Source of the DNA: Escherichia phage vB_Ec-M-J
Sequence record: OQ718158.1
Length of the DNA: 64,000 nucleotides
Reading direction: 5' to 3' (one strand)
This document shows, piece after piece, positions 1 to 64,000 of this stretch (the stretch's first letter is position 1; every line of letters begins with the position of its first letter). A program made the position numbers and the translations under genes. The notes beneath the pieces were generated by a model. It saw only the letters and a list, made by a program, of their open reading frames with translations, did no database searches and was not told the DNA's origin.

Positions 1-2459
1 TAGATACATTTGGCTCACCAATTTTCCAAATGAACAATGGTTCAGTTGTTCAAGGTGACGAACTAAACGAATATGGTCTACATGCTGTATATTCTTATCT
101 AGGTATCACCAACCGTGCATATGTTATTCGTGCTGATATCGATTTGGCTCAACTATCACCAAGTGCAACTGCACCAACTGGCCCAGTACCAAATGGTACT
201 CTATGGTTTGATGCTGCTCAATCACAAATTGAAGCTTATGTTGCTAAGAAAGACAGCCCAAGCAGCTTCTATGACTGGCAATTGAAGCCTGTTACCATCG
301 TAAGTTCTGAAGAAGTTGACGATGTTAGCCTAGTTGGTCTAAACGTTGATGATCTAGTTCTACGTTATAAGCCAAGTAATGGTCAAATGCTTATGTACAA
401 ACGTGCAGCATCTGGTCTAGTACAGGTTGAAACTTATCTATCACCAATCAACAAAGTTCCAGTTGGTTCAACTGTTGAACAAGGTAACGTATGGATTCGT
501 GATGGTTATACTCAAAATGGTTCAAACTATTTTGGCACTCGCTTTGTTCTAAAACGTTATGCATCTCTAACTCAAGTTTGGAATATCGTTCCAGCATATA
601 CTGGTAATTCTTTCCAAGAAGTTGAAGCTAAGAGTGGTGTACTAAACAACAGTTATATTGCTTGCCGTTTTGATGACGATAGTAAGAGTTTCTCTTTCTA
701 TATTCAAAGTGCAAAACTATCAGCAATTAGTGCTCCAGCAGTACCACTAGGTGAAACTGTTATTGAGCAAGCTGGTGAAGATAGTTATTTGACTTTCGCT
801 TACCTAAACAAATCTGTTAAAGTACTTGCAGTACCACAAGGTGGCGTAATTAATACTCAAACTATCATCGATAATCTAAATGTTAGTGCTGATCTTATCA
901 ATGATGGATTCAAATTCAAACGTGAATCTAATGGCGGTTTGGTAGTTACAAACACCAAAGGTTATAGCTTTAAAGTTACCCAAAGCGGTGATGATATTTT
1001 TGCAGCGAATGAACTAGCTAAACTAACTGTAGATAGTAACAACTATTCTCTAGTTAACGTTAATAACTTACGTGTTAGCTCTTCTGTTCCACGTAGTATT
1101 GCTAAAGACGGTACTATTTGGTATGATTTCGGTAATTCCGATAACCTAACTGTTACCATGTACATTGCAGATGTTGCAAATGACGAATGGGATCTAGTAC
1201 AAGAAGATAACAAATATGTTCAAGTTGATGAACCTGCGGCAGACCGTCTAATTTGGGTACGCCCTCTATCTCAAGGCATTGATGGTTATGATTTCTATCG
1301 TAACGTTGATGGTGAGTGGGTTAAACTAGACAATACTGACCAAAGTACTCTAAACGGTATGATTTTCGCTGACTTTAACTTCCCTGAACAAGTTGCTTCT
1401 GCTGCTCTTTATCAGAATGGTATGCTTGCAATTGACCTCGGTAATACCGAAGGTGTTGTTAAGAAAATGGTTAATGGTCAATGGCAAGTTGTTAGTGGTG
1501 TTAGTCTTGATGGTGCAGGTCTATTCGGTCGTGCAGCACAACGCAAACTAATCGTTGAAGCACTAGCTGCTGTAATCATCGGTAATGATGATATCCGTTC
1601 TGAATTCATCAACTTTAACCTAATCTGTGTTCCTGGTTATGTAGAAACTCTAGATGAATGTATTACCCTAAACACTGATCGTAAAGAAACAGCGTTTATC
1701 GTAACTGATGTACCTGCTCGTTTGAACCCAACCGGAAACGGTAGTGCAGTTCAAGAATGGGCTACCAACGCAAACAACGCACCAAGTAATGGTTCAGTAG
1801 GCCGTACTTCTGCATATGATTATGCTGCTCAGTACATGGGCTGGTGTTTAAGTACTAACGTTGATGGTGAAGAAGTTGCAGTTCCAGGCAGTACTGTTGC
1901 AATGCGTACCTATGCGTACAGTGATAGTGTTAGTTATGTGTGGTATCCACCTGCTGGTACTACTCGTGGTGTTGTAACCAACGCTGCAAGTACTGGTTTC
2001 ATTAATAGTGAAGGTGAATATCAACCAGTAGTATACAACCAAGGTCAACGTGACGTGATGTATACCAACAACATTAACCCAATTGCAATGCGTCCTAACC
2101 GTGGCTTGCTAGTATATGGTGATAAAACACTATCTGCTAACCAAACCTCTGCACTAAGCCGTGTTAACGTTGCTCGTTTGGTTGTTTACATTCGTCGTCA
2201 ACTAGAAATCATCTCTGAACCATTCCTATTCCGTTTGAATACTCCAAGTACTCGTCAGGAATTCAGTGGTGTAGTGAATAGCTTCCTAGCTGAAATCGTT
2301 CAACAACAAGGTCTATATAACTTCGCAGTAGTTTGTGACGAAAGTAACAACACTTCTGAACGTATTGACCGTAACGAACTTTGGATGGATATTGCAATCC
2401 AACCTACCAAGTCTATCAACTTCATTTACGTACCTATTCGTATTGAAAAGACTCAATAA
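1..2459 (+). CDS. tail sheath protein (T4 gp18-like); 5' end probably outside the window
   Basis: Track ORF starts at ATG 30, but the frame stays open to position 1 and ATG 30 has no Shine-Dalgarno, unlike almost every other gene here. C-terminus ...FAVVCDESNNTSERIDRNELWMDIAIQPTKSINFIYV matches the conserved sheath C-terminal motif (T4 gp18 ...VCDTTNNTP..IDRNEF...IQPARSINYI, recalled from memory). Tube-like genes follow directly. Confidence 0.9.
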   Translation, partial: DTFGSPIFQMNNGSVVQGDELNEYGLHAVYSYLGITNRAYVIRADIDLAQLSPSATAPTGPVPNGTLWFDAAQSQIEAYVAKKDSPSSFYDWQLKPVTIVSSEEVDDVSLVGLNVDDLVLRYKPSNGQMLMYKRAASGLVQVETYLSPINKVPVGSTVEQGNVWIRDGYTQNGSNYFGTRFVLKRYASLTQVWNIVPAYTGNSFQEVEAKSGVLNNSYIACRFDDDSKSFSFYIQSAKLSAISAPAVPLGETVIEQAGEDSYLTFAYLNKSVKVLAVPQGGVINTQTIIDNLNVSADLINDGFKFKRESNGGLVVTNTKGYSFKVTQSGDDIFAANELAKLTVDSNNYSLVNVNNLRVSSSVPRSIAKDGTIWYDFGNSDNLTVTMYIADVANDEWDLVQEDNKYVQVDEPAADRLIWVRPLSQGIDGYDFYRNVDGEWVKLDNTDQSTLNGMIFADFNFPEQVASAALYQNGMLAIDLGNTEGVVKKMVNGQWQVVSGVSLDGAGLFGRAAQRKLIVEALAAVIIGNDDIRSEFINFNLICVPGYVETLDECITLNTDRKETAFIVTDVPARLNPTGNGSAVQEWATNANNAPSNGSVGRTSAYDYAAQYMGWCLSTNVDGEEVAVPGSTVAMRTYAYSDSVSYVWYPPAGTTRGVVTNAASTGFINSEGEYQPVVYNQGQRDVMYTNNINPIAMRPNRGLLVYGDKTLSANQTSALSRVNVARLVVYIRRQLEIISEPFLFRLNTPSTRQEFSGVVNSFLAEIVQQQGLYNFAVVCDESNNTSERIDRNELWMDIAIQPTKSINFIYVPIRIEKTQ

Positions 2460-2467
2460 AACACTAA

Positions 2468-2491
2468 GGGAACCTTTTGGTTCCCTTTTTT
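2468..2491 (+). terminator. rho-independent terminator after the sheath gene
   Basis: gggaacc-tttt-ggttccc hairpin followed by a T-run, just 3' of the stop at 2459. Confidence 0.7.
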
Positions 2492-2846
2492 ATTGTTTAA
2501 AATTAAATACGTTATGTTATTAATTCAACGATCAGGAATAATATGGAAGAAATACTTAAAAAAACATTACAAGATGTAAGTAAAACTGTAGCAACACAGG
2601 ACGATGCCGTAAAAATCCTTAAAGCTTTTATACAAAATTTGGAACATTGTCGGTATAATTCGAGAATACAATGTTTACACAAATGGTAAATGGTCGGTTG
2701 GTGTAAACTATACAGATCATAAACAAGAAAAAAAGTACTTGTATTGTGTGAATATAGATTGGTTTCCTGTTGATGAGATACTTCAATAAAAGTGTAAGTA
2801 ATAGATAAATAATATAAAGATGTCATTCCATAACAGGAGAATATAA

Positions 2847-3533
2847 ATGGCTACAATGCTTGATCGATATGGCGTTCCGCTCGCTGGCGGTGGTCGTATC
2901 TCTATGAAACAACCTAAAGCAAAATATAAATTCCGTGTTGTTTTCTTTGGCTTCGGTGCTAACGACGATGGCAATATGATTACTCTAGATACCAACACCG
3001 TTGGTGCTGTATCTGTATCACATGAAAACGTCACTGTGCATAGTTATAACAGTTCTGCTCACTATAAAGGTAAGTATACTTGGGATACTATTGATGTGGC
3101 TTTCCGTGATTCAGTTGGTAATGCTTCTGCTAAAGCTCTTTATAACCAAATGCGTAAAGAATTTAACTATTACAGTCAAGAATCTCGTATGACTGATTCC
3201 CAGTTCAAATTTGAAATGTGGATTCAAGAACTAGATGGTTCTAATAGTGAAAACACTTCTAACCTTTTTGAAGGTACTTTGAGTACTTGGGTATGTCAAG
3301 GCTGCTTTATTGAATCTAGTAACTTTGGTGACTGGGATTATTCCTCAAGTGAAGCACAAGTTATTTCTATGACAATTCAACCAGACGGCTGTGCAAAACT
3401 CGGTCCTAATGGTGAAGCGTTCGGTGATGAAATTACTGGTTTCGGTAACCCATCCACTGCTACCTCTATTAGTGGTGCACAAACCAACATTAGTAGTACT
3501 ACTCTACCAGATAGTAACTTCTACGAAAATTAA
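2847..3533 (+). CDS. putative tail tube protein, paralog A
   Basis: ATG with AGGAGA Shine-Dalgarno. Sits directly downstream of the sheath gene. N-terminus MATMLDRYGVPLAGGGRISMKQPKAKYKFRVVFFGFG is paralogous to the next ORF. Size (228 aa) fits a tube protein. Assignment is by position and size, not by recognised tube motifs. Confidence 0.6.
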   Translation: MATMLDRYGVPLAGGGRISMKQPKAKYKFRVVFFGFGANDDGNMITLDTNTVGAVSVSHENVTVHSYNSSAHYKGKYTWDTIDVAFRDSVGNASAKALYNQMRKEFNYYSQESRMTDSQFKFEMWIQELDGSNSENTSNLFEGTLSTWVCQGCFIESSNFGDWDYSSSEAQVISMTIQPDGCAKLGPNGEAFGDEITGFGNPSTATSISGAQTNISSTTLPDSNFYEN

Positions 3534-3551
3534 TTTTTCTTTTAAACGTAA

Positions 3552-3578
3552 GCCTCGAACTAGTTCGGGGCTTTTTTT
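3552..3578 (+). terminator. rho-independent terminator
   Basis: gcctcga-actagt-tcggggc hairpin (one G-U pair) followed by a run of seven T. Confidence 0.65.
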
Positions 3579-3582
3579 ATGC

Positions 3583-3597
3583 TAAATAAAGTATAAT
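3583..3597 (+). promoter_or_regulatory. late-promoter-like motif TAAATAaaGTATAAT
   Basis: TAAATA-N2-GTATA motif 26 nt upstream of ATG 3623; the same motif recurs upstream of the minus-strand fibre genes. Confidence 0.4.
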
Positions 3598-3622
3598 ACC
3601 TTATAAAATAAAAGAGGTTGCT

Positions 3623-4399
3623 ATGGCAAATAACATGATTAATAAATATGGCGTTCCTCTACCATCAGGACGTAACCGTTCAATGTTACAACCGAAAGCA
3701 AAATACAAATTTCGTGTTATTGTATATAATTTCGGTACTGATATAGATGAGCGTGATCACATTGCATTAGATGTTGATAAAGTTGATAGACCTACTGTTA
3801 CTTTCAGTACTCATAAACTATATCAATTTACAACAAATACATCTTACATTGGTAGTCACGATTGGGACCCAATTACTTTAACTATCCGTGATTCAGTTGG
3901 TAATGCATCAGCAAAAGCCTTGTCACGACAATTACAGAAACAATTAGATTTTCAACGAAGAATTACTTCCAGAACTGACCATGATTATGGTTCATATAAG
4001 TTCGGAGTTGTCATTCAGATGTTGAATGGTCGCAACTCTGATGATACACTAGAAGACTTGGGAAGAAACACATTAGTTAATGCAACAACTGCCGCTACCA
4101 ACAATACTGGATTAGTCAACGCTGTTGATCAGTTCATTGGTGGTTCATCATACAATAGTGCTGGCGTTATGGAGTACTTTGTACTAACAGGATGTGTTAT
4201 ACAAAATATATCATATGATTCACTTGACTATAGTTCAAGTTCTCCTGTTGAAATGGTTATTACAATAAAACCTGATAATTGTATCCAATTCGATAATATC
4301 GAAGAAATGTACAGTACTAGAATAAATTCACTTTTACCTGAAAACGTAAACCAAGGATTAGATATCATTGACCGTGTTTTCGGTAGCATTGGATTATAA
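3623..4399 (+). CDS. putative tail tube protein, paralog B
   Basis: ATG with AGAGG Shine-Dalgarno. N-terminus MANNMINKYGVPLPSGRNRSMLQPKAKYKFRVIVYNFG and the internal motif RDSVGNASAKAL are shared with ORF 2847-3533. Confidence 0.6.
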   Translation: MANNMINKYGVPLPSGRNRSMLQPKAKYKFRVIVYNFGTDIDERDHIALDVDKVDRPTVTFSTHKLYQFTTNTSYIGSHDWDPITLTIRDSVGNASAKALSRQLQKQLDFQRRITSRTDHDYGSYKFGVVIQMLNGRNSDDTLEDLGRNTLVNATTAATNNTGLVNAVDQFIGGSSYNSAGVMEYFVLTGCVIQNISYDSLDYSSSSPVEMVITIKPDNCIQFDNIEEMYSTRINSLLPENVNQGLDIIDRVFGSIGL

Positions 4400-4410
4400 G
4401 GAGATAACCC

Positions 4411-5505
4411 ATGAGTGATTTTTTTGATTCATTTGTCAGTACTGGGACTAGTATAGTTAATGGTGTTATTGATAATATCAACATCATTAGAGAACCAGCT
4501 TTTGAGAATTATAACGCTGCACAACGTGTGTTTGGTACAGCAGGTGAAATGGGTTTTTCATTCTATAATTTACCAAAATTTAAGAACAGTTTTATTATCG
4601 AATTCGTACTAACCCCGTTCGCAAAGAATTTTATTAAAACTCAACTCCCAGATACACATACTGATTTTGATGTTAATAATGTATCGTGCTTTGTAAAAGA
4701 TGTAACACTTCCTAGTTTTTCTTTTAGTGTTGAAACCGTAAACCAATACAACAAAAAACGTTTAGTTACTGGTGATATTGTTTATAAACCCAGTAATGTT
4801 GTTTTCTATGATACTGTTGATGGTGCTGGATATCTCCTAATGGATGCATATCGTAAGTTCTACTATGGTGACTTCTTTGACAAGAACCCACAATCTTACC
4901 GAAATGACGTACTCAGTACACCAGAAAATTTCAATGGTTTAGGTGGAAACTGGGGTCGTTCTGTAATGAACAATGGTAACTACGACAACCAGTACTTTTT
5001 CAAATCAATTAATATCTATGAAATTGATAATGAAACCTATACAGTTCATAACATGATAAATGTATTCATCGAAGATATACAATTAGAAACTAAATCTATG
5101 GAAAGTGAAGGTGACCCAGCACTATTATCTTTGACTATGCGTTATGAAGCGTGTAACAACTTTGGTCCTGAAGGGTACTTGAGTATTGGTGTCCCTACAA
5201 TGGAAATTGCACAACTCATCACCGATACTGAAGGTCTTGGTGTGAGTGGATTCTTTAAGTACTTTGGTGAACTTGATGACAAAACTAAAGGAATTTCGAC
5301 AGTTGGTAAAATTATCCGAGCAGGAACATCAGTTAGTGATATAATCAGTAGTGCTGGTGATATCCTTCGTGGTGACATTACTCCTGATACCATCCGAAAC
5401 ATAGGTTCCGCAGTGACAAGAGGTGCAAATGCTATTGGTTTAGGAAGCATCGTTTCTTCTGCAAGCTCAAAATTCGGATTAGGTAATATATTAGGAGATT
5501 TTTAA
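4411..5505 (+). CDS. hypothetical protein in the tail module (364 aa) with a Gly/Ser-rich C-terminal tail
   Basis: Strong Shine-Dalgarno (AAGGAGA); 4-nt gap to the next gene. No recognisable catalytic motif. Confidence 0.7.
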   Translation: MSDFFDSFVSTGTSIVNGVIDNINIIREPAFENYNAAQRVFGTAGEMGFSFYNLPKFKNSFIIEFVLTPFAKNFIKTQLPDTHTDFDVNNVSCFVKDVTLPSFSFSVETVNQYNKKRLVTGDIVYKPSNVVFYDTVDGAGYLLMDAYRKFYYGDFFDKNPQSYRNDVLSTPENFNGLGGNWGRSVMNNGNYDNQYFFKSINIYEIDNETYTVHNMINVFIEDIQLETKSMESEGDPALLSLTMRYEACNNFGPEGYLSIGVPTMEIAQLITDTEGLGVSGFFKYFGELDDKTKGISTVGKIIRAGTSVSDIISSAGDILRGDITPDTIRNIGSAVTRGANAIGLGSIVSSASSKFGLGNILGDF

Positions 5506-6522
<1,017 letters not shown>

Positions 6523-6549
6523 CTTAAACGACCTTATGGAGTTATTAAA

Positions 6550-7083
6550 ATGAATAGATTACAACAAATCCTAACGGATAAAAAACCAGTTTTTGAATAC
6601 CGAGTCAAGTTTGCAGTTGAACCTACCAATGAGCAACTAAGTAAAGTATCACAACGCCTAATGGATCGTTATGATGCATTTGATATTGGTGCACTAAAGA
6701 AAACTATTTTCATGGAAAGACCACTAGATTTTTATGAATTAGATTGTGGTGAAATTTGGATGTTTGATTTCAAATGCCACCGTGGTGTTCAATCAAACGT
6801 ACTAATGTATGAAATTGGCAACCTACTAAGTATGACTGAAGCTCTAATCCGTGTACGTAGTAAAGATGAACCACGTCAACAAGAAATGACCGAACTCGAA
6901 GATGATATTGACTTTGACGATTACGAACCAGTAATTGGTGTTGATTTTGGTAAACCAGAAGACAGCCACGATTTAGCTGGTGAAGAACGTGCTGTAACCG
7001 CAGTTAAAGATGCGATTGAAGCAGTAAAAAGTGACAATAAATACTCTCAATATATGAGTGCTGGTTTTGGTAAAAAGGATTGA
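6550..7083 (+). CDS. hypothetical protein
   Basis: 177-aa ORF with GGAG Shine-Dalgarno, tightly packed in the operon. Confidence 0.7.
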   Translation: MNRLQQILTDKKPVFEYRVKFAVEPTNEQLSKVSQRLMDRYDAFDIGALKKTIFMERPLDFYELDCGEIWMFDFKCHRGVQSNVLMYEIGNLLSMTEALIRVRSKDEPRQQEMTELEDDIDFDDYEPVIGVDFGKPEDSHDLAGEERAVTAVKDAIEAVKSDNKYSQYMSAGFGKKD

Positions 7084-7086
7084 GAC

Positions 7087-7632
7087 ATGAGTATACTTAA
7101 TGAAATGTTAGATTATAATGATGAAGAGCTAAATGAAGCTCGTCCATATAGTCGTTCACAAAGTGCAGTAGATAGTGCAAAAGGAAAAGTAAAAGGCTTT
7201 TTCGGTAGTGGTCAAGTAGAACAAGGTGCACAAGAAGTTGGTGCAGAAGCAAACCGTCTTTGGGCTGAATTTAAACGCTATGTTGGACGCAAATACGGTA
7301 AAGCACAGCCATCAGTACCATATGCTGATGTTGCACAATTCTTCAAAGGAAATAACCTTGATATAAAACATTTGGGCAATAACAGTCGTCGTACTTTTAC
7401 TCCTAAAGATGTTGGTTCTGCTCTATTGGCAGCAGCACGTGACTTGATGAATGATTATCGTGATGATGATAAAGGTGAAGAACAACAACGTCCTGCACCA
7501 CAAGCTCAACCTGACAATGCTCCACAATCAGCACCACAGGAACAGCCAAAAGCACAAGGTTCTAGTATCCCTGATGCTCTACAAAAATTAAGTCCAGAGC
7601 AGCGTGAACAACTTTTGCGTATGCTTTCTTAA
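7087..7632 (+). CDS. hypothetical protein with a Q/P-rich C-terminus
   Basis: 181-aa ORF with AGGA Shine-Dalgarno. Confidence 0.7.
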   Translation: MSILNEMLDYNDEELNEARPYSRSQSAVDSAKGKVKGFFGSGQVEQGAQEVGAEANRLWAEFKRYVGRKYGKAQPSVPYADVAQFFKGNNLDIKHLGNNSRRTFTPKDVGSALLAAARDLMNDYRDDDKGEEQQRPAPQAQPDNAPQSAPQEQPKAQGSSIPDALQKLSPEQREQLLRMLS

Positions 7633-7645
7633 GGAGAATCAACAC

Positions 7646-9157
7646 ATGGATAATTTTTTCAGTACTGAAACTACCACAGTACCTAATGGATATGTATATA
7701 CTTCTCACACTGGTGGCAAATATGTATTTCTAGAAGGTTTCTGGTTTAACGACAATAATATGTTAATGGTAGACCCTAAAAAATACCCATCCATGTACGC
7801 AAGTGCTCGACAACAGATTGTTGAGCACAATCTATCTTCTAGTGAATATAAAATTGGTAACAAATATATTCTTGAAGGTAAAGAGTGTACATTTCTTGGT
7901 GAAAATCGTTTCAATTCTAAAGATGGAATTCTACTAACTGAAAGTGAAATTATCACTGAACTAATGGCAGATGACCACCGTGTATATAATGTTTCAAAAG
8001 AAACTCTACAAAAAGAATGGAACTCCCTAAAATTCTATATCCTTCCACCATATGCTGATGATATTTCTATTCCAGCAGGTATGGAAGTTAGTGGATTTAA
8101 ATTCATCCCTAAAAATCACCGTTTTGTTGATGCAAAATCTGGACGTCCAGTTGACCCAGCAATGACACGTAAACTTTCCGATGAAGGTATGCGTATTGCT
8201 CGCCAATTAGCACCAAAAAACAAACTAATTCCAATTAAATCTACTTTAGTACAAGGTAATACTCGTTCCGAATGGAATGGTAAAGAATTTTGTGATAATG
8301 ATGGTAATGTTGTAATTCCAGAACAAAATGCACATGTAATCTTTAATGCATATCAGCAATTTGTTAAGGCTAACCCTGGTGATTTTCCTTCACTAACTGG
8401 TGATCATGAATCAGGTGAACAACGTTTTGGTTCAGGTGAAAAGCCAGAACAACCCAAACAACCAGTAAAACAGCCAGTATTCGCAACAAAAGAATCCATT
8501 AATGAAGCAGATGAAGAGATTGAAGAAACTGAATCTGTTGTGGTTCCACATGGTTACCGCATTACTTCAAATAAAGGTAAAACATACATTAAACAAAAAA
8601 ATGCATGGTTTGATGTAGAAACTAAAAAACAACTAAATTCTAGTGCTGCAAAAAGTGTTGAACGTGCTGCTCAACGTGATATAATTCGCCATAATAGTTC
8701 TGGTGCAATGAAAATCGGAACTAAAGTAAAATCTAAGAAAGGCACAGAGTATTCTTATATCGGTGGTAACCGCTTTATTAGTGCTGATGGTAAATTGATT
8801 CCAAAATCAACTGCTGATGACATTCTTGCTCGTTATGATGCAGAACGTGCTGATAAGAAAGAAGAAGAACCTGAAGATAAAGTAGATGCTGAAGTATCAA
8901 GTACTGATGTAGTTGAACCAAAAGCTGAACCTACTAAAGAACCAGAACCTGTATCAGAGCCAGAACCTGAAGTTCCTGCTCCTGGTGATGAAGTTCAATC
9001 ATTGGCTTCACGAATTAAAGAATCACCTTACGCTAAGAAAATTACAGTACTCTTAACGCGTGGTGATGAGGTTTCTCTAATTGCTGCTGACATTTTACTA
9101 TCTGGTAAAAAGGATGAAACAGTGCAAATTTTAAAATCATTAAATAAGAATGATTGA
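7646..9157 (+). CDS. hypothetical protein with an internal duplicated module and a Pro/Glu-rich linker
   Basis: Track start 7604 is GTG and overlaps the upstream gene; ATG 7646 has an AAGGAGA Shine-Dalgarno. Duplicated segments PNGYVYTSHTGGKYVF... / PHGYRITSNKGKTYIK... and KIGNKYILEGKECTFLGENRFNSKDG / KIGTKVKSKKGTEYSYIGGNRFISADG. Confidence 0.7.
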   Translation: MDNFFSTETTTVPNGYVYTSHTGGKYVFLEGFWFNDNNMLMVDPKKYPSMYASARQQIVEHNLSSSEYKIGNKYILEGKECTFLGENRFNSKDGILLTESEIITELMADDHRVYNVSKETLQKEWNSLKFYILPPYADDISIPAGMEVSGFKFIPKNHRFVDAKSGRPVDPAMTRKLSDEGMRIARQLAPKNKLIPIKSTLVQGNTRSEWNGKEFCDNDGNVVIPEQNAHVIFNAYQQFVKANPGDFPSLTGDHESGEQRFGSGEKPEQPKQPVKQPVFATKESINEADEEIEETESVVVPHGYRITSNKGKTYIKQKNAWFDVETKKQLNSSAAKSVERAAQRDIIRHNSSGAMKIGTKVKSKKGTEYSYIGGNRFISADGKLIPKSTADDILARYDAERADKKEEEPEDKVDAEVSSTDVVEPKAEPTKEPEPVSEPEPEVPAPGDEVQSLASRIKESPYAKKITVLLTRGDEVSLIAADILLSGKKDETVQILKSLNKND

Positions 9158-9179
9158 TAACTAAAAGGATTTATTTAAA

Positions 9180-10169
9180 ATGGCTAAAAAAATTAATGAA
9201 GCACAAGTTAAAATCGATATCGCAGGACTAGAATCTGAAGATCTAGAAACACTATCTCGTATGCTTGCACTAGCTGGTCAAGCCGAGCGTCAAGCTTCTC
9301 CTGTTGCTGCTCCAGTTCCTTCTATGGGGTCAATGACCCCTTCTCTACCACCAATCGCTCCACTCGATATGGATTCAATTGGTGCTGGTGCAGAAGAAGA
9401 AGTTGGTGGTTCAATGGATGGTGCAATTGATGCACCTGTTGAAGACCCATTAGAAGTTGCTGCTGACTCACTATCTGCTGAAGCTGGTGATTTTGGTGGT
9501 GATTCTGAAGAAGTAAGTATGGATGCAGAGTTCGAAGAGCCTGGTGTTGCAGATGAAGAAGAGTTTTCTTTAGATCTTTCCGGTCAACCTCAACTAGAAT
9601 CAGTTGAAGAAGAGGAAGAAGAAGAAATCATCGAAGAAGAATTCGATTTCAGTCGTATGCTATCTCTAGCTGGTCTTCAAGACGAACCAGAAGATGAATA
9701 TTCAGTAGAAGGTAACCCAGATACTGAAGTTAAAGTTGAAGAAAACACTTTCCTACCAGACCTAACCATCTCTGAAGATGAAGAACAAGGTGACAGTACT
9801 GATTTTGGACCTTACAACACTGAAGCTGATGCCGTTCGTGACGGTCAAGCTAAAACTAATGGTGTAGAAGGTGACCACTTTGTTGTTATTACCAAGGGTA
9901 ACAAGTTTTACTGGAGACGTGTCGTTGATGAAGATGTTGACAACCGTCCTGAACCAGAGTACTATGACAATGACGGTAACGAGAACCGTGTTCACAAATT
10001 TGAACCTAAGTTCCCAGGTACTGCTCTAGGTGACAACCCACTCAATGTTAATGAGAGTGATGAGTCCGTGGAAGGTAACGAAGAACTAGAAGATGAAAGC
10101 GATGAAGAAGTCGAAGACATTTTCGAAAGTCTCCAGAAGAAATATCAACAATTTCTAGGGGACAAATAA
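9180..10169 (+). CDS. highly acidic protein (Asp/Glu-rich; repeated SRMLxLAG motif)
   Basis: 329-aa ORF with AAAGGA Shine-Dalgarno; long E/D tracts (EEEEEEEIIEEEFDF); LSRMLALAGQ and FSRMLSLAGLQ both present. Confidence 0.7.
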   Translation: MAKKINEAQVKIDIAGLESEDLETLSRMLALAGQAERQASPVAAPVPSMGSMTPSLPPIAPLDMDSIGAGAEEEVGGSMDGAIDAPVEDPLEVAADSLSAEAGDFGGDSEEVSMDAEFEEPGVADEEEFSLDLSGQPQLESVEEEEEEEIIEEEFDFSRMLSLAGLQDEPEDEYSVEGNPDTEVKVEENTFLPDLTISEDEEQGDSTDFGPYNTEADAVRDGQAKTNGVEGDHFVVITKGNKFYWRRVVDEDVDNRPEPEYYDNDGNENRVHKFEPKFPGTALGDNPLNVNESDESVEGNEELEDESDEEVEDIFESLQKKYQQFLGDK

Positions 10170-10170
10170 G

Positions 10171-10563
10171 ATGGGATATAATTATCGTGAATTGGTTGAA
10201 GCATTAGATGAAATCACTTCTAGTGAAGAATCTACTGAAGAAGAAAGTTTTGCAGTTGAGACTCCTTCTGATGCTGTTGCCACCGATTTACTTAAAGATA
10301 TCACCGAATGCCTTATCCACATTGTGGATAAGGTTAAATCAGGTGAAGATCAAAAAGAAATCGTAGAAAAGCTTCAAAAAGCGTGTGACATTTTATCGGA
10401 TGTTCGATATAATGATGAAAGTACTGAAGAAGTTGATGAATCCACTGATTGCTGCTTCGGAACCAAAGATATGGGTCCGAAAATTGGTAAAGATGGTGTC
10501 CAAGACTATAAAGTTAAAGATGCTCCTTCATATGCAGCAAGACAGGGTTTCGTGGGGATGTAA
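10171..10563 (+). CDS. hypothetical acidic protein
   Basis: 130-aa ORF starting 2 nt after the previous stop, with GGGGA Shine-Dalgarno. Confidence 0.65.
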   Translation: MGYNYRELVEALDEITSSEESTEEESFAVETPSDAVATDLLKDITECLIHIVDKVKSGEDQKEIVEKLQKACDILSDVRYNDESTEEVDESTDCCFGTKDMGPKIGKDGVQDYKVKDAPSYAARQGFVGM

Positions 10564-10566
10564 TTT

Positions 10567-10944
10567 ATGATTCCTGAACCACACAACAGTACTGAATTTC
10601 AAAACGATGTACTTTTAAAAGTTAGAGAAGTACATGGATCAGACGCTGAATTAACAGACCGTATGCTTCTGATGTCAATTTTTGAAAATTTCAGAACTGG
10701 CGGTGGTTTAAGACTTAGCAAGTTTGGATATACAATTTGTAAAGAAAACATTCTTTATGAATTTACAAAAATCCCCTTGCAAAGAGAGTTCAAAAGTTCT
10801 ATAATCTTTACATCGCTTGATAGGATATGTACTTCACCCTACTATGTAGAAGGGCAGTACATATACCTCTCGGACGCAATGATAGTTACAGAGTTAACAT
10901 TGTGTGGTGATGATTTTAGAATGTTATTTTCGATGCACATGTAG
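10567..10944 (+). CDS. hypothetical protein
   Basis: 125-aa ORF, 4-nt gap after the previous stop, GGGGA Shine-Dalgarno. Confidence 0.6.
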   Translation: MIPEPHNSTEFQNDVLLKVREVHGSDAELTDRMLLMSIFENFRTGGGLRLSKFGYTICKENILYEFTKIPLQREFKSSIIFTSLDRICTSPYYVEGQYIYLSDAMIVTELTLCGDDFRMLFSMHM

Positions 10945-10969
10945 CTTCGAAAATAAAGAAAAAAAGATG

Positions 10970-10997
10970 TTGACAACGCCGAATGATGTGTTATAAT
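10970..10997 (+). promoter_or_regulatory. strong sigma70-type promoter P1 (TTGACA-N16-TGtTATAAT, A-rich upstream)
   Basis: Exact -35 TTGACA at 10970-10975 and exact -10 TATAAT at 10992-10997 with extended TGn; A-tract upstream. Confidence 0.75.
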
Positions 10998-11061
10998 GAC
11001 CATCACGAAGCAAGTTTTCAAAATCACAAGATGTGAGATTGAAAAAGAAATAAAAAAGTTG

Positions 11062-11089
11062 TTGACAAGCCTGAACGATGTGATATAAT
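11062..11089 (+). promoter_or_regulatory. strong sigma70-type promoter P2 (TTGACA-N16-TGaTATAAT), tandem copy of P1
   Basis: Exact -35 at 11062-11067 and -10 at 11084-11089. Flanking sequence is nearly identical to P1 (gatgtg.TATAATGACCA). Confidence 0.75.
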
Positions 11090-11150
11090 GACCACATCAA
11101 GACGGCAAAGAGAAATGCCTTTTTAAATACACGGATGATTCATGAAGTAA

Positions 11151-11194
11151 CAAAGGAACTGATAAGTTAAAAATTCTTTTAACACAGTTCCTTT
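11151..11194 (+). promoter_or_regulatory. leader hairpin (9-bp stem aaggaactg / cagttcctt, ~26-nt loop) in the 5' UTR of the ATPase gene
   Basis: Perfect inverted repeat between P2 and ATG 11261. Confidence 0.4.
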
Positions 11195-11260
11195 ACTTTT
11201 GCCCACGGATTGGCTATAATAGAAACCTAAACGATTTTATCCAACAAAAGGAAAATATAC

Positions 11261-12589
11261 ATGTCTACTCAAAACAACGATATCCTGAACGTAAAACTGA
11301 CTCCTAAGAAAGCTAAAGAAGCAATGGCACTGGCTGACATGATTCAAGATAGCCTGATGATTTGGGGTAGCCCTGGTATCGGTAAATCTGCTATCGCACG
11401 TCAATACGCTGATGAGAACTACCCACTGCGTAAAGATAACGTGGCAAAAATTGAGTTCATGAAACAACAAATCGAAGCTGATACTGAAAATGCTGATCAA
11501 CTTCGCCGTGAACTGGCAGCGTTTGAAGCCAAACTAATCGACCAAGACACTAACTTTATCGATTTCCGTTTGTCTCAGATTGAACCAAGTGACCTTCGCG
11601 GTATCCCAGTTCCAGAGAAAGTGTTCCTTGATATGGATGGTAAGCAACTGATTGAATCTGAACTGGCTAGTGCACAAGATTACATCGCTGAAACAGCAGT
11701 TGTGTGGGCAGCACCTAAAGTACTGAAGCTGTCTCCAGATTGGAAAGGTGTTATTCTGTTTGACGAAATCAACTCTGCAATGCCGATTGTACAGGCAGCG
11801 TCTTATCAGCTAATCCTCGACCGTTGTGTTGGTGAGATGAAGCTACCTAAGACTGCACTGATTCTCGCAGCAGGTAACCGTGAAACTGATGGCGGTGTAA
11901 CGTTCTCTCTAGCTACACCACTGCGTGACCGTATGACCCACATCGAAATGATTCCTTATCATCAAGATTGGATTAACGATTATGCGATTGGTAAGCGTTT
12001 GAACCCAGCAACTGTAGCGTTCATCAACAACACTGGTGCTAAACACTTCAACACCCTTAGCCCACAAGATCCTTCTCACTGTGGTGGTACTTCTCCACGT
12101 TCATGGGAAGCAGTAGCACGCTACGAAGATCTGAAGAAAGTTAAGAACATTGATAAAGAAGTGTTCCGTGCGATGATTGCAGGTCGTGTTGGTGAAGGCG
12201 TAGCAACTGAATACATCGAGTATGTTGATAACGTAGCTAAACTACCAGATACCATGTCCATCCTACAGGGTGAGATTAAAGAGATTGATGCTTCGCTTGA
12301 TATTTCCGCGAACTACTTCATCACTCTGAATCTGGTTTACAAAATTATCGACCTCTACAATGAGAAGCAAGAACAACGTCTACCAGTGGAAGATTGGGGT
12401 AAGCTGTGCAACAACTTCATCACCTTCCTAGACCATAACTTCTCTGCAACTCAAGCAGAACTGGCAGTACTGGCGATTCGTACCATCACGCTTCATAAAG
12501 TAGCGATTACGATTAAAGATGTACCAGCGTTTAAAGACTTCGTTATGAAGTACTCTGACCTAGTACGTAAAGCACGCTCTCTTGGTTAA
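11261..12589 (+). CDS. AAA+ ATPase, MoxR/CobS-like (AAA_5-type)
   Basis: Walker A GSPGIGKS and Walker B ILFDEIN; 442 aa; AAAGGA Shine-Dalgarno; immediately followed by a vWA-domain gene, the typical MoxR/CobS partner. Confidence 0.85.
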   Translation: MSTQNNDILNVKLTPKKAKEAMALADMIQDSLMIWGSPGIGKSAIARQYADENYPLRKDNVAKIEFMKQQIEADTENADQLRRELAAFEAKLIDQDTNFIDFRLSQIEPSDLRGIPVPEKVFLDMDGKQLIESELASAQDYIAETAVVWAAPKVLKLSPDWKGVILFDEINSAMPIVQAASYQLILDRCVGEMKLPKTALILAAGNRETDGGVTFSLATPLRDRMTHIEMIPYHQDWINDYAIGKRLNPATVAFINNTGAKHFNTLSPQDPSHCGGTSPRSWEAVARYEDLKKVKNIDKEVFRAMIAGRVGEGVATEYIEYVDNVAKLPDTMSILQGEIKEIDASLDISANYFITLNLVYKIIDLYNEKQEQRLPVEDWGKLCNNFITFLDHNFSATQAELAVLAIRTITLHKVAITIKDVPAFKDFVMKYSDLVRKARSLG

Positions 12590-12613
12590 TAATTAAAAAG
12601 AGTGTTGACAAGG

Positions 12614-12640
12614 AGGATACCACATGGTATCCTTCTTTTA
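12614..12640 (+). terminator. rho-independent terminator or attenuator between the ATPase and vWA genes
   Basis: aggatacc-acat-ggtatcct hairpin followed by tcttttatc. A TTGACA hexamer sits just upstream at 12605-12610. Confidence 0.5.
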
Positions 12641-12664
12641 TCTTAACTAAACGAGGAAATACAA

Positions 12665-14074
12665 ATGTCAGATAAACGTTTCAGTGATGTTACTCCGGCT
12701 CTCCAGAAAGAATGTCAAGATCGTCTGATCTTAGCTCGCACATCTTTAATGCTAACATTCCCATTCTTTGGTGTACTGGCTTCTCGTCTGCGTCCAGTTG
12801 CAAACAACACATGGTGTCGTACTTTGGCTGTAGATGGTAAGCATTTATTCTACAACGTAGAATTCATCATGGGTATTCAGGACCAATCCAAAAAGTCAGC
12901 ATACGAAGAAGCAATTCGTGAGAAACATCCTGAAGTAACTGAAGAACAACTTAAAGAAATGACAGAAGGTTTGACCGATGAAAACCTGATTGCAGTTATC
13001 TGTCATGAGATTCTTCACTGTGCATATGACCACTTCTTGCGTCGTGGTATGCGTGACCCGCAGCGTTATAACCGTGCTGCTGACTATGCAATTAACCAGA
13101 TTCTTGTTCGTGATAAAATTGGTAAAATCCAAAGCCAATGGCTGTACGATAAAAAGTACGATGGTATGACTGCTGAAGAGATTTATAACATTCTCGAAGA
13201 AGAAGATAAGCAGGATCAAGACGGAGAAGGTGAAGGAAATCCACAGGCTGGTAGTGGTGAGGGTGAAGGTAAATCACGCGGTACTTTTGGTGATATCAAA
13301 GATGGTAAAGGCAAAGGTACAACAATTGACCAGCATGACGTTCCACAAGAAGGTCAAGAGGGTGGTTCAAGTGAGAAACAAAAACGTGATTATATGGATG
13401 ATTTCAAAACAGCAATGATGAATGCTGCTCGTGCAGGTGGTACTCCTGCTGAAATCGCACGTATGATTAACAACTTCAAAGAACCTAAGATTGACTGGCG
13501 TTCCAAACTTCACCGCACACTGCGTAGCTGGTTGAAGTCTGATGCAACTTATCAAAATCCTAATCGTCGTTCATGGGGTGCTGGTTTTGGTAGTTCTGGT
13601 TCATTCTACGGGAATCCAATCTTCCCTGGTATGAAACCAGATGATGATATTGATATTGCAATTGCACTAGATGCATCCGGTTCTATCTCTGAAGATATGC
13701 TCCGTGATTTCATCAGTGAAGTACTGGGTATCACTAAGCAGTTTAAACAATTTAAAATCCGTATCATGACGTTCGATACTGAAGTTTATACTGTTAAAGA
13801 TTACAAAACTGGTGAAGAGAGTAAGATTCTCGAATATCCAGTGAAAGGTGGTGGTGGTACTGACTTTGAAGCAGTATGGGTTCATATGAAGCATGACAAC
13901 TATAAGCCTAAACAGCTTATTATGTTTACCGATGGTGAGCCGTGGCAGTCATGGGGTGATCCTGATTACTGTAAGACACTGTTTGTTATCCACAGTAATC
14001 CTAACAAACAAGCACCATTTGGCGAAACTGTACACTACGAATATGAAGCTGACAAAAAGCGTCAACGTAGCTAA
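12665..14074 (+). CDS. vWA-domain protein with N-terminal HExxH putative metallopeptidase (DUF2201/CobT-like)
   Basis: HEILH motif in the N-terminal half; C-terminal vWA MIDAS-like residues DASGSIS ... GGGTDF ... FTDGEP; Gly-rich acidic linker; GAGGAA Shine-Dalgarno. Confidence 0.8.
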   Translation: MSDKRFSDVTPALQKECQDRLILARTSLMLTFPFFGVLASRLRPVANNTWCRTLAVDGKHLFYNVEFIMGIQDQSKKSAYEEAIREKHPEVTEEQLKEMTEGLTDENLIAVICHEILHCAYDHFLRRGMRDPQRYNRAADYAINQILVRDKIGKIQSQWLYDKKYDGMTAEEIYNILEEEDKQDQDGEGEGNPQAGSGEGEGKSRGTFGDIKDGKGKGTTIDQHDVPQEGQEGGSSEKQKRDYMDDFKTAMMNAARAGGTPAEIARMINNFKEPKIDWRSKLHRTLRSWLKSDATYQNPNRRSWGAGFGSSGSFYGNPIFPGMKPDDDIDIAIALDASGSISEDMLRDFISEVLGITKQFKQFKIRIMTFDTEVYTVKDYKTGEESKILEYPVKGGGGTDFEAVWVHMKHDNYKPKQLIMFTDGEPWQSWGDPDYCKTLFVIHSNPNKQAPFGETVHYEYEADKKRQRS

Positions 14075-14086
14075 GTACTAAATAAT

Positions 14087-14117
14087 GAGAACGGAAAATT
14101 CCGTTCTCTACTTTTTT
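14087..14117 (+). terminator. rho-independent terminator
   Basis: gagaacgg-aaaatt-ccgttctc perfect hairpin followed by tacttttttc. Confidence 0.75.
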
Positions 14118-14121
14118 CAGC

Positions 14122-14149
14122 GGGACAGCTTGGAAAAAGGTGATATAAT
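14122..14149 (+). promoter_or_regulatory. sigma70-like promoter (GGGACA-N16-TGaTATAAT)
   Basis: Extended -10 TGATATAAT at 14141-14149 with a partial -35 GGGACA; the same architecture occurs at 63587-63628. Confidence 0.5.
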
Positions 14150-14183
14150 TATATTTGTAACAACATACATGGAGAGTATTAAA

Positions 14184-14414
14184 ATGGAACAAGAACCAGA
14201 AAAAATTCAACTAACACTAATCGACCTAATCAACGCTGCTAAAATCATGGAAGCTGCTGTGGCTCGTAATTCATTTAAAGTCGAAGAACTTGTTGATGTT
14301 GCTCCAGTCGTATCTAAGTTTGTTGAGTTTGCTAACTCTGCACTCGAAGATATCAAAGCACAAGAAGAAGCTGATGCTGCACAAGCTGCTGCTGAACAAA
14401 ATAAAGGAGAATAA
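14184..14414 (+). CDS. small hypothetical protein (76 aa, Ala/Glu-rich helical)
   Basis: ATG 14184 has a GGAGAG Shine-Dalgarno and lies downstream of the terminator and promoter; the longer track ORF from 14085 would read through the terminator. Confidence 0.6.
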   Translation: MEQEPEKIQLTLIDLINAAKIMEAAVARNSFKVEELVDVAPVVSKFVEFANSALEDIKAQEEADAAQAAAEQNKGE

Positions 14415-14416
14415 TA

Positions 14417-15070
14417 ATGGCTATTCGTCACGTTGGTGTAGTACGTAATACGGGTTCACGAGTATTTGTGGTATGGCGTTCACTCCCTGATGATCCAGAA
14501 CATTGTCTCATTGTTTATCGCGACTCACTTCCTGAAGCATATGCTCAATCTGTTGCAGATTTAGTAATGAATCAAGGTCAATCGAATGTGGATTTGTGGG
14601 AAGTTATGCATAAGATTGGTCATCTAGACGGTCGCAAAATGCTAGATGTTCTTCATAATCTACAACATTTGCGTCGTGCACGTACTTGTGATATTGATAT
14701 GCATGTTGGTGGAAACAGTAAGATTTCTCTTGATGTTCTAAACAACGCAATCAATGATAATGATGCTAAAAAACATGAAGATGGTAAAGTTAAAGAATAC
14801 AACCCATTCAAGCCACAAGAAGTTGATACTTCTGTTGAAGAAGCTACCATTGTTGAGCAACTACTTAAAGATGCACAACGTTATGAGCAGTTGGCTAAAG
14901 AGCACTTTGAACGTGCTTACAACTTAGAACCATCTCTACGTCCACAAGTTCAAGCAACACCTGGAGCACCTGATAGCAAAACTTTCTATATTGAAATCCC
15001 AGAAGGAATTTCACAAACCAAAGCAATTGAGAAAGTTAAACAGGCATTTGCAGAACGTAAAGCAAAATAA
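14417..15070 (+). CDS. hypothetical protein
   Basis: 217-aa ORF with AAAGGAGA Shine-Dalgarno. Confidence 0.7.
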   Translation: MAIRHVGVVRNTGSRVFVVWRSLPDDPEHCLIVYRDSLPEAYAQSVADLVMNQGQSNVDLWEVMHKIGHLDGRKMLDVLHNLQHLRRARTCDIDMHVGGNSKISLDVLNNAINDNDAKKHEDGKVKEYNPFKPQEVDTSVEEATIVEQLLKDAQRYEQLAKEHFERAYNLEPSLRPQVQATPGAPDSKTFYIEIPEGISQTKAIEKVKQAFAERKAK

Positions 15071-15075
15071 TATAA

Positions 15076-15672
15076 ATGAATAAAATAGAATTAGATGAAG
15101 CAATCAATGGTTTATCTAATGTATGTTTCAGTGGCGGGGCAGCAGGTGCTGACCGCCTTTTTTCTATCTATGCAAAAGACAATGGATTTGAAGTAATAAA
15201 TTTTTCATTCAAGGGTCACCAAAGCAGCGTAGATGAAAATACTATATTAGAAATTCCACCCAATATCCTTTGTGATAGTTCAATATTAAAACAATTAAAC
15301 ATTGCATGTTACTCTTTACGCCGTAAAGTTCCTAAGCCTGGTTCGTATGTATATAACTTACTTGCAAGGAATAGTTACCAGATACTTAATACAAAAAGAG
15401 TATATTGTATTGCAAATATTACATCACCTACGCAAGTTTCAGGTGGAACTGCATGGGCCGTACAGATGTATATGGATTCAGTTGACAATCCAGAAATATA
15501 TTGTTATGATATGAACACTCGCTCTGTATTTTATTATGATACAGTACTGAAAGAGTTTACTGAAACATTCTCAATACCAGCACCACACGGTAACTGGACT
15601 GGGATTGGTTCACGTAATGCTACACAAAAACACATGGAACACTTTATTACATTTTTCAAGGACGTAAAATGA
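15076..15672 (+). CDS. Rossmann-fold protein with a DprA/SLOG-like glycine motif (FSGGAAGAD)
   Basis: 198-aa ORF; N-terminal beta-strand plus SGGAxGxD loop resembling the DprA/YpsA/LOG (SLOG) nucleotide-binding signature. Weak Shine-Dalgarno. Overlaps the thymidylate synthase start by 4 nt. Confidence 0.45.
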   Translation: MNKIELDEAINGLSNVCFSGGAAGADRLFSIYAKDNGFEVINFSFKGHQSSVDENTILEIPPNILCDSSILKQLNIACYSLRRKVPKPGSYVYNLLARNSYQILNTKRVYCIANITSPTQVSGGTAWAVQMYMDSVDNPEIYCYDMNTRSVFYYDTVLKEFTETFSIPAPHGNWTGIGSRNATQKHMEHFITFFKDVK

Positions 15673-16598
15673 AACAACTACAAGAACTATATCAAAGAAT
15701 TCTGGATCAAGGTGTCGAAAGCGTTGATCGTACTGGTGTTGGCACTATCAAGCTAATCGGACAACAAATGCGTTTTGACCTAAAAGAAGGTTTCCCAGCA
15801 GTAACTACTAAACGTTTGGCTTGGAAAGCAATGACTTCAGAATTGTTATGGTTTATTGAAGGTTCTCACGATGAGCGTCGTCTGTGTGAAATTTTACACG
15901 GGACACGTGATGTAGAAAAGAAAACAATTTGGACAGACAACTACCTTAATCAAGGTGTAAGCCTTGGTTATTCTGATGGTGAGCTTGGCCCAGTTTATGG
16001 TAAACAATGGCGTGAATGGGAAGATTATAAATTCAGTTCCAGTACTGAAGAAATTCAAGAACTAAAAGATAAAGGGTATAAAGTTATTGATTATACTGGT
16101 TCACATGGTGTTATTATGCGTCGTGTAACTGACCAGCTAAAACAAGTTATTGAAGGTATCAATACTGATCCATACGGTCGTCGTCACATTCTAAGTGCAT
16201 GGAACGTTGGTGAGCTTGATGCTATGACTTTGCCACCCTGTCATAGCTTTGTGCAGTTTTGTGTTGTACAGGGTAAACTAAGTTGTATTCTTCATCAACG
16301 TAGTGCTGATCTATTCCTTGGTGTGCCATTTAATATTAGTAGTTACTCACTACTAACTCATATGATTGCACAAATTACAGGGTTAGATGTTGGTGAATTT
16401 ATTTGGAATGGTGGCGACTGCCATATCTACCAAAACCATATTGAACAAGTAAAAGAGCAACTCCAACGTGAACCACGTACATTACCAGAATTATGGCTAG
16501 ATCCTACTATTACTGATATTGAAGATTTCACTATGGATTCTTTCAAATTAGTTAATTACGATCCAATGCCAACAATCAAAGCACCAATGGCTGTATAA
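15669..16598 (+). CDS. thyA: thymidylate synthase
   Basis: Hallmark motifs TTKR, GPVYGKQWR, SAWNVGELD, LPPCHSF (catalytic Cys), QRSADLFLGVPFNI and GGDCHIYQNH; ~30-aa insertion relative to E. coli ThyA. Confidence 0.95.
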   Translation: MKQLQELYQRILDQGVESVDRTGVGTIKLIGQQMRFDLKEGFPAVTTKRLAWKAMTSELLWFIEGSHDERRLCEILHGTRDVEKKTIWTDNYLNQGVSLGYSDGELGPVYGKQWREWEDYKFSSSTEEIQELKDKGYKVIDYTGSHGVIMRRVTDQLKQVIEGINTDPYGRRHILSAWNVGELDAMTLPPCHSFVQFCVVQGKLSCILHQRSADLFLGVPFNISSYSLLTHMIAQITGLDVGEFIWNGGDCHIYQNHIEQVKEQLQREPRTLPELWLDPTITDIEDFTMDSFKLVNYDPMPTIKAPMAV

Positions 16599-16605
16599 AA
16601 GAAAA

Positions 16606-16629
16606 GGGAGACTTATGTCTCCCTTTTTT
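16606..16629. terminator. bidirectional rho-independent terminator between convergent genes
   Basis: gggagac-ttat-gtctccc hairpin flanked by an A-run and a T-run. Confidence 0.75.
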
Positions 16630-16630
16630 A

Positions 16631-18595
16631 TTATCTTAATGTAACCAGTGTACGTCCGGCAAATCTCACATCAGGAGTTGCAGGAATACTGAACACTACG
16701 CTTGTTCCATTGAATGTGACACTATCAACTTCAACACGAGTGTAAACACCAGTACTTACGAGTTCTTGAATTTCAGCAGTTACTATGTTACTAGCAGTTA
16801 CTGTTAATGTGTAATATGAGCCGTTTAAAACCCACGCTGACGCAGTAAACGGGTCAGTACGTACAGAACCAGAACCAATTGGAACCCATTGTCCTTGGAC
16901 CTTCTGCATCGATGTACGTTCGGTATTTGAGTATGCAATCATACCATCAACACCAACTGAGTTATCAATTGTAGCCAGTACTGGTAATTGAATACCATAT
17001 CGGTTGAAACGAGTACGAATAACACCGTTATCATATATACTTACATCAGCATAACTTCCCATAGTGAAACGTAAGTCTGCACCAAGTAGTTTTATATCAC
17101 TTTGGTTTGTAGTACTTTCTAATGTGAATACACCATTCTCTAGTAAGTTTATGTTTTTGAATTTGTTATTAGTTCCATTGAAATTAGTATTTGCATTATA
17201 AGTACTAACACCATTAACTGTAATAGTGTCACCAGTAGTGTCACCTAGTGTTGTATTACCTTTAACAACTAAATTCCCGCTGGCATTGATGTTACCTGCG
17301 TTTAAATCACCAGTTAGTGATGTTGAACCATCTACAATAATATTTCCATGAAAATGTGATTCACCATTTTTAAATTCAACTTGAACTTTATTCATTGAAC
17401 TTAAAGAAATAATATTACTACTTGCACTTATCCCTACGTTTGTGTTTGATGCATTATCAAAACGTATTACTGGCGTAGCTGCTGGTGTAGCGGTAGTTTG
17501 GAATAATGTTAATGTTCCATTATTAATTCTAACACGCTCAGTTCCGGCTGTTGTAAAACCAATTGCATCATCTGCTGGATGGAATATACCAGTATTAGCA
17601 TCGGACCACTTAGTTGGGTCATTACCTGGGTTGTTCGTTGGGTCAAACGGATTATTATTAAATGTCAATGCTGGTGCTGCTGCACTGCCATACACCACCC
17701 CAAAACGCCCAGAGCCGTCTGTTCCATCATTATACATGGAATCGCCAGTTCTACGTAAACACTCAATCACAACGTTATCTATGGATGTTTGAACGGTCCC
17801 TGCGTTTGTTCTAAATTGGCGATGATTTGCAATCATTACAGTATTGTCATATAATACTGAAGCAGCGGAAATGCTTGTTCTTGACTGACGAAGACGTATA
17901 TTCTTATCTTCAGTTATAATAATCCAATCACCATCTGAAAGTGCAGTTTGGTTCATTGGAACACCAGATGCAAATGGTTTGGTCAAGTCAGTATCTGTTG
18001 CTAAATTTTCAAGGCCATCATGTCCAGTACTGGGAATAGATGCAGTAATAATTCTAGCAAAAGCGTATGTTACTAGTTTAGCACCAGATATATTTGGATT
18101 AGAGTCAACATAATATAAAATTTCAATCCAATTACCTTGTCCAGTTGGATTTGTAGGTGTAAATGTAACAGGACTTGTTTGTGGATTATTTGCTTCATAA
18201 TGTGCTTGTGCTGCATCCATTATACCACGAACGACATAATAATCACCATTAAGCGATGGTGATGGTGCTGGTAGTGGAGTTTGTGCTAAAGGTGGATCGA
18301 TATCATCTGGGATGGGATTATATGTACCAACAAATTGTAAACCACTAGTTACTGAATCTGGTAATTGGGAAGTAAGAAGTTTACCGTTTGCATCTAGGTT
18401 TGCAAAACGTCGATATGCCATTGAACCATCTTCAAAGTCTAGTACACCTTCAAATGCTTTCCATCCTTTATTGTATCTAATCATCCCTGATCTAACCACA
18501 TCAGCGGTTTCTTTAGTCGGTGCTTTAGGTAATTCTAGAAATGCCTGACTATCTATAATTACACCACCATCACCTCTAATTCGATTTATACTCAT
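16631..18595 (-). CDS. tail fibre / receptor-binding protein
   Basis: 654-aa ORF with GAGGAA Shine-Dalgarno; Thr/Asn/Gly-rich beta-rich composition; last gene of the fibre block. Confidence 0.55.
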   Translation of the reverse strand: MSINRIRGDGGVIIDSQAFLELPKAPTKETADVVRSGMIRYNKGWKAFEGVLDFEDGSMAYRRFANLDANGKLLTSQLPDSVTSGLQFVGTYNPIPDDIDPPLAQTPLPAPSPSLNGDYYVVRGIMDAAQAHYEANNPQTSPVTFTPTNPTGQGNWIEILYYVDSNPNISGAKLVTYAFARIITASIPSTGHDGLENLATDTDLTKPFASGVPMNQTALSDGDWIIITEDKNIRLRQSRTSISAASVLYDNTVMIANHRQFRTNAGTVQTSIDNVVIECLRRTGDSMYNDGTDGSGRFGVVYGSAAAPALTFNNNPFDPTNNPGNDPTKWSDANTGIFHPADDAIGFTTAGTERVRINNGTLTLFQTTATPAATPVIRFDNASNTNVGISASSNIISLSSMNKVQVEFKNGESHFHGNIIVDGSTSLTGDLNAGNINASGNLVVKGNTTLGDTTGDTITVNGVSTYNANTNFNGTNNKFKNINLLENGVFTLESTTNQSDIKLLGADLRFTMGSYADVSIYDNGVIRTRFNRYGIQLPVLATIDNSVGVDGMIAYSNTERTSMQKVQGQWVPIGSGSVRTDPFTASAWVLNGSYYTLTVTASNIVTAEIQELVSTGVYTRVEVDSVTFNGTSVVFSIPATPDVRFAGRTLVTLR

Positions 18596-18651
18596 TTAAA
18601 TATTTCCTCAGAATAGATTATATATTAAGTATTTATTTTAGATAAAAGAAA

Positions 18652-18676
18652 AGGCCAACCATAGTTGACCTTTAAA
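18652..18676 (-). terminator. rho-independent terminator (minus strand)
   Basis: Hairpin aaaggccaac / gttgaccttt (one mismatch) followed on the minus strand by ttttctttt. Confidence 0.5.
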
Positions 18677-18685
18677 AAATATAAA

Positions 18686-19465
18686 TTAACGAGTACGCTC
18701 AGGAATATCAATACCTTCATATACCCAAATTGCAGCTTGTTGTGCTTTATAAATTGCATCAGGATCTAAATCATCAACTGCATCAATGTCAGCACATTGC
18801 TTATTACACTCTGCAAATAGAGATTCAACCATAGCAAATGCTTCAGTGTATAGTTGAGTCATTTCAGCAGCAGATAGTTTTACAATTGCGTCATCAAGGA
18901 AAATCGAAACGCTATCAGAACCGGAAGTTACTTGTGTATAATAATTAAGAAGCATTTGACGACCAGCTAGATCAGTACTATAACGATGACCGTTAAACAT
19001 ATAACCAGCATTAATACGATCACTACGAGATGATACTGTGCGTGCTTTCAGATCAGATTTAACTGCTGCAATGTCCATATCAACATAATTATAAGTTTTC
19101 AGTACTGTTAACTCTTTATATTCACCTTCTGCTTCTTCTAAGAATGTGATGACTGGTTGATTACTATCTTGTAGTTTAATATATTCCAAATTCTCATTAA
19201 TTGCGTTCACATTACCAACATTCTTATATTCCAACCACCAGAAACCCTCTTCTTTACGAACAGCGTTATTAGGTTCAATTTCAGAACCATCTTTACTTGA
19301 AATACCATAAAGTGCACGAATATCGCTGTACAAATAACGATATGTTTGTTCATCATCAGGAGTTGCCCCAGGGCGTTCTTTTAAACCCTTAACACCAACT
19401 GGGTTGGAGATGATGTTACCCAATTCATAATTTTCTTTAGAACTACCTTTTACATATGTAAACAT
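18686..19465 (-). CDS. hypothetical protein (possible tail-fibre assembly/accessory protein)
   Basis: 259-aa ORF with GAGG Shine-Dalgarno, immediately downstream of the giant fibre gene. Confidence 0.6.
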   Translation of the reverse strand: MFTYVKGSSKENYELGNIISNPVGVKGLKERPGATPDDEQTYRYLYSDIRALYGISSKDGSEIEPNNAVRKEEGFWWLEYKNVGNVNAINENLEYIKLQDSNQPVITFLEEAEGEYKELTVLKTYNYVDMDIAAVKSDLKARTVSSRSDRINAGYMFNGHRYSTDLAGRQMLLNYYTQVTSGSDSVSIFLDDAIVKLSAAEMTQLYTEAFAMVESLFAECNKQCADIDAVDDLDPDAIYKAQQAAIWVYEGIDIPERTR

Positions 19466-19530
19466 ATAACTACCTCACTTGTTAAGATGGTGTCACCATA
19501 ATTGATGACACCGTTTTTTTATTATAATTA

Positions 19531-22500
19531 TTAAGCAGTACGTTGTGCAATGAACAAATCAGTAACTGGACTTACACCATCATAAATTACTTGGTAAATG
19601 GTCACGCTACCAGCAGTTTTGTTTAGTTCACCATCAACAACAGCATAAGTACCATCAGTTGTAAAGTTTCTGTTACCAGTTGCATCTTGTTTAACATAGA
19701 TGTATACTGATGCAGCTTTACCGCCACCAATTAGGCCAGTAATTGGAGCCAACGTGGTATCTTGGTCTAGAGTGATGAAGTATACGTTACTTGTACCATC
19801 TGGAGTCCATGTTCCGGTTGGAGCAATTACTGATGATGTAACTTGAGTTGGGATTACATCATACTTTTTGGTAGTTACTGTTGTAGTAGTTAAGTTAGCA
19901 TTAGTAGTGGTTAGTTCACCAGTCACTGTTACTGCCTTATCAAACACAGCATTTTCTTTAAATGATGAAGTTGCATTAACGGTTAGAACGTCAGCCGCTG
20001 CGTCACCTAATGTTACGTTACCATTCACAGTTAGTGCTCCACCTACTGTTGCGTTACCAGTAATGGATGCACTTGCAAGTGTAGCCAAACCTGATGTTGT
20101 AATTGTAGAAACGGTTGTTGCAGCGAATCCAGCAGTACCAGTTGCAGTGATATTGCCACCCACTGTTATGTTACCCGCAGTGGTCACTGCACCAGTGATA
20201 TTTGCACCACTTGACATAGTTACTAAACCACCAAATGAACCAGTAGTAGTAACTTCTAAAGTATTACCTTTAAGTAATCCAGTTGCAGTGATGGAAGTAC
20301 CAGCAGTAATTGCAGTACCTGCACTTAATGTGGTTCCAGCAGCTACGTTGTTAGCTGCAGTCAAAGACTTAACAGCTACATCGGAATCTGCTTGGTTCAA
20401 TTGTGCATTTAGTACGCCAGTAACAGTGAAGTTACCGTTGTTTACAACGTTACCATTAACGATTAGGTTGTTGTTTTGTGAACCGACTTCACCAATGGTT
20501 GCAGCCTTGGATATAAGTGATGCACCAGATGTAATATCACTTGCTGCCTGTATTGTTTGTTCGGCAACAATTGCATATGGTTCAATTGTTTGACCACTAA
20601 CATCAATATCAGCATTTATACCACCGTCAACACGCAAGGAACCTGCGATGAACGTATTTGGAAAAATCTGTACTGTTTCTGGGTTTTCACCAGTTTGTGT
20701 ACCAATTACAACATTTGCTCCAGTTTTCACTGCACCAGCAGTTGTGATAGAACCGAGTGTAGTAGCACCAGTTACTGATAGTGTTCCACCTATGGTTGCA
20801 TTGTTTGTTACTATTAAGCCAGTACCTGTACCATTAAAGGTAGACGATGGTGCTGAAATTGCACCAGTAACACCAAGAGAACCACCAACAGTTGCATTAC
20901 CATCTGAATGAATGGTTGTTGCGACAGAAATACTATTTGCAACAACATCAGTACTGGAAAGATCCAAACTACCAGGAGTTAATGTACCAGCAACAGTTAC
21001 ATCATCACTGAATGTAGCTGCACCAGTTACACCTAGTGTAGTACTAAAGTTACCGGATGTTGATGTAATACCAGATGTTACAATAGATCCCGCAGTTGCA
21101 GTTCCAGTTACATCAAGTGTTCCACCTATGGTTGCATTATTAGTAACAGATAGAGCAGTTCCTGAACCATTTAGTGTTACAGATGGAGCAGATACTACAC
21201 CAGTTACACCCAAATCGCCACCAACAGTTGTGTTACCGTCGGAATGCATGGTTGTTGCTACAGAAATACTATTTGCAGTAATATCAGATGATGCTAAATT
21301 CAAACCACCAGCAGGTGTAAATGTACCATTTACGGTTACATCCCCAGTAAAGGTTGAATCTCCTGACACATCAACTGTTGTTGTCGAAACACCACCATTT
21401 AAGTTTGTTAAACCAGTGACACTTAGTGTTCCACCAACCGTTGCGTTGTTGTTAACAGTTAAGCCAACACCTGGTCCAGTTAAGGACGCAGAAGGACTTG
21501 TTATTGCCCCACCAAAAGATGCAGTTCCAACAGAACTTATAGTTGTGGAAGATGATAATGATTTAACTTCAACATCAGATGCTGATAAATCAACACCACC
21601 ACTTGCAGTAAGTAATCCATCAACTTGTAAGGTTCCACCAAGTGTTGCTGCACCAGTACTAGATAGTGTATTTGTACTTACTGATGTTGCAGACAAACTA
21701 CCAGTATTAACAGTACCTAGTGTTGTTATGCCAGTTACGTTTAATGTACCATTTAAAACAGACGCCTTTGTAACAGACAAACTATCAATTGTAGCTGGAC
21801 CAGAAACATCGATAGTTTCTGCATCTAAACTACTTAATGTTGATGCACCAATTACATTAAGTGTTGTTGCAGCTTCTACACTGTTTACCACAAGATCAGC
21901 ACCAGCAAGATTCAAACCACCTTCTGGTATAAATTCACCTTTAACAGTTAATTTCTGAACAGTACTGTCACCTGAAATATCCAACGCAGATGCTGCTACG
22001 CCACCATTAAATGTACTTTGACCAGTAACTGCTAAAGTTGTTCCAACTGTTGCACTGTTTAGTGCTGCATTACCACTTATTGATGCGGCAGGTGCGGTTA
22101 TTGTACCTTCATCCAACTGCAACCCACCAGAAACAACTTGAACACCACCAGTTGCTACTGTAACTTTACCAGCGGTATTAACAGTACCAGATGTGGATAC
22201 TGCACCGACAAGAGTTGAAGTACCATTAACTGTCAAATTACCAGAAATTTCAGGACTACCAGTAACAATACCAGTTGTTAGAACCAAATCTCCACCAACA
22301 GTTGTTGAACCAGTACTTGCTAGTGTTGAAGCTGTGATATCAGCGGAACTTAGATCAATAGATCCATCAACACTAATATCCCCACCAACATGCACGTTTC
22401 CTAATGAATCTAACGATTTAACGGTCACATCAGTTGTGCTTAAGTCAATTATACCAGCAGTTAGTGTGCCAGATACAGCCAAATCACCAGTGATTGCAGT

Positions 22501-25497
22501 GCTTTTTGCAATTTCGATAGTATCATCAGCAGTTGTAATACTACCCACAGTTAGTGTACCGTTTATCGTTGCATTATTATCAACAACCAAACCTTCACCA
22601 ATAGCATTTAACGCAATACTAGTAGCAGTTACTTGAGTAGCTGATACACTCTGTAGTGTGCTATTTCCAGTTGCTTCAATGGTTGCTGCTCTAACCGAAC
22701 CAATTGTTGCATCTGTACTAATTAGTTTTGGTAAAGTACTTGAATTTACTGAATCACTTACTGTGATTACACCAGTACTATTAATGGTTTCAGCACTTGT
22801 TAGTGATTTAACAGTTACGTCAGCAGAACTAAGGTCAACTGTTCCTGATACAACTAAATCACCACCAATATTTGCACCTTCAGTTGTGGTAATTGATTTA
22901 GCATTAATATCAGTTGTTGCTAAGTCAATTGAACCAGGAGTTAAAACACCACTAACAGTTAGGTTACCTGTAATTGTTGTATCATTACTAATTTCAACAC
23001 CACCAGCATTAAAAATAACTGGCGTTTCAACAGAAATAGATTTCACATTACCACTTGCGACGACAGATGCTAATGAAGATGCTCCTGTAATATTTAAAGC
23101 AACACTGTTTGTTGTTGTAGCAGTTATAGTTCCAATACTTGCTTCAGTACTTGATAATTTAGGTAGAACACTAGTACCATTTAGATCATTACTAACGACT
23201 GGACCAGTACTTGTTAGTGATTTAACAGTTACATCTGCCGCACTAAGGTCAACTGTTCCTGATACAACTAAATCACCACCAATATTTGCACCCTCGGATG
23301 TGGCAATTGATTTAGCAGAAACGTCAGTTGTGCTTAGGTCAATTGAACCAGGAGTTACCGAACCACTTACTGTCAAGTTTCCATCAATTAAAGTATTATT
23401 TGTAATAGATACACCTGCTGGGTTAGAAATACTATCAGCTTGAACTACAACAGCAGTAACTTTACCAGAAGAATTTAAGTTAACAACACTAGAATTACCA
23501 CTAACTGTCAAATCTGTAATGGTTGCATCACTAACAGTTGCGTTTGTTGCAGTTAAATCAGTACTTGATAATTTAGGTAGAACACTAGTACCAGTTAGAT
23601 CATTACTAACGACTGGACCAGTACTGGTTAATGATTTAACAGTTACGTCTGCTGCACTCAAATCAACCACACCATCAACAGTTAAGTTACCATTAACAGT
23701 TACACCCTCTGTTACAGTTACAGACTTAGCAGCAACGTCAGTTGTGCTTAGGTCAATTGAACTAGGAGTTAGCGTTCCTTGAATAACAACATCATTTTCA
23801 AATGTGGTATTACCGGAAATTGTTGGCGAAGTTAATGTAGTTGTTGAAATTGAATCTGCACTTACGGAATCTGCACTTATTTCACCCGTTGATGTGATTT
23901 TTGGTGAAGTAATTTCAGTTGATGCTGAAATTGTTGGTGCTGAAACTAAAGTTGTTGCAGATACTGAATTTGAGTTAATAGTATTGGTATTTAGTACATT
24001 ACTAAGAACCATCGAACTACCATTAATTTCACCAGTTACACCAAGAGTTCCACCGATTGACGCATTACCAGTGCTTTCTAAGGTCACTGCTTTCACCAAT
24101 GTTGATGCATTAATCGAATTAGGAGTTAGGTCTTGACCACTTACATCAACAGTTAGGCCAGTTACTACACCAGTAAAGTCAACATCGTTTAAAATAGTCT
24201 TACCACCAACTCTTAGTTGTGGTGTGTTTGGGTCTTGTACCGCATTACCAGTAATTGTTAGGTAATCTAGTTTGTTTAGACCATTACCTGTGATACCGTA
24301 AGTAGCCAAAGATGCGTTACCAAAAGTTGCTGTTTTTAGAACATTTAATGTCGCTGGAGAAACAACTTCAGATTGTATTTCGTTTTGTAGTATTACTGTT
24401 GGACGTAAACCAGTACCAGTATATGCAAACGAAATTCTAGCAGCCGGATCTGCTACGTTTTGTCCTAAACTTACTGCTTTAAGTGTCGCAGTACTATTAA
24501 AACCAGTAATGTTACCACCTAAAGATACAGCACCACCTAATGAAGATGTACCAGAAACATTTAATGTTAGTGCGTTCAAATCATCCAATTGGAATGTACC
24601 ACCTAATGTTCCAGCGATATTAATATCATTAAAGTTTGCAGTACCTGAACTTTCGATATTAGGAATGGTTGCAGTTCCAGTTACTTCAAAATCATGAACT
24701 TTAGTTTTTCCAGATTTTACCTCCAACAATGGTGTTGTTGGGTCTTGAACAGCATTACCTGAAACTGTCAAGTAATCTAGTTTGTTTAGACCATTACCAG
24801 TGATACCATATGTTGAAAGTGATGCGTTACCAAATGATGCAGTAGAAAGAACTGTCAATTTTGCTGGTGACATCAACTCTGATTGAATTTCGTTTTGTAA
24901 TAGTACAGTTGGTCTTTGACCAGGAACAGTATAGCCAAAGTTAAGTCTATACGCTTGACCTGCCGCATCCGGTCCAATACGAACATCACGGAAGTTTGCA
25001 GTACTGTTTATACCAGTAATGTTTGCACCCAACGTAACTGCACCTTGTAGACCAGTAGTCCCAGACACATTAAGTGTTGTAGCATTAATATCAGAAAGAT
25101 TAAAAGTACCACCAAGTGTACCAGAAATGTTTACATCTTTAAAAGTTGCTGTGCCAGTTGAAGTAATATCAGTTGATTCAACAGAATCAAATGATCCTGA
25201 ATTAGCTTCTAAGTTATCAAATTTTGCAGTTGTTCCGACAGCAGCAGTAATGTTTCCTGCAAATGTCGCAGCACCTGAAACATCAGCACCAGCGGATAAG
25301 GTTGCCTTACCAGCAACATCCAATGTACCTGTGACATTCACAGTACCAGCGGTAATTGCAGTGAATACTGCGTTAGCAAAAGACACTTCCCCATTAACCG
25401 TTAGGTCATTACTGAATACTGCATTACCTTTGACCAAAAGATCCTTACCTACCGTGGAATTACCAGATACGTCAAGATCCGTTTTAATCGAGTACAT
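19531..25497 (-). CDS. giant repetitive tail fibre protein (1988 aa)
   Basis: ATG with AGGAGGGG Shine-Dalgarno; T/G/S/V/N-rich with multiple internal tandem repeat modules; paralogous to ORFs 27418-30567 and 25647-27395. Confidence 0.8.
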   Translation of the reverse strand: MYSIKTDLDVSGNSTVGKDLLVKGNAVFSNDLTVNGEVSFANAVFTAITAGTVNVTGTLDVAGKATLSAGADVSGAATFAGNITAAVGTTAKFDNLEANSGSFDSVESTDITSTGTATFKDVNISGTLGGTFNLSDINATTLNVSGTTGLQGAVTLGANITGINSTANFRDVRIGPDAAGQAYRLNFGYTVPGQRPTVLLQNEIQSELMSPAKLTVLSTASFGNASLSTYGITGNGLNKLDYLTVSGNAVQDPTTPLLEVKSGKTKVHDFEVTGTATIPNIESSGTANFNDINIAGTLGGTFQLDDLNALTLNVSGTSSLGGAVSLGGNITGFNSTATLKAVSLGQNVADPAARISFAYTGTGLRPTVILQNEIQSEVVSPATLNVLKTATFGNASLATYGITGNGLNKLDYLTITGNAVQDPNTPQLRVGGKTILNDVDFTGVVTGLTVDVSGQDLTPNSINASTLVKAVTLESTGNASIGGTLGVTGEINGSSMVLSNVLNTNTINSNSVSATTLVSAPTISASTEITSPKITSTGEISADSVSADSISTTTLTSPTISGNTTFENDVVIQGTLTPSSIDLSTTDVAAKSVTVTEGVTVNGNLTVDGVVDLSAADVTVKSLTSTGPVVSNDLTGTSVLPKLSSTDLTATNATVSDATITDLTVSGNSSVVNLNSSGKVTAVVVQADSISNPAGVSITNNTLIDGNLTVSGSVTPGSIDLSTTDVSAKSIATSEGANIGGDLVVSGTVDLSAADVTVKSLTSTGPVVSNDLNGTSVLPKLSSTEASIGTITATTTNSVALNITGASSLASVVASGNVKSISVETPVIFNAGGVEISNDTTITGNLTVSGVLTPGSIDLATTDINAKSITTTEGANIGGDLVVSGTVDLSSADVTVKSLTSAETINSTGVITVSDSVNSSTLPKLISTDATIGSVRAATIEATGNSTLQSVSATQVTATSIALNAIGEGLVVDNNATINGTLTVGSITTADDTIEIAKSTAITGDLAVSGTLTAGIIDLSTTDVTVKSLDSLGNVHVGGDISVDGSIDLSSADITASTLASTGSTTVGGDLVLTTGIVTGSPEISGNLTVNGTSTLVGAVSTSGTVNTAGKVTVATGGVQVVSGGLQLDEGTITAPAASISGNAALNSATVGTTLAVTGQSTFNGGVAASALDISGDSTVQKLTVKGEFIPEGGLNLAGADLVVNSVEAATTLNVIGASTLSSLDAETIDVSGPATIDSLSVTKASVLNGTLNVTGITTLGTVNTGSLSATSVSTNTLSSTGAATLGGTLQVDGLLTASGGVDLSASDVEVKSLSSSTTISSVGTASFGGAITSPSASLTGPGVGLTVNNNATVGGTLSVTGLTNLNGGVSTTTVDVSGDSTFTGDVTVNGTFTPAGGLNLASSDITANSISVATTMHSDGNTTVGGDLGVTGVVSAPSVTLNGSGTALSVTNNATIGGTLDVTGTATAGSIVTSGITSTSGNFSTTLGVTGAATFSDDVTVAGTLTPGSLDLSSTDVVANSISVATTIHSDGNATVGGSLGVTGAISAPSSTFNGTGTGLIVTNNATIGGTLSVTGATTLGSITTAGAVKTGANVVIGTQTGENPETVQIFPNTFIAGSLRVDGGINADIDVSGQTIEPYAIVAEQTIQAASDITSGASLISKAATIGEVGSQNNNLIVNGNVVNNGNFTVTGVLNAQLNQADSDVAVKSLTAANNVAAGTTLSAGTAITAGTSITATGLLKGNTLEVTTTGSFGGLVTMSSGANITGAVTTAGNITVGGNITATGTAGFAATTVSTITTSGLATLASASITGNATVGGALTVNGNVTLGDAAADVLTVNATSSFKENAVFDKAVTVTGELTTTNANLTTTTVTTKKYDVIPTQVTSSVIAPTGTWTPDGTSNVYFITLDQDTTLAPITGLIGGGKAASVYIYVKQDATGNRNFTTDGTYAVVDGELNKTAGSVTIYQVIYDGVSPVTDLFIAQRTA
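22380..23790 (-). repeat. in-frame tandem repeats (~420-nt unit, about three copies) inside the giant fibre gene
   Basis: Near-identical nucleotide blocks around 22800-22940, 23220-23360 and 23630-23770, encoding ...TPSSIDLSTTDV...VDLSAADVTVKSLTS... modules. Confidence 0.7.
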
Positions 25498-25544
25498 AGA
25501 GTCCCCTCCTATAACGATGAACTATATATTCATAACCCATCTTT

Positions 25545-25568
25545 TGTTAATATACTTATATTTAGTTT
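25545..25568 (-). promoter_or_regulatory. late-promoter-like motif AACTAAATATAAGTATATTAACAA (minus strand)
   Basis: 48 nt upstream of ATG 25497; nearly identical 24-mer upstream of ATG 30567. Confidence 0.45.
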
Positions 25569-25597
25569 AATTCACAAAAACACTATTATCTAATACA

Positions 25598-25628
25598 AAA
25601 GAAAAAGCCAACTAAAAAAGTTGGCTTT
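25598..25628 (-). terminator. rho-independent terminator (minus strand) after ORF 25647-27395
   Basis: aaagccaac-taaaaaa-gttggcttt hairpin followed on the minus strand by a T-rich run. Confidence 0.65.
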
Positions 25629-25646
25629 AATTATTAATTTAAAATG

Positions 25647-27395
25647 TTATACACGTTGTGCAACGAAGGTATCAAACACAGTACTGAAACCATCATAGAT
25701 TACTTGGATAATACTTGTTTGACCAACTACAGCACTTACTGTACCAGAAACTACAGAGTATGCACCACCGAAGGTGAAAGTAGTATCAGCAACAGTTGGA
25801 GTTACATAGATATACACTGAACATGCTTGACCACTACCAATTAGACCCGCGATGGAATCCATTGTAACACTTTGGTCAAGAGTTAAGCGATATACGTTAG
25901 TAGTACCATCTGGTGTCCAAGTACCACCTACAGCAGCAGTAGAAGCAGTAACACTAGCAGGGATAACAGAATATTTCTTAGTTACCATGTTGTTTGTAGT
26001 GAAGTTTGCAGTGGTGGTGTTAATAGAACCAGTCACTGTTAGGTTCTTATCAAATGTTGCGTTCTCTTTAAATGTAGATGTTGCATTTACAGTTAAAGTA
26101 TCAGCAGCAGCATCACCAATCACAGTGTTACCATTTGCAGTTAATGTACCACCTACAGTTAGAGCACCAGTTACAGATGCACTTGCAAGGGTAGCTAAAC
26201 CTGATGTTGTAATGGTAGAAACGGTTGTTGCACCGAATCCAGCAGTACCAGTTGCAGAGATATTACCACCTACTGTTAGGTCACCAGCAGTGATACCAAC
26301 AGTACCAGTGATGTTTGCACCACTTGACATAGTTACTGCACCACCAAATGAACCAGTAGTGGTGACTTCTAACGAATTACCTTTTAGTAAGCCTGATGCA
26401 GTGATGGATGTTCCAGCAGTGATTGAAGTACCAGCCGCAACGTTATTAGTTGCAGTTAAAGATTTAACAGCTACATCGGAATCTGCTTGGTTCAATTGTG
26501 CATTTAGTACACCAGTAACGGTGAAGTCACCATTAGTTACTACGTTACCATTAACAGTTAGGTTGTTGTTTTGTGAACCAACATCACCAATTGTTGCAGC
26601 TTTAGAAACGATGGTTGCACCAGAAGTAATGTTACCAACAGCAGATAGTGTTGCAGCAGCTTCAATTGCATATGGTTCTAGTGTTTGACCACTTACGTCG
26701 ATTTCAGCGTTAATACCACCGATTACACGCAATTTACCAGCAATATAAGTATCTGGAATGATCTGTACAGTTTCAGGTTGTTCACCAACTGGAGTACCAA
26801 CAGTTAGGGTTGTACCAGTTTTCACTGCACCAGTAGCTGTTAGTGAAGATACAGTAGTTGCACCAGTAACACCTAGAGTTCCAGTTACACCCAAATTACC
26901 ACCAACTGATGCGTTTGCAGTAGAAGTTAAACTTCCAACAGTTGCTAGACCAGATGCAGTCACAGTAGAAGTACTAACACCACCACTTAGAGTACTTAGG
27001 CCAGTTGCATTGATAGTTGTCGCAGTAGTTAGACTATTAGCAGTAATGTCTGCACCGCTTAGGTCAAGACCACCTTGTGGGATCAATTCACCTTGGACAG
27101 TTAGTTTCTGAACAGTACTGTCACCAGAAACTGTTAGTGATGTCGCAGATACACCTGCTAGAGTAGAAGCACCAGTTACACCTAAAGTTCCAGTAATGGA
27201 AGTTCCTGCTAGAGTAGAAGCACCAGAAACGTTAATTGTGTTAGTATTGATACCACCATCAACTACCTGAATACCACCAGTACTCACTGTTACTTTCTTA
27301 CCGATATTAACAATATCAGTTAGGTTAACAGCACCAGTTACACCAAGAGTTCCACCGATTGTTGTATTACCAGAGATAGCTGGGCTACCAGTCAC
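25647..27395 (-). CDS. C-terminal part of the second tail-fibre paralog (frameshift-split)
   Basis: Track start is GTG without a Shine-Dalgarno. The frame is open upstream to a TAG at 27435-27437 and encodes QVVGTDLVLTTGVVTGSPAISG, collinear with the middle of the 1988-aa fibre. The whole 582 aa aligns with the C-terminal ~580 aa of that fibre. Confidence 0.7.
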   Translation of the reverse strand: MTGSPAISGNTTIGGTLGVTGAVNLTDIVNIGKKVTVSTGGIQVVDGGINTNTINVSGASTLAGTSITGTLGVTGASTLAGVSATSLTVSGDSTVQKLTVQGELIPQGGLDLSGADITANSLTTATTINATGLSTLSGGVSTSTVTASGLATVGSLTSTANASVGGNLGVTGTLGVTGATTVSSLTATGAVKTGTTLTVGTPVGEQPETVQIIPDTYIAGKLRVIGGINAEIDVSGQTLEPYAIEAAATLSAVGNITSGATIVSKAATIGDVGSQNNNLTVNGNVVTNGDFTVTGVLNAQLNQADSDVAVKSLTATNNVAAGTSITAGTSITASGLLKGNSLEVTTTGSFGGAVTMSSGANITGTVGITAGDLTVGGNISATGTAGFGATTVSTITTSGLATLASASVTGALTVGGTLTANGNTVIGDAAADTLTVNATSTFKENATFDKNLTVTGSINTTTANFTTNNMVTKKYSVIPASVTASTAAVGGTWTPDGTTNVYRLTLDQSVTMDSIAGLIGSGQACSVYIYVTPTVADTTFTFGGAYSVVSGTVSAVVGQTSIIQVIYDGFSTVFDTFVAQRV

Positions 27396-27417
27396 AACAC
27401 CAGTTGTTAGTACTAGA

Positions 27418-30400
27418 TCAGTACCAACAACTTGCTAGACTTGCAGCTACAAGGTTAGTTGCACTTAAGTCGAATGCACCATCTACAGTTAGGTTACCAG
27501 CAATGTGTGCGTTACCTAGTGAATCAAGAGATTTAACGGTTACATCAGTATTGCTTAGGTCGATTGAACCAGCAGTTAGTGTGCCAGATACAGCTAAATC
27601 ACCAGTGATTGCAGTATTTTTTGCAATATTAAGAGAAGCAGCAGTTGTTGTTAAAGAACCAACAGTTGCAATGCCACCAACAGATAATGCACCACCAACG
27701 TTTGCATCATTATCAACTTGAAGACCAAGGCCACCACCAGAAAATTCAGCACTATTAGCAGTTACTTGAGTAGCTGATACACTTTGTAGTACACTGTTGC
27801 CAGTTGCATTAATAGTACCTGCATTTACTGTAAAGAGTGTTGCATCAGTTGAAGTAATTTTAGGTAACGAACTAGTATTGGTTGAATCGGTAACGGTAAT
27901 AACACCAGCACTTGTAATTGTCTCTGCACTTGCAAGAGATTTCACAGACACATCAGCAGCACTTAGGTCAAAAGTACCATCAACTACTAAGTTTCCACCA
28001 ACATTAACATCAGCAGTAGTAGTTAGTGAGTTTGCAGTAATATCAACAGTTGTTAGATCAAGACCACCTTCAGGTTTGAATACACCAGTGACAGTTAGAT
28101 CTTTTGCCGCGACAACATTACTTGCTAGATTTAGTGTACCAGCACCAGCAGCTTCAGCTTGTAAAGTTGGAACTGTTACAGAAGTTGTGATTGTTGCAGT
28201 ACCAGAAGACAAACGCGAACCAGATACTACACCAGTACTAGTTAGTGTTCCTACTTTCGCTGCACCAGTAGTAGTTAGTGTGCCACCTGAAACGTCACCA
28301 GTTGCGGCAACAGAAGATGCATTAATTACACCAAATGTACTTGGGTTAGTTGCACTAACTGATTTTGTTACTACATCAGCAGCAGACAAATCAATAGCAC
28401 CAGTTACTGCAAGAGAACCACCAACAGTTACGTTACCAGTAGTTGTTAAAGAAGCAGCACTTACATCAGTAGTGCTTAAATCTATACTACTCGGAGTTAG
28501 TGTTCCAGTAATAGTTACGTTATTAGCAAAAGTAGTGTCACCAGTAATACTTGGAACAGTTAGTGAAGCCATAGAGCCAGCACCAGTTACTGCAAGAGAA
28601 CCACCAGATAGTGCACCAGCCGCAGTTACTGTATTACCAGATACAGACGCACCAGTAACATCACCAGTACTGGTTACTGAACTAGCAGTTAGGCCAGCTA
28701 AAGTAGTGTCCCCAGCAACAGATAGTGTTGTTGTAACATCAACTTTATTTGGGGCGATATCAAGACCATCAACATCAGCTTGGGCAGTTACACCAGTAGT
28801 TGTACCAGTTACTACTAAATCACGTACAGTTACAGTTTGACCAGTAACGCTAACATCACCACTGAAAGTACCTTTAGCAGCACTTACATCACCAGTGAAG
28901 GTAGCAGCAGTACCAGTTAGTGCACCAACAACATTAGCAGTTCCACCAACTTGTAGGTTAGTTCCTACTGTGGTTTGACCAACTGATTCAAGGGTTTGAC
29001 CTTTGATTGCTTCAGCAGCATCTACTGATTTAGGAGTTAGATCTTGTCCACTCACATCAACAGTTAGACCAGTTACAGTACCAGTGAATTCAACATCATT
29101 TAGTACTGATTTACCAGCAACTTGTAGTTGTGGGGTAGCTGGACTTTGTGTACCATTACCAGTAATAGATAGATAATCTAGTTTGTTTAGACCGTTACCT
29201 GTGATACCATAGGTTGCAAGAGATGCATCACCAAAGGTTGCAGTTTTTTGTACATTAAGTACTGCTGGAGATACTAGCTCAGACTGAATTTCATTTTGTA
29301 GAATTACAGTTGGACGTGCACCAGGGGCAGAATAAGCAAAACCATACTTAACGTTAGCATCGGCGGCGTTTTGTCCTAAACTTACTGCTTTAAAATTAGC
29401 AGTACTATTAGCACCGGAAATATCAGCACCTAAAGTTACACCACCAACAAGGCTAGTTAAACCGGATACAGTTAGTGTGTTTGCTTCAATATCATCAAGA
29501 CTGAAAGTACCACCGAGTGTACCAGATACGTTGATGTTATTAAAATTAGCAGTACCAGTACTTTCAATGTTAGGAATAGTTGCAGTTCCTGTTACTTCGA
29601 AATCATGAACTTTAGTTTTACCTGAAGTTACTTGTAATAGTGGAGTTGTTGGATCTTGAACAGAGTTACCAGATACTGTTAGGTAATCTAGTTTGTTTAG
29701 ACCATTACCAGTAATACCAAAAGTGGATAGTGACGAATCACCAAAAGATGCAGTTTTCAATACACTTAGGGTAGCTGGAGACATCAATTCTGATTGGATT
29801 TCGTTCTGTAGAATTACAGTTGGACGAAGACTTGGAGCAGAATAGTTAAAGCTCAAACGGTAGTTAGTGTTTGCAGCATTGGAACCAATTTTAATATCAC
29901 GGAAGTTTGCACTACTATTCACACCAGTAATGTTGGAACCTAATGTAACACCACCTTGTAGACTGGTTAAACCAGAAACAGTTAGAGTTGTTGCATTAAC
30001 ATCAGATAGACTAAATGTTCCACCTAGTGTACCGGAAATATTCACATCTTTAAAGTTTGCAGTTCCAGTTGATGTGATATCAGTAGTTGCAGTGTTTGTG
30101 AATGTTGCATCAGTTGCAGTTATTTTGTCAAATGCTGCGGTAGTGCCAGTTTCAGCAGTAATATTACCTTTAAATGAAGAAGTTCCAAGAACATCCATTG
30201 ATGCCACTTGGGTATCTTTTAGTACAGCAGTGCCAGCGGTTTGTGTTAGGTTACCTGCCATTGATACTGGGCTTTGGAATTGTGCATTAGAATTAATCGT
30301 TGCAGTATCAGAACCAACAGGCAAATTACCAATTACGGAATTACCATGAACTTCAATTCCACCATTCAATGATGCTTTACCAGCAACATCTAGTGTAGAT

Positions 30401-30567
30401 GAAATGTCTACAGTTTCTGCTTCAATTGCAGTGAATACAGCGTCAGCAAAAGTTACAGTTCCATTAACTGTTAGATTTTTATTGAATACTGCATCACCTT
30501 TCACAAGAAGATCTTTAGCAACCGTTGCACCACCAGTTATATCGAGATCTGTTTTAATCGAGTACAT
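27418..30567 (-). CDS. N-terminal part of the second tail-fibre paralog (1049 aa)
   Basis: ATG with GGAGGG Shine-Dalgarno; N-terminus MYSIKTDLD... matches the 1988-aa fibre. Ends ...SLASCWY* exactly where the homolog continues ...LASTGSTTVGG... Confidence 0.8.
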   Translation of the reverse strand: MYSIKTDLDITGGATVAKDLLVKGDAVFNKNLTVNGTVTFADAVFTAIEAETVDISSTLDVAGKASLNGGIEVHGNSVIGNLPVGSDTATINSNAQFQSPVSMAGNLTQTAGTAVLKDTQVASMDVLGTSSFKGNITAETGTTAAFDKITATDATFTNTATTDITSTGTANFKDVNISGTLGGTFSLSDVNATTLTVSGLTSLQGGVTLGSNITGVNSSANFRDIKIGSNAANTNYRLSFNYSAPSLRPTVILQNEIQSELMSPATLSVLKTASFGDSSLSTFGITGNGLNKLDYLTVSGNSVQDPTTPLLQVTSGKTKVHDFEVTGTATIPNIESTGTANFNNINVSGTLGGTFSLDDIEANTLTVSGLTSLVGGVTLGADISGANSTANFKAVSLGQNAADANVKYGFAYSAPGARPTVILQNEIQSELVSPAVLNVQKTATFGDASLATYGITGNGLNKLDYLSITGNGTQSPATPQLQVAGKSVLNDVEFTGTVTGLTVDVSGQDLTPKSVDAAEAIKGQTLESVGQTTVGTNLQVGGTANVVGALTGTAATFTGDVSAAKGTFSGDVSVTGQTVTVRDLVVTGTTTGVTAQADVDGLDIAPNKVDVTTTLSVAGDTTLAGLTASSVTSTGDVTGASVSGNTVTAAGALSGGSLAVTGAGSMASLTVPSITGDTTFANNVTITGTLTPSSIDLSTTDVSAASLTTTGNVTVGGSLAVTGAIDLSAADVVTKSVSATNPSTFGVINASSVAATGDVSGGTLTTTGAAKVGTLTSTGVVSGSRLSSGTATITTSVTVPTLQAEAAGAGTLNLASNVVAAKDLTVTGVFKPEGGLDLTTVDITANSLTTTADVNVGGNLVVDGTFDLSAADVSVKSLASAETITSAGVITVTDSTNTSSLPKITSTDATLFTVNAGTINATGNSVLQSVSATQVTANSAEFSGGGLGLQVDNDANVGGALSVGGIATVGSLTTTAASLNIAKNTAITGDLAVSGTLTAGSIDLSNTDVTVKSLDSLGNAHIAGNLTVDGAFDLSATNLVAASLASCWY

Positions 30568-30611
30568 TTAGTTCCCTCCAAATAGGCAAAAAGCATAAAA
30601 TACATTTGACC

Positions 30612-30635
30612 TTGTTAATATACATATATTTAGTT
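30612..30635 (-). promoter_or_regulatory. late-promoter-like motif AACTAAATATATGTATATTAACAA (minus strand)
   Basis: 45 nt upstream of ATG 30567. Confidence 0.45.
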
Positions 30636-30649
30636 ATTGATATAAAAAA

Positions 30650-30676
30650 TCCAGACTAGATGAATCATAGTCTGGA
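30650..30676. terminator. rho-independent terminator, bidirectional by sequence
   Basis: tccagacta-gatgaatca-tagtctgga hairpin flanked by an A-run and a T-run; lies just after the stop of ORF 30686-31585. Confidence 0.7.
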
Positions 30677-30685
30677 CTATTTTTT

Positions 30686-31585
30686 TTATTTACCGGAAAT
30701 TACTATTTTACCACTAAACGCTTCGTCAGAAGTGAATGTAACATTACCACTTGCATCAATTTGAGTTTCGGTTATTACCAGTTCAAATGGTGATGCTGCT
30801 GTACTGCCTGGTGTTTTATTTGAATATATAGAAATATACAAATTGTCAGGTGTTTGGTTATGTTCTGACGCTGGAACAGTAATGGTGTAATCATCACCAG
30901 ATGCTACCCAATCTGCTATATTAATTAATTTACTATAAGGTACTGTCATTGTTGTTGCTCCTATGATGTTGACTTTGACACTTGTGTATTCAGTGATTTG
31001 ACCAATAACATCAATCGTAATGTCACCAATACCACTCACAGTGACGTTAGTTTGGAATACAGTGTCAAGTGGGATGTTACCAGGATCACCCTGTAGCTGA
31101 ACCATAATATCTGGACCACGACCATGTACTGATTCAGGTAAAGAATAAGTATATTGATCTGTTGTTCCAGGAACTAATGTAAATGCCGATACAGGAACGA
31201 TTTCAGTAGTAACGTAAGAACTATCAGTACCTGGAGTTGTGCTTTGGAGAGGCTTCCAAACACCAAGGTCTTTAATATAGATCTGAATAATATTAGTACT
31301 GTCAACTAAGAAGTAAGCGTCACCATCTACACCGATTGATTCAGATGGTGCAATAGTTCCACGTAAAATACCGGAACCACCACCACCACCGCTATGTGTA
31401 TTCAAATAACCCAATGTAACCAAGTGTGTATTTGCGATTGGGTCACCTGCTGAAACAGGAAGAAGTTGTGTACCCGTGTAGTTCTGGATTTGAACAACAT
31501 TACCATTAGTGGCAATTTGTGCACCATTTTTACCAAGTATGAAGGTCTTCTTCATGGTTCCTTCTAAATTAGAAAAAACTGCCAT
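30686..31585 (-). CDS. receptor-binding protein with shared N-terminal anchor (MAVFSNLEGTM...)
   Basis: 299-aa ORF with AGGAGA Shine-Dalgarno; first ~60 aa paralogous to ORF 32660-33742; poly-Gly linker HSGGGGGSG. Confidence 0.7.
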   Translation of the reverse strand: MAVFSNLEGTMKKTFILGKNGAQIATNGNVVQIQNYTGTQLLPVSAGDPIANTHLVTLGYLNTHSGGGGGSGILRGTIAPSESIGVDGDAYFLVDSTNIIQIYIKDLGVWKPLQSTTPGTDSSYVTTEIVPVSAFTLVPGTTDQYTYSLPESVHGRGPDIMVQLQGDPGNIPLDTVFQTNVTVSGIGDITIDVIGQITEYTSVKVNIIGATTMTVPYSKLINIADWVASGDDYTITVPASEHNQTPDNLYISIYSNKTPGSTAASPFELVITETQIDASGNVTFTSDEAFSGKIVISGK

Positions 31586-31599
31586 TTTTATAATCTCCT

Positions 31600-32655
31600 T
31601 TAAGATAGGGTGATATATGTTATTGGTTGAGCAGCTTTCAATAATGCCCCTGCTGCGGTAGCAGTAACAATCGGATCGGCAATATCGATACGATACGCAT
31701 TATTAACAACATAAACTGCTCTAGTGATATATGTTTTTAAATCTTCGCCATTTTCCCCTGCTCCTGTGATTAGGATTTCGGTTCCAGCAGCTTTAGCATA
31801 TTGATTATCACCCCATGATACACCCAATGCTTCGATATAAGTTTGTCCTGCAACTGTTTGTCTAATTGTGTCATATCGACCAAAGAAAGAACCACCTACT
31901 GTAACAATAAATTTTCCACCTGATTGTTTATGGATAATTGTTCCTGCTGGGAAATATCTCCCACCAGGAAAAACATCATAAGGCACGTAATACTGTTCAA
32001 CTACAGGTATTACTACAGGTCCACGATGACCCGTTCCATCAATTGCAGTGGTTACTTTAAAGTTATTAGATGATTGGTCAATACGGTCAACATACATTCT
32101 TGAGAAACTATATTTTGATATGTTACAATCATCTTGAACAACACAATTAGTCCAGTTGGTATATGTATATTTAGAGCGAGTATATAAGCCCCCTCCTTCA
32201 CCTTCAGTTGCAAGGTGTTGTCCAATAACATCAAGTTCTTTAGTACTGATATTATTAAACTTGGAAGATGACGGCAATCCACGCCATTGAATTCTACTAC
32301 ATGTAATATTAGAAAGTTCAGTAGTATTTAGCCAATTATCAGAGCCTGAAGTATACACAATAATAGACGACTCAGGAATGTGGAGATTACATAATTTAAA
32401 GTTTCGTGGAGGACCAGCAAATTTACCAGATGTTACGCCCCAGTTAATAGAAACCATACGGTTAGTTACTGATGGATCATTTAATAGATGCCCAGATAGG
32501 CCATCAATAATAAAATCAACAGAACCATAAGTAATTACACCAGCGGTTGTCAAACCAGTACCAATTGATACCAACGTTGATGGATAAACTTCATTATTGA
32601 GAATTTTAAAGTCTTTACCCAACTCAACGTGAATACATTGACGGACATTGTACAA
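31600..32655 (-). CDS. probable C-terminal continuation of the tailspike/depolymerase (frameshift-split at an A8 run)
   Basis: Track start is TTG without a Shine-Dalgarno; frame open upstream into the A8 run (plus-strand T8 at 32677-32684); beta-rich composition. Confidence 0.6.
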   Translation of the reverse strand: MYNVRQCIHVELGKDFKILNNEVYPSTLVSIGTGLTTAGVITYGSVDFIIDGLSGHLLNDPSVTNRMVSINWGVTSGKFAGPPRNFKLCNLHIPESSIIVYTSGSDNWLNTTELSNITCSRIQWRGLPSSSKFNNISTKELDVIGQHLATEGEGGGLYTRSKYTYTNWTNCVVQDDCNISKYSFSRMYVDRIDQSSNNFKVTTAIDGTGHRGPVVIPVVEQYYVPYDVFPGGRYFPAGTIIHKQSGGKFIVTVGGSFFGRYDTIRQTVAGQTYIEALGVSWGDNQYAKAAGTEILITGAGENGEDLKTYITRAVYVVNNAYRIDIADPIVTATAAGALLKAAQPITYITLS

Positions 32656-32659
32656 GCGG

Positions 32660-33742
32660 TTATTTTTTATAACGAATTTTTTTTACATATTGTGAATCAT
32701 CAGCATTCACATCATAAGGACCAGAACCTGCAACACCGATACCAATACCCCAGTTTGAAAGAGGAATTGGTGCATTTGTACCATCTACGTTTTCAATCAA
32801 GTTACCTTCTATTACAAATCCGTCTGGGTAATGTGAGTTGACTACGTTCAATTCAATTGCATCACCATATATATCATGGATGTGGTTGTATGAATAACGC
32901 CCAACGGTCATTTTCTCACCAGTGCCTTGCTGAAGAACACCGTACTTACATTGTGTCATTTCATTAAAGCAGAAGTCGATAGTACCTGATTCAGTCATAC
33001 CTTGCATTAGAAATGCAGCAGTACTTGTAATATTAATAAATTTATTAAAATAAAATTTACCATTACCACCAAAGAATTTTAAATAACATCCTGTTAATGT
33101 TGCTTGTTGGATTGTACTATTCAGTACCGATACCATTGTGCCACCGTTACCAGTGATTGTACCACCAAACCATTGAATATCATTCAAATAAACAGCAGTT
33201 CTGATACGATAATTACCACCAGCTTGAATTTGGATTTTGTGTTCTTTAGCATAAACTGCACATGCGTTAACCGCCGCCGTGTCATCAGTGATGCCATCAC
33301 CTTTTGCACCAAACTCTTCTGGAGTTATGTAAAACTGTGCCTGTTGAAGTGTTCCTCCAGTAATAAGTCCGATATAATCAGCACCGTTAACACTGGAAAG
33401 GACATTTTTATTAATGTATAATGATTTTACCCAAACATCATTTGTTTTTGCAAAGATATCAACAATACCCTCAGAATCAACTTGAAAATAAGTGTTGTTA
33501 TTTTTACCAATGTCATTTGTTGGTGGAAGTACGCCAAATAAAGCATTTGGGTTATCTTCAAGATACCTAACGTTTACTGCGGAATCATCGTCATTAGGAG
33601 TTCCCACCTTAACAGGTAGGAACGTTTCGCCTAAAAAGTCTTTGATTGCGACAGAATCGTTTACAAAATTAATAGAAGCACCACGTTTACCCAACTTGAA
33701 TGTTGGCATCATGGTCCCTTCTAAATTGGAAAAAACTGCCAT
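32660..33742 (-). CDS. tailspike N-terminal part: shared anchor plus pectate-lyase-superfamily depolymerase motif
   Basis: ATG with AGAGGG Shine-Dalgarno; N-terminus MAVFSNLEGTMMPTF... shared with ORF 30686-31585; EEFGAKGDGITDDTAAVNA is the signature start of right-handed beta-helix pectate-lyase-type depolymerases; ends in the A-run ...YVKKIRYKK*. Confidence 0.75.
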   Translation of the reverse strand: MAVFSNLEGTMMPTFKLGKRGASINFVNDSVAIKDFLGETFLPVKVGTPNDDDSAVNVRYLEDNPNALFGVLPPTNDIGKNNNTYFQVDSEGIVDIFAKTNDVWVKSLYINKNVLSSVNGADYIGLITGGTLQQAQFYITPEEFGAKGDGITDDTAAVNACAVYAKEHKIQIQAGGNYRIRTAVYLNDIQWFGGTITGNGGTMVSVLNSTIQQATLTGCYLKFFGGNGKFYFNKFINITSTAAFLMQGMTESGTIDFCFNEMTQCKYGVLQQGTGEKMTVGRYSYNHIHDIYGDAIELNVVNSHYPDGFVIEGNLIENVDGTNAPIPLSNWGIGIGVAGSGPYDVNADDSQYVKKIRYKK

Positions 33743-33756
33743 TTATCAACCCTCTT

Positions 33757-34884
33757 TTAAATGTTATCTTGAATAGGCTGAATAGGTGCTTGCCATGATA
33801 AAGTACAAACGATCTTCATTTCACCAAATGAACTGTTGTTTACGGAATCATTGAATACACAAGAAATGATTTCATCTTTACTTGATACTTCGTGGTTGGT
33901 TTCGTTAACAATGTAACGCATTTTGCGGTTGATATCGAAATAATCAACAGGTGCAATTACAGTACCACCAATATCTTCTTGTGCTTCACCACCGAAACGT
34001 ACAAACATTTCATTTACTGGTTCATCATATGCTTGGTTAATATCAACTTCGATATTAGTTACTAGGTATCCAGCAGGGCATGTACCAATAACTAACAATG
34101 CGTTAGTCCATGAATGATCAATAGTGTTGATGATAACAACTGTATCTTTACCTGGTTCACCCTGAATACCTTGTTCACCTTGCTTACCTTCTTCACCGTC
34201 TTTTCCACGGAATAAGATACCAGCACTCCACTCTTTAGTTGGGGTTGATGATGTAGTTACGATATCGACATAATACAAATTACCATCTGTCGTGTTATAG
34301 AAGCAATAATCTTGTGGTAGATTATCAATGCTTGGGAATTGACTACCAGTACTATCAATATGGAAACGACCACGTAGACCTTGTTCACCACGGAAAGGAA
34401 TACCATCACTCCATGTTGCAGTTACGCTTTGATAGAAATATAATTTACCATCTTCAGTATTATAGAATGTGTAATTATTGAAAAGACCAGTTGTTGGAAA
34501 CACCGTACCAGAACTGTCAATGTGGAATGGTTTACCAGTTTCACCAGTATCGCCTTTACCAAACTCTACACGGTTCCAAGTACTAATTGCTTCTTGTGCA
34601 TCGTTTGATTTAAAATATAAAGTACTAGTGCCATTTGCAAGACTAAGATAACACCACCCTAGTTCTTCACCAACACGGAAGAGTTCATTAGGAACTTCAA
34701 AACCTATCTCATTTGGATAAAAGTTTCTACCGTTAGCACCATTTTGTCCAACCACTAGACCTAGGTCTTGGATTGTATTGTCGGAATAGGTTACAATTAA
34801 ATGTCCAGCAGCGTTAATAACTAAACTTTTGATGCCAGAATTATTACATGAACCACCTGACCCATTGTTGAATGAAATTGTCAT
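33757..34884 (-). CDS. tail fibre-like protein with a short collagen-like Gly-X-Y segment
   Basis: Track start 34920 is TTG and would cover the promoter-like motif; ATG 34884 has an AAGGGA Shine-Dalgarno. Contains GKDGEEGKQGEQGIQGEPGKD and duplicated ...LYFYQSV...W..GI.FRG.QG modules. Confidence 0.65.
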   Translation of the reverse strand: MTISFNNGSGGSCNNSGIKSLVINAAGHLIVTYSDNTIQDLGLVVGQNGANGRNFYPNEIGFEVPNELFRVGEELGWCYLSLANGTSTLYFKSNDAQEAISTWNRVEFGKGDTGETGKPFHIDSSGTVFPTTGLFNNYTFYNTEDGKLYFYQSVTATWSDGIPFRGEQGLRGRFHIDSTGSQFPSIDNLPQDYCFYNTTDGNLYYVDIVTTSSTPTKEWSAGILFRGKDGEEGKQGEQGIQGEPGKDTVVIINTIDHSWTNALLVIGTCPAGYLVTNIEVDINQAYDEPVNEMFVRFGGEAQEDIGGTVIAPVDYFDINRKMRYIVNETNHEVSSKDEIISCVFNDSVNNSSFGEMKIVCTLSWQAPIQPIQDNI

Positions 34885-34907
34885 AATATTTCCCTTGTAT
34901 GAGTTAA

Positions 34908-34930
34908 TGTCATATACCAATATTTATCAG
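34908..34930 (-). promoter_or_regulatory. late-promoter-like motif TAAATATtgGTATATGAC (minus strand)
   Basis: About 24 nt upstream of ATG 34884. Confidence 0.35.
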
Positions 34931-34993
34931 TACAAAATACATTTCGTTGCCATTAATAAATAAATGAAAGTTCACTACTAAAAGGGCTTAACA

Positions 34994-35491
34994 ATGGCAT
35001 TAAGATCAAAAGACTTCCTCTTCAAAAGAAAAACTAAAGATGGTTCATGGCAAGAATTTCCTGAATCAGATAGCTGGTATCCTGCTAACTTAGATTATCA
35101 TTGGAACGAACAAACATTACCATTAGCTAGTGGCGGCTATTATGGTAGTACTACAGGATTACATACAATATCCTTTACCCTACGTAACTTCATTGGTAGA
35201 ATTTACGTACTCGCTACACTGGCAAGTAATCCATCTGACGATGATTGGTTCCCAATTAAATTTACCGAAAGCTGCAACTTCTATCTTGAATTTACTGATA
35301 ATGTCATTCTTAACCCAAATGGCGGCGACCTTATTAGAGAACAAGGTACAACTGGTACATTCGCTGAAACCTTAACCGGAAACTTTACCTATCTGAAAGT
35401 TGGTATTGACCGTGATTACATTAGCAAGTATCCATCTGATGTACAAAAAAGTTTAGCTGGTAAGTTAGAACAAATTTTAATTAACTACTAA
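34994..35491 (+). CDS. hypothetical protein
   Basis: 165-aa ORF with AAGGG Shine-Dalgarno; first gene of a three-gene plus-strand operon. Confidence 0.65.
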   Translation: MALRSKDFLFKRKTKDGSWQEFPESDSWYPANLDYHWNEQTLPLASGGYYGSTTGLHTISFTLRNFIGRIYVLATLASNPSDDDWFPIKFTESCNFYLEFTDNVILNPNGGDLIREQGTTGTFAETLTGNFTYLKVGIDRDYISKYPSDVQKSLAGKLEQILINY

Positions 35492-35500
35492 GGATTAGAA

Positions 35501-36109
35501 ATGAAATTAGAAACAGAACAACCAAAACTATTTGTTAAGGGTCATGTACTAATTACTGACGTTACTGATCCATCTAACCAAAAAATCGTTTTGGATAAAT
35601 CAAACGCAATTCACCCTGAAAATATGAGTACTGCTATTGCTAATGCGTTGGCTTATAATCAAGATAGTACTGGTATTCCTATTGGATCTATTAGTGAGAT
35701 GCGTTTTGGTAATGGTGGAACAGTAGTTTTGAGTACTGGTCGTATCACATATAAGAAACCACGCGTGACTTCTTTCGGTGGGCTATACTCTCAGACTTAT
35801 CTGAAAAAAATCAACCCACGTATCTCTGCTGGCATTGATTCACAATATAACAACATTACAACTGTTCACATTCCAGGCCAAGCGTACACTGATATCGTCT
35901 GTATTTGTACATTAGGTTTAGGTGAGCCATCTGACCAAGGTGTTAGCTCTGGTACTAGCATGGATGGGACATATGTATTTGACGAATTGGGTTTATATAC
36001 AAATGGTGATAGCGGTATTCCACTTACCCATATTATTTTTCACCCAGTTGAGAAAAGTGCTAACCGTGTTTTGCAAATCAAATACACAGTTCGTGTCCAA
36101 CTACAATAA
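35501..36109 (+). CDS. hypothetical protein
   Basis: 202-aa ORF with AGGA Shine-Dalgarno. Confidence 0.65.
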   Translation: MKLETEQPKLFVKGHVLITDVTDPSNQKIVLDKSNAIHPENMSTAIANALAYNQDSTGIPIGSISEMRFGNGGTVVLSTGRITYKKPRVTSFGGLYSQTYLKKINPRISAGIDSQYNNITTVHIPGQAYTDIVCICTLGLGEPSDQGVSSGTSMDGTYVFDELGLYTNGDSGIPLTHIIFHPVEKSANRVLQIKYTVRVQLQ

Positions 36110-36121
36110 TAAGGTGATGAT

Positions 36122-37222
36122 ATGAGTGTAAGTTATACAATTTATAGAAGTAATGGTAGCGTTTATGCTACCATTCCAAATAACGTAATATTAGGACCAA
36201 ACCAACCTGGTAGTAACCCAGTACCGTTAAACTTTGCAGGTCGAAATAAAGTTGGTTACGGTCAAGCATGGAACGAAAACTTCCTCCACTTGGTTGAGAA
36301 CTTCAGTGGAGCTACTGCACCTCGTGGTAACGTTAATGGTCAGATTTGGTACAGAAATACTGGCAACACTGGCGAACTACTTCTTGCATTAGTTGATAAT
36401 GCTCGTCAGCCAGTAGATACTACATCTGAAGCTGACTGGGCATCTATCCCAATGATTTCAATTTTCAACACAGTACCAGATGGTGAAAATAGTATTATGG
36501 GTCGTATGGTTCTTACCAGTAATGGTGATTCCCTTCGTGTCCTAATGAAAAATAAAGAATGGCGTGAAATTCAAACATCTCGTCCAGAAAATAAAGAGTA
36601 CTCCACACTACTTGATATCAACTATGATACAGGTAAGAAATATATTGAATTTACACAAAGTAACAGTACTAAGCCATTAGCGTACTTCAATATGGGTGGT
36701 ACTTCACAGGTTGATTCAAATAACTGGACAACATTCACAAATGGTACTGGTGTGTTTGAATTTGGTAGTAACTATTTTTATGAATTGAAAATTATGATTC
36801 GTGAAGTTAGTGATTCATCAGGTGAAATTGTTTCTCTTCCGTATAATTCAAAAACATTTTTCATTAAAGGTCAGTTCTATGTTGATAACCAAGGTACATT
36901 TGTTCCTGGTTCAATTGGTGCAAGTCAGATTCCAGACCCACGTCGCATTACACAACTAGAATCAATCAAGGATGTAATTACAAGTAGTCGCCCTAATTGG
37001 GATGTATCTATGGTAATTAATGGTGTTGACCCAACTCTCCCAAATCCGAATGGTATTACAAAAGCGGATTACGAAAACTGGGTGGTTAACTCTCTTAACT
37101 CTAATAAAAACTTAGGGTTCCGCGTCGATGGTATAGTAAACAACCTTTCGGCAGGTGAGTCAGTTAAGCTTCAAGCATCTGTTCTACTTAATATAACAGG
37201 TATCCCACTAATTGGGGTATAA
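36122..37222 (+). CDS. hypothetical protein
   Basis: 366-aa ORF with AGGTGA Shine-Dalgarno. Confidence 0.7.
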   Translation: MSVSYTIYRSNGSVYATIPNNVILGPNQPGSNPVPLNFAGRNKVGYGQAWNENFLHLVENFSGATAPRGNVNGQIWYRNTGNTGELLLALVDNARQPVDTTSEADWASIPMISIFNTVPDGENSIMGRMVLTSNGDSLRVLMKNKEWREIQTSRPENKEYSTLLDINYDTGKKYIEFTQSNSTKPLAYFNMGGTSQVDSNNWTTFTNGTGVFEFGSNYFYELKIMIREVSDSSGEIVSLPYNSKTFFIKGQFYVDNQGTFVPGSIGASQIPDPRRITQLESIKDVITSSRPNWDVSMVINGVDPTLPNPNGITKADYENWVVNSLNSNKNLGFRVDGIVNNLSAGESVKLQASVLLNITGIPLIGV

Positions 37223-37232
37223 AAAGAAAAAA

Positions 37233-37254
37233 GGAGCCATTGGCTCCTTTTTTA
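37233..37254. terminator. bidirectional rho-independent terminator
   Basis: ggagcc-att-ggctcc hairpin flanked by an A-run and a T-run, between convergent genes. Confidence 0.75.
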
Positions 37255-37719
37255 TTAATATCGATATGGTAAGCTGTTGACAAACTGTGTACCTTGTCGT
37301 ATACTTTCCCACAATGAATAGAAATCCTTCATTAAATTTGTGTTGAGTAATGTGTTTTTTGCACCAGGATGTAATGGTTTGGGCCATGAGCCAATCTTAA
37401 CCCATGCATAACCAGAACTCTCATGATTTAAAGTAGGTACGAATTCATTTTCAACTACAATGACAAATGAATAATATTTAAATTTACCATTCTTCGTACA
37501 AAATACATCAAATGGTATAATATCTATTATCGTTGGAATAGAATCACCTAGCTCTTCTTTAATCTCACGCATAAGACCCTGTAACGGAGTTTCATTATAC
37601 TCAAGCTTCCCACCAACAAATGCCCAGTTGTTAGAATACGTACTTCTTTCTGATCTCAAGTTTAACATCATGTGTCCAGTACTTTTAGATAAAAATATAG
37701 CACCTACTGCTTCATTCAT
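37255..37719 (-). CDS. Nudix hydrolase
   Basis: Canonical Nudix box GGKLEYNETPLQGLMREIKEELG (Gx5Ex7REUxEExGU); strong AGGAGGTG Shine-Dalgarno. Confidence 0.85.
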   Translation of the reverse strand: MNEAVGAIFLSKSTGHMMLNLRSERSTYSNNWAFVGGKLEYNETPLQGLMREIKEELGDSIPTIIDIIPFDVFCTKNGKFKYYSFVIVVENEFVPTLNHESSGYAWVKIGSWPKPLHPGAKNTLLNTNLMKDFYSLWESIRQGTQFVNSLPYRY

Positions 37720-37731
37720 AACAACACCTCC

Positions 37732-39075
37732 TTATTTGTCAGTGAAAGTTATTTTCCAATATCCCTGACGATATACTGACATAATACTCTTATGCCATTT
37801 GAATTTGTCATTATATCTATAATATCCACTATCTTCCATATTATAAACATAGTTGTGTACTCGCGATGGCTCAATAAGTTCTGCTCCATCATTGGTAATT
37901 TTAAACAAATAGTTCGCTGGGATTTCAGTCTCTTTGTAAATGATGTTATGTATGCTATTATTTACATAATATTGTTCAGGTAGTGCGTTATATAACAAAG
38001 AGTCTTTACTAATGAATCCATGTATTGTATAATCAACAGTATAATTACTATTATCAAGCTGAACTACAATCTTGTTAGAATCAGCCCCTTCCCCAAATGA
38101 AGAGATATGTCCTTTTAGTGGGTTATCCTCTTCTATAGCTTGTTGGAATTTAATACCTACAGTCTTGTCTTCATATTCTGGGTCCAAGTACTTAAGGTAT
38201 TTTTCCCATGAATAAATCCCACCATTTGGTGATGTTTCCGATAGTGATTGACTAACAAGAGTGAGTTGGTAAGTATCTGGAATATTAAGTTCAGAGTTTG
38301 TTATTTCATCAACTTTAATACATAAGTTCTTTGGTGTGAATACATCAGTAATGATATCCGAGTAATTACCAATTTCAAAATCAAGTTCATCACGAGCACC
38401 TTTAATATTGGTGGTGATTTGTTGGATAAGTTTTGGTTTCTCAACAATAGCTGGCAAAGAGAACCAAATTGTGGTTTCAAATGTCAATACCATTATATCC
38501 AAATCACTATCGGTTCCTTGTGGGAAACCACGAGTAGTAAATTGACAGTCAATCAACTCCACATCACTCAATGATGTCCAATCCAATGGGTTCTCGGAGA
38601 GTTGTAGTTGAATACTAGGAGCAAACAATGTTGAAATTTGCTCAAATAGTTCCATTTTAGTTTGTGTTTGTGTAACCCAAATATTAACATCAAACGTAAA
38701 TGTCCAAGGTACTGGGTTATGACGAGTTACTTTATACTGTTTATCTAAGTCTTTAGTATATTCGTTAATTCCAGGGGACTTGTTAGTCCCCATAACTAAT
38801 GTTTCATTTGCGTTTGAACGAACTGACTTGCGATCTAGTTTAAGTTGGTTTACACTAATGGTCATGATTGGTGCTGTTGGAAGCACGTTCTCACTGTTAC
38901 CATTAATAATTGCGGCTGCCATACGTGAAATATCTGCATAGCGGCAAGGAACTTTCTTATATTTTGGTTTTCCGTCAGCATCAACACCATTTTGTACTTG
39001 AAATTCACCAAACACTCTGATAAGATGTTTCAGTACTCGACGAAATTGACCATCATAATAATAATCTATTTTCAT
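37732..39075 (-). CDS. hypothetical protein (447 aa)
   Basis: AAGGA Shine-Dalgarno; start overlaps the upstream stop (ATGA), suggesting translational coupling. Confidence 0.7.
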   Translation of the reverse strand: MKIDYYYDGQFRRVLKHLIRVFGEFQVQNGVDADGKPKYKKVPCRYADISRMAAAIINGNSENVLPTAPIMTISVNQLKLDRKSVRSNANETLVMGTNKSPGINEYTKDLDKQYKVTRHNPVPWTFTFDVNIWVTQTQTKMELFEQISTLFAPSIQLQLSENPLDWTSLSDVELIDCQFTTRGFPQGTDSDLDIMVLTFETTIWFSLPAIVEKPKLIQQITTNIKGARDELDFEIGNYSDIITDVFTPKNLCIKVDEITNSELNIPDTYQLTLVSQSLSETSPNGGIYSWEKYLKYLDPEYEDKTVGIKFQQAIEEDNPLKGHISSFGEGADSNKIVVQLDNSNYTVDYTIHGFISKDSLLYNALPEQYYVNNSIHNIIYKETEIPANYLFKITNDGAELIEPSRVHNYVYNMEDSGYYRYNDKFKWHKSIMSVYRQGYWKITFTDK

Positions 39076-40568
39076 TCTGAATCCTTATGTATACGATACG
39101 CTGTATTAGGTTTAACTGCATCATGTAATGGTACACGGTTCGGGCTATTAACAAATTCTGTTAGAGCAAGATCTGCACCTTCCCACGGTTTTCTACCACC
39201 GTAATCGAAAATCACCCAAGAATTCTTGGACGCACTGTATTCCCATAGGGTTACTGGTGTATAATCGGTACGATAGTAGTAATCACCATCAACTGCATCA
39301 CTTGGGAACATATTACCTTCAGGAACTGTACCTCGTGCTGGAGGAATCTTAGGACGATAATCTTGTTGTGAATCGATATTTCCATAAACACTATTAGAAG
39401 TGAATGGGTCATTAACGTAAGTTACTTCTGGTTCTCCCCATTTACCATTTAAGTACTGATAAATGTGTGGTTCTTTGTATTCAATATAAAAATCATCAAC
39501 CCCTTGTGGTGGTGTGCTTTCTGTAGTATACTCAACATCACAATTTAGCCACTTTTTGGCAGATTTATCGTATTGATACAATGAGAAGCCAGTGACATCA
39601 GCCTCGTTTTCTTTAAAGAAGAAGTCACCATCCATCGGTTTGCGAGGAAAGATTGTTCCACGCTTGACTTCTACAGAAATCCATGTATCATTAGATAGTT
39701 CTTTCAGTACTGGGTAAGTTTTCTTGAGGAAATACATTTTATTTGCTGGTTCCTCTGGTAATTCGTATCCATTTAGCATATACTTAGACAAATCAACAGT
39801 ATCTGGTCTGTCATCGAACAAGTGTTCGTTAGTAAAATGAATGTATGGTACTTCATCATCAGCTTGCATAATGATACGGTTCATAATATCCATTTCATTA
39901 CCATAGCTGCTGTTCTCTGAAGAGCCATCATCAGTATTACCATTGCCGTTGTTTGGATCATCTGGGTCATCAGGGTAGTTATTGTTACCTAGAAGGTCAG
40001 AGTACTCTGGTGAATCAGTAAGAGGTTTAACACGGAGTTTGTAAATGTGATGTTGCCATGTAACTGAGTAACCTTCTGACGTTCTAAACCCATCTTGTAC
40101 TACATAGAAGCGGTTTAAACCAGAATCTTTACCAAGTACATCAAAATCACGTAAGTTAGGAAGTTCGATTACGTCACCTGGCATAATTTTTCTTCCCAAA
40201 CGCTGAATCATTGTGTTATAATGAATTGTGATGTCCATAGTGTTAAAGTTGAAGAACAATCCTGGGATTTTCAAGTCAGGAGTTGCTTCTTGGACTTGGT
40301 AGACGCAACTTAAGGTGATAGCTTCGAGATTATAGTTACGACTTGGAGTGTCACCAAAAATTAAATCACCAATGCTTGACACAACGGTACTATCTGATCC
40401 ATAATAATCACCGCCGTATGATAAATCAGTGTTATCAGCGACTTGTTTTGGTCCGACATAGGCATAAAGCCACATGTCAACACCACCGATGTTGTATTGT
40501 TCTGCTATGGCAGAGTCAATGAACTTGTAATCATTGGTTCTACCTTTTTTCCACATTCTATATGCCAT
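39072..40568 (-). CDS. hypothetical protein (498 aa) with a D/N/G-rich low-complexity insert
   Basis: Track start 40580 is TTG; ATG 40568 has a GGAGA Shine-Dalgarno (MAYRMWKKG...). Confidence 0.7.
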   Translation of the reverse strand: MAYRMWKKGRTNDYKFIDSAIAEQYNIGGVDMWLYAYVGPKQVADNTDLSYGGDYYGSDSTVVSSIGDLIFGDTPSRNYNLEAITLSCVYQVQEATPDLKIPGLFFNFNTMDITIHYNTMIQRLGRKIMPGDVIELPNLRDFDVLGKDSGLNRFYVVQDGFRTSEGYSVTWQHHIYKLRVKPLTDSPEYSDLLGNNNYPDDPDDPNNGNGNTDDGSSENSSYGNEMDIMNRIIMQADDEVPYIHFTNEHLFDDRPDTVDLSKYMLNGYELPEEPANKMYFLKKTYPVLKELSNDTWISVEVKRGTIFPRKPMDGDFFFKENEADVTGFSLYQYDKSAKKWLNCDVEYTTESTPPQGVDDFYIEYKEPHIYQYLNGKWGEPEVTYVNDPFTSNSVYGNIDSQQDYRPKIPPARGTVPEGNMFPSDAVDGDYYYRTDYTPVTLWEYSASKNSWVIFDYGGRKPWEGADLALTEFVNSPNRVPLHDAVKPNTAYRIHKDSE

Positions 40569-40610
40569 GTTTGTCTCCAAAATAAATCGGGTATATCTTT
40601 ATTTACCTTG

Positions 40611-40638
40611 TTGACAAACGCAAAGAATGTGATATAAT
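40611..40638 (+). promoter_or_regulatory. strong sigma70-type promoter (TTGACA-N16-TGaTATAAT), third copy of the P1/P2 family
   Basis: Exact -35 at 40611-40616 and -10 at 40633-40638 with conserved gaatgtgaTATAATG context. Confidence 0.75.
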
Positions 40639-40676
40639 GTTTATTAATTAGAGTGACTACTCATTTAGGAGAATAC

Positions 40677-42965
40677 ATGAATCTTACCCAATTATTCAAA
40701 AAAAGCGACGAACTGGCAACTTCTCTGGGTCATACCTTCTTGACTATTGACCATCTAAGTGCTACAGTACTGACAATCGATAGCATCAAAGCAGTATTTG
40801 AAGATATGAACATCGATGCAGACAACCTACACGGTCGTTTGATTGCATATCTGAAGAATACAACATTCCCACATGCACCTAAAAGTGCTGATGGTGATGA
40901 AGCGAACCGCACATCACTTCTCGTGAACCGTGTAGTTCAGGAACTTTCTAAGAAATCAGTAATTGAGCAACTTAAACGTGATGATTTCTCAATTGATGCT
41001 TATTTTGTACTGTTTGAGTGTTTGTCCTTCCCAAATACTGCACTAGAAGCAGCATTGCGTGAAGAGGGTATCACTTGTACTGAAGCAGCACGAACTCTAC
41101 AGAAGCACGTAGAAGCAATCGACAACGGAATCAACCTTCAAAGCATTAGTGATGAGCCAACTGGGGAGAAAAAAGTGGCACAACAGCAACCATCGTCCAA
41201 ACAAAAAGGTTTAGAAGATTACACCACTAACCTAACCGCACTTGCAAAAGAAGGTAAACTTGACCCAATGATTGGTCGCCAGAAAGAGCTTTCTGCACTG
41301 ATTGAAACTCTGGCCCGTAAGACTAAGAAGAATGCCATCCTGACTGGTGAAGCTGGTGTTGGTAAAACTCAAATCATTGATGGTCTAGCACAGGCAATCG
41401 CTGATGGTGAAGTACCAGAGCATCTTAAAGATGTTGAAATTCTGTCTCTGAACGTAGGTGCACTGACGGCTGGTACTAAGTACCGTGGTGAGTTCGAAGA
41501 ACGTATCGATAACCTACTAAAAGAACTGAAGAAACGTGAAAACACTATTGTGTTCATCGATGAAATCCATATTATGGTTGGTGCTGGTTCAGCAAGCAAC
41601 GGTTCTATGGATATGAGCAACATGCTCAAACCTGCACTATCTCGTGGTGAGATTCGTGTAATCGGTGCAACAACTTACGATGAATATCGTAAAAACATCG
41701 AAAAAGATAGTGCACTAACTCGCCGTTTCATGAAAATTGATGTAGTTGAGCCAACAATTGATGAAACCCGTGCGATTGTGAATGGTTTGAAATCTACTTA
41801 TGAAACTTTCCATAACGTAGAGTTCAGTACTGAAGCAATGGATGCAGTTATTACACTAAGTGATAAGTTCCTGAAGAACAAACACTTCCCTGACAAAGCA
41901 ATCGACCTAATGGATGCGGCAGCAGCGAAAGTACGTTCTCGTGAAACTGATGATAACATCATCACTGTTGCACTGATTCAAGAAGTTGTTGCAGGTATCG
42001 CAAACCTAGATATTAACGTGGTTGCTTGCACTGAAAGTGAACGTATGCGTAATCTACCAGATGCACTGCGTTCTCGTGTATACGGTCAAGAAGAAGCAGT
42101 ACAGAAACTGGTTGATAACGTGATGGTAGCTCGTGCTGGTCTGCGTGATAAATCAAGTGTTCAAGGTGCATTCATGTTTGTTGGTCCATCTGGTACTGGT
42201 AAAACTGAAATTACCAAAGCACTGGCTGATGCAACTGGTTCTGAACTGATTCGTTTCGATATGTCCGAGTTTTCACAGGAACATACTGTTGCTAAACTGA
42301 TTGGTTCACCTCCAGGCTATGTTGGTCACGATTCTGGTAACGGTCTGCTACTCGACAAGATTGAGCAGTTCCCGAATGCAGTACTGTTGCTTGATGAAAT
42401 CGAAAAAGCTGATCGTAAAGTACTACTAACCTTCCTACAGGTTCTGGACGAAGGACGTTTGACTGGTTCACAAGGTAAAACTGTTTACTTCAATAACGTA
42501 ACTGTTATTATGACGACTAACCTTGGTGCAGCAGATTCAACCAAGCGTAGTATTGGGATGAGCGGTAGTGATACAGCACAAGATAAAGCTATTAAAGCAT
42601 TCTTGCCACCTGAATTCATCAACCGTATCGATAGTATTGTGACATTCAAAGACCTAAGCAGCGAAGCGATTGACAGCATCATTGATAAGTTCATGGGTAG
42701 TCTGAATGAACAAATCAAAGACCGCAAAGTTAAAGTTTCCCTGACTAAAGCGGCACGTGAGTGGTTGGCAACAAATGGTGTTAAAGTTGGGATGGGTGCA
42801 CGTCCAATGAAACGCACTATTGAGCAAAACATCCGTGTTCCACTAGCTAAAGAGATGTTGTGTGGTTCTCTAGTTAATGGTGGTAACGTGACGTTTGATG
42901 TGATTGATGGTAAATTGGCTATCAAACCTAAACGCACTAAAGCAGTAGAAAAAGTTATTGCGTAA
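40677..42965 (+). CDS. ClpA/ClpB-like AAA+ unfoldase (two nucleotide-binding domains)
   Basis: Track start 40653 is GTG; ATG 40677 has an AGGAGA Shine-Dalgarno. NBD1 Walker A GEAGVGKT and Walker B VFIDEIH; NBD2 Walker A GPSGTGKT and Walker B LLLDEIEKA; Clp-N-like N-terminal repeats. Confidence 0.9.
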   Translation: MNLTQLFKKSDELATSLGHTFLTIDHLSATVLTIDSIKAVFEDMNIDADNLHGRLIAYLKNTTFPHAPKSADGDEANRTSLLVNRVVQELSKKSVIEQLKRDDFSIDAYFVLFECLSFPNTALEAALREEGITCTEAARTLQKHVEAIDNGINLQSISDEPTGEKKVAQQQPSSKQKGLEDYTTNLTALAKEGKLDPMIGRQKELSALIETLARKTKKNAILTGEAGVGKTQIIDGLAQAIADGEVPEHLKDVEILSLNVGALTAGTKYRGEFEERIDNLLKELKKRENTIVFIDEIHIMVGAGSASNGSMDMSNMLKPALSRGEIRVIGATTYDEYRKNIEKDSALTRRFMKIDVVEPTIDETRAIVNGLKSTYETFHNVEFSTEAMDAVITLSDKFLKNKHFPDKAIDLMDAAAAKVRSRETDDNIITVALIQEVVAGIANLDINVVACTESERMRNLPDALRSRVYGQEEAVQKLVDNVMVARAGLRDKSSVQGAFMFVGPSGTGKTEITKALADATGSELIRFDMSEFSQEHTVAKLIGSPPGYVGHDSGNGLLLDKIEQFPNAVLLLDEIEKADRKVLLTFLQVLDEGRLTGSQGKTVYFNNVTVIMTTNLGAADSTKRSIGMSGSDTAQDKAIKAFLPPEFINRIDSIVTFKDLSSEAIDSIIDKFMGSLNEQIKDRKVKVSLTKAAREWLATNGVKVGMGARPMKRTIEQNIRVPLAKEMLCGSLVNGGNVTFDVIDGKLAIKPKRTKAVEKVIA

Positions 42966-42974
42966 AAAAGAAAA

Positions 42975-42997
42975 GGAGAGCATTTGCTCTCCTTTTT
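42975..42997. terminator. bidirectional rho-independent terminator
   Basis: ggagagc-attt-gctctcc hairpin flanked by an A-run and a T-run, between convergent genes. Confidence 0.75.
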
Positions 42998-42998
42998 G

Positions 42999-45900
42999 TT
43001 ATTTAACTTCTAATAGATTTTTAATGTCAGTACCACTTATTTGCAAACTATCGGAGTAAACAGATAGTTCGATTGGATAACTGTTAACACTATAACGTTT
43101 TAGTAAATTAACTTTACCTAAGTTCAAGCCATTAAATGAATATGTCACATTCTCTTTAAAGTCGTGTTCTGCACTATACATTACCCCACAGAGTAAGTTA
43201 TTTGCAAAACGTACTTCAACTTTTTCAAAACCAAGAGAAATAATATCATTCATACTTGCACCAGCACCAGATAGAACATTATTAGTAACACTATATGGAC
43301 TAACTGAATCTGGTTGTGAAACATAAGTAGTATTTTCTTCACTGATAGCAGTAATGTTAGTTACTGTTCCACCAACTACACCAATATATGTATCACTAAC
43401 TAGTGGATATGCATATTCCCATACCCCTTCAGCATTCAGTACTGGTTGAATAATACCAACATCATACTCGAACACGTTAATTTCCACACTATCAGTCATT
43501 TTGGTTCTCACTAACTCACTAAGAACACCTGCACCAGTAATTGGTAAGTTATATCCGTTATCAATGGTAACACCATCAACTTCAAATATCTCGTTAGACA
43601 CTACCCAAACATCAACGTCATCTGGTGTAATTCCATCATTATAAGAACCACCATATAGTGTTGTGTCGTAGAATACTTCATAGTTCATTGCGTCGATAGC
43701 ATAGTTTCTATTTGTTTCATACAACTTAACACCATCAACCAAGAATTCTGGATCAGAAAAGGTTCTAATACGAACGATGTTCAATGCTAGAGGTATTGCT
43801 GGTTCATTCTGTTGTTGTTTAGTGATGTTATCATAACGAAGTACAACTCCAGTACTATCTAGTAGTTCTACAGTTCCGTTCGCAGTGTTTCTTACTGTGT
43901 ACAAGGTTGGTGTGGTGTCAGTTTTGATTTTTGATACACTCAAGATGGTTTCCCATGCATTGTTTTGGTATCTCACGTAATCTTCACCATCAGTTGTGAA
44001 TATCATAACCTTATCACCATCAGATAGGGTATTGTCAATTACTTCAGCTTCTGTATCACTAACAATTGATTTTATTTTATAGAAGTATTTTTCATCATAC
44101 TTACTGTATGATTTACTAATATCATTTTCAATCTTAGCGTAAGAAGGAATACTAACAATTGCTTCTGTTGTTTTATAAGGGTTGATGATAACCATACCTT
44201 CAGTTTTATATCTACTATTGTCTCTCAATTGAACTAGTGAAACACTATTGAATCCATAACCATCAACTGTGAAGCGAATCTGACCAATCTTTCTTCCTGA
44301 TGGGTTAATATCAGAAATGTCGATTATGTACGGATCTACTTCGTCACCTTCAACTTCCCATTTTAACTCGGAAGTTTGTGATTCAAGTGCTAGGTTATCA
44401 AATGCATTCATATCATCGTAGTACTTAGCATCGGTGATGCTATCTAGGATGTGCTGATAATCACTGTACATTGGGTTATTTCTATCAAGAGGTAAGTCAT
44501 CAAGATTTATTTCTGCCAATTGAACTAGTTGACCGTCAGTTATGAATTTGTCTTCCATGAAATCATCAATGCTTTGGTCATCTGGGATACTCTCGTATAC
44601 ACCATTAACATTAACATAAACATATTTTCGTGGCATCATAGTAAATGCATGAATATCAATAGGCATTCTACTTAATATTTCTTCAGCCTTTTCATAATGG
44701 TCGGTAGCATCTTTGTCATACAAACCACGCATACCAGACAATACATGAATTGCGTCATTGTAGAATCGTTGATTTCCATCTTCATCTACATGGCGATATG
44801 AATAAACACCATATTCAACTTCAAGTATAATTCTAACTTCATCATCAGTTGCAGTAGTATTGTTTTCTTTAATTAAAGAAACATACTTTTTATACAACTC
44901 ACTACTAACTTCAAAGTAACCAAAGTTATAATCAGTACTGGATGCATAACCAAACGGTAGTCTGGTACTTGGATTATCATCATAGGTTAACCCACTAAAT
45001 CCACATCCAACCTCATCATGAATTACTTCATCATCTGCACCTGTGTACAATTTCAAACGGTTAGAGAGTGTGTTATACTGAACATAATGATTTACGTCAT
45101 TAAACATTTCATTTTGTGTTGATTCTTTATATACACGATTCAACGTTTCTGTGAATTCTGCGGTTGCTACCAAATCATCTGCATGGTCTGCATACCATTG
45201 GTTAACACCGTAAGCAATCCCTAGAGTTACGTTCAATTCTGGGTAATACAATTGCATCTGATAAGCAACCAATAGGTCGAAATCTTCATCACTGTATTCT
45301 GGGAATGTATATTTGTAACGTTGTAATTCAAAATTACTAACAACATCTTGTGCATTAGATTGATATTTCTTATTCACTTCTTCCAATACATCAACACTTG
45401 CCAAATTATCATTTGGTTTACATTGAGTGTTGTCGTAGTGCATGATAACATCAATTTCTTGGAAACGGCGATTAGGTGTTACGAAATCACTTGGCAATTC
45501 ACCAACTTGCTCCCAACGTTGAGTTACCTCATTGAATTGAGCATATTCATAATCCCAAATGTCTTTTTCCGTTTTAACCCAAGTCCCATCTGCAAATATA
45601 TAGCCATTAGGATCTAAATCATTACACAAACCTTTAATTAAATCATCATCTGAAGTTTTCTGTTCAATCTGGGAACGAATCTTAGTTCTATATGGTTTAA
45701 CTTCTTCAAAGTACTCAACGATTTGATTAATCAAGTTGTCGTTGGAATAGTTCTGTACTAATGATTGTTCTAAACCTACAATATAAATGTAAGATGTTTT
45801 GAATACCCAATCAACAACGCTTTGTTCTACGTGAACATACTTAACCATATCAAACACAATTTCACTCTGATGTAAGTCGAATGAGTTCTTCAATAAAGCT

Positions 45901-48900
45901 AGTGCTTTACGAACGTTAATCTCACGATTACTCAACGAACCATTAGCATCACGAACTGTATAGTCAGCGTATAACATATCATTCAATTCAACTGTACTAT
46001 TTTCACGACCAATTGCTTTCCAGTAAACTGAATCACGTGATTGTGCTTTAATGTACAATGTCCAGATGCCATCAACATCTGTAATTCTGATAATGTCACC
46101 AACTTGATAGTTCTTAGTGTTTGCATCTTCTAGGCTGGATTCTTGTGTATATGCAGTATTTTTATCGTAGCCAATATCATACCAATCTGCTAGTGACCAG
46201 TACTGGGTCATGTCCAATGAAGTTCCTAGTGCTTCAACATAGTCTGATTGTTTAATCATTTTCTGTTGACCTTCACCACGGTTTTCCAATGTAATGGTAA
46301 CCACACTACCAGCACTTGATGGACTATTCATTAGATGAATATAACCATTAGCATCAATATGCACAAAATATACAGAGCTAGTTGATAGTGGGTTAGGTAA
46401 TACACCACTAGTACTTACTAGTACTGCGTCGTTTTCTTTGAACTTGTCACTTTCAGGTGCAATGACTAATTCACTATTGTAAGTTAGTACACGATATGAT
46501 ACTTCATTCGGGTTAACTTCAGTAGTTTTAACATTAAACACTTCGTCCATTAGAACAGTGTTAGTTGTTATATTCTGTGAGCGATAATAGTTATTTGCAC
46601 TTTCTACAAAGTTTCTACGAGCTTCAATTACATCTTGGAACCAAGTCTTATTAGAACCTAAACCGTTTGGTACTAAAGGATATAGTAAATCAATAACAGT
46701 TCCTGATTCAGTAGTTTCTTGACCAATCATAGAATTCCACATAGAAGTCCAGATTGATGGATTGAAGTTATAGCTATCACCTTCTTTACATAATTGATAC
46801 TGGTCATGTTTAATAACTTCAGTATTATCCATGTAATAAGAAACAGTTAAAATACTTGTGTCATCGTTGACTTCAAATTGCATATTACTTAGAATGAACG
46901 AGCTTTCATTGATTGGTGCAAACCAAGGAATGTTAAGCTGTGCTGGTTCTTTAATAATACGAGCAATATCAGTACAAGATTTAGTTCTGGAATGCAATGG
47001 TGGTACATAGATTGTATCACGAACCCAGAAATAGTATTTTGTAACATAAGTATCAGTTGTGCTATCATATTCTAAGAACGTACTATAATTATCTTCCAAT
47101 GCGGTTCCGCTTGGTAGGTACATAGTGTTGTTTTTATTTTTGTTAGCAACGTCTTTGCAGTATTTGTCCCAGTTATATGGTTCAACTGGTGAACATACCC
47201 ATTCAAGAACATCAACAGTACTGTGCGGTAGCAATCTGCCCCAGTTATAACGTTTATATTCATTTGTTGCATCAACATCCACATTACCATCAGCATCATA
47301 GATTGCACGAGTGTAATCTAAGTAGAAAGCAGTGCTGGTGTTCCACCAAACCTGACCAACTTTATCAGCACCCCATGCTTGAATCAATTCACCATTGCTG
47401 TTGTATTGTGCTGGGTCAACTGGAGATGTGTAGGTAACGTTCTGCATCGCTGCACCAGGAATAACACCGTTGATTGGGTCAAACACGTTTAGGTACAACG
47501 CAGTAATGTTAGTACGCTCATCATATGTGGTTGGGCGGTCAAACAAAGTACTTTGTGGAGCTTTAAAACTATATTTTCTGTCAATGTATTCCTGACGCAT
47601 CTCTTCAGTACTGAATCGTGAAACATAACGATACAAGCGTGGGCGAGTATCAGGATCAGTGAAGTCAATAGTGATTGAAGTGTCAAACGGAACTACCATA
47701 ACTCTAGGGTCATTACCCGCAGTATAATATTGACTTTCTATAGTCAATGTATCTGGCATAAAGTTAGTTTCATCAACAAAGTAATAATAATCACCATCAT
47801 TTAGTGGGATATCATCACTTAGAGTTACTTTACAGAATTGTTCTGCATATACATCGGTATTTTCAATTGGAACGATAGAGAGCATCTCAACTTCAGTGTC
47901 TACTAGTTCGAAAATATTCCACAAATCATTACCATCTTTAAACATCCATACAGAATCTGGGATTTCACCACTGTTATTCATATAATTGATACGATCATTA
48001 TATGCAGTACTGAAATCTTTAGTAACGTATGAAATTTCATCTAGTGTTACAGGACCAATGTCTGGAAGTTGGATATTCTCACTTCTTCCACTACGCATTG
48101 GGAATGAAAACTTACCATTTGGACGAGTAATCCAGCGTGAGTCAACCCCTTGTTCACCGTAATAAACAATACCATTACCAGTACCATTTGATGTAGCATT
48201 AACATCAAACGAAACCATCTGTGGTTGTTGTTTAAATTGGTCATTGATTAGTTTAAATTGTAGATTTTTCTTACCATTGATATTACCATAAGTACCAATC
48301 TTAAATGCCCATTCCTGAAGTGCTTTATATTCATCAGTGTCGTAAGATTTAGAAACGCGTAGTACTTTTTCCATTACTTGGTTAGTACCTTTGTCATGAA
48401 TGAATCCTTTATAGAAATCAACACGACTAACATCACTACTAATCATACGTTGTAGATAATCACGAGTTTGATAGCCAATCAAGTGATTTGATAACTCTTG
48501 AAGCTGAACATCACTCACAGGAGTTTCACTATTATAATATAATTCAAAATCAGTTACTAATTTTTCAAATGATGGTAAAGTTCCTGCTTCTAGGATAATG
48601 AAACCAGGTGCTTGTAGGCGACCAGTCCATGACCCAGTAATGTAACCATACATTTTAATCAATTCTTGAATAGCACCATAAGTTGGTTGGTAAATGTAAT
48701 CACCAAAGATAGTTTTATCATCAAAAACAACTGCGTGTTCATATGAACTTAGGCTCAAACGAATCAACGCCATACGTTTTTGTGATTCAGTTGTAGTTCT
48801 CACTGTGAATACGTTACCGATACGCGAAGTTTCGATTTCATATTGACGGATACCTTGGTTTTCATCATCGAGTAGTGACCAAACACCACCACTATTCTGT

Positions 48901-51900
48901 GTAACAGATTGAACTGAACCAAAATCCGCACCAAATTTAGCATTAGCTGCACTTGGAGTACAGGAGATGAACTCACCAGTACTTAAATTATTCTGACTCC
49001 AAATAACAAAGTCTTTAGCAATAGTTGTCCAGTCTTGTTGAGTACCACTATCATTTACATCTTCAAAAATCCAGCCATGTTCTTTTAGATATTCACCATA
49101 TCCACAAATGAAAGTATAAACTTCTTGGTATGTATTGAATATTTTACCATATTCTAATGTACCTTCAGATTTCCATTCATTGTAATGAACAACAGTTCTG
49201 TCTTCCAATTTAAGAGTTACTTTTCTTCCATTTTTAACTGGAATTTTATATTTAAATTTAGCACCAACTAAATCATAACCATCAATTTGATATGCACTAC
49301 CATTCCAAGTAATTTTTACTGCACTCATTTGCTCATCGCGAATGTTATTAGAACGAACTAGACCGATAGTTTGGTTTTCTTGTGAAATCAAACCGAAAGA
49401 TTTAGCAGTGAATGTCAATTGGTCTGCTTTAGTAAAGCCACCAATTTTGTGAGCGACATTGACATAAGAAGAACGAACAACGTCACCGTATTTGGTGGTA
49501 ATGTTCTTATTCTGATACATCAAATAGTCACTAACAAACATTTGATAACCGATAGTACGGGTGTTTTTCTCACCATGTACTAATGTAGTACTGTCAAAGT
49601 TTAGACGCTTACGGGTTTCACCATAAAGGAACTGTGAACCATCAGTATAAACTGGTTTAAGGTTATCATTACGGGTATCCCAGTAATAGTTTGCAAACTG
49701 TGCTGGTTTTGCTTTGTATAGAAGAAGCATTTGGTCATAAGCAAACATCGCAGTGTTCATGTAAGTGAATTCCATGTCACCCATGTCACCATAAGACCAC
49801 GGTTCTGCACGATGATCTAAATTACCACTAACAAGACCTAAAACTTCAGGTGCAATATACTCAACTTCACAAATATCAATACCAGTACTGGTTTTCTCGC
49901 CAGTCTTAGTGATTTTAAATGGCTGTACACCGAAACGCTTGTATTTGTCATATTGACCACGGCGTTCACCTGACAAAATAGTACCAGTACTGCTATCACC
50001 GATAGTACCATCAATATCCCACAATCCACTTGGGACCAAATCACCATTTTCATTCATTACTAGTGCTTCATACACATAAACAACATCACCCTCACGTTCA
50101 CCAACTTGAACTGCGGTTGGTTCGTATTCTTGGTTCCACCAAGTAGGACGTTGAGAGAAGCCCATCATTTCCCACGGATGGGTTGCTGGACGATATGTGC
50201 CATATTGGTCAGTATAGATTGCACGCCATGAACCACGAGCAGGAATTTCAGTACGTTGACCATCAACAACATAATAACTACCAGTATAGTTCCAAGTTCT
50301 CCAGTTATTTGCATCATAATCATGAGTACTGTTACTAATGCCATTGGTTGCTGTGAAGTTAATGTAACCACGTAGTAATAGAGTTTTCTTTTCTTCTGCA
50401 CTATAATCAGTACCAGTGAAATATGGAGTTGGGAATAGGTCTTCACTGTTTAGTACTGGTTTATAATCAATATCCTTGAAAGTAAGATCAATACTATTAA
50501 AGATACGATTTTCCAATTCAAAAACTACGTCATCCATTTTATCAACACCATTGATAACACGGTATGCTTTTGAAATAATACCAGTATGACTGATATTATA
50601 ACAGCTAGATTTACTACCAGCAGTTAAGAATGTTGCTTTTTGTGGTGTATAAGCTTGCAAAATACCCAAGAACTGTGGAGTTGGTGGGACAAATGCACGA
50701 ATAAACCCAGCAGTGCTTGCAACGTTGTCATAGTAGAATGGGAATGTACTATCACGTCCCATATTAATAGCTGTTAGAATCGCATCTACGATGTTTGATG
50801 CACTATTACCAAGAAAAGCACTTGGGTCTTCTTCATACAAACGAAGCATTTGAGTGTTGAACTTGTTAATGAAGCGGAAGTATTCTGCTTGCATAAACAT
50901 GATTGATTCAAACAAATCAATATCTTCATTAGCGGTATGTGCCATTAGTGGTAACATGGACGCTTCGTTTTGAATAATTTTAGTGCCTACACCATTATTA
51001 ACCAAACCAGCAGCCAAACGTTCTTCGTAATTGTTAAAGTCATCAGCAGAACCAGATGTAATATTCTTTTGAATAATATCTTGGAAGTGCAGGGTGTAAT
51101 CACCTTGGTTGATGTATTCAATGTTTGAATTATATGGGTTATTTTGTAGATTAATTGGAACTTCATATGCACCCAACTCTTTATTAGGAGTGATAGTGCT
51201 ACTATAAGTTCTGATTTGTACAACAGAATCTTCATCCAAATCAACAGAGCTATCAATTGTAATACTTTGTACTTGATTATTAACTACAGTTTTTGTGTAT
51301 TCTTTTATTTCCACACCATCAACAACTAGTTCGATAATATCATCAGAATTATCTAGTACTTTTTGTGCCAATTCAAATGTATGATTGTACTTAACGCTTT
51401 GTACCCCATCACCAACGATAACATGCCAATCAAGATATGTTTCACGTTCTGCTTTGTAATATTGATAAGTTCTGTCAACTTCAATTACATAAGCATACAT
51501 TCCTTCAACTGGGTCTTTGAAACTTTCCATGTCATAAACAGTACTGAACACGCGGAACATTACTGTACGTTCAACCTGTGGAGTTTGTTTAACATATTGT
51601 TTGGAGTATTCAGTACTACGAACCCAATCAGTTTCTAGGTTCATTGTATTACCTTCACCAATTACGTTATAGTAATATAGTCCATCAATTTCAACTTCCA
51701 CACCCAAATGCTCGTAAGTATAACGAGTTGATTGTAGGAAATTCTCATATGTGTAATAATTGTAATCACCTAGTTCAATGTTATAACCATAAACGCTATC
51801 AGTTGCATAATTATAGTTAATTTTAAAACCAAATAGTGAAGAACCAGTAAAAGTACTTGATGGATAGGTAGTAGTGTTGTTTAGTTTAACACCATTACGG

Positions 51901-53000
51901 TCATACAATTGGAATTGTGGAAATACGTTCACAGAAGTTTTAGACTGTGCTTGAATCCAATGAGAACCGTCCCAATACATGGAACTGTTACCAAATTCAT
52001 TACCTTTGATAATAAGAACTACGTCACCATCTTGTGGTTCACCACTCGGACGGCTTTCAGATTCTTCGTCTGGGTCTAATGCTAGACCATACACACGTGT
52101 TCCATCTTGCATACGTTTAACATATACTTTATAAATTCGGTTGTTTTCACCATTGTTACCAATACTGGTGAAAAGAATACGCATACCATCTTGTGGAATA
52201 ATACCATCAATACGTATACCGCTGTTAATATCTTTTTGTACGATATCTTCAGGTTTAATAATATCAGAGAACAAATCAACTGTCCCACGGAATTTAGTAC
52301 CGTAGTTCATTAGTTCGATATTTTTATTGTATTCGATAATTGGTGCACGAGCACGAACAAAACGGGAATCTTGCATTAGTTCTTCAGTTAGGATAGTACC
52401 ATCTTCTAAAGTTTCACCTAATGTGTACCAGAAGTTTTGTAGTGACCAAGTGTTACCATTTTCTGCACCACGTTCCATTACAATATAATCTGGAGTTGTG
52501 ATATTATAGCTATTCTTGGAATCCCATAGGTATGAACTGTAGTTGTTCATTTTATTTGGGTTAATTGGTGGGGTCCATGAATAGAACTTACCATTAAACA
52601 AACGGCTTTCATTTTCGGTTAGTGCACCGTAATGATTCATATAGCCAACTAGATCATCATAAAATTGAATTGAACGAATGCTGGAGTTATCATTTCTTGA
52701 GACATACGCAGTGGACAACTGATATAGTTGACGTGCGACTGTTGACTCGTGTAAGAAGATGTTCCCTGCTGCTGCCGGAGAACCCATGTCACCAATGTAG
52801 CCGTCAACTAATTCGTTTTCAGCCGGATTAAACCATTGTTGGATAACATCATCACTGACTTTCTGAATATCTTCTAAGCCTTGCATCCACTCAGGCAATC
52901 TTTTTATGAAAAGCTTCTTCTGTACTGCTTCAGCCATCTGTGTAGGTTGAAACTTAAAATTATTAGTCATTTTTGGACTCCATATAATTCGTTCATTCAT
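42999..53000 (-). CDS. giant virion protein (3333 aa); probable baseplate/fibre protein in the gp7 position
   Basis: Uninterrupted 10-kb ORF directly downstream of gp25-like and gp6-like genes; Y/N/W/T-rich beta-type composition. ATG 53000 lacks a Shine-Dalgarno; in-frame ATG 52970 has GGAG. Confidence 0.75.
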   Translation of the reverse strand: MNERIIWSPKMTNNFKFQPTQMAEAVQKKLFIKRLPEWMQGLEDIQKVSDDVIQQWFNPAENELVDGYIGDMGSPAAAGNIFLHESTVARQLYQLSTAYVSRNDNSSIRSIQFYDDLVGYMNHYGALTENESRLFNGKFYSWTPPINPNKMNNYSSYLWDSKNSYNITTPDYIVMERGAENGNTWSLQNFWYTLGETLEDGTILTEELMQDSRFVRARAPIIEYNKNIELMNYGTKFRGTVDLFSDIIKPEDIVQKDINSGIRIDGIIPQDGMRILFTSIGNNGENNRIYKVYVKRMQDGTRVYGLALDPDEESESRPSGEPQDGDVVLIIKGNEFGNSSMYWDGSHWIQAQSKTSVNVFPQFQLYDRNGVKLNNTTTYPSSTFTGSSLFGFKINYNYATDSVYGYNIELGDYNYYTYENFLQSTRYTYEHLGVEVEIDGLYYYNVIGEGNTMNLETDWVRSTEYSKQYVKQTPQVERTVMFRVFSTVYDMESFKDPVEGMYAYVIEVDRTYQYYKAERETYLDWHVIVGDGVQSVKYNHTFELAQKVLDNSDDIIELVVDGVEIKEYTKTVVNNQVQSITIDSSVDLDEDSVVQIRTYSSTITPNKELGAYEVPINLQNNPYNSNIEYINQGDYTLHFQDIIQKNITSGSADDFNNYEERLAAGLVNNGVGTKIIQNEASMLPLMAHTANEDIDLFESIMFMQAEYFRFINKFNTQMLRLYEEDPSAFLGNSASNIVDAILTAINMGRDSTFPFYYDNVASTAGFIRAFVPPTPQFLGILQAYTPQKATFLTAGSKSSCYNISHTGIISKAYRVINGVDKMDDVVFELENRIFNSIDLTFKDIDYKPVLNSEDLFPTPYFTGTDYSAEEKKTLLLRGYINFTATNGISNSTHDYDANNWRTWNYTGSYYVVDGQRTEIPARGSWRAIYTDQYGTYRPATHPWEMMGFSQRPTWWNQEYEPTAVQVGEREGDVVYVYEALVMNENGDLVPSGLWDIDGTIGDSSTGTILSGERRGQYDKYKRFGVQPFKITKTGEKTSTGIDICEVEYIAPEVLGLVSGNLDHRAEPWSYGDMGDMEFTYMNTAMFAYDQMLLLYKAKPAQFANYYWDTRNDNLKPVYTDGSQFLYGETRKRLNFDSTTLVHGEKNTRTIGYQMFVSDYLMYQNKNITTKYGDVVRSSYVNVAHKIGGFTKADQLTFTAKSFGLISQENQTIGLVRSNNIRDEQMSAVKITWNGSAYQIDGYDLVGAKFKYKIPVKNGRKVTLKLEDRTVVHYNEWKSEGTLEYGKIFNTYQEVYTFICGYGEYLKEHGWIFEDVNDSGTQQDWTTIAKDFVIWSQNNLSTGEFISCTPSAANAKFGADFGSVQSVTQNSGGVWSLLDDENQGIRQYEIETSRIGNVFTVRTTTESQKRMALIRLSLSSYEHAVVFDDKTIFGDYIYQPTYGAIQELIKMYGYITGSWTGRLQAPGFIILEAGTLPSFEKLVTDFELYYNSETPVSDVQLQELSNHLIGYQTRDYLQRMISSDVSRVDFYKGFIHDKGTNQVMEKVLRVSKSYDTDEYKALQEWAFKIGTYGNINGKKNLQFKLINDQFKQQPQMVSFDVNATSNGTGNGIVYYGEQGVDSRWITRPNGKFSFPMRSGRSENIQLPDIGPVTLDEISYVTKDFSTAYNDRINYMNNSGEIPDSVWMFKDGNDLWNIFELVDTEVEMLSIVPIENTDVYAEQFCKVTLSDDIPLNDGDYYYFVDETNFMPDTLTIESQYYTAGNDPRVMVVPFDTSITIDFTDPDTRPRLYRYVSRFSTEEMRQEYIDRKYSFKAPQSTLFDRPTTYDERTNITALYLNVFDPINGVIPGAAMQNVTYTSPVDPAQYNSNGELIQAWGADKVGQVWWNTSTAFYLDYTRAIYDADGNVDVDATNEYKRYNWGRLLPHSTVDVLEWVCSPVEPYNWDKYCKDVANKNKNNTMYLPSGTALEDNYSTFLEYDSTTDTYVTKYYFWVRDTIYVPPLHSRTKSCTDIARIIKEPAQLNIPWFAPINESSFILSNMQFEVNDDTSILTVSYYMDNTEVIKHDQYQLCKEGDSYNFNPSIWTSMWNSMIGQETTESGTVIDLLYPLVPNGLGSNKTWFQDVIEARRNFVESANNYYRSQNITTNTVLMDEVFNVKTTEVNPNEVSYRVLTYNSELVIAPESDKFKENDAVLVSTSGVLPNPLSTSSVYFVHIDANGYIHLMNSPSSAGSVVTITLENRGEGQQKMIKQSDYVEALGTSLDMTQYWSLADWYDIGYDKNTAYTQESSLEDANTKNYQVGDIIRITDVDGIWTLYIKAQSRDSVYWKAIGRENSTVELNDMLYADYTVRDANGSLSNREINVRKALALLKNSFDLHQSEIVFDMVKYVHVEQSVVDWVFKTSYIYIVGLEQSLVQNYSNDNLINQIVEYFEEVKPYRTKIRSQIEQKTSDDDLIKGLCNDLDPNGYIFADGTWVKTEKDIWDYEYAQFNEVTQRWEQVGELPSDFVTPNRRFQEIDVIMHYDNTQCKPNDNLASVDVLEEVNKKYQSNAQDVVSNFELQRYKYTFPEYSDEDFDLLVAYQMQLYYPELNVTLGIAYGVNQWYADHADDLVATAEFTETLNRVYKESTQNEMFNDVNHYVQYNTLSNRLKLYTGADDEVIHDEVGCGFSGLTYDDNPSTRLPFGYASSTDYNFGYFEVSSELYKKYVSLIKENNTTATDDEVRIILEVEYGVYSYRHVDEDGNQRFYNDAIHVLSGMRGLYDKDATDHYEKAEEILSRMPIDIHAFTMMPRKYVYVNVNGVYESIPDDQSIDDFMEDKFITDGQLVQLAEINLDDLPLDRNNPMYSDYQHILDSITDAKYYDDMNAFDNLALESQTSELKWEVEGDEVDPYIIDISDINPSGRKIGQIRFTVDGYGFNSVSLVQLRDNSRYKTEGMVIINPYKTTEAIVSIPSYAKIENDISKSYSKYDEKYFYKIKSIVSDTEAEVIDNTLSDGDKVMIFTTDGEDYVRYQNNAWETILSVSKIKTDTTPTLYTVRNTANGTVELLDSTGVVLRYDNITKQQQNEPAIPLALNIVRIRTFSDPEFLVDGVKLYETNRNYAIDAMNYEVFYDTTLYGGSYNDGITPDDVDVWVVSNEIFEVDGVTIDNGYNLPITGAGVLSELVRTKMTDSVEINVFEYDVGIIQPVLNAEGVWEYAYPLVSDTYIGVVGGTVTNITAISEENTTYVSQPDSVSPYSVTNNVLSGAGASMNDIISLGFEKVEVRFANNLLCGVMYSAEHDFKENVTYSFNGLNLGKVNLLKRYSVNSYPIELSVYSDSLQISGTDIKNLLEVK

Positions 53001-53017
53001 TTGATTTATTTATGATA

Positions 53018-53042
53018 TAAAAAAGACGTTCCGAAGAACGCC
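53018..53042 (-). terminator. rho-independent terminator with UUCG tetraloop (minus strand)
   Basis: Minus-strand ggcgttc-ttcg-gaacgtc followed by tttttt, between the gp6-like stop and the giant gene start. Confidence 0.65.
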
Positions 53043-53050
53043 TTAATGTG

Positions 53051-56000
53051 TTATGAACCAATGTTAATGTTACTCTTAGCCAAGGAATTGACTATCTGTA
53101 CGTTATCAACTGATGCAGTACTTAAGAAAATCTGGTCAGAACGTGAAGGGATTTCAAATAGTGAGCCAAATTTAGAGTTAGGGTTTTGAGCTACGATAAC
53201 AATAGTACTAATATGTCGTCCTAATTGGGAGTGAATGTATGTACACAAGTCTGTGTAATAGAAACTTTCACCAAAATCCCAGTTGTCAACATTAAAATAC
53301 TCGTTAGTTAGTGCTACGACATTTTGACGAATTTCATCATCACTCATTGTACTGTTAGGCAATTTGACGACTTTAAAATCTGCTTTATAATCTTCAGCAG
53401 CACTCGCACCAAATAATGGTAGATATTCTGCACTATGCCAAATAATACTGTCACTGATGACTATTTTTTGTTCAACTTCTTTAAAAATGTCTTTCAATTC
53501 AACAGATGTTGGCGGTTTAGGCATATTACCTTGTGTTCCATTCTTCAACCATACATCAACTTCAGTTTTGTATGAATTGGTTAATACATACATGTCAATC
53601 AAGTTTGTTCTACTTGGGTCAATGCGATTATCATCTGGTGCATAATGTTTCCAGTGGAAATCAATACCAGTTCTTGCATTCGTTTTTACGGTATATTGTG
53701 AAGTTACATCTTTATAACCATAATAATCTAACTTTTGGTTAACATCAGCATTAGTACCGATATTAACAATAGCACGATAAAACGCAAGTTCAGGAGTTGC
53801 AGCAGTTGTATCATCAGAATAGGTCAAGTTCTCAATTAATTGGTTTAAACGGTCATTATTATTACCAACAGTTTGTTCAATGAAGTAATATTTACCATCA
53901 TAGTTAAAGCCAACTATAAAGCCTGAACCTTTACTATAGATACCACTCAATGTTGTTGAGCGAATAGCATTGTTGCGAACAAATTCACTTCTCTTATACG
54001 CATTAGTTTCTGCAAGTGCCTGATCCATTGTATAAGCCCATGAAGAATCAAGAATAGTGAAAGTATCATTCGGTAATGACAGTACTGATATAGTGAAATC
54101 ATCGTTTTCTTGGAAAACCAATATACCACCATATTTAACTGAATCTTCACCAGTCCAATTTGGTACAATTTCTCTGAATTGATTAGGTTCTAGTGGGATT
54201 CCATTACTATCAACGTTTTCAGAGGTGATAACCACACGAGAACCATCAAGATACCCGTTTTCTTGTTGAATTGTGTCATAAATTTGGAAATCTATGTTAC
54301 TTGTCAACCCAGCATTACTATTGCTTGTGGTATTTGATGATAAAATTTCAATTTTGTCACTTTGAACACTACCAGTACTAATATCAGTTATCTTTTTAGA
54401 AGAAACGAAGTAAAAACGAACTTTATCACCACCAACGAACACATATTCAACGCCATTCGCATCAAATTCCCAGGTTTCAGCAGTATATTTGATGTTAATC
54501 ATAACAAGAACTTCATTTCCATTATAAGAAATAGTATCTTCATCAGTACTGATTTCTAATGGAATCCAAGAAGTTGTTTCTTTATCATGAATAATAACAA
54601 AATCTGTCTTTTTATCAAGCATTGCAGCGATTGCTTGCACTTCGACACTATTAAAACGTGTTCTGTATTGTAAAATGTACTCTTGTGCTTGCATATTTGA
54701 TGAAACTGAAGTACTTAGAACGTAATATCCATTATCAAGAACACTAACAATACTAGCCCACACAGTAGTTCCGGCATTTGAAAACTTAATCAACGTACCA
54801 ACTTGATAATTTCCGAATACGTTACCTGTTGCCCCCATAATACGACCATACGTATTAGTTGCGTAATTAGAATTGTATTCAGGTGTCCATTTTTGTTGAA
54901 TTTCAATACCAATTGTATTCGGTGGATATGCTTGATAACGTTGGATTACAGCATTCTCACCAATCAATGGCTGAATATTATCAATTACAATACTAGCATT
55001 TGTTTTGGTAGTTGGTAATTGTAAAGATTTATTAAATTGTGTGTTTTCTTGATACATTGAACCATCATCACTAAACACATCAGTGTTTTGATACTTACCA
55101 GTTGGATCATTAATATCAATGAATCGTGACTGTCCACTATATAAACGGTTAATTGCTTTAGATTTAAGAACTGTGTTACCCAAACTCAACGGAGCAATGT
55201 TATAGTCTTCACCGTTAACAAAACGGTTTTGAGTGTAATACATTTGTGGAGCACGAGCCTTAATTTGTTCAATTGTTTCTGCACTTTGTGCACGATCTGA
55301 TTCATATTGCAATGTGAAACGAATATCCAAAGTACTGGATTCATAGCTTGATTGTGTTTTGGTTCTATAGGTGTATTTTACACTTTTGTTCTGGATTTCA
55401 GACGTTTTAATGTTGTATGTTTCACCATTACTAACACGATACCATACACGATACGTCCCACGAGGAACAACACCACTACGAGAATCAGGATACTTAATAG
55501 TAATCTGGTCTTTATCACGAGTTGTGACAGCAAAGATTGTTTTTAGTTGACGGTTAACAGTATTGTATGCGATACTTTCCATAGATGGAACTTTGGTCCA
55601 TTTAGTACGTACAATACCATCTTCGTTGATTTCCTGAACCCAAACATCAGTTTCGTTGATATTATCTACGTTGATGTCTTGGATACGGTTTTCTTCACGA
55701 ATATTATATTGGTAATCTTGGTATGTCAATGTCCCTTGAACAAAATAAACGAAGAAACCAGTATTTGGTGAACTAAATCCGTTACCATCATTCTGATAAA
55801 CGATATATTTTTGCTCTTGTGGTTCAGGGTGACGCTCTTCAACACCAACTGCTGTAATATCAGGGTTGACAACTTCAAATGTCATCGATTCACCATTAAC
55901 TGTAGCTGTGAATGGAAGACTTGGTGCTGACATTGGAATTGTATTCATACGATATAGCTGACGAGAAACACCATTGATATCGATACGTTTAACCGGATTA

Positions 56001-56512
56001 CCAAACTGGTTAGTACTGACAAATGAACTGTTCATAACTAGAATGAAGTTCTCATACCAGTTTGTGTCCATTGGGTCATTCCAACGAATGATTTTATCCT
56101 TAAGTGATTCGTTAAAACTATTACGAACGTCTTGGTTGGTTTTTATTTCTGTTAATTTAGCAACTGCACGACCTGGATATGAACGGCGTGGAGAGTAAGA
56201 AATCATTTTTGCGAGTTTCAGTACTGATGCACGACGAGTAGCAGTATCTAGGAAGTTCTCACGAGTGTTTAAATCCATACGGAATGCTAAGTTCTGTCCT
56301 AGCATAGAAATGGTATCTAGAATAAAGATGAACTGGTCGTTTTCGATCCAGTCGTTGAAAGAATCTGGGTACGTAGCACGTAGATAGTCAATCATACTTT
56401 GACGGATTGTATCAAAGTCATAAGCTGTTAGATTGATCTTATAAAAGCTTTCATATACTTGAGTCCAATCTTCACCAGCGTATAAATTTGATTGCCTTTT
56501 TTGTTGTGACAT
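53051..56512 (-). CDS. baseplate wedge protein (T4 gp6 / P2 gpJ-like), 1153 aa
   Basis: AAGGAA Shine-Dalgarno. N-terminal region NLTAYDFDTIRQSMIDYLRATYP... resembles the gp6/gpJ N-terminal domain (T4 gp6 ...FLDYDFEGSRLNVLCDLLAYNT..., recalled from memory). Sits directly downstream of the gp25-like gene. Confidence 0.7.
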   Translation of the reverse strand: MSQQKRQSNLYAGEDWTQVYESFYKINLTAYDFDTIRQSMIDYLRATYPDSFNDWIENDQFIFILDTISMLGQNLAFRMDLNTRENFLDTATRRASVLKLAKMISYSPRRSYPGRAVAKLTEIKTNQDVRNSFNESLKDKIIRWNDPMDTNWYENFILVMNSSFVSTNQFGNPVKRIDINGVSRQLYRMNTIPMSAPSLPFTATVNGESMTFEVVNPDITAVGVEERHPEPQEQKYIVYQNDGNGFSSPNTGFFVYFVQGTLTYQDYQYNIREENRIQDINVDNINETDVWVQEINEDGIVRTKWTKVPSMESIAYNTVNRQLKTIFAVTTRDKDQITIKYPDSRSGVVPRGTYRVWYRVSNGETYNIKTSEIQNKSVKYTYRTKTQSSYESSTLDIRFTLQYESDRAQSAETIEQIKARAPQMYYTQNRFVNGEDYNIAPLSLGNTVLKSKAINRLYSGQSRFIDINDPTGKYQNTDVFSDDGSMYQENTQFNKSLQLPTTKTNASIVIDNIQPLIGENAVIQRYQAYPPNTIGIEIQQKWTPEYNSNYATNTYGRIMGATGNVFGNYQVGTLIKFSNAGTTVWASIVSVLDNGYYVLSTSVSSNMQAQEYILQYRTRFNSVEVQAIAAMLDKKTDFVIIHDKETTSWIPLEISTDEDTISYNGNEVLVMINIKYTAETWEFDANGVEYVFVGGDKVRFYFVSSKKITDISTGSVQSDKIEILSSNTTSNSNAGLTSNIDFQIYDTIQQENGYLDGSRVVITSENVDSNGIPLEPNQFREIVPNWTGEDSVKYGGILVFQENDDFTISVLSLPNDTFTILDSSWAYTMDQALAETNAYKRSEFVRNNAIRSTTLSGIYSKGSGFIVGFNYDGKYYFIEQTVGNNNDRLNQLIENLTYSDDTTAATPELAFYRAIVNIGTNADVNQKLDYYGYKDVTSQYTVKTNARTGIDFHWKHYAPDDNRIDPSRTNLIDMYVLTNSYKTEVDVWLKNGTQGNMPKPPTSVELKDIFKEVEQKIVISDSIIWHSAEYLPLFGASAAEDYKADFKVVKLPNSTMSDDEIRQNVVALTNEYFNVDNWDFGESFYYTDLCTYIHSQLGRHISTIVIVAQNPNSKFGSLFEIPSRSDQIFLSTASVDNVQIVNSLAKSNINIGS

Positions 56513-56583
56513 AATTTATTCCTTTAAATCAGTAAAGTACTAGTTCAGTACTGGGAATTATATATAGAAATATTTATCCAAAA

Positions 56584-56610
56584 AGAAAAGCACCCCGAAG
56601 AGTGCTTTTA
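56584..56610 (-). terminator. hairpin with flanking A/T runs (putative terminator or attenuator)
   Basis: agcac-cccgaaga-gtgct stem-loop followed on the minus strand by ttttcttttt. Confidence 0.45.
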
Positions 56611-56614
56611 TAAT

Positions 56615-57010
56615 TTACAAAGATGATACAGAATAGGTAGCCATTCTGTTGTTACTTCTTGCATCAAAAACTATAGTTAATTCTTCAAGAGTATTGAGAA
56701 CAACATATTCAAGTACTATATCCATCTGATAACCGTACTCAATTCTTGATATTTGAAGTTTCTTTAAGCTTAAACGTGGGTCCAAGCTAATAATTCTACG
56801 GGCATCTGCTTCCAAAAGGTTGATTGTATTATAACCATCCAATTCAAATAGCAAATCCCACGCAATGAACCCATAATCAGCATCAAATGCACGTTCACCT
56901 TTTTTTGTATTGAAATGATTCATTAAATCCTGACGAACCAATTCACTGTCATACAATGTTTCAGTTCTTCCAACTACTGGAGTTGAAAAACCTTTAAAAA
57001 CAATTGCCAT
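56615..57010 (-). CDS. baseplate wedge protein (T4 gp25 / P2 gpW-like)
   Basis: 131 aa with AAGGAA Shine-Dalgarno; size and position fit gp25/gpW; ...GERAFDADYGF... resembles the gp25 ...GSRPFDPEFGC... core. Confidence 0.7.
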   Translation of the reverse strand: MAIVFKGFSTPVVGRTETLYDSELVRQDLMNHFNTKKGERAFDADYGFIAWDLLFELDGYNTINLLEADARRIISLDPRLSLKKLQISRIEYGYQMDIVLEYVVLNTLEELTIVFDARSNNRMATYSVSSL

Positions 57011-57025
57011 TATGTATTTCCTTTA

Positions 57026-57514
57026 TTATACGGATTCGACGATGCGAGCCATCTTCTCCGCTCTGGATGTGGTTTGTTTGTACCACGAACTATCACGCAT
57101 TTCTTTACCAGCAGTTTTATAATCACCACGACCGAGAGCAGCCATCGCTTTTTTGAAATTTAAAACTTTTGATTTACCCATTTGGAACACCATAAACCAC
57201 AATACACGCTGAACCTGTACTGGAGCAGTCATTCCAAATTGATCATAGATTGATTTTGCGTCATTGTAAGCGGTCTGAGCATCTTTTATAAGGAGAGCAT
57301 CAGCTTCTGCTTCAGTGAGTCCATTTTTGAAACTTTCACCCTTAAGTACAAGGTGACCGTAACCAATGGTATCAAGACCTAGACTGTCTTTATATACCCA
57401 AAACTTATCATTTTTAAAATAACCAAGTTTTTTCTGATACGCAATAGTACCTTCAAATTCTTTAATTTCTTTAAAAAATTGTTCGTCGGTATTTTTGATT
57501 TCCCATTTACTCAT
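57026..57514 (-). CDS. endolysin, T4-lysozyme-type (GH24)
   Basis: 162 aa; EFEGT...KD..G..TIGYGH catalytic region and C-terminal ...MVFQMG...W..QT..RA... as in T4 lysozyme; GAGGAA Shine-Dalgarno. Confidence 0.85.
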   Translation of the reverse strand: MSKWEIKNTDEQFFKEIKEFEGTIAYQKKLGYFKNDKFWVYKDSLGLDTIGYGHLVLKGESFKNGLTEAEADALLIKDAQTAYNDAKSIYDQFGMTAPVQVQRVLWFMVFQMGKSKVLNFKKAMAALGRGDYKTAGKEMRDSSWYKQTTSRAEKMARIVESV

Positions 57515-57551
57515 AAAGATTTCCTCATTATTATTTATAGTACTGAAATAT

Positions 57552-60215
57552 TTATTGACATGCCTCTAATCTACGTGCCATTAATTCAGCACGGCGTGTA
57601 GTTTGACGATACCAAGCTGAATTTCGAATTTGAGCAGCAGCTTGCTTGTAGTTACCTTTAGCCATTTCAGATAGCATTGACTTAAATTTCATTACACCAC
57701 CTTTACCCATCTGGAATACCATTTGACATAGAACTTGTTGTGCCATGTAAGGTGTTTTCATCTTATAAGAAGCGTAAATGGATTTTGCGTCATATATAGC
57801 CTTACTACTATCACGCACCAACATATCATTGGCTTCCTGTTCGGTAATCCCACCAGAGAAGTTTTCACCACCAACAATCAAGTGACCGTAACCAATAGTT
57901 GGGAATCCACGACTATCCAAATATCTCCAAAATTTGCCATTACGGTAATATCCTTTAGCTTGTTGATACGCCATTGTTCCTTCATATTCTTTCAATTCAG
58001 AAATAAATTGTGAATCACCCGGAACAACTTTCCAATCAATTGCAGTCTTATCAACATTACCCACATTGTATGATTCTTGTGCAGTAGGTACTGGAGTACC
58101 ACCTGAACGTTGTGTTCTTCTACGACGAGGGACATGACGAGAACCACGTTGAGAATACCCAGTACCGATAGTTTTAATTTTAGTTGTTACAACTAATTCA
58201 TCACTATCAACAGAAGGTTGAACAACAGCTTTCGGTGCTGCTTGGTTCGTTGCTTGTCCTGCAATTAATGTTTTATTTCCCGCTTCAGAACCTGTACCAG
58301 TCTGGGATGCATAGAATAATCCAGGGTCAACTGAACCACTAAATCCTAGTACGTTGGCAGAGGTAACTCTTATTTCAAATTGAATAACACCATTAGCTTT
58401 ACCGATAACTTGACCTTTTTGAACAACGTCTTTATTGAGCAAATCTGATTGAATATTATAAAATACAGATTTATATCCAGACTTATGTTGAACCAATAAA
58501 GCACCATTAGTGATAACAACTACACCGCCATCTGGAGCTACAACATCACCCTTGCACTGTATTTCCCAGCCACTTCTATCAGCTTTACCACCACCACTAG
58601 TCGGGACACCTTTCCCCCAATAACCGTATTGGCGAATGGTTCCACTACACGGCATGAACATATGAAGACCTTCATATGTAATGCTATAACCAGTCATACC
58701 AGGATCAGAAGTCATTAAATCTTGTGTTTGAACTTGTTCTGTTTCTGTTGTATAATTTACATATTGAATTGCTTCAGTGTCCTGTACTGGAGCTAAAGTT
58801 GGAGCTACATCATTAGCAGGTTCAGGTTGAACTGGGGATTCACTATTCCCACTACCACCACCTTGACGTGGAGGTTCAACAGTACTGCCGTGATTCTCAG
58901 CATCAACCCAAGCCGATATATCATGTATATGATCATTCAAGCCAGCAGATGGGGTGCGGAAGTTTGGTGCATTAAATTCAGCAGTACCACTATTACCACC
59001 ACTGTTAACAGTAAGAGTTTGACCACCACCACTAATAATAGCTGATGAAGAACCAATAAGATTAGCACTGGTAGCAGCAGAGATTGACGCATTAGAACCA
59101 GCAGTTATATCAGTACTGCTACCACTTTGCATACGTAATGAAGCTGCTGTTACTAAACGTAAATCTGCTCCAGCGTTAATAACAACCTGACCACCAACTT
59201 TAGCATCCAATGCACCAACCAAATCTAGTTTAGTGTTTGCACCAACACGAGCATTGAAGTCTGCTCCACTTTCAATATTATATGAGCGTCCAGCAACCAT
59301 GTTAATATCTTGACCTGCACGAATGTTAATATTCTTATCACAGTGCATTTCAATATCACCTTCACCAGTGAATTTAATACGTGCAGTACCATCACGGTTA
59401 ATTAAAAGAACATCACCAGAGGCTTCAGATAACAACAACTGTGCACCACTACGTGTTTTAATTACAACGCCTTCATTTTTACGAGAACCAACACGAGTAT
59501 CGTTCACTGGGTTATTGAATTGGGTATCCTGATAACCATCTGGATCTTGATCCCAAGTAGGTGCTGTTAATTCTTCTTCTGTGTAACCATCATCAATAAT
59601 AAAACTGTTACCACGAGGTGAGGAAAGACCATAAACAGTACTGGTGGTCTGGCGAGTACTACTACGGTTAGCAACACCCGCTTCCTCATCATAAAGTAAG
59701 TTTTGTTTTTTCAGACCTGCAATAATTGGAACGTTTGCATATTTGTCTTGAGTACTGGTAGAAATTGTATTACGGTCATAATCAGTTACGGGTAATGGCA
59801 TATCAGTACCTGCATAATTGCTTATTTCAGTAGCCATCCCAGGAACCATCGTATTCATACGTTGGTCATAAACACAACCAATCCAATACGCTTGGAATGT
59901 TCTTGCTTGTGCAAATATAACAACAACAGTACATCCGACATCAGGTGGAACCGCCCAAAAACCATATCCCTTTGGATATTGACCATAAGCATCAGCACTT
60001 GGTATCCCTGGAGTTTTACCAGCGAATGGAGACATGTATGATGCTTCAATCCATGACTCTTTTGAATTTTTATCACTTTGTGAACCTTGAATCCACACTT
60101 TTAGCTTACCGGATTTAGTTGGGTCACGGTTATCCATCACGGTTGCTAGTTGTGGATACGAAGGGTCAAAACGACCCAACTGTTGTTGGGCATATTTCTT
60201 ACTTGTATCTGCCAT
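57552..60215 (-). CDS. baseplate central spike / tail-associated lysin (gp5-like) with C-terminal GH24 lysozyme domain
   Basis: N-terminal OB-fold region ...VMDNRDPTKSGKLKVWIQG...FWAVPPDVGCTVVVIF... resembles the gp5/VgrG N-domain; central Gly/Ala/Ser-rich beta-helix-like repeats; C-terminal ~160 aa paralogous to endolysin 57026-57514. Confidence 0.8.
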   Translation of the reverse strand: MADTSKKYAQQQLGRFDPSYPQLATVMDNRDPTKSGKLKVWIQGSQSDKNSKESWIEASYMSPFAGKTPGIPSADAYGQYPKGYGFWAVPPDVGCTVVVIFAQARTFQAYWIGCVYDQRMNTMVPGMATEISNYAGTDMPLPVTDYDRNTISTSTQDKYANVPIIAGLKKQNLLYDEEAGVANRSSTRQTTSTVYGLSSPRGNSFIIDDGYTEEELTAPTWDQDPDGYQDTQFNNPVNDTRVGSRKNEGVVIKTRSGAQLLLSEASGDVLLINRDGTARIKFTGEGDIEMHCDKNINIRAGQDINMVAGRSYNIESGADFNARVGANTKLDLVGALDAKVGGQVVINAGADLRLVTAASLRMQSGSSTDITAGSNASISAATSANLIGSSSAIISGGGQTLTVNSGGNSGTAEFNAPNFRTPSAGLNDHIHDISAWVDAENHGSTVEPPRQGGGSGNSESPVQPEPANDVAPTLAPVQDTEAIQYVNYTTETEQVQTQDLMTSDPGMTGYSITYEGLHMFMPCSGTIRQYGYWGKGVPTSGGGKADRSGWEIQCKGDVVAPDGGVVVITNGALLVQHKSGYKSVFYNIQSDLLNKDVVQKGQVIGKANGVIQFEIRVTSANVLGFSGSVDPGLFYASQTGTGSEAGNKTLIAGQATNQAAPKAVVQPSVDSDELVVTTKIKTIGTGYSQRGSRHVPRRRRTQRSGGTPVPTAQESYNVGNVDKTAIDWKVVPGDSQFISELKEYEGTMAYQQAKGYYRNGKFWRYLDSRGFPTIGYGHLIVGGENFSGGITEQEANDMLVRDSSKAIYDAKSIYASYKMKTPYMAQQVLCQMVFQMGKGGVMKFKSMLSEMAKGNYKQAAAQIRNSAWYRQTTRRAELMARRLEACQ

Positions 60216-60228
60216 CTTAAATTATTCC

Positions 60229-62484
60229 TTATTCAATTATACTATCGTGACGTTTGAGTGCACGAATTACAATTGCAGCCTGAATTTGTTGTGTAAATGA
60301 ACCACCTGCACCAAAATCATGAACAATTTTGTTAACACGATATACAGTTTGGTTAAATGTAGTTGGTGTATTAATATCAAGAACACCAGTATTATCATTT
60401 ATAGAAACCACAGGTTGTAATTTCAATAAAAGATATGCTTCAGATGTAATATAGTTAGCAACATGGTAATCTTCGGGATTAATTTCCATATCTTCCCCAT
60501 TAATTACCTGTTCAAGATATTGGATATATGAATAATCACTCCAACCCAACCAGAATGGGTCACCAACAACACGCATATCCAATTTACACAAGAATGGACG
60601 ATTGTAATAGTTGTCACGAATTTTACGGCGATCCATTTCATATGTGCTACTGTTATCGTTCAATGATGCAGACAATGTTGTTTCATTATTTGTTGCTTCA
60701 GTCGGCATTGTAAACACTTCACCATATCGATGACCAATTCCATCGGTTCCACCGTCATTTTCTTCATATGTGGTTACATAATCTTCAATATACTGTGGTA
60801 GAACGTTTACTTGATAGTTATTATAACGATCCTGTTCTTCAGCATTACCAACTTGCATTTGTTCTTTTGCTAAAGTTTCAACTTGATTGAGTAGTTGTTC
60901 CTGTGCCTGTGTTAACATACCACCAAGATCACGGGTGACGCGTAAATCACTTGTTTTTGCCCATGCATCTGGTATACTGTTGTACTGAACCCCTTGGATA
61001 TTCAATTCTTGGGAGGTGTGAGTACCAGAGTGGTTAGCAACATCCTGTATCGGTCCAGGGTTACGAGTTGTAGCTACAAAGAATTGCTGATCAAACTTCA
61101 AATCAAGGTCTAGAATCTCACTATTGAGTCCACTAAACTGATAATTGTAAGTTTTCATGTTAATCTTTGGTTTTTGGTCATTTGGGTCTACATATTTCTC
61201 GGCATTTTCAAAGAAATACTCAAATGTAAAGTTTTCTGGCTGTAAATCTGATTCATGAACAATATCACCAATTTTAAAACGAACAATATAGAAAACAACT
61301 TTATAAACTGATGTATTTCTGTAATTATCAAATCCAACATATTGTTTAAGCGGGATTATATTAACAAATTGACGAACACTAGTACTATCATCAGCCTGTA
61401 CAGTACAGGTATCTATTACGTCATCGATAATTCGAGAAATTGGAGTACTTGGATTCCATGAAAAGTTTTTAGAACCCTGTGCACCACTTTTTGTAGCTCC
61501 AGCTTCTGCCATCTGTTTAGAATCATAGTTTATAAACAAATCCTGTAAATCTGGGGCAACTTTAAATTCAAAGAACTTCCCTTCTGCTAACTCACCAAAT
61601 TTATAACGCAAATAACCATATTGCTGGTCTGCCATTTGATTCAATTTATCTTCCAAATCAAAACAAAAATCACCAAAGTTTTCTGCTGTGCAGTTAAATG
61701 GTTCTTTAAGAGTCCATTCCACATTATCCACTAGAGCCGCACGGTTATGAACAAGACTCATAGAATACATCATAGTACTACCACTTTGTGATGCACTAGC
61801 GGTAACACTGTTAATCTTCACGGACCATCTACGAGTTGTTTCTGGTATAGTTTCAGGTACACCATTAGTATTGAATCCAATAAATTTCAATTCTAATATC
61901 AAAGGTAAGTCCATGAACTTATGATACCTTAGTTTATTACTTAAAGAAATTAGTTCATCATATAAACTCATACTATTATTTTCTGAAAGGTTCAGTACTG
62001 CTGTGTTGAAGCAATAGTTGGTTGTCATCCCTGGAGTTGAAGGACCAGCTTGCGTCATCTGAACACTTGTGATATTATACTTTCCAGTTACACCACTTTC
62101 AGAGATGACATGACGTTGAACTTCAGCATCTGGGTAAAGCCAGAAGTTTTTGAAATCATCCTTGTCTAATGCGAAAAGGGAAAAGTGCCAAGTTGGATTG
62201 TCATACTTTAACAATTTATTGTCATAAGGAATAACAAACTCACTTAGATCCAAGTCTTCATACACTTGGTCAACGCTTGCACTTTGCTTTGGTAAAGACT
62301 GTACGTTACTAACCTTAGCTTTAAAATTGTTTTTTACTTTTTCAAGATCATTTTGCAAAGTATTAGCAGTGGCTTTTAAGCTTTCAATAGTACTTGTTGC
62401 AGTTTCTTTTGCTGCCTTTGCAGAACTTGTGATGTTTGAAATATCATTTTTAAAATTATCAACAGAACTTTGTAAATCTGCCAT
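60229..62484 (-). CDS. hypothetical baseplate-module protein (751 aa) with N-terminal coiled coil
   Basis: GGAG Shine-Dalgarno; immediately upstream of the gp5-like gene. Confidence 0.65.
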   Translation of the reverse strand: MADLQSSVDNFKNDISNITSSAKAAKETATSTIESLKATANTLQNDLEKVKNNFKAKVSNVQSLPKQSASVDQVYEDLDLSEFVIPYDNKLLKYDNPTWHFSLFALDKDDFKNFWLYPDAEVQRHVISESGVTGKYNITSVQMTQAGPSTPGMTTNYCFNTAVLNLSENNSMSLYDELISLSNKLRYHKFMDLPLILELKFIGFNTNGVPETIPETTRRWSVKINSVTASASQSGSTMMYSMSLVHNRAALVDNVEWTLKEPFNCTAENFGDFCFDLEDKLNQMADQQYGYLRYKFGELAEGKFFEFKVAPDLQDLFINYDSKQMAEAGATKSGAQGSKNFSWNPSTPISRIIDDVIDTCTVQADDSTSVRQFVNIIPLKQYVGFDNYRNTSVYKVVFYIVRFKIGDIVHESDLQPENFTFEYFFENAEKYVDPNDQKPKINMKTYNYQFSGLNSEILDLDLKFDQQFFVATTRNPGPIQDVANHSGTHTSQELNIQGVQYNSIPDAWAKTSDLRVTRDLGGMLTQAQEQLLNQVETLAKEQMQVGNAEEQDRYNNYQVNVLPQYIEDYVTTYEENDGGTDGIGHRYGEVFTMPTEATNNETTLSASLNDNSSTYEMDRRKIRDNYYNRPFLCKLDMRVVGDPFWLGWSDYSYIQYLEQVINGEDMEINPEDYHVANYITSEAYLLLKLQPVVSINDNTGVLDINTPTTFNQTVYRVNKIVHDFGAGGSFTQQIQAAIVIRALKRHDSIIE

Positions 62485-62495
62485 ACTTTACTCCA

Positions 62496-62810
62496 TTAAC
62501 CTATGTTACGAGTACCGTTCAAATAGTTTTGCACTCGTTGATTTGAGGGAACACGAATTGTGATACCACTATTAAAATTGTATATTGGGTCTTCTCCTAA
62601 TATATCAGGATTCAATAGGGCAAATACATAATACAGACGTTCATTACCATACATTTCGTATGCTAAACGCCAAGGTTGATGCTCATACTTCAATGGAATT
62701 ACATAGAAGTCGTCAGTATCAGCAGGAACCATATCACGTGGTAAATTGTAACCAAGATACCACGTTTGTTTAACCTTTGCATAAGGAGAGTATTGACTAT
62801 AATTGGACAT
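62496..62810 (-). CDS. hypothetical protein (104 aa)
   Basis: GGAGG Shine-Dalgarno; start overlaps the upstream stop by 1 nt. Confidence 0.6.
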   Translation of the reverse strand: MSNYSQYSPYAKVKQTWYLGYNLPRDMVPADTDDFYVIPLKYEHQPWRLAYEMYGNERLYYVFALLNPDILGEDPIYNFNSGITIRVPSNQRVQNYLNGTRNIG

Positions 62811-63541
62811 TAGATAAATCCTCCATTACGTAATAGTTCACCACGCTTAAATGCATTTAGGTTGAACTTTTTAGTCATGTAATCAGATGTTGGTTGTTCT
62901 TCAAGTTGAAGCGTTACCGATATTTTCTGTGGAACCCATACCTCATCTTGTGGATTCATATATCCAGTACTTCTAAGCTGTTCGAAGAATTTACGACTAT
63001 CCATATCAGATAAATTAAAAGTACTATCACTACTATTCAATGGAACCTGAATGTAAGAAACATCATTTGGATATGTAAAATTATATGCTTTCAAAATAAC
63101 AGGAATATCATTATATGTATAACGACCATACCCACTTAATAGTAAAATTGGCGGTGGTGCACCTGCAATTGCTAGTTCGGGATTATTAGCAGATGCTGCT
63201 TGACGACCAAAGTCCATTAAGGACACGGAACGAATAAAATGAACACAAGCCAATGCATACATTGCTTCAGCAGCAGTGTTTGCATAAAACTCACCTTGGA
63301 TAGTGAAAATTGTGTTTGTTGTATTCTTGTAGTTGTTGTAGTTACTGTTAGTATGTATAGGGGACTGTGTTTCATATTGAACCGACCTTTGTTCAGTTAC
63401 AGTTGGGGTTACAGTCCAAACCAAACCATTTGTTGGACGCAGAAACGATAGCAATGTTGGCTCTGAACTGTTGCCAAAATCACCATACACATAGTTAGCA
63501 CCTGCGGTTTTAGGTCTTAATCGGATTCTACGATCAATCAT
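62810..63541 (-). CDS. hypothetical baseplate-module protein
   Basis: Track start 63631 is TTG; ATG 63541 has a GGAGA Shine-Dalgarno at 8-nt spacing. Confidence 0.6.
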   Translation of the reverse strand: MIDRRIRLRPKTAGANYVYGDFGNSSEPTLLSFLRPTNGLVWTVTPTVTEQRSVQYETQSPIHTNSNYNNYKNTTNTIFTIQGEFYANTAAEAMYALACVHFIRSVSLMDFGRQAASANNPELAIAGAPPPILLLSGYGRYTYNDIPVILKAYNFTYPNDVSYIQVPLNSSDSTFNLSDMDSRKFFEQLRSTGYMNPQDEVWVPQKISVTLQLEEQPTSDYMTKKFNLNAFKRGELLRNGGFI

Positions 63542-63586
63542 CTTTTTGATTCTCCATAAGAAGGGAACATTTGATGTATTTATACG

Positions 63587-63628
63587 TGGGACAAAGACGT
63601 TTTTGGTGCTATAATAACATTGATGGTA
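63587..63628 (+). promoter_or_regulatory. sigma70-like promoter (GGGACA-N16-TGcTATAAT)
   Basis: Same architecture as the promoter at 14122-14149. Confidence 0.45.
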
Positions 63629-63672
63629 CAAGGAATGTACCTATTGGATTTAAAACATGGAGAGTTGAAATA

Positions 63673-64000
63673 ATGACAAATAGGCCGAAGCGTAAAAAGT
63701 ATCTTAACAATGCTGATTTACTTCGTGAGATACAAAAAAGTAAAATCTCATATTGCTGGTTACTTGATAAGTGCTACAGTATGTACGATTATATCGTTTT
63801 TGATGAATCCGAAATCACAGCAGAACTTTTAGATAAAGCTAAAGCAGCACGTATTAAACGTCTCAACAATGAAATGCTTGATGCAATTCGTGAAAAAGAA
63901 GGTATGAGTGCGAAGAAAGCGAAGGAATACGCAGATGAGCACAATTTAGTACTAACTGATGTACCTATCGATGAGGTGGTTATTCGTGTAATTACCGATG
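63673..64000 (+). CDS. possible late sigma factor (T4 gp55-like); 3' end outside the window
   Basis: ATG 63673 with GGAGA Shine-Dalgarno; open to the window end. N-terminus MTNRPKRKKYLNNADLLREIQ resembles the gp55 N-terminus (...KPKYNYVNNKELLQAII..., recalled from memory). Confidence 0.4.
   Translation, partial: MTNRPKRKKYLNNADLLREIQKSKISYCWLLDKCYSMYDYIVFDESEITAELLDKAKAARIKRLNNEMLDAIREKEGMSAKKAKEYADEHNLVLTDVPIDEVVIRVITD

What the first reader, a model, noticed from the sequence alone, without database searches (positions are those of the whole stretch)
57026..60215. gp5-like spike with a C-terminal lysozyme domain, next to a paralogous free endolysin
The 887-aa protein has a gp5/VgrG-like N-terminal OB domain and a beta-helix-like middle, and ends with a ~160-aa GH24 lysozyme domain (...FPTIGYGH...MVFQMG...WYRQT.RRAE...). 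That domain is clearly paralogous to the stand-alone 162-aa endolysin encoded immediately downstream (...LDTIGYGH...MVFQMG...WYKQTTSRAE...). Unlike T4 gp5, the lysozyme is at the C-terminus rather than inserted before the beta-helix. The adjacency suggests recent domain duplication between the entry and exit lysins.
Basis: seen in the sequence. Interest (0 to 1): 0.4.

Follow-up and report, generated by a model that had tools for sequence, protein, structure and literature searches.

The report
Jumbo-phage tail spike with lysozyme twin
The tail spike of a known giant E. coli phage ends in a lysozyme, and the next gene encodes an old free-standing copy of that lysozyme; this pairing was already published for sister phages, so it is largely ordinary.

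Summary
On the minus strand, an 887-aa ORF (57552-60215) and a 162-aa ORF (57026-57514) share a T4-type (GH24) lysozyme domain: 50% identity over 159 residues with no gaps, E 8e-57.

The window is an Asteriusvirus, a Rak2-like jumbo coliphage 99.6% identical to phage BF17. The three lysozymes and the odd spike architecture were described for RaK2 in 2013 and CBB in 2017. A 90%-identical ortholog of the small protein, LysUE1, was shown to be muralytic in 2025.

The "recent duplication" reading fails:
- Synonymous sites are saturated.
- The free copies form their own clade, whose subclades mirror those of the spike domains.
- The gene pair is present in every sampled lineage down to about 49% spike identity.

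The "endolysin" label is unproven. These phages also carry a membrane-anchored LysM-GH24 paralog, predicted in the literature to be the endolysin. Virion proteomics for the small protein is mixed.

- An invariant HxH motif follows the beta-helix, as in the P2 gpV spike tip.
- A degenerate, metal-site-less LytM domain sits between the helix and the lysozyme.
- A late-promoter motif lies just upstream of the free gene.

Verdict: largely already known, modest interest.

The parts
57552..60215 (-). 887-aa baseplate central spike: OB domain, beta-helix, HxH motif, linker, degenerate LytM domain, linker, GH24 lysozyme
   Evidence: [quoted passage not shown] Orthologs were detected in virions by MS: phAPEC6 gp241 (93% identical), CBB_240 and the Erwinia phage 96.3-kDa protein.
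59868..60149 (-). N-terminal OB fold (residues 23-116), gp5/VgrG/gpV type
   Evidence: PF04717 Phage_base_V, E 7.9e-7, 29.8 bits against a cutoff of 23.8.
58941..59465 (-). Beta-helix region (about residues 251-425)
   Evidence: PF10106 DUF2345, residues 278-329, E 2.9e-7. AF2 pLDDT is 85-92 over this stretch, with short repeated strands.
58923..58931 (-). HxH motif (H429-I-H431), a candidate iron-binding histidine cage of a gpV-type apex
   Evidence: Both histidines are invariant in 77 of 77 full-length homologs that reach down to 35% identity. The role of HxH in P2 gpV is from bioRxiv 10.1101/2023.02.25.529910. Metal binding is inferred, not shown.
58251..58688 (-). Degenerate LytM (M23-fold) domain, about residues 510-655, lacking the HxH zinc-ligand motif
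57555..58040 (-). C-terminal GH24 lysozyme domain of the spike (residues 726-887); catalytic E745, D767, T773
58041..58250 (-). Linker 2 (residues 656-725) with the conserved GSxxxP motif and the basic run RHVPRRRRTQR
   Evidence: Alignment. P696 is conserved in at least 90% of sequences. The stretch is basic, pI 10.2. pLDDT is low at residues 702-715. Function unknown.
57026..57514 (-). 162-aa free GH24 lysozyme; catalytic E21, D43, T49; no N-terminal hydrophobic segment
   Evidence: ORF; PF00959, 37.3 bits. It is 90% identical to LysUE1 of phage UE-S1, which was purified and lysed EDTA-treated cells (PMC12805682).
57532..57555 (-). Two late-promoter-like motifs (ATAAATA at 57549-57555, overlapping the spike stop codon; TATAAATA at 57532-57539), 35 and 18 nt upstream of the free lysozyme start
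   Evidence: Sequence. Of the 12 ATAAATA sites in the window, 11 lie 7-59 nt upstream of a same-strand gene start. The stop-overlapping copy is conserved in all 12 phages compared. The CBB paper proposes ATAAATA as the late promoter.
56615..57010 (-). gp25-like baseplate wedge protein, the next gene downstream of the free lysozyme, with no ATAAATA motif or terminator-like site between them
   Evidence: PF04965 GPW_gp25, E 1.5e-8; PHROG 43.
56586..56609 (-). Intrinsic-terminator-like hairpin that closes the lysozyme-gp25 unit
   Evidence: A 10-bp stem followed by a T run, just after the gp25-like stop codon.

Best explanation
The 887-aa protein is the trimeric central spike of the contractile tail of a Rak2-like jumbo coliphage. 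Its core is a P2 gpV-like needle: an OB domain, a triple beta-helix and an HxH histidine cage. Unlike gpV, the chain continues for another 456 residues. First comes an acidic flexible linker, then a LytM-fold domain that has lost its zinc site, then a basic linker, then an intact T4-type lysozyme.

On sheath contraction the needle crosses the outer membrane and carries three tethered LytM-lysozyme modules into the periplasm. There the lysozyme cuts glycan strands locally so that the tube can pass. The dead LytM domain most likely binds peptidoglycan or positions or regulates the enzyme. This resembles an 'evolved VgrG' with a C-terminal effector more than it resembles T4 gp5.

The 162-aa protein is a soluble, leaderless, catalytically competent muramidase. 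It arose once, long ago, as a stand-alone copy of the spike's C-terminal domain. It has been inherited together with the baseplate module ever since.

The free gene has its own late-promoter-like motifs. No promoter motif or terminator separates it from the gp25-like gene downstream. Its most likely job is bulk wall degradation at lysis, alongside the membrane-anchored third paralog. That last step is the least certain.

Shown: the ORFs, the paralogy, the domain folds, the residue conservation and the old age of the duplication.
From the literature: virion presence of the spike, and in vitro activity of the small enzyme.
Inferred: iron binding, delivery into the periplasm, the role of the dead LytM domain, promoter use, and the stage at which the free enzyme acts.
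For: Identity and context:
- The window is 99.6% identical to Asteriusvirus BF17.
- The order gp53-like / 751 aa / spike / lysozyme / gp25 / gp6-like is conserved in four named genera (Asteriusvirus, Alcyoneusvirus, Mimasvirus, Eneladusvirus) and in the unclassified phages Munch and Hallingskeid.

Domains:
- Pfam.
- AF2 model, mean pLDDT 83.
- Family profile against PDB sequences.
- No histidine at the M23 HxH position in any of 85 homologs.
- H429 and H431 invariant in 77 of 77; HxH marks spike apex domains.
- Catalytic Glu and Asp kept in 84 of 85 spikes.

Virion presence of the spike.

Free copy:
- 50% identity, E 8e-57.
- Saturated dS.
- dN/dS about 0.055 for both copies against PBECO4.
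- Free-copy clade at 99% bootstrap, with topology congruent to the spike-domain clade.
- The pair is absent from six more distant lineages that still have the fused lysozyme: Vibrio phage 2.275.O, P0076, P0079, P0080, P0082, P0085. This points to the direction spike to free gene.
- The ortholog LysUE1, 90% identical, is muralytic.
- Late-promoter motifs and a terminator bracket the lysozyme-gp25 unit.
Against: - No experiment shows that the spike's lysozyme domain is active, or that it reaches the periplasm.
- The monomer model says nothing about the trimer. An HxH cage followed by 456 residues is atypical for an apex and could instead be a trimer clamp, as in tail fibres.
- The sub-model fold search found only LytM matches and nothing for the apex.
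- Exit role of the free enzyme: it has no signal sequence, and no holin or spanin lies near it in the window.
- The RaK2 authors found no T4-type holin. The literature names the TM-LysM-GH24 paralog as the endolysin.
- An 18.1-kDa ortholog of the free enzyme was detected in three Erwinia-phage virion preparations, with 1-2 peptides each.
- The direction of the duplication loses bootstrap support (53%) when the third paralog is added as an outgroup. One distant free copy (contig P0077) falls outside the main free-copy clade.
Confidence: 0.6

Rival explanations
1. The 162-aa lysozyme is not an exit enzyme. It is a low-copy baseplate or tail-tip component, or a baseplate assembly helper. It is made with gp25 and carried in the virion, perhaps docked on the spike's dead LytM domain, to add muralytic capacity at entry.
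For: - Its position between the spike and gp25 is fixed in every lineage that has it, including metagenomic ones.
- No ATAAATA motif or terminator lies between it and the gp25-like gene.
- An 18.1-kDa ortholog was detected by LC-MS/MS in all three Eneladusvirus virion preparations.
- A separate membrane-anchored GH24 paralog is available to serve as the endolysin.
- Its tree mirrors the baseplate-module tree.
Against: - It was not detected in phAPEC6 virions (62 proteins) or in CBB virions.
- In the Erwinia data it gave only 1, 2 and 1 peptides, against 7, 6 and 12 for the smaller gp25-like protein. Those preparations also contained non-structural proteins such as an acyl carrier protein, a DnaJ-like protein and scaffold.
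- The protein has no extra domain or extension that could anchor it.
- The spike already carries three lysozyme domains.
Confidence: 0.25
2. The pair reflects a recent tandem duplication, or ongoing gene conversion between entry and exit lysins.
For: The two genes are adjacent, and the amino-acid similarity is clear.
Against: - Third-codon-position identity is 41% and pS is 0.76, which is saturated.
- Free-to-spike identity within a genome (40-62%) is lower than between orthologs in different genera (means of 68% and 64%).
- The free copies are monophyletic at 99%.
- In RaK2, four unrelated ORFs separate the two genes.
Confidence: 0.02
3. The spike's C-terminal extension (LytM plus lysozyme) is a maturation or assembly module that is cleaved off, for example at the conserved GSxxxP / poly-Arg linker. 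The mature spike would then be a plain gpV-like needle ending at the HxH apex, and the released lysozyme would act as a soluble enzyme.
For: - In gpV-type spikes the HxH motif normally lies within about 15 residues of the C-terminus.
- There are conserved linker motifs, and a low-confidence basic stretch at residues 702-715.
- From general knowledge, not tested here: T4 gp5 and lactococcal Tal proteins are proteolytically processed.
Against: - The Erwinia phage table lists the ortholog under its full predicted mass (96.3 kDa) with up to 30% sequence coverage. The table does not say which gel slice or which part of the protein the peptides came from.
- phAPEC6 gp241 and CBB_240 were also found in virions. 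Which regions of these proteins the peptides cover is not reported.
- For the RaK2 virion proteins that were detected on gels, the authors reported masses close to prediction. The RaK2 spike itself was not detected.
Confidence: 0.1

Closest known systems
Rak2-like jumbo phage spike and lysozyme trio (RaK2 gp078/gp073/gp029; CBB_240/239/187; phAPEC6 gp241/gp242/gp293; UE-S1 LysUE1)
   Same: These are direct orthologs with the same gene order and the same domain order. RaK2 gp078 was described in 2013 as an unusually large baseplate lysozyme with a C-terminal lysozyme domain, whose lysozyme domain is 66% similar to that of gp073. CBB_238-240 were described in 2017. LysUE1 is 90% identical to the window's 162-aa protein and is muralytic.
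   Different: Nothing essential differs. Those papers left the regions flanking the helix as 'no database match'. In the papers read here, none reports the LytM fold or the HxH motif, and none dates the duplication.
T4 gp5 tail lysozyme and T4 e endolysin
   Same: Both have an OB domain, a triple beta-helix and a GH24 lysozyme in the central spike. Both phages also have a paralogous free GH24 enzyme. The catalytic Glu/Asp/Thr are conserved.
   Different: - In T4 the lysozyme lies between the OB domain and the helix, and the helix end is capped by the PAAR-like gp5.4.
- Here the lysozyme is C-terminal, after the helix, and an HxH motif replaces the need for a cap.
- A LytM-fold domain is added.
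- All three GH24 copies share a 13-residue or longer insert between the catalytic Glu and Asp.
- The free gene is adjacent to the spike gene; by my recollection it is not in T4.
P2 gpV / phi92 gp138 iron-loaded spikes
   Same: OB domain, beta-helix, then an invariant HxH motif.
   Different: In gpV the protein ends 12 residues after the motif. Here 456 residues follow it. Iron binding is untested.
Evolved VgrG proteins of type VI secretion, such as Vibrio cholerae VgrG-3 with a C-terminal peptidoglycan hydrolase (from general knowledge)
   Same: A needle protein that carries a wall-degrading effector domain after the beta-helix. The DUF2345 VgrG helix family matches.
   Different: There is no fused gp27-like N-terminal part. 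This is a phage virion protein rather than a secreted bacterial effector, and it has no immunity partner.
phi29 gp13 tail-tip enzyme (lysozyme plus LytM endopeptidase)
   Different: By my recollection, phi29 gp13 has the opposite domain order and an active M23 site. Here the zinc ligands are missing in all 85 homologs.
Degenerate LytM regulators: EnvC, NlpD, DipM, SpoIIQ
   Different: Those are cellular proteins that bind and activate or scaffold other wall enzymes. No partner is known here, and the domain sits inside a phage spike.

Membership tests
GH24 / T4-type phage lysozyme (PF00959) | Sequence match above the curated threshold | tested here: met
   Spike 41.6 bits and free protein 37.3 bits, against a cutoff of 22.3.
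GH24 / T4-type phage lysozyme (PF00959) | Catalytic Glu and Asp (T4L E11, D20) and the Thr26 position | tested here: met
   E745/D767/T773 and E21/D43/T49 in the alignment to T4L (T4L sequence from memory). Glu and Asp are kept in 84 of 85 spike homologs. The Thr position varies: T 59, D 19, S 4, and one each of N, I and V.
GH24 / T4-type phage lysozyme (PF00959) | T4-lysozyme fold | tested here: met
GH24 / T4-type phage lysozyme (PF00959) | Muramidase activity | not testable with these tools
   Literature only: LysUE1, 90% identical to the free protein, is muralytic on EDTA-treated cells. There are no data for the spike domain.
T4 gp5-type central spike | N-terminal OB fold (Phage_base_V) | tested here: met
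   PF04717, E 7.9e-7.
T4 gp5-type central spike | Lysozyme domain inserted between the OB fold and a C-terminal beta-helix | tested here: not met
   The helix is at about residues 251-425 and the lysozyme at 726-887.
T4 gp5-type central spike | Blunt helix end capped by a separate PAAR/gp5.4 protein | tested here: inconclusive
   No PAAR hit among the neighbouring proteins scanned. The whole genome was not scanned. The spike has its own HxH motif.
P2 gpV / phi92 gp138 spike with apex domain | OB fold followed by an intertwined beta-helix | tested here: met
   The trimeric state was not modelled.
P2 gpV / phi92 gp138 spike with apex domain | [quoted passage not shown] | tested here: inconclusive
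   The HxH is invariant in 77 of 77 homologs, but it lies 456 residues from the C-terminus. In gpV it lies 12 residues from the end.
P2 gpV / phi92 gp138 spike with apex domain | Iron ion bound by six histidines in the trimer | not testable with these tools
   Needs a trimer structure or metal analysis.
Peptidase M23 (active LytM metallopeptidases) | LytM fold | tested here: met
Peptidase M23 (active LytM metallopeptidases) | HxxxD and HxH zinc ligands | tested here: not met
   At the HLHFE position the window has VIQFE, and none of the 85 homologs has a histidine there. The HxxxD position reads RSGWE in the window and is variable across homologs. The Pfam score of 18.1 is below the cutoff of 28.7.
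Degenerate LytM regulators (EnvC/NlpD/DipM type) | LytM fold that lacks the metal ligands | tested here: met
Degenerate LytM regulators (EnvC/NlpD/DipM type) | Binds and activates a partner wall hydrolase | not testable with these tools
   No partner is known.
Canonical phage endolysin (claim made for the 162-aa protein) | Made late and acts from within; not a virion component | tested here: inconclusive
   Late-promoter-like motifs lie upstream. It was absent from the phAPEC6 and CBB virion MS, but 1-2 peptides were found in three Erwinia phage virion preparations.
Canonical phage endolysin (claim made for the 162-aa protein) | Genetic linkage to a holin or spanins, or its own export signal | tested here: not met
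   Its neighbours are the spike and gp25. It has no N-terminal hydrophobic segment. In Erwinia relatives the predicted o-spanin lies about 77 gene numbers away from the free-lysozyme ortholog (locus tags 00160 and 00237).
Canonical phage endolysin (claim made for the 162-aa protein) | Required for host lysis | not testable with these tools
   Needs a knockout.
Evolved VgrG | Fused gp27-like and gp5-like parts | tested here: not met
   The protein starts at the OB fold. No gp27-like domain was detected.
Evolved VgrG | Effector domain C-terminal to the beta-helix | tested here: met
   The LytM-fold and GH24 domains follow the DUF2345 helix.

The most novel reading that the evidence does not exclude
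The dead LytM domain in the spike may work like EnvC, NlpD or DipM. Once delivered into the periplasm at the needle tip, it would bind and switch on host cell-wall amidases, or dock and gate the phage's own GH24 lysozymes, fused and free. The phage would then open the wall at the entry site by hijacking the host's autolysin control, not only by bringing its own enzyme. A related point is that an HxH iron cage sits mid-chain, so the enzymatic cargo would hang from the needle tip.
Probability: 0.07. Interest if true: 0.75.

Novelty: already known. Interest (0 to 1): 0.27.

Why it matters
The pair is a clear natural example of one lysozyme fold serving in two or three roles within a single phage: fused to the tail needle, free, and membrane-anchored. 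The free enzyme is already being explored as an antibacterial (LysUE1).

The increments found here would matter mainly to people working on contractile injection systems. They make the published 'very unusual domain composition' of these spikes interpretable, and they suggest a phage counterpart of cargo-carrying VgrG needles. The increments are:
- a conserved but catalytically dead LytM domain;
- an invariant HxH motif in mid-chain;
- a single old duplication, probably from the spike to a free gene.

None of this changes a major concept unless the LytM domain proves to regulate host or phage wall enzymes.

Tried and rejected
1. Recent duplication or gene conversion. Rejected by codon analysis and by the trees.
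2. Rooting the duplication with the third paralog (phAPEC6 gp293). Support for placing the Vibrio spike domain outside both copies fell from 98% to about 53%. The direction of duplication therefore rests mostly on gene presence and absence.
3. The larger 43-taxon NJ tree left the deep nodes unresolved. One distant free copy (contig P0077) fell apart from the rest.
4. The sigma-70 promoter scan found 51 sites against 46.7 expected, so it was not informative.
5. Exact TATAAATA occurs only twice in the window, fewer than chance. Upstream of the free gene it is conserved only in the PBECO4/BF17 group and RaK2. The shorter ATAAATA was the informative motif.
6. The search for a PAAR-like cap among small neighbouring ORFs in PA5oct and RaK2 and near the BF17 hub found nothing.
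7. A fold search with the 415-730 sub-model, aimed at the apex and linker elements, returned only LytM matches.
I relied on the HMMER register and on the robust FE(I/V)R anchor instead.
9. NCBIfam gave no useful family, and PDB sequence search and Pfam found nothing for the 751-aa upstream protein.
10. pI does not separate the two copies; both are about 9.2-9.5.
11. No cryo-EM structure of a Rak2-like baseplate hub was found. The phiKp24 paper does not cover it.


Full report
**What is there**

On the minus strand the window has an 887-aa ORF (57552-60215), then after a 37-nt gap a 162-aa ORF (57026-57514). After that come a gp25-like gene (56615-57010), a gp6-like 1153-aa gene and a 3333-aa gene. 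Upstream lie a 751-aa gene and a gp53-like gene.

The region is 99.6% identical to Escherichia phage BF17. It is 84% identical in DNA to the PBECO4/phAPEC6 group, which belongs to the genus Asteriusvirus of the Rak2-like jumbo phages. Both ORFs match annotated genes there.

**Checking the observation**

BLASTP aligns spike residues 728-886 with residues 4-162 of the small protein. There are no gaps, identity is 50% and E is 8e-57.

Pfam finds Phage_base_V (23-116), the VgrG helix family DUF2345 (278-329) and Phage_lysozyme (765-882) in the spike. It finds Phage_lysozyme in the small protein.

The T4L catalytic Glu, Asp and Thr align with E745/D767/T773 in the spike and E21/D43/T49 in the small protein.

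- *A degenerate LytM domain at residues 510-655.*
  - Pfam Peptidase_M23 is only sub-threshold for the window protein (E 0.003), though it is recorded for several homologs.
  - A profile of this region from 22 homologs hits LasA (3e-6), SpoIIQ (3.9e-6) and DipM (4e-5) among PDB sequences.
  - At the position of the M23 HLHFE motif the window has VIQFE, and none of 85 full-length homologs has a histidine there. The HxxxD position is not conserved either.
  - The domain is therefore a conserved but metal-site-less LytM fold.
- *An invariant HxH motif right after the helix (H429-I-H431).* It is invariant in 77 of 77 homologs that reach down to 35% identity.
  - In P2 gpV and related spikes, HxH forms the iron-binding histidine cage of the apex. 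It is described as the one universally conserved feature of such spikes (bioRxiv 10.1101/2023.02.25.529910).
  - There the protein ends 12 residues after the motif. Here 456 residues follow.
  - The short PA5oct homolog (477 aa) has neither HxH nor a lysozyme.
- *Two linkers.* Residues 445-505 are acidic and proline-rich. Residues 656-725 are basic and carry a conserved GSxxxP motif and an RRRR run.

**Age and direction of the duplication**

- Within the window the two copies are 56% identical in DNA and 41% at third codon positions. pS is 0.76, so synonymous sites are saturated.
- Against PBECO4, dN/dS is about 0.055 for both copies, so both are under purifying selection.
- Across 12 phages of four named genera plus two unclassified phages, free copies average 68% identity to one another. 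Spike domains average 64%, and free against spike averages 51%.
- In an NJ tree with 300 bootstraps the free copies are monophyletic (99%). Their subclades match those of the spike domains. No free copy groups with the spike of its own genome.
- The pair is present in metagenomic relatives whose spikes are 49-52% identical (P0064, P0065, P0070, P0072) and in P0077 and P0078.
- In Vibrio phage 2.275.O and contigs P0076, P0079, P0080, P0082 and P0085, the spike has the fused lysozyme but is followed directly by gp25. The Vibrio phage record has no other GH24 match at all.
- The simplest reading is one old duplication of the spike's C-terminal domain into a separate gene, retained ever since.
- There are caveats. 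Rooting weakens when the third paralog is added. The P0077 free copy falls outside the main clade.
- In RaK2, four unrelated small ORFs now separate the two genes.
- 'Recent duplication' is not supported.

**Is the small protein the endolysin?**

Its ortholog LysUE1 is 90% identical and sits in the same position. It was purified and lysed EDTA-treated cells (PMC12805682). The enzyme is therefore active.

Several points stop that from making it the exit lysin:

- Rak2-like phages carry a third GH24 paralog (RaK2 ORF029, CBB_187, phAPEC6 gp293). It has an N-terminal transmembrane segment and a LysM domain. The CBB authors predicted it to be the endolysin and found it toxic on induction.
- Close relatives of the window phage have three GH24 loci per genome.
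- A 74-aa protein with two transmembrane segments, which looks like a holin, lies about 2 kb from gp293.
- The small protein has no leader sequence and no holin or spanin neighbour.

Virion proteomics is mixed. The small protein is absent from phAPEC6 and CBB virions, though their gp25 homologs were missed too. It was present with 1, 2 and 1 peptides in three Erwinia Eneladusvirus preparations. In the same preparations the gp25-like protein gave 7, 6 and 12 peptides, and some non-structural proteins were also seen.

**Transcription signals**

ATAAATA is the late-promoter consensus proposed for CBB. It occurs 12 times in the window, and 11 of those sites lie 7-59 nt upstream of a same-strand gene start.

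Two copies precede the free lysozyme. One overlaps the spike stop codon and is conserved in all 12 phages compared. None precedes the spike, the 751-aa gene, the gp53-like gene or the gp25-like gene.

A strong hairpin terminator follows gp25. The lysozyme and gp25 thus look like a unit with its own late promoter inside the baseplate operon. This fits higher expression than the three-copy spike, but it does not decide between the lysis and baseplate roles.

**Mechanism proposed**

The spike is a gpV-like needle that carries three tethered dead-LytM-plus-lysozyme modules. These would be delivered into the periplasm on contraction and cut the wall locally. In that respect it is closer to a cargo-carrying VgrG than to T4 gp5.

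The free enzyme is a soluble late muramidase. Most likely it helps lysis together with the anchored paralog. A low-copy virion role is the main rival.

Iron binding, delivery into the periplasm, the role of the LytM domain and the stage at which the free enzyme acts are all inferences.

**Novelty**

The RaK2 paper (2013) already listed the three lysozymes, reported 66% similarity between the gp073 and gp078 lysozyme domains, and noted the 'very unusual domain composition' of the 886-aa spike. The CBB paper (2017) described the gp25 / lysozyme / spike trio and the contrast with T4 gp5.

The finding as stated is therefore already known. The additions from this analysis are incremental:
- the LytM fold without a metal site;
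- the mid-chain HxH motif;
- the dating and probable direction of the duplication;
- the promoter layout.

A literature search for degenerate LytM domains in phage tails returned nothing relevant.

Noticed in passing
window 42999-53000 (-): A single 3333-aa ORF lies just downstream of the gp6-like gene. It has its own ATAAATA motif at 53007 and follows a terminator at 53023-53044. Orthologs of about 381 kDa are virion proteins in phAPEC6 (gp245) and in Erwinia phages.
   Followed up: partly
window, whole (12 sites: 2805, 3642, 6515, 7037, 18630, 34921, 34956, 53007, 56571, 57532, 57549, 63577): ATAAATA occurs 12 times, and 11 of the sites lie 7-59 nt upstream of a same-strand gene start in a window that is 95% coding. 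This is strong positional support for it being the late promoter of this phage. Exact TATAAATA occurs only twice, fewer than the 6.9 expected by chance.
   Followed up: partly
window 60229-62484 (-): The 751-aa protein between the gp53-like gene and the spike has no Pfam, NCBIfam or PDB-sequence match, although it is a virion protein in relatives (phAPEC6 gp240, CBB_241). It may be the gp27-like hub. Vibrio phage 2.275.O has no such gene at this position (L007).
   Followed up: partly
L015:27101-28027 (phAPEC6 gp293c; outside the window): This is the third GH24 paralog, with an N-terminal transmembrane segment and a LysM domain. It has an even longer insert between the catalytic Glu and Asp. 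It is 35% identical to the free copy and 31% to the spike domain. A 74-aa holin-like protein with two transmembrane segments (gp298c) and a 43-aa membrane protein (gp295c) lie nearby.
   Followed up: partly
L003:5842-7335 (RaK2): Four small ORFs with no family match, two on each strand, are inserted between the spike and the free lysozyme in RaK2/K64-1-type Klebsiella phages. A TATAAATA is retained 44 nt upstream of the lysozyme gene.
   Followed up: partly
spike homologs P0008-P0059 (Munch/Hallingskeid-like group); residue 773 of the window protein: In 19 of 85 spikes the residue equivalent to T4L Thr26 is Asp. In the members displayed, this comes with a short insertion after the GYGH motif. 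Four have Ser. The consequence for activity is unknown.
   Followed up: no
window 58116-58160 (-), spike residues 686-700: A conserved GS(R/K)xxP motif is followed by a run of four arginines in the linker before the lysozyme domain. It might be a processing or docking site, and dibasic runs are typical outer-membrane protease sites. This is pure speculation.
   Followed up: no
L018:6633-7145 (metagenomic contig carrying P0077): A 170-aa free lysozyme sits next to a distant spike (43% identical). It does not cluster with the other free copies. It may be an independent duplication or a long-branch artefact.
   Followed up: partly
L001:24222-25058 (BF17, beyond the window's end): A T4_baseplate (PF12322) hub protein, E 6.5e-24, lies beyond the late sigma factor and the SbcCD-like nuclease genes. 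The baseplate genes are therefore split into two blocks by replication and recombination genes.
   Followed up: no
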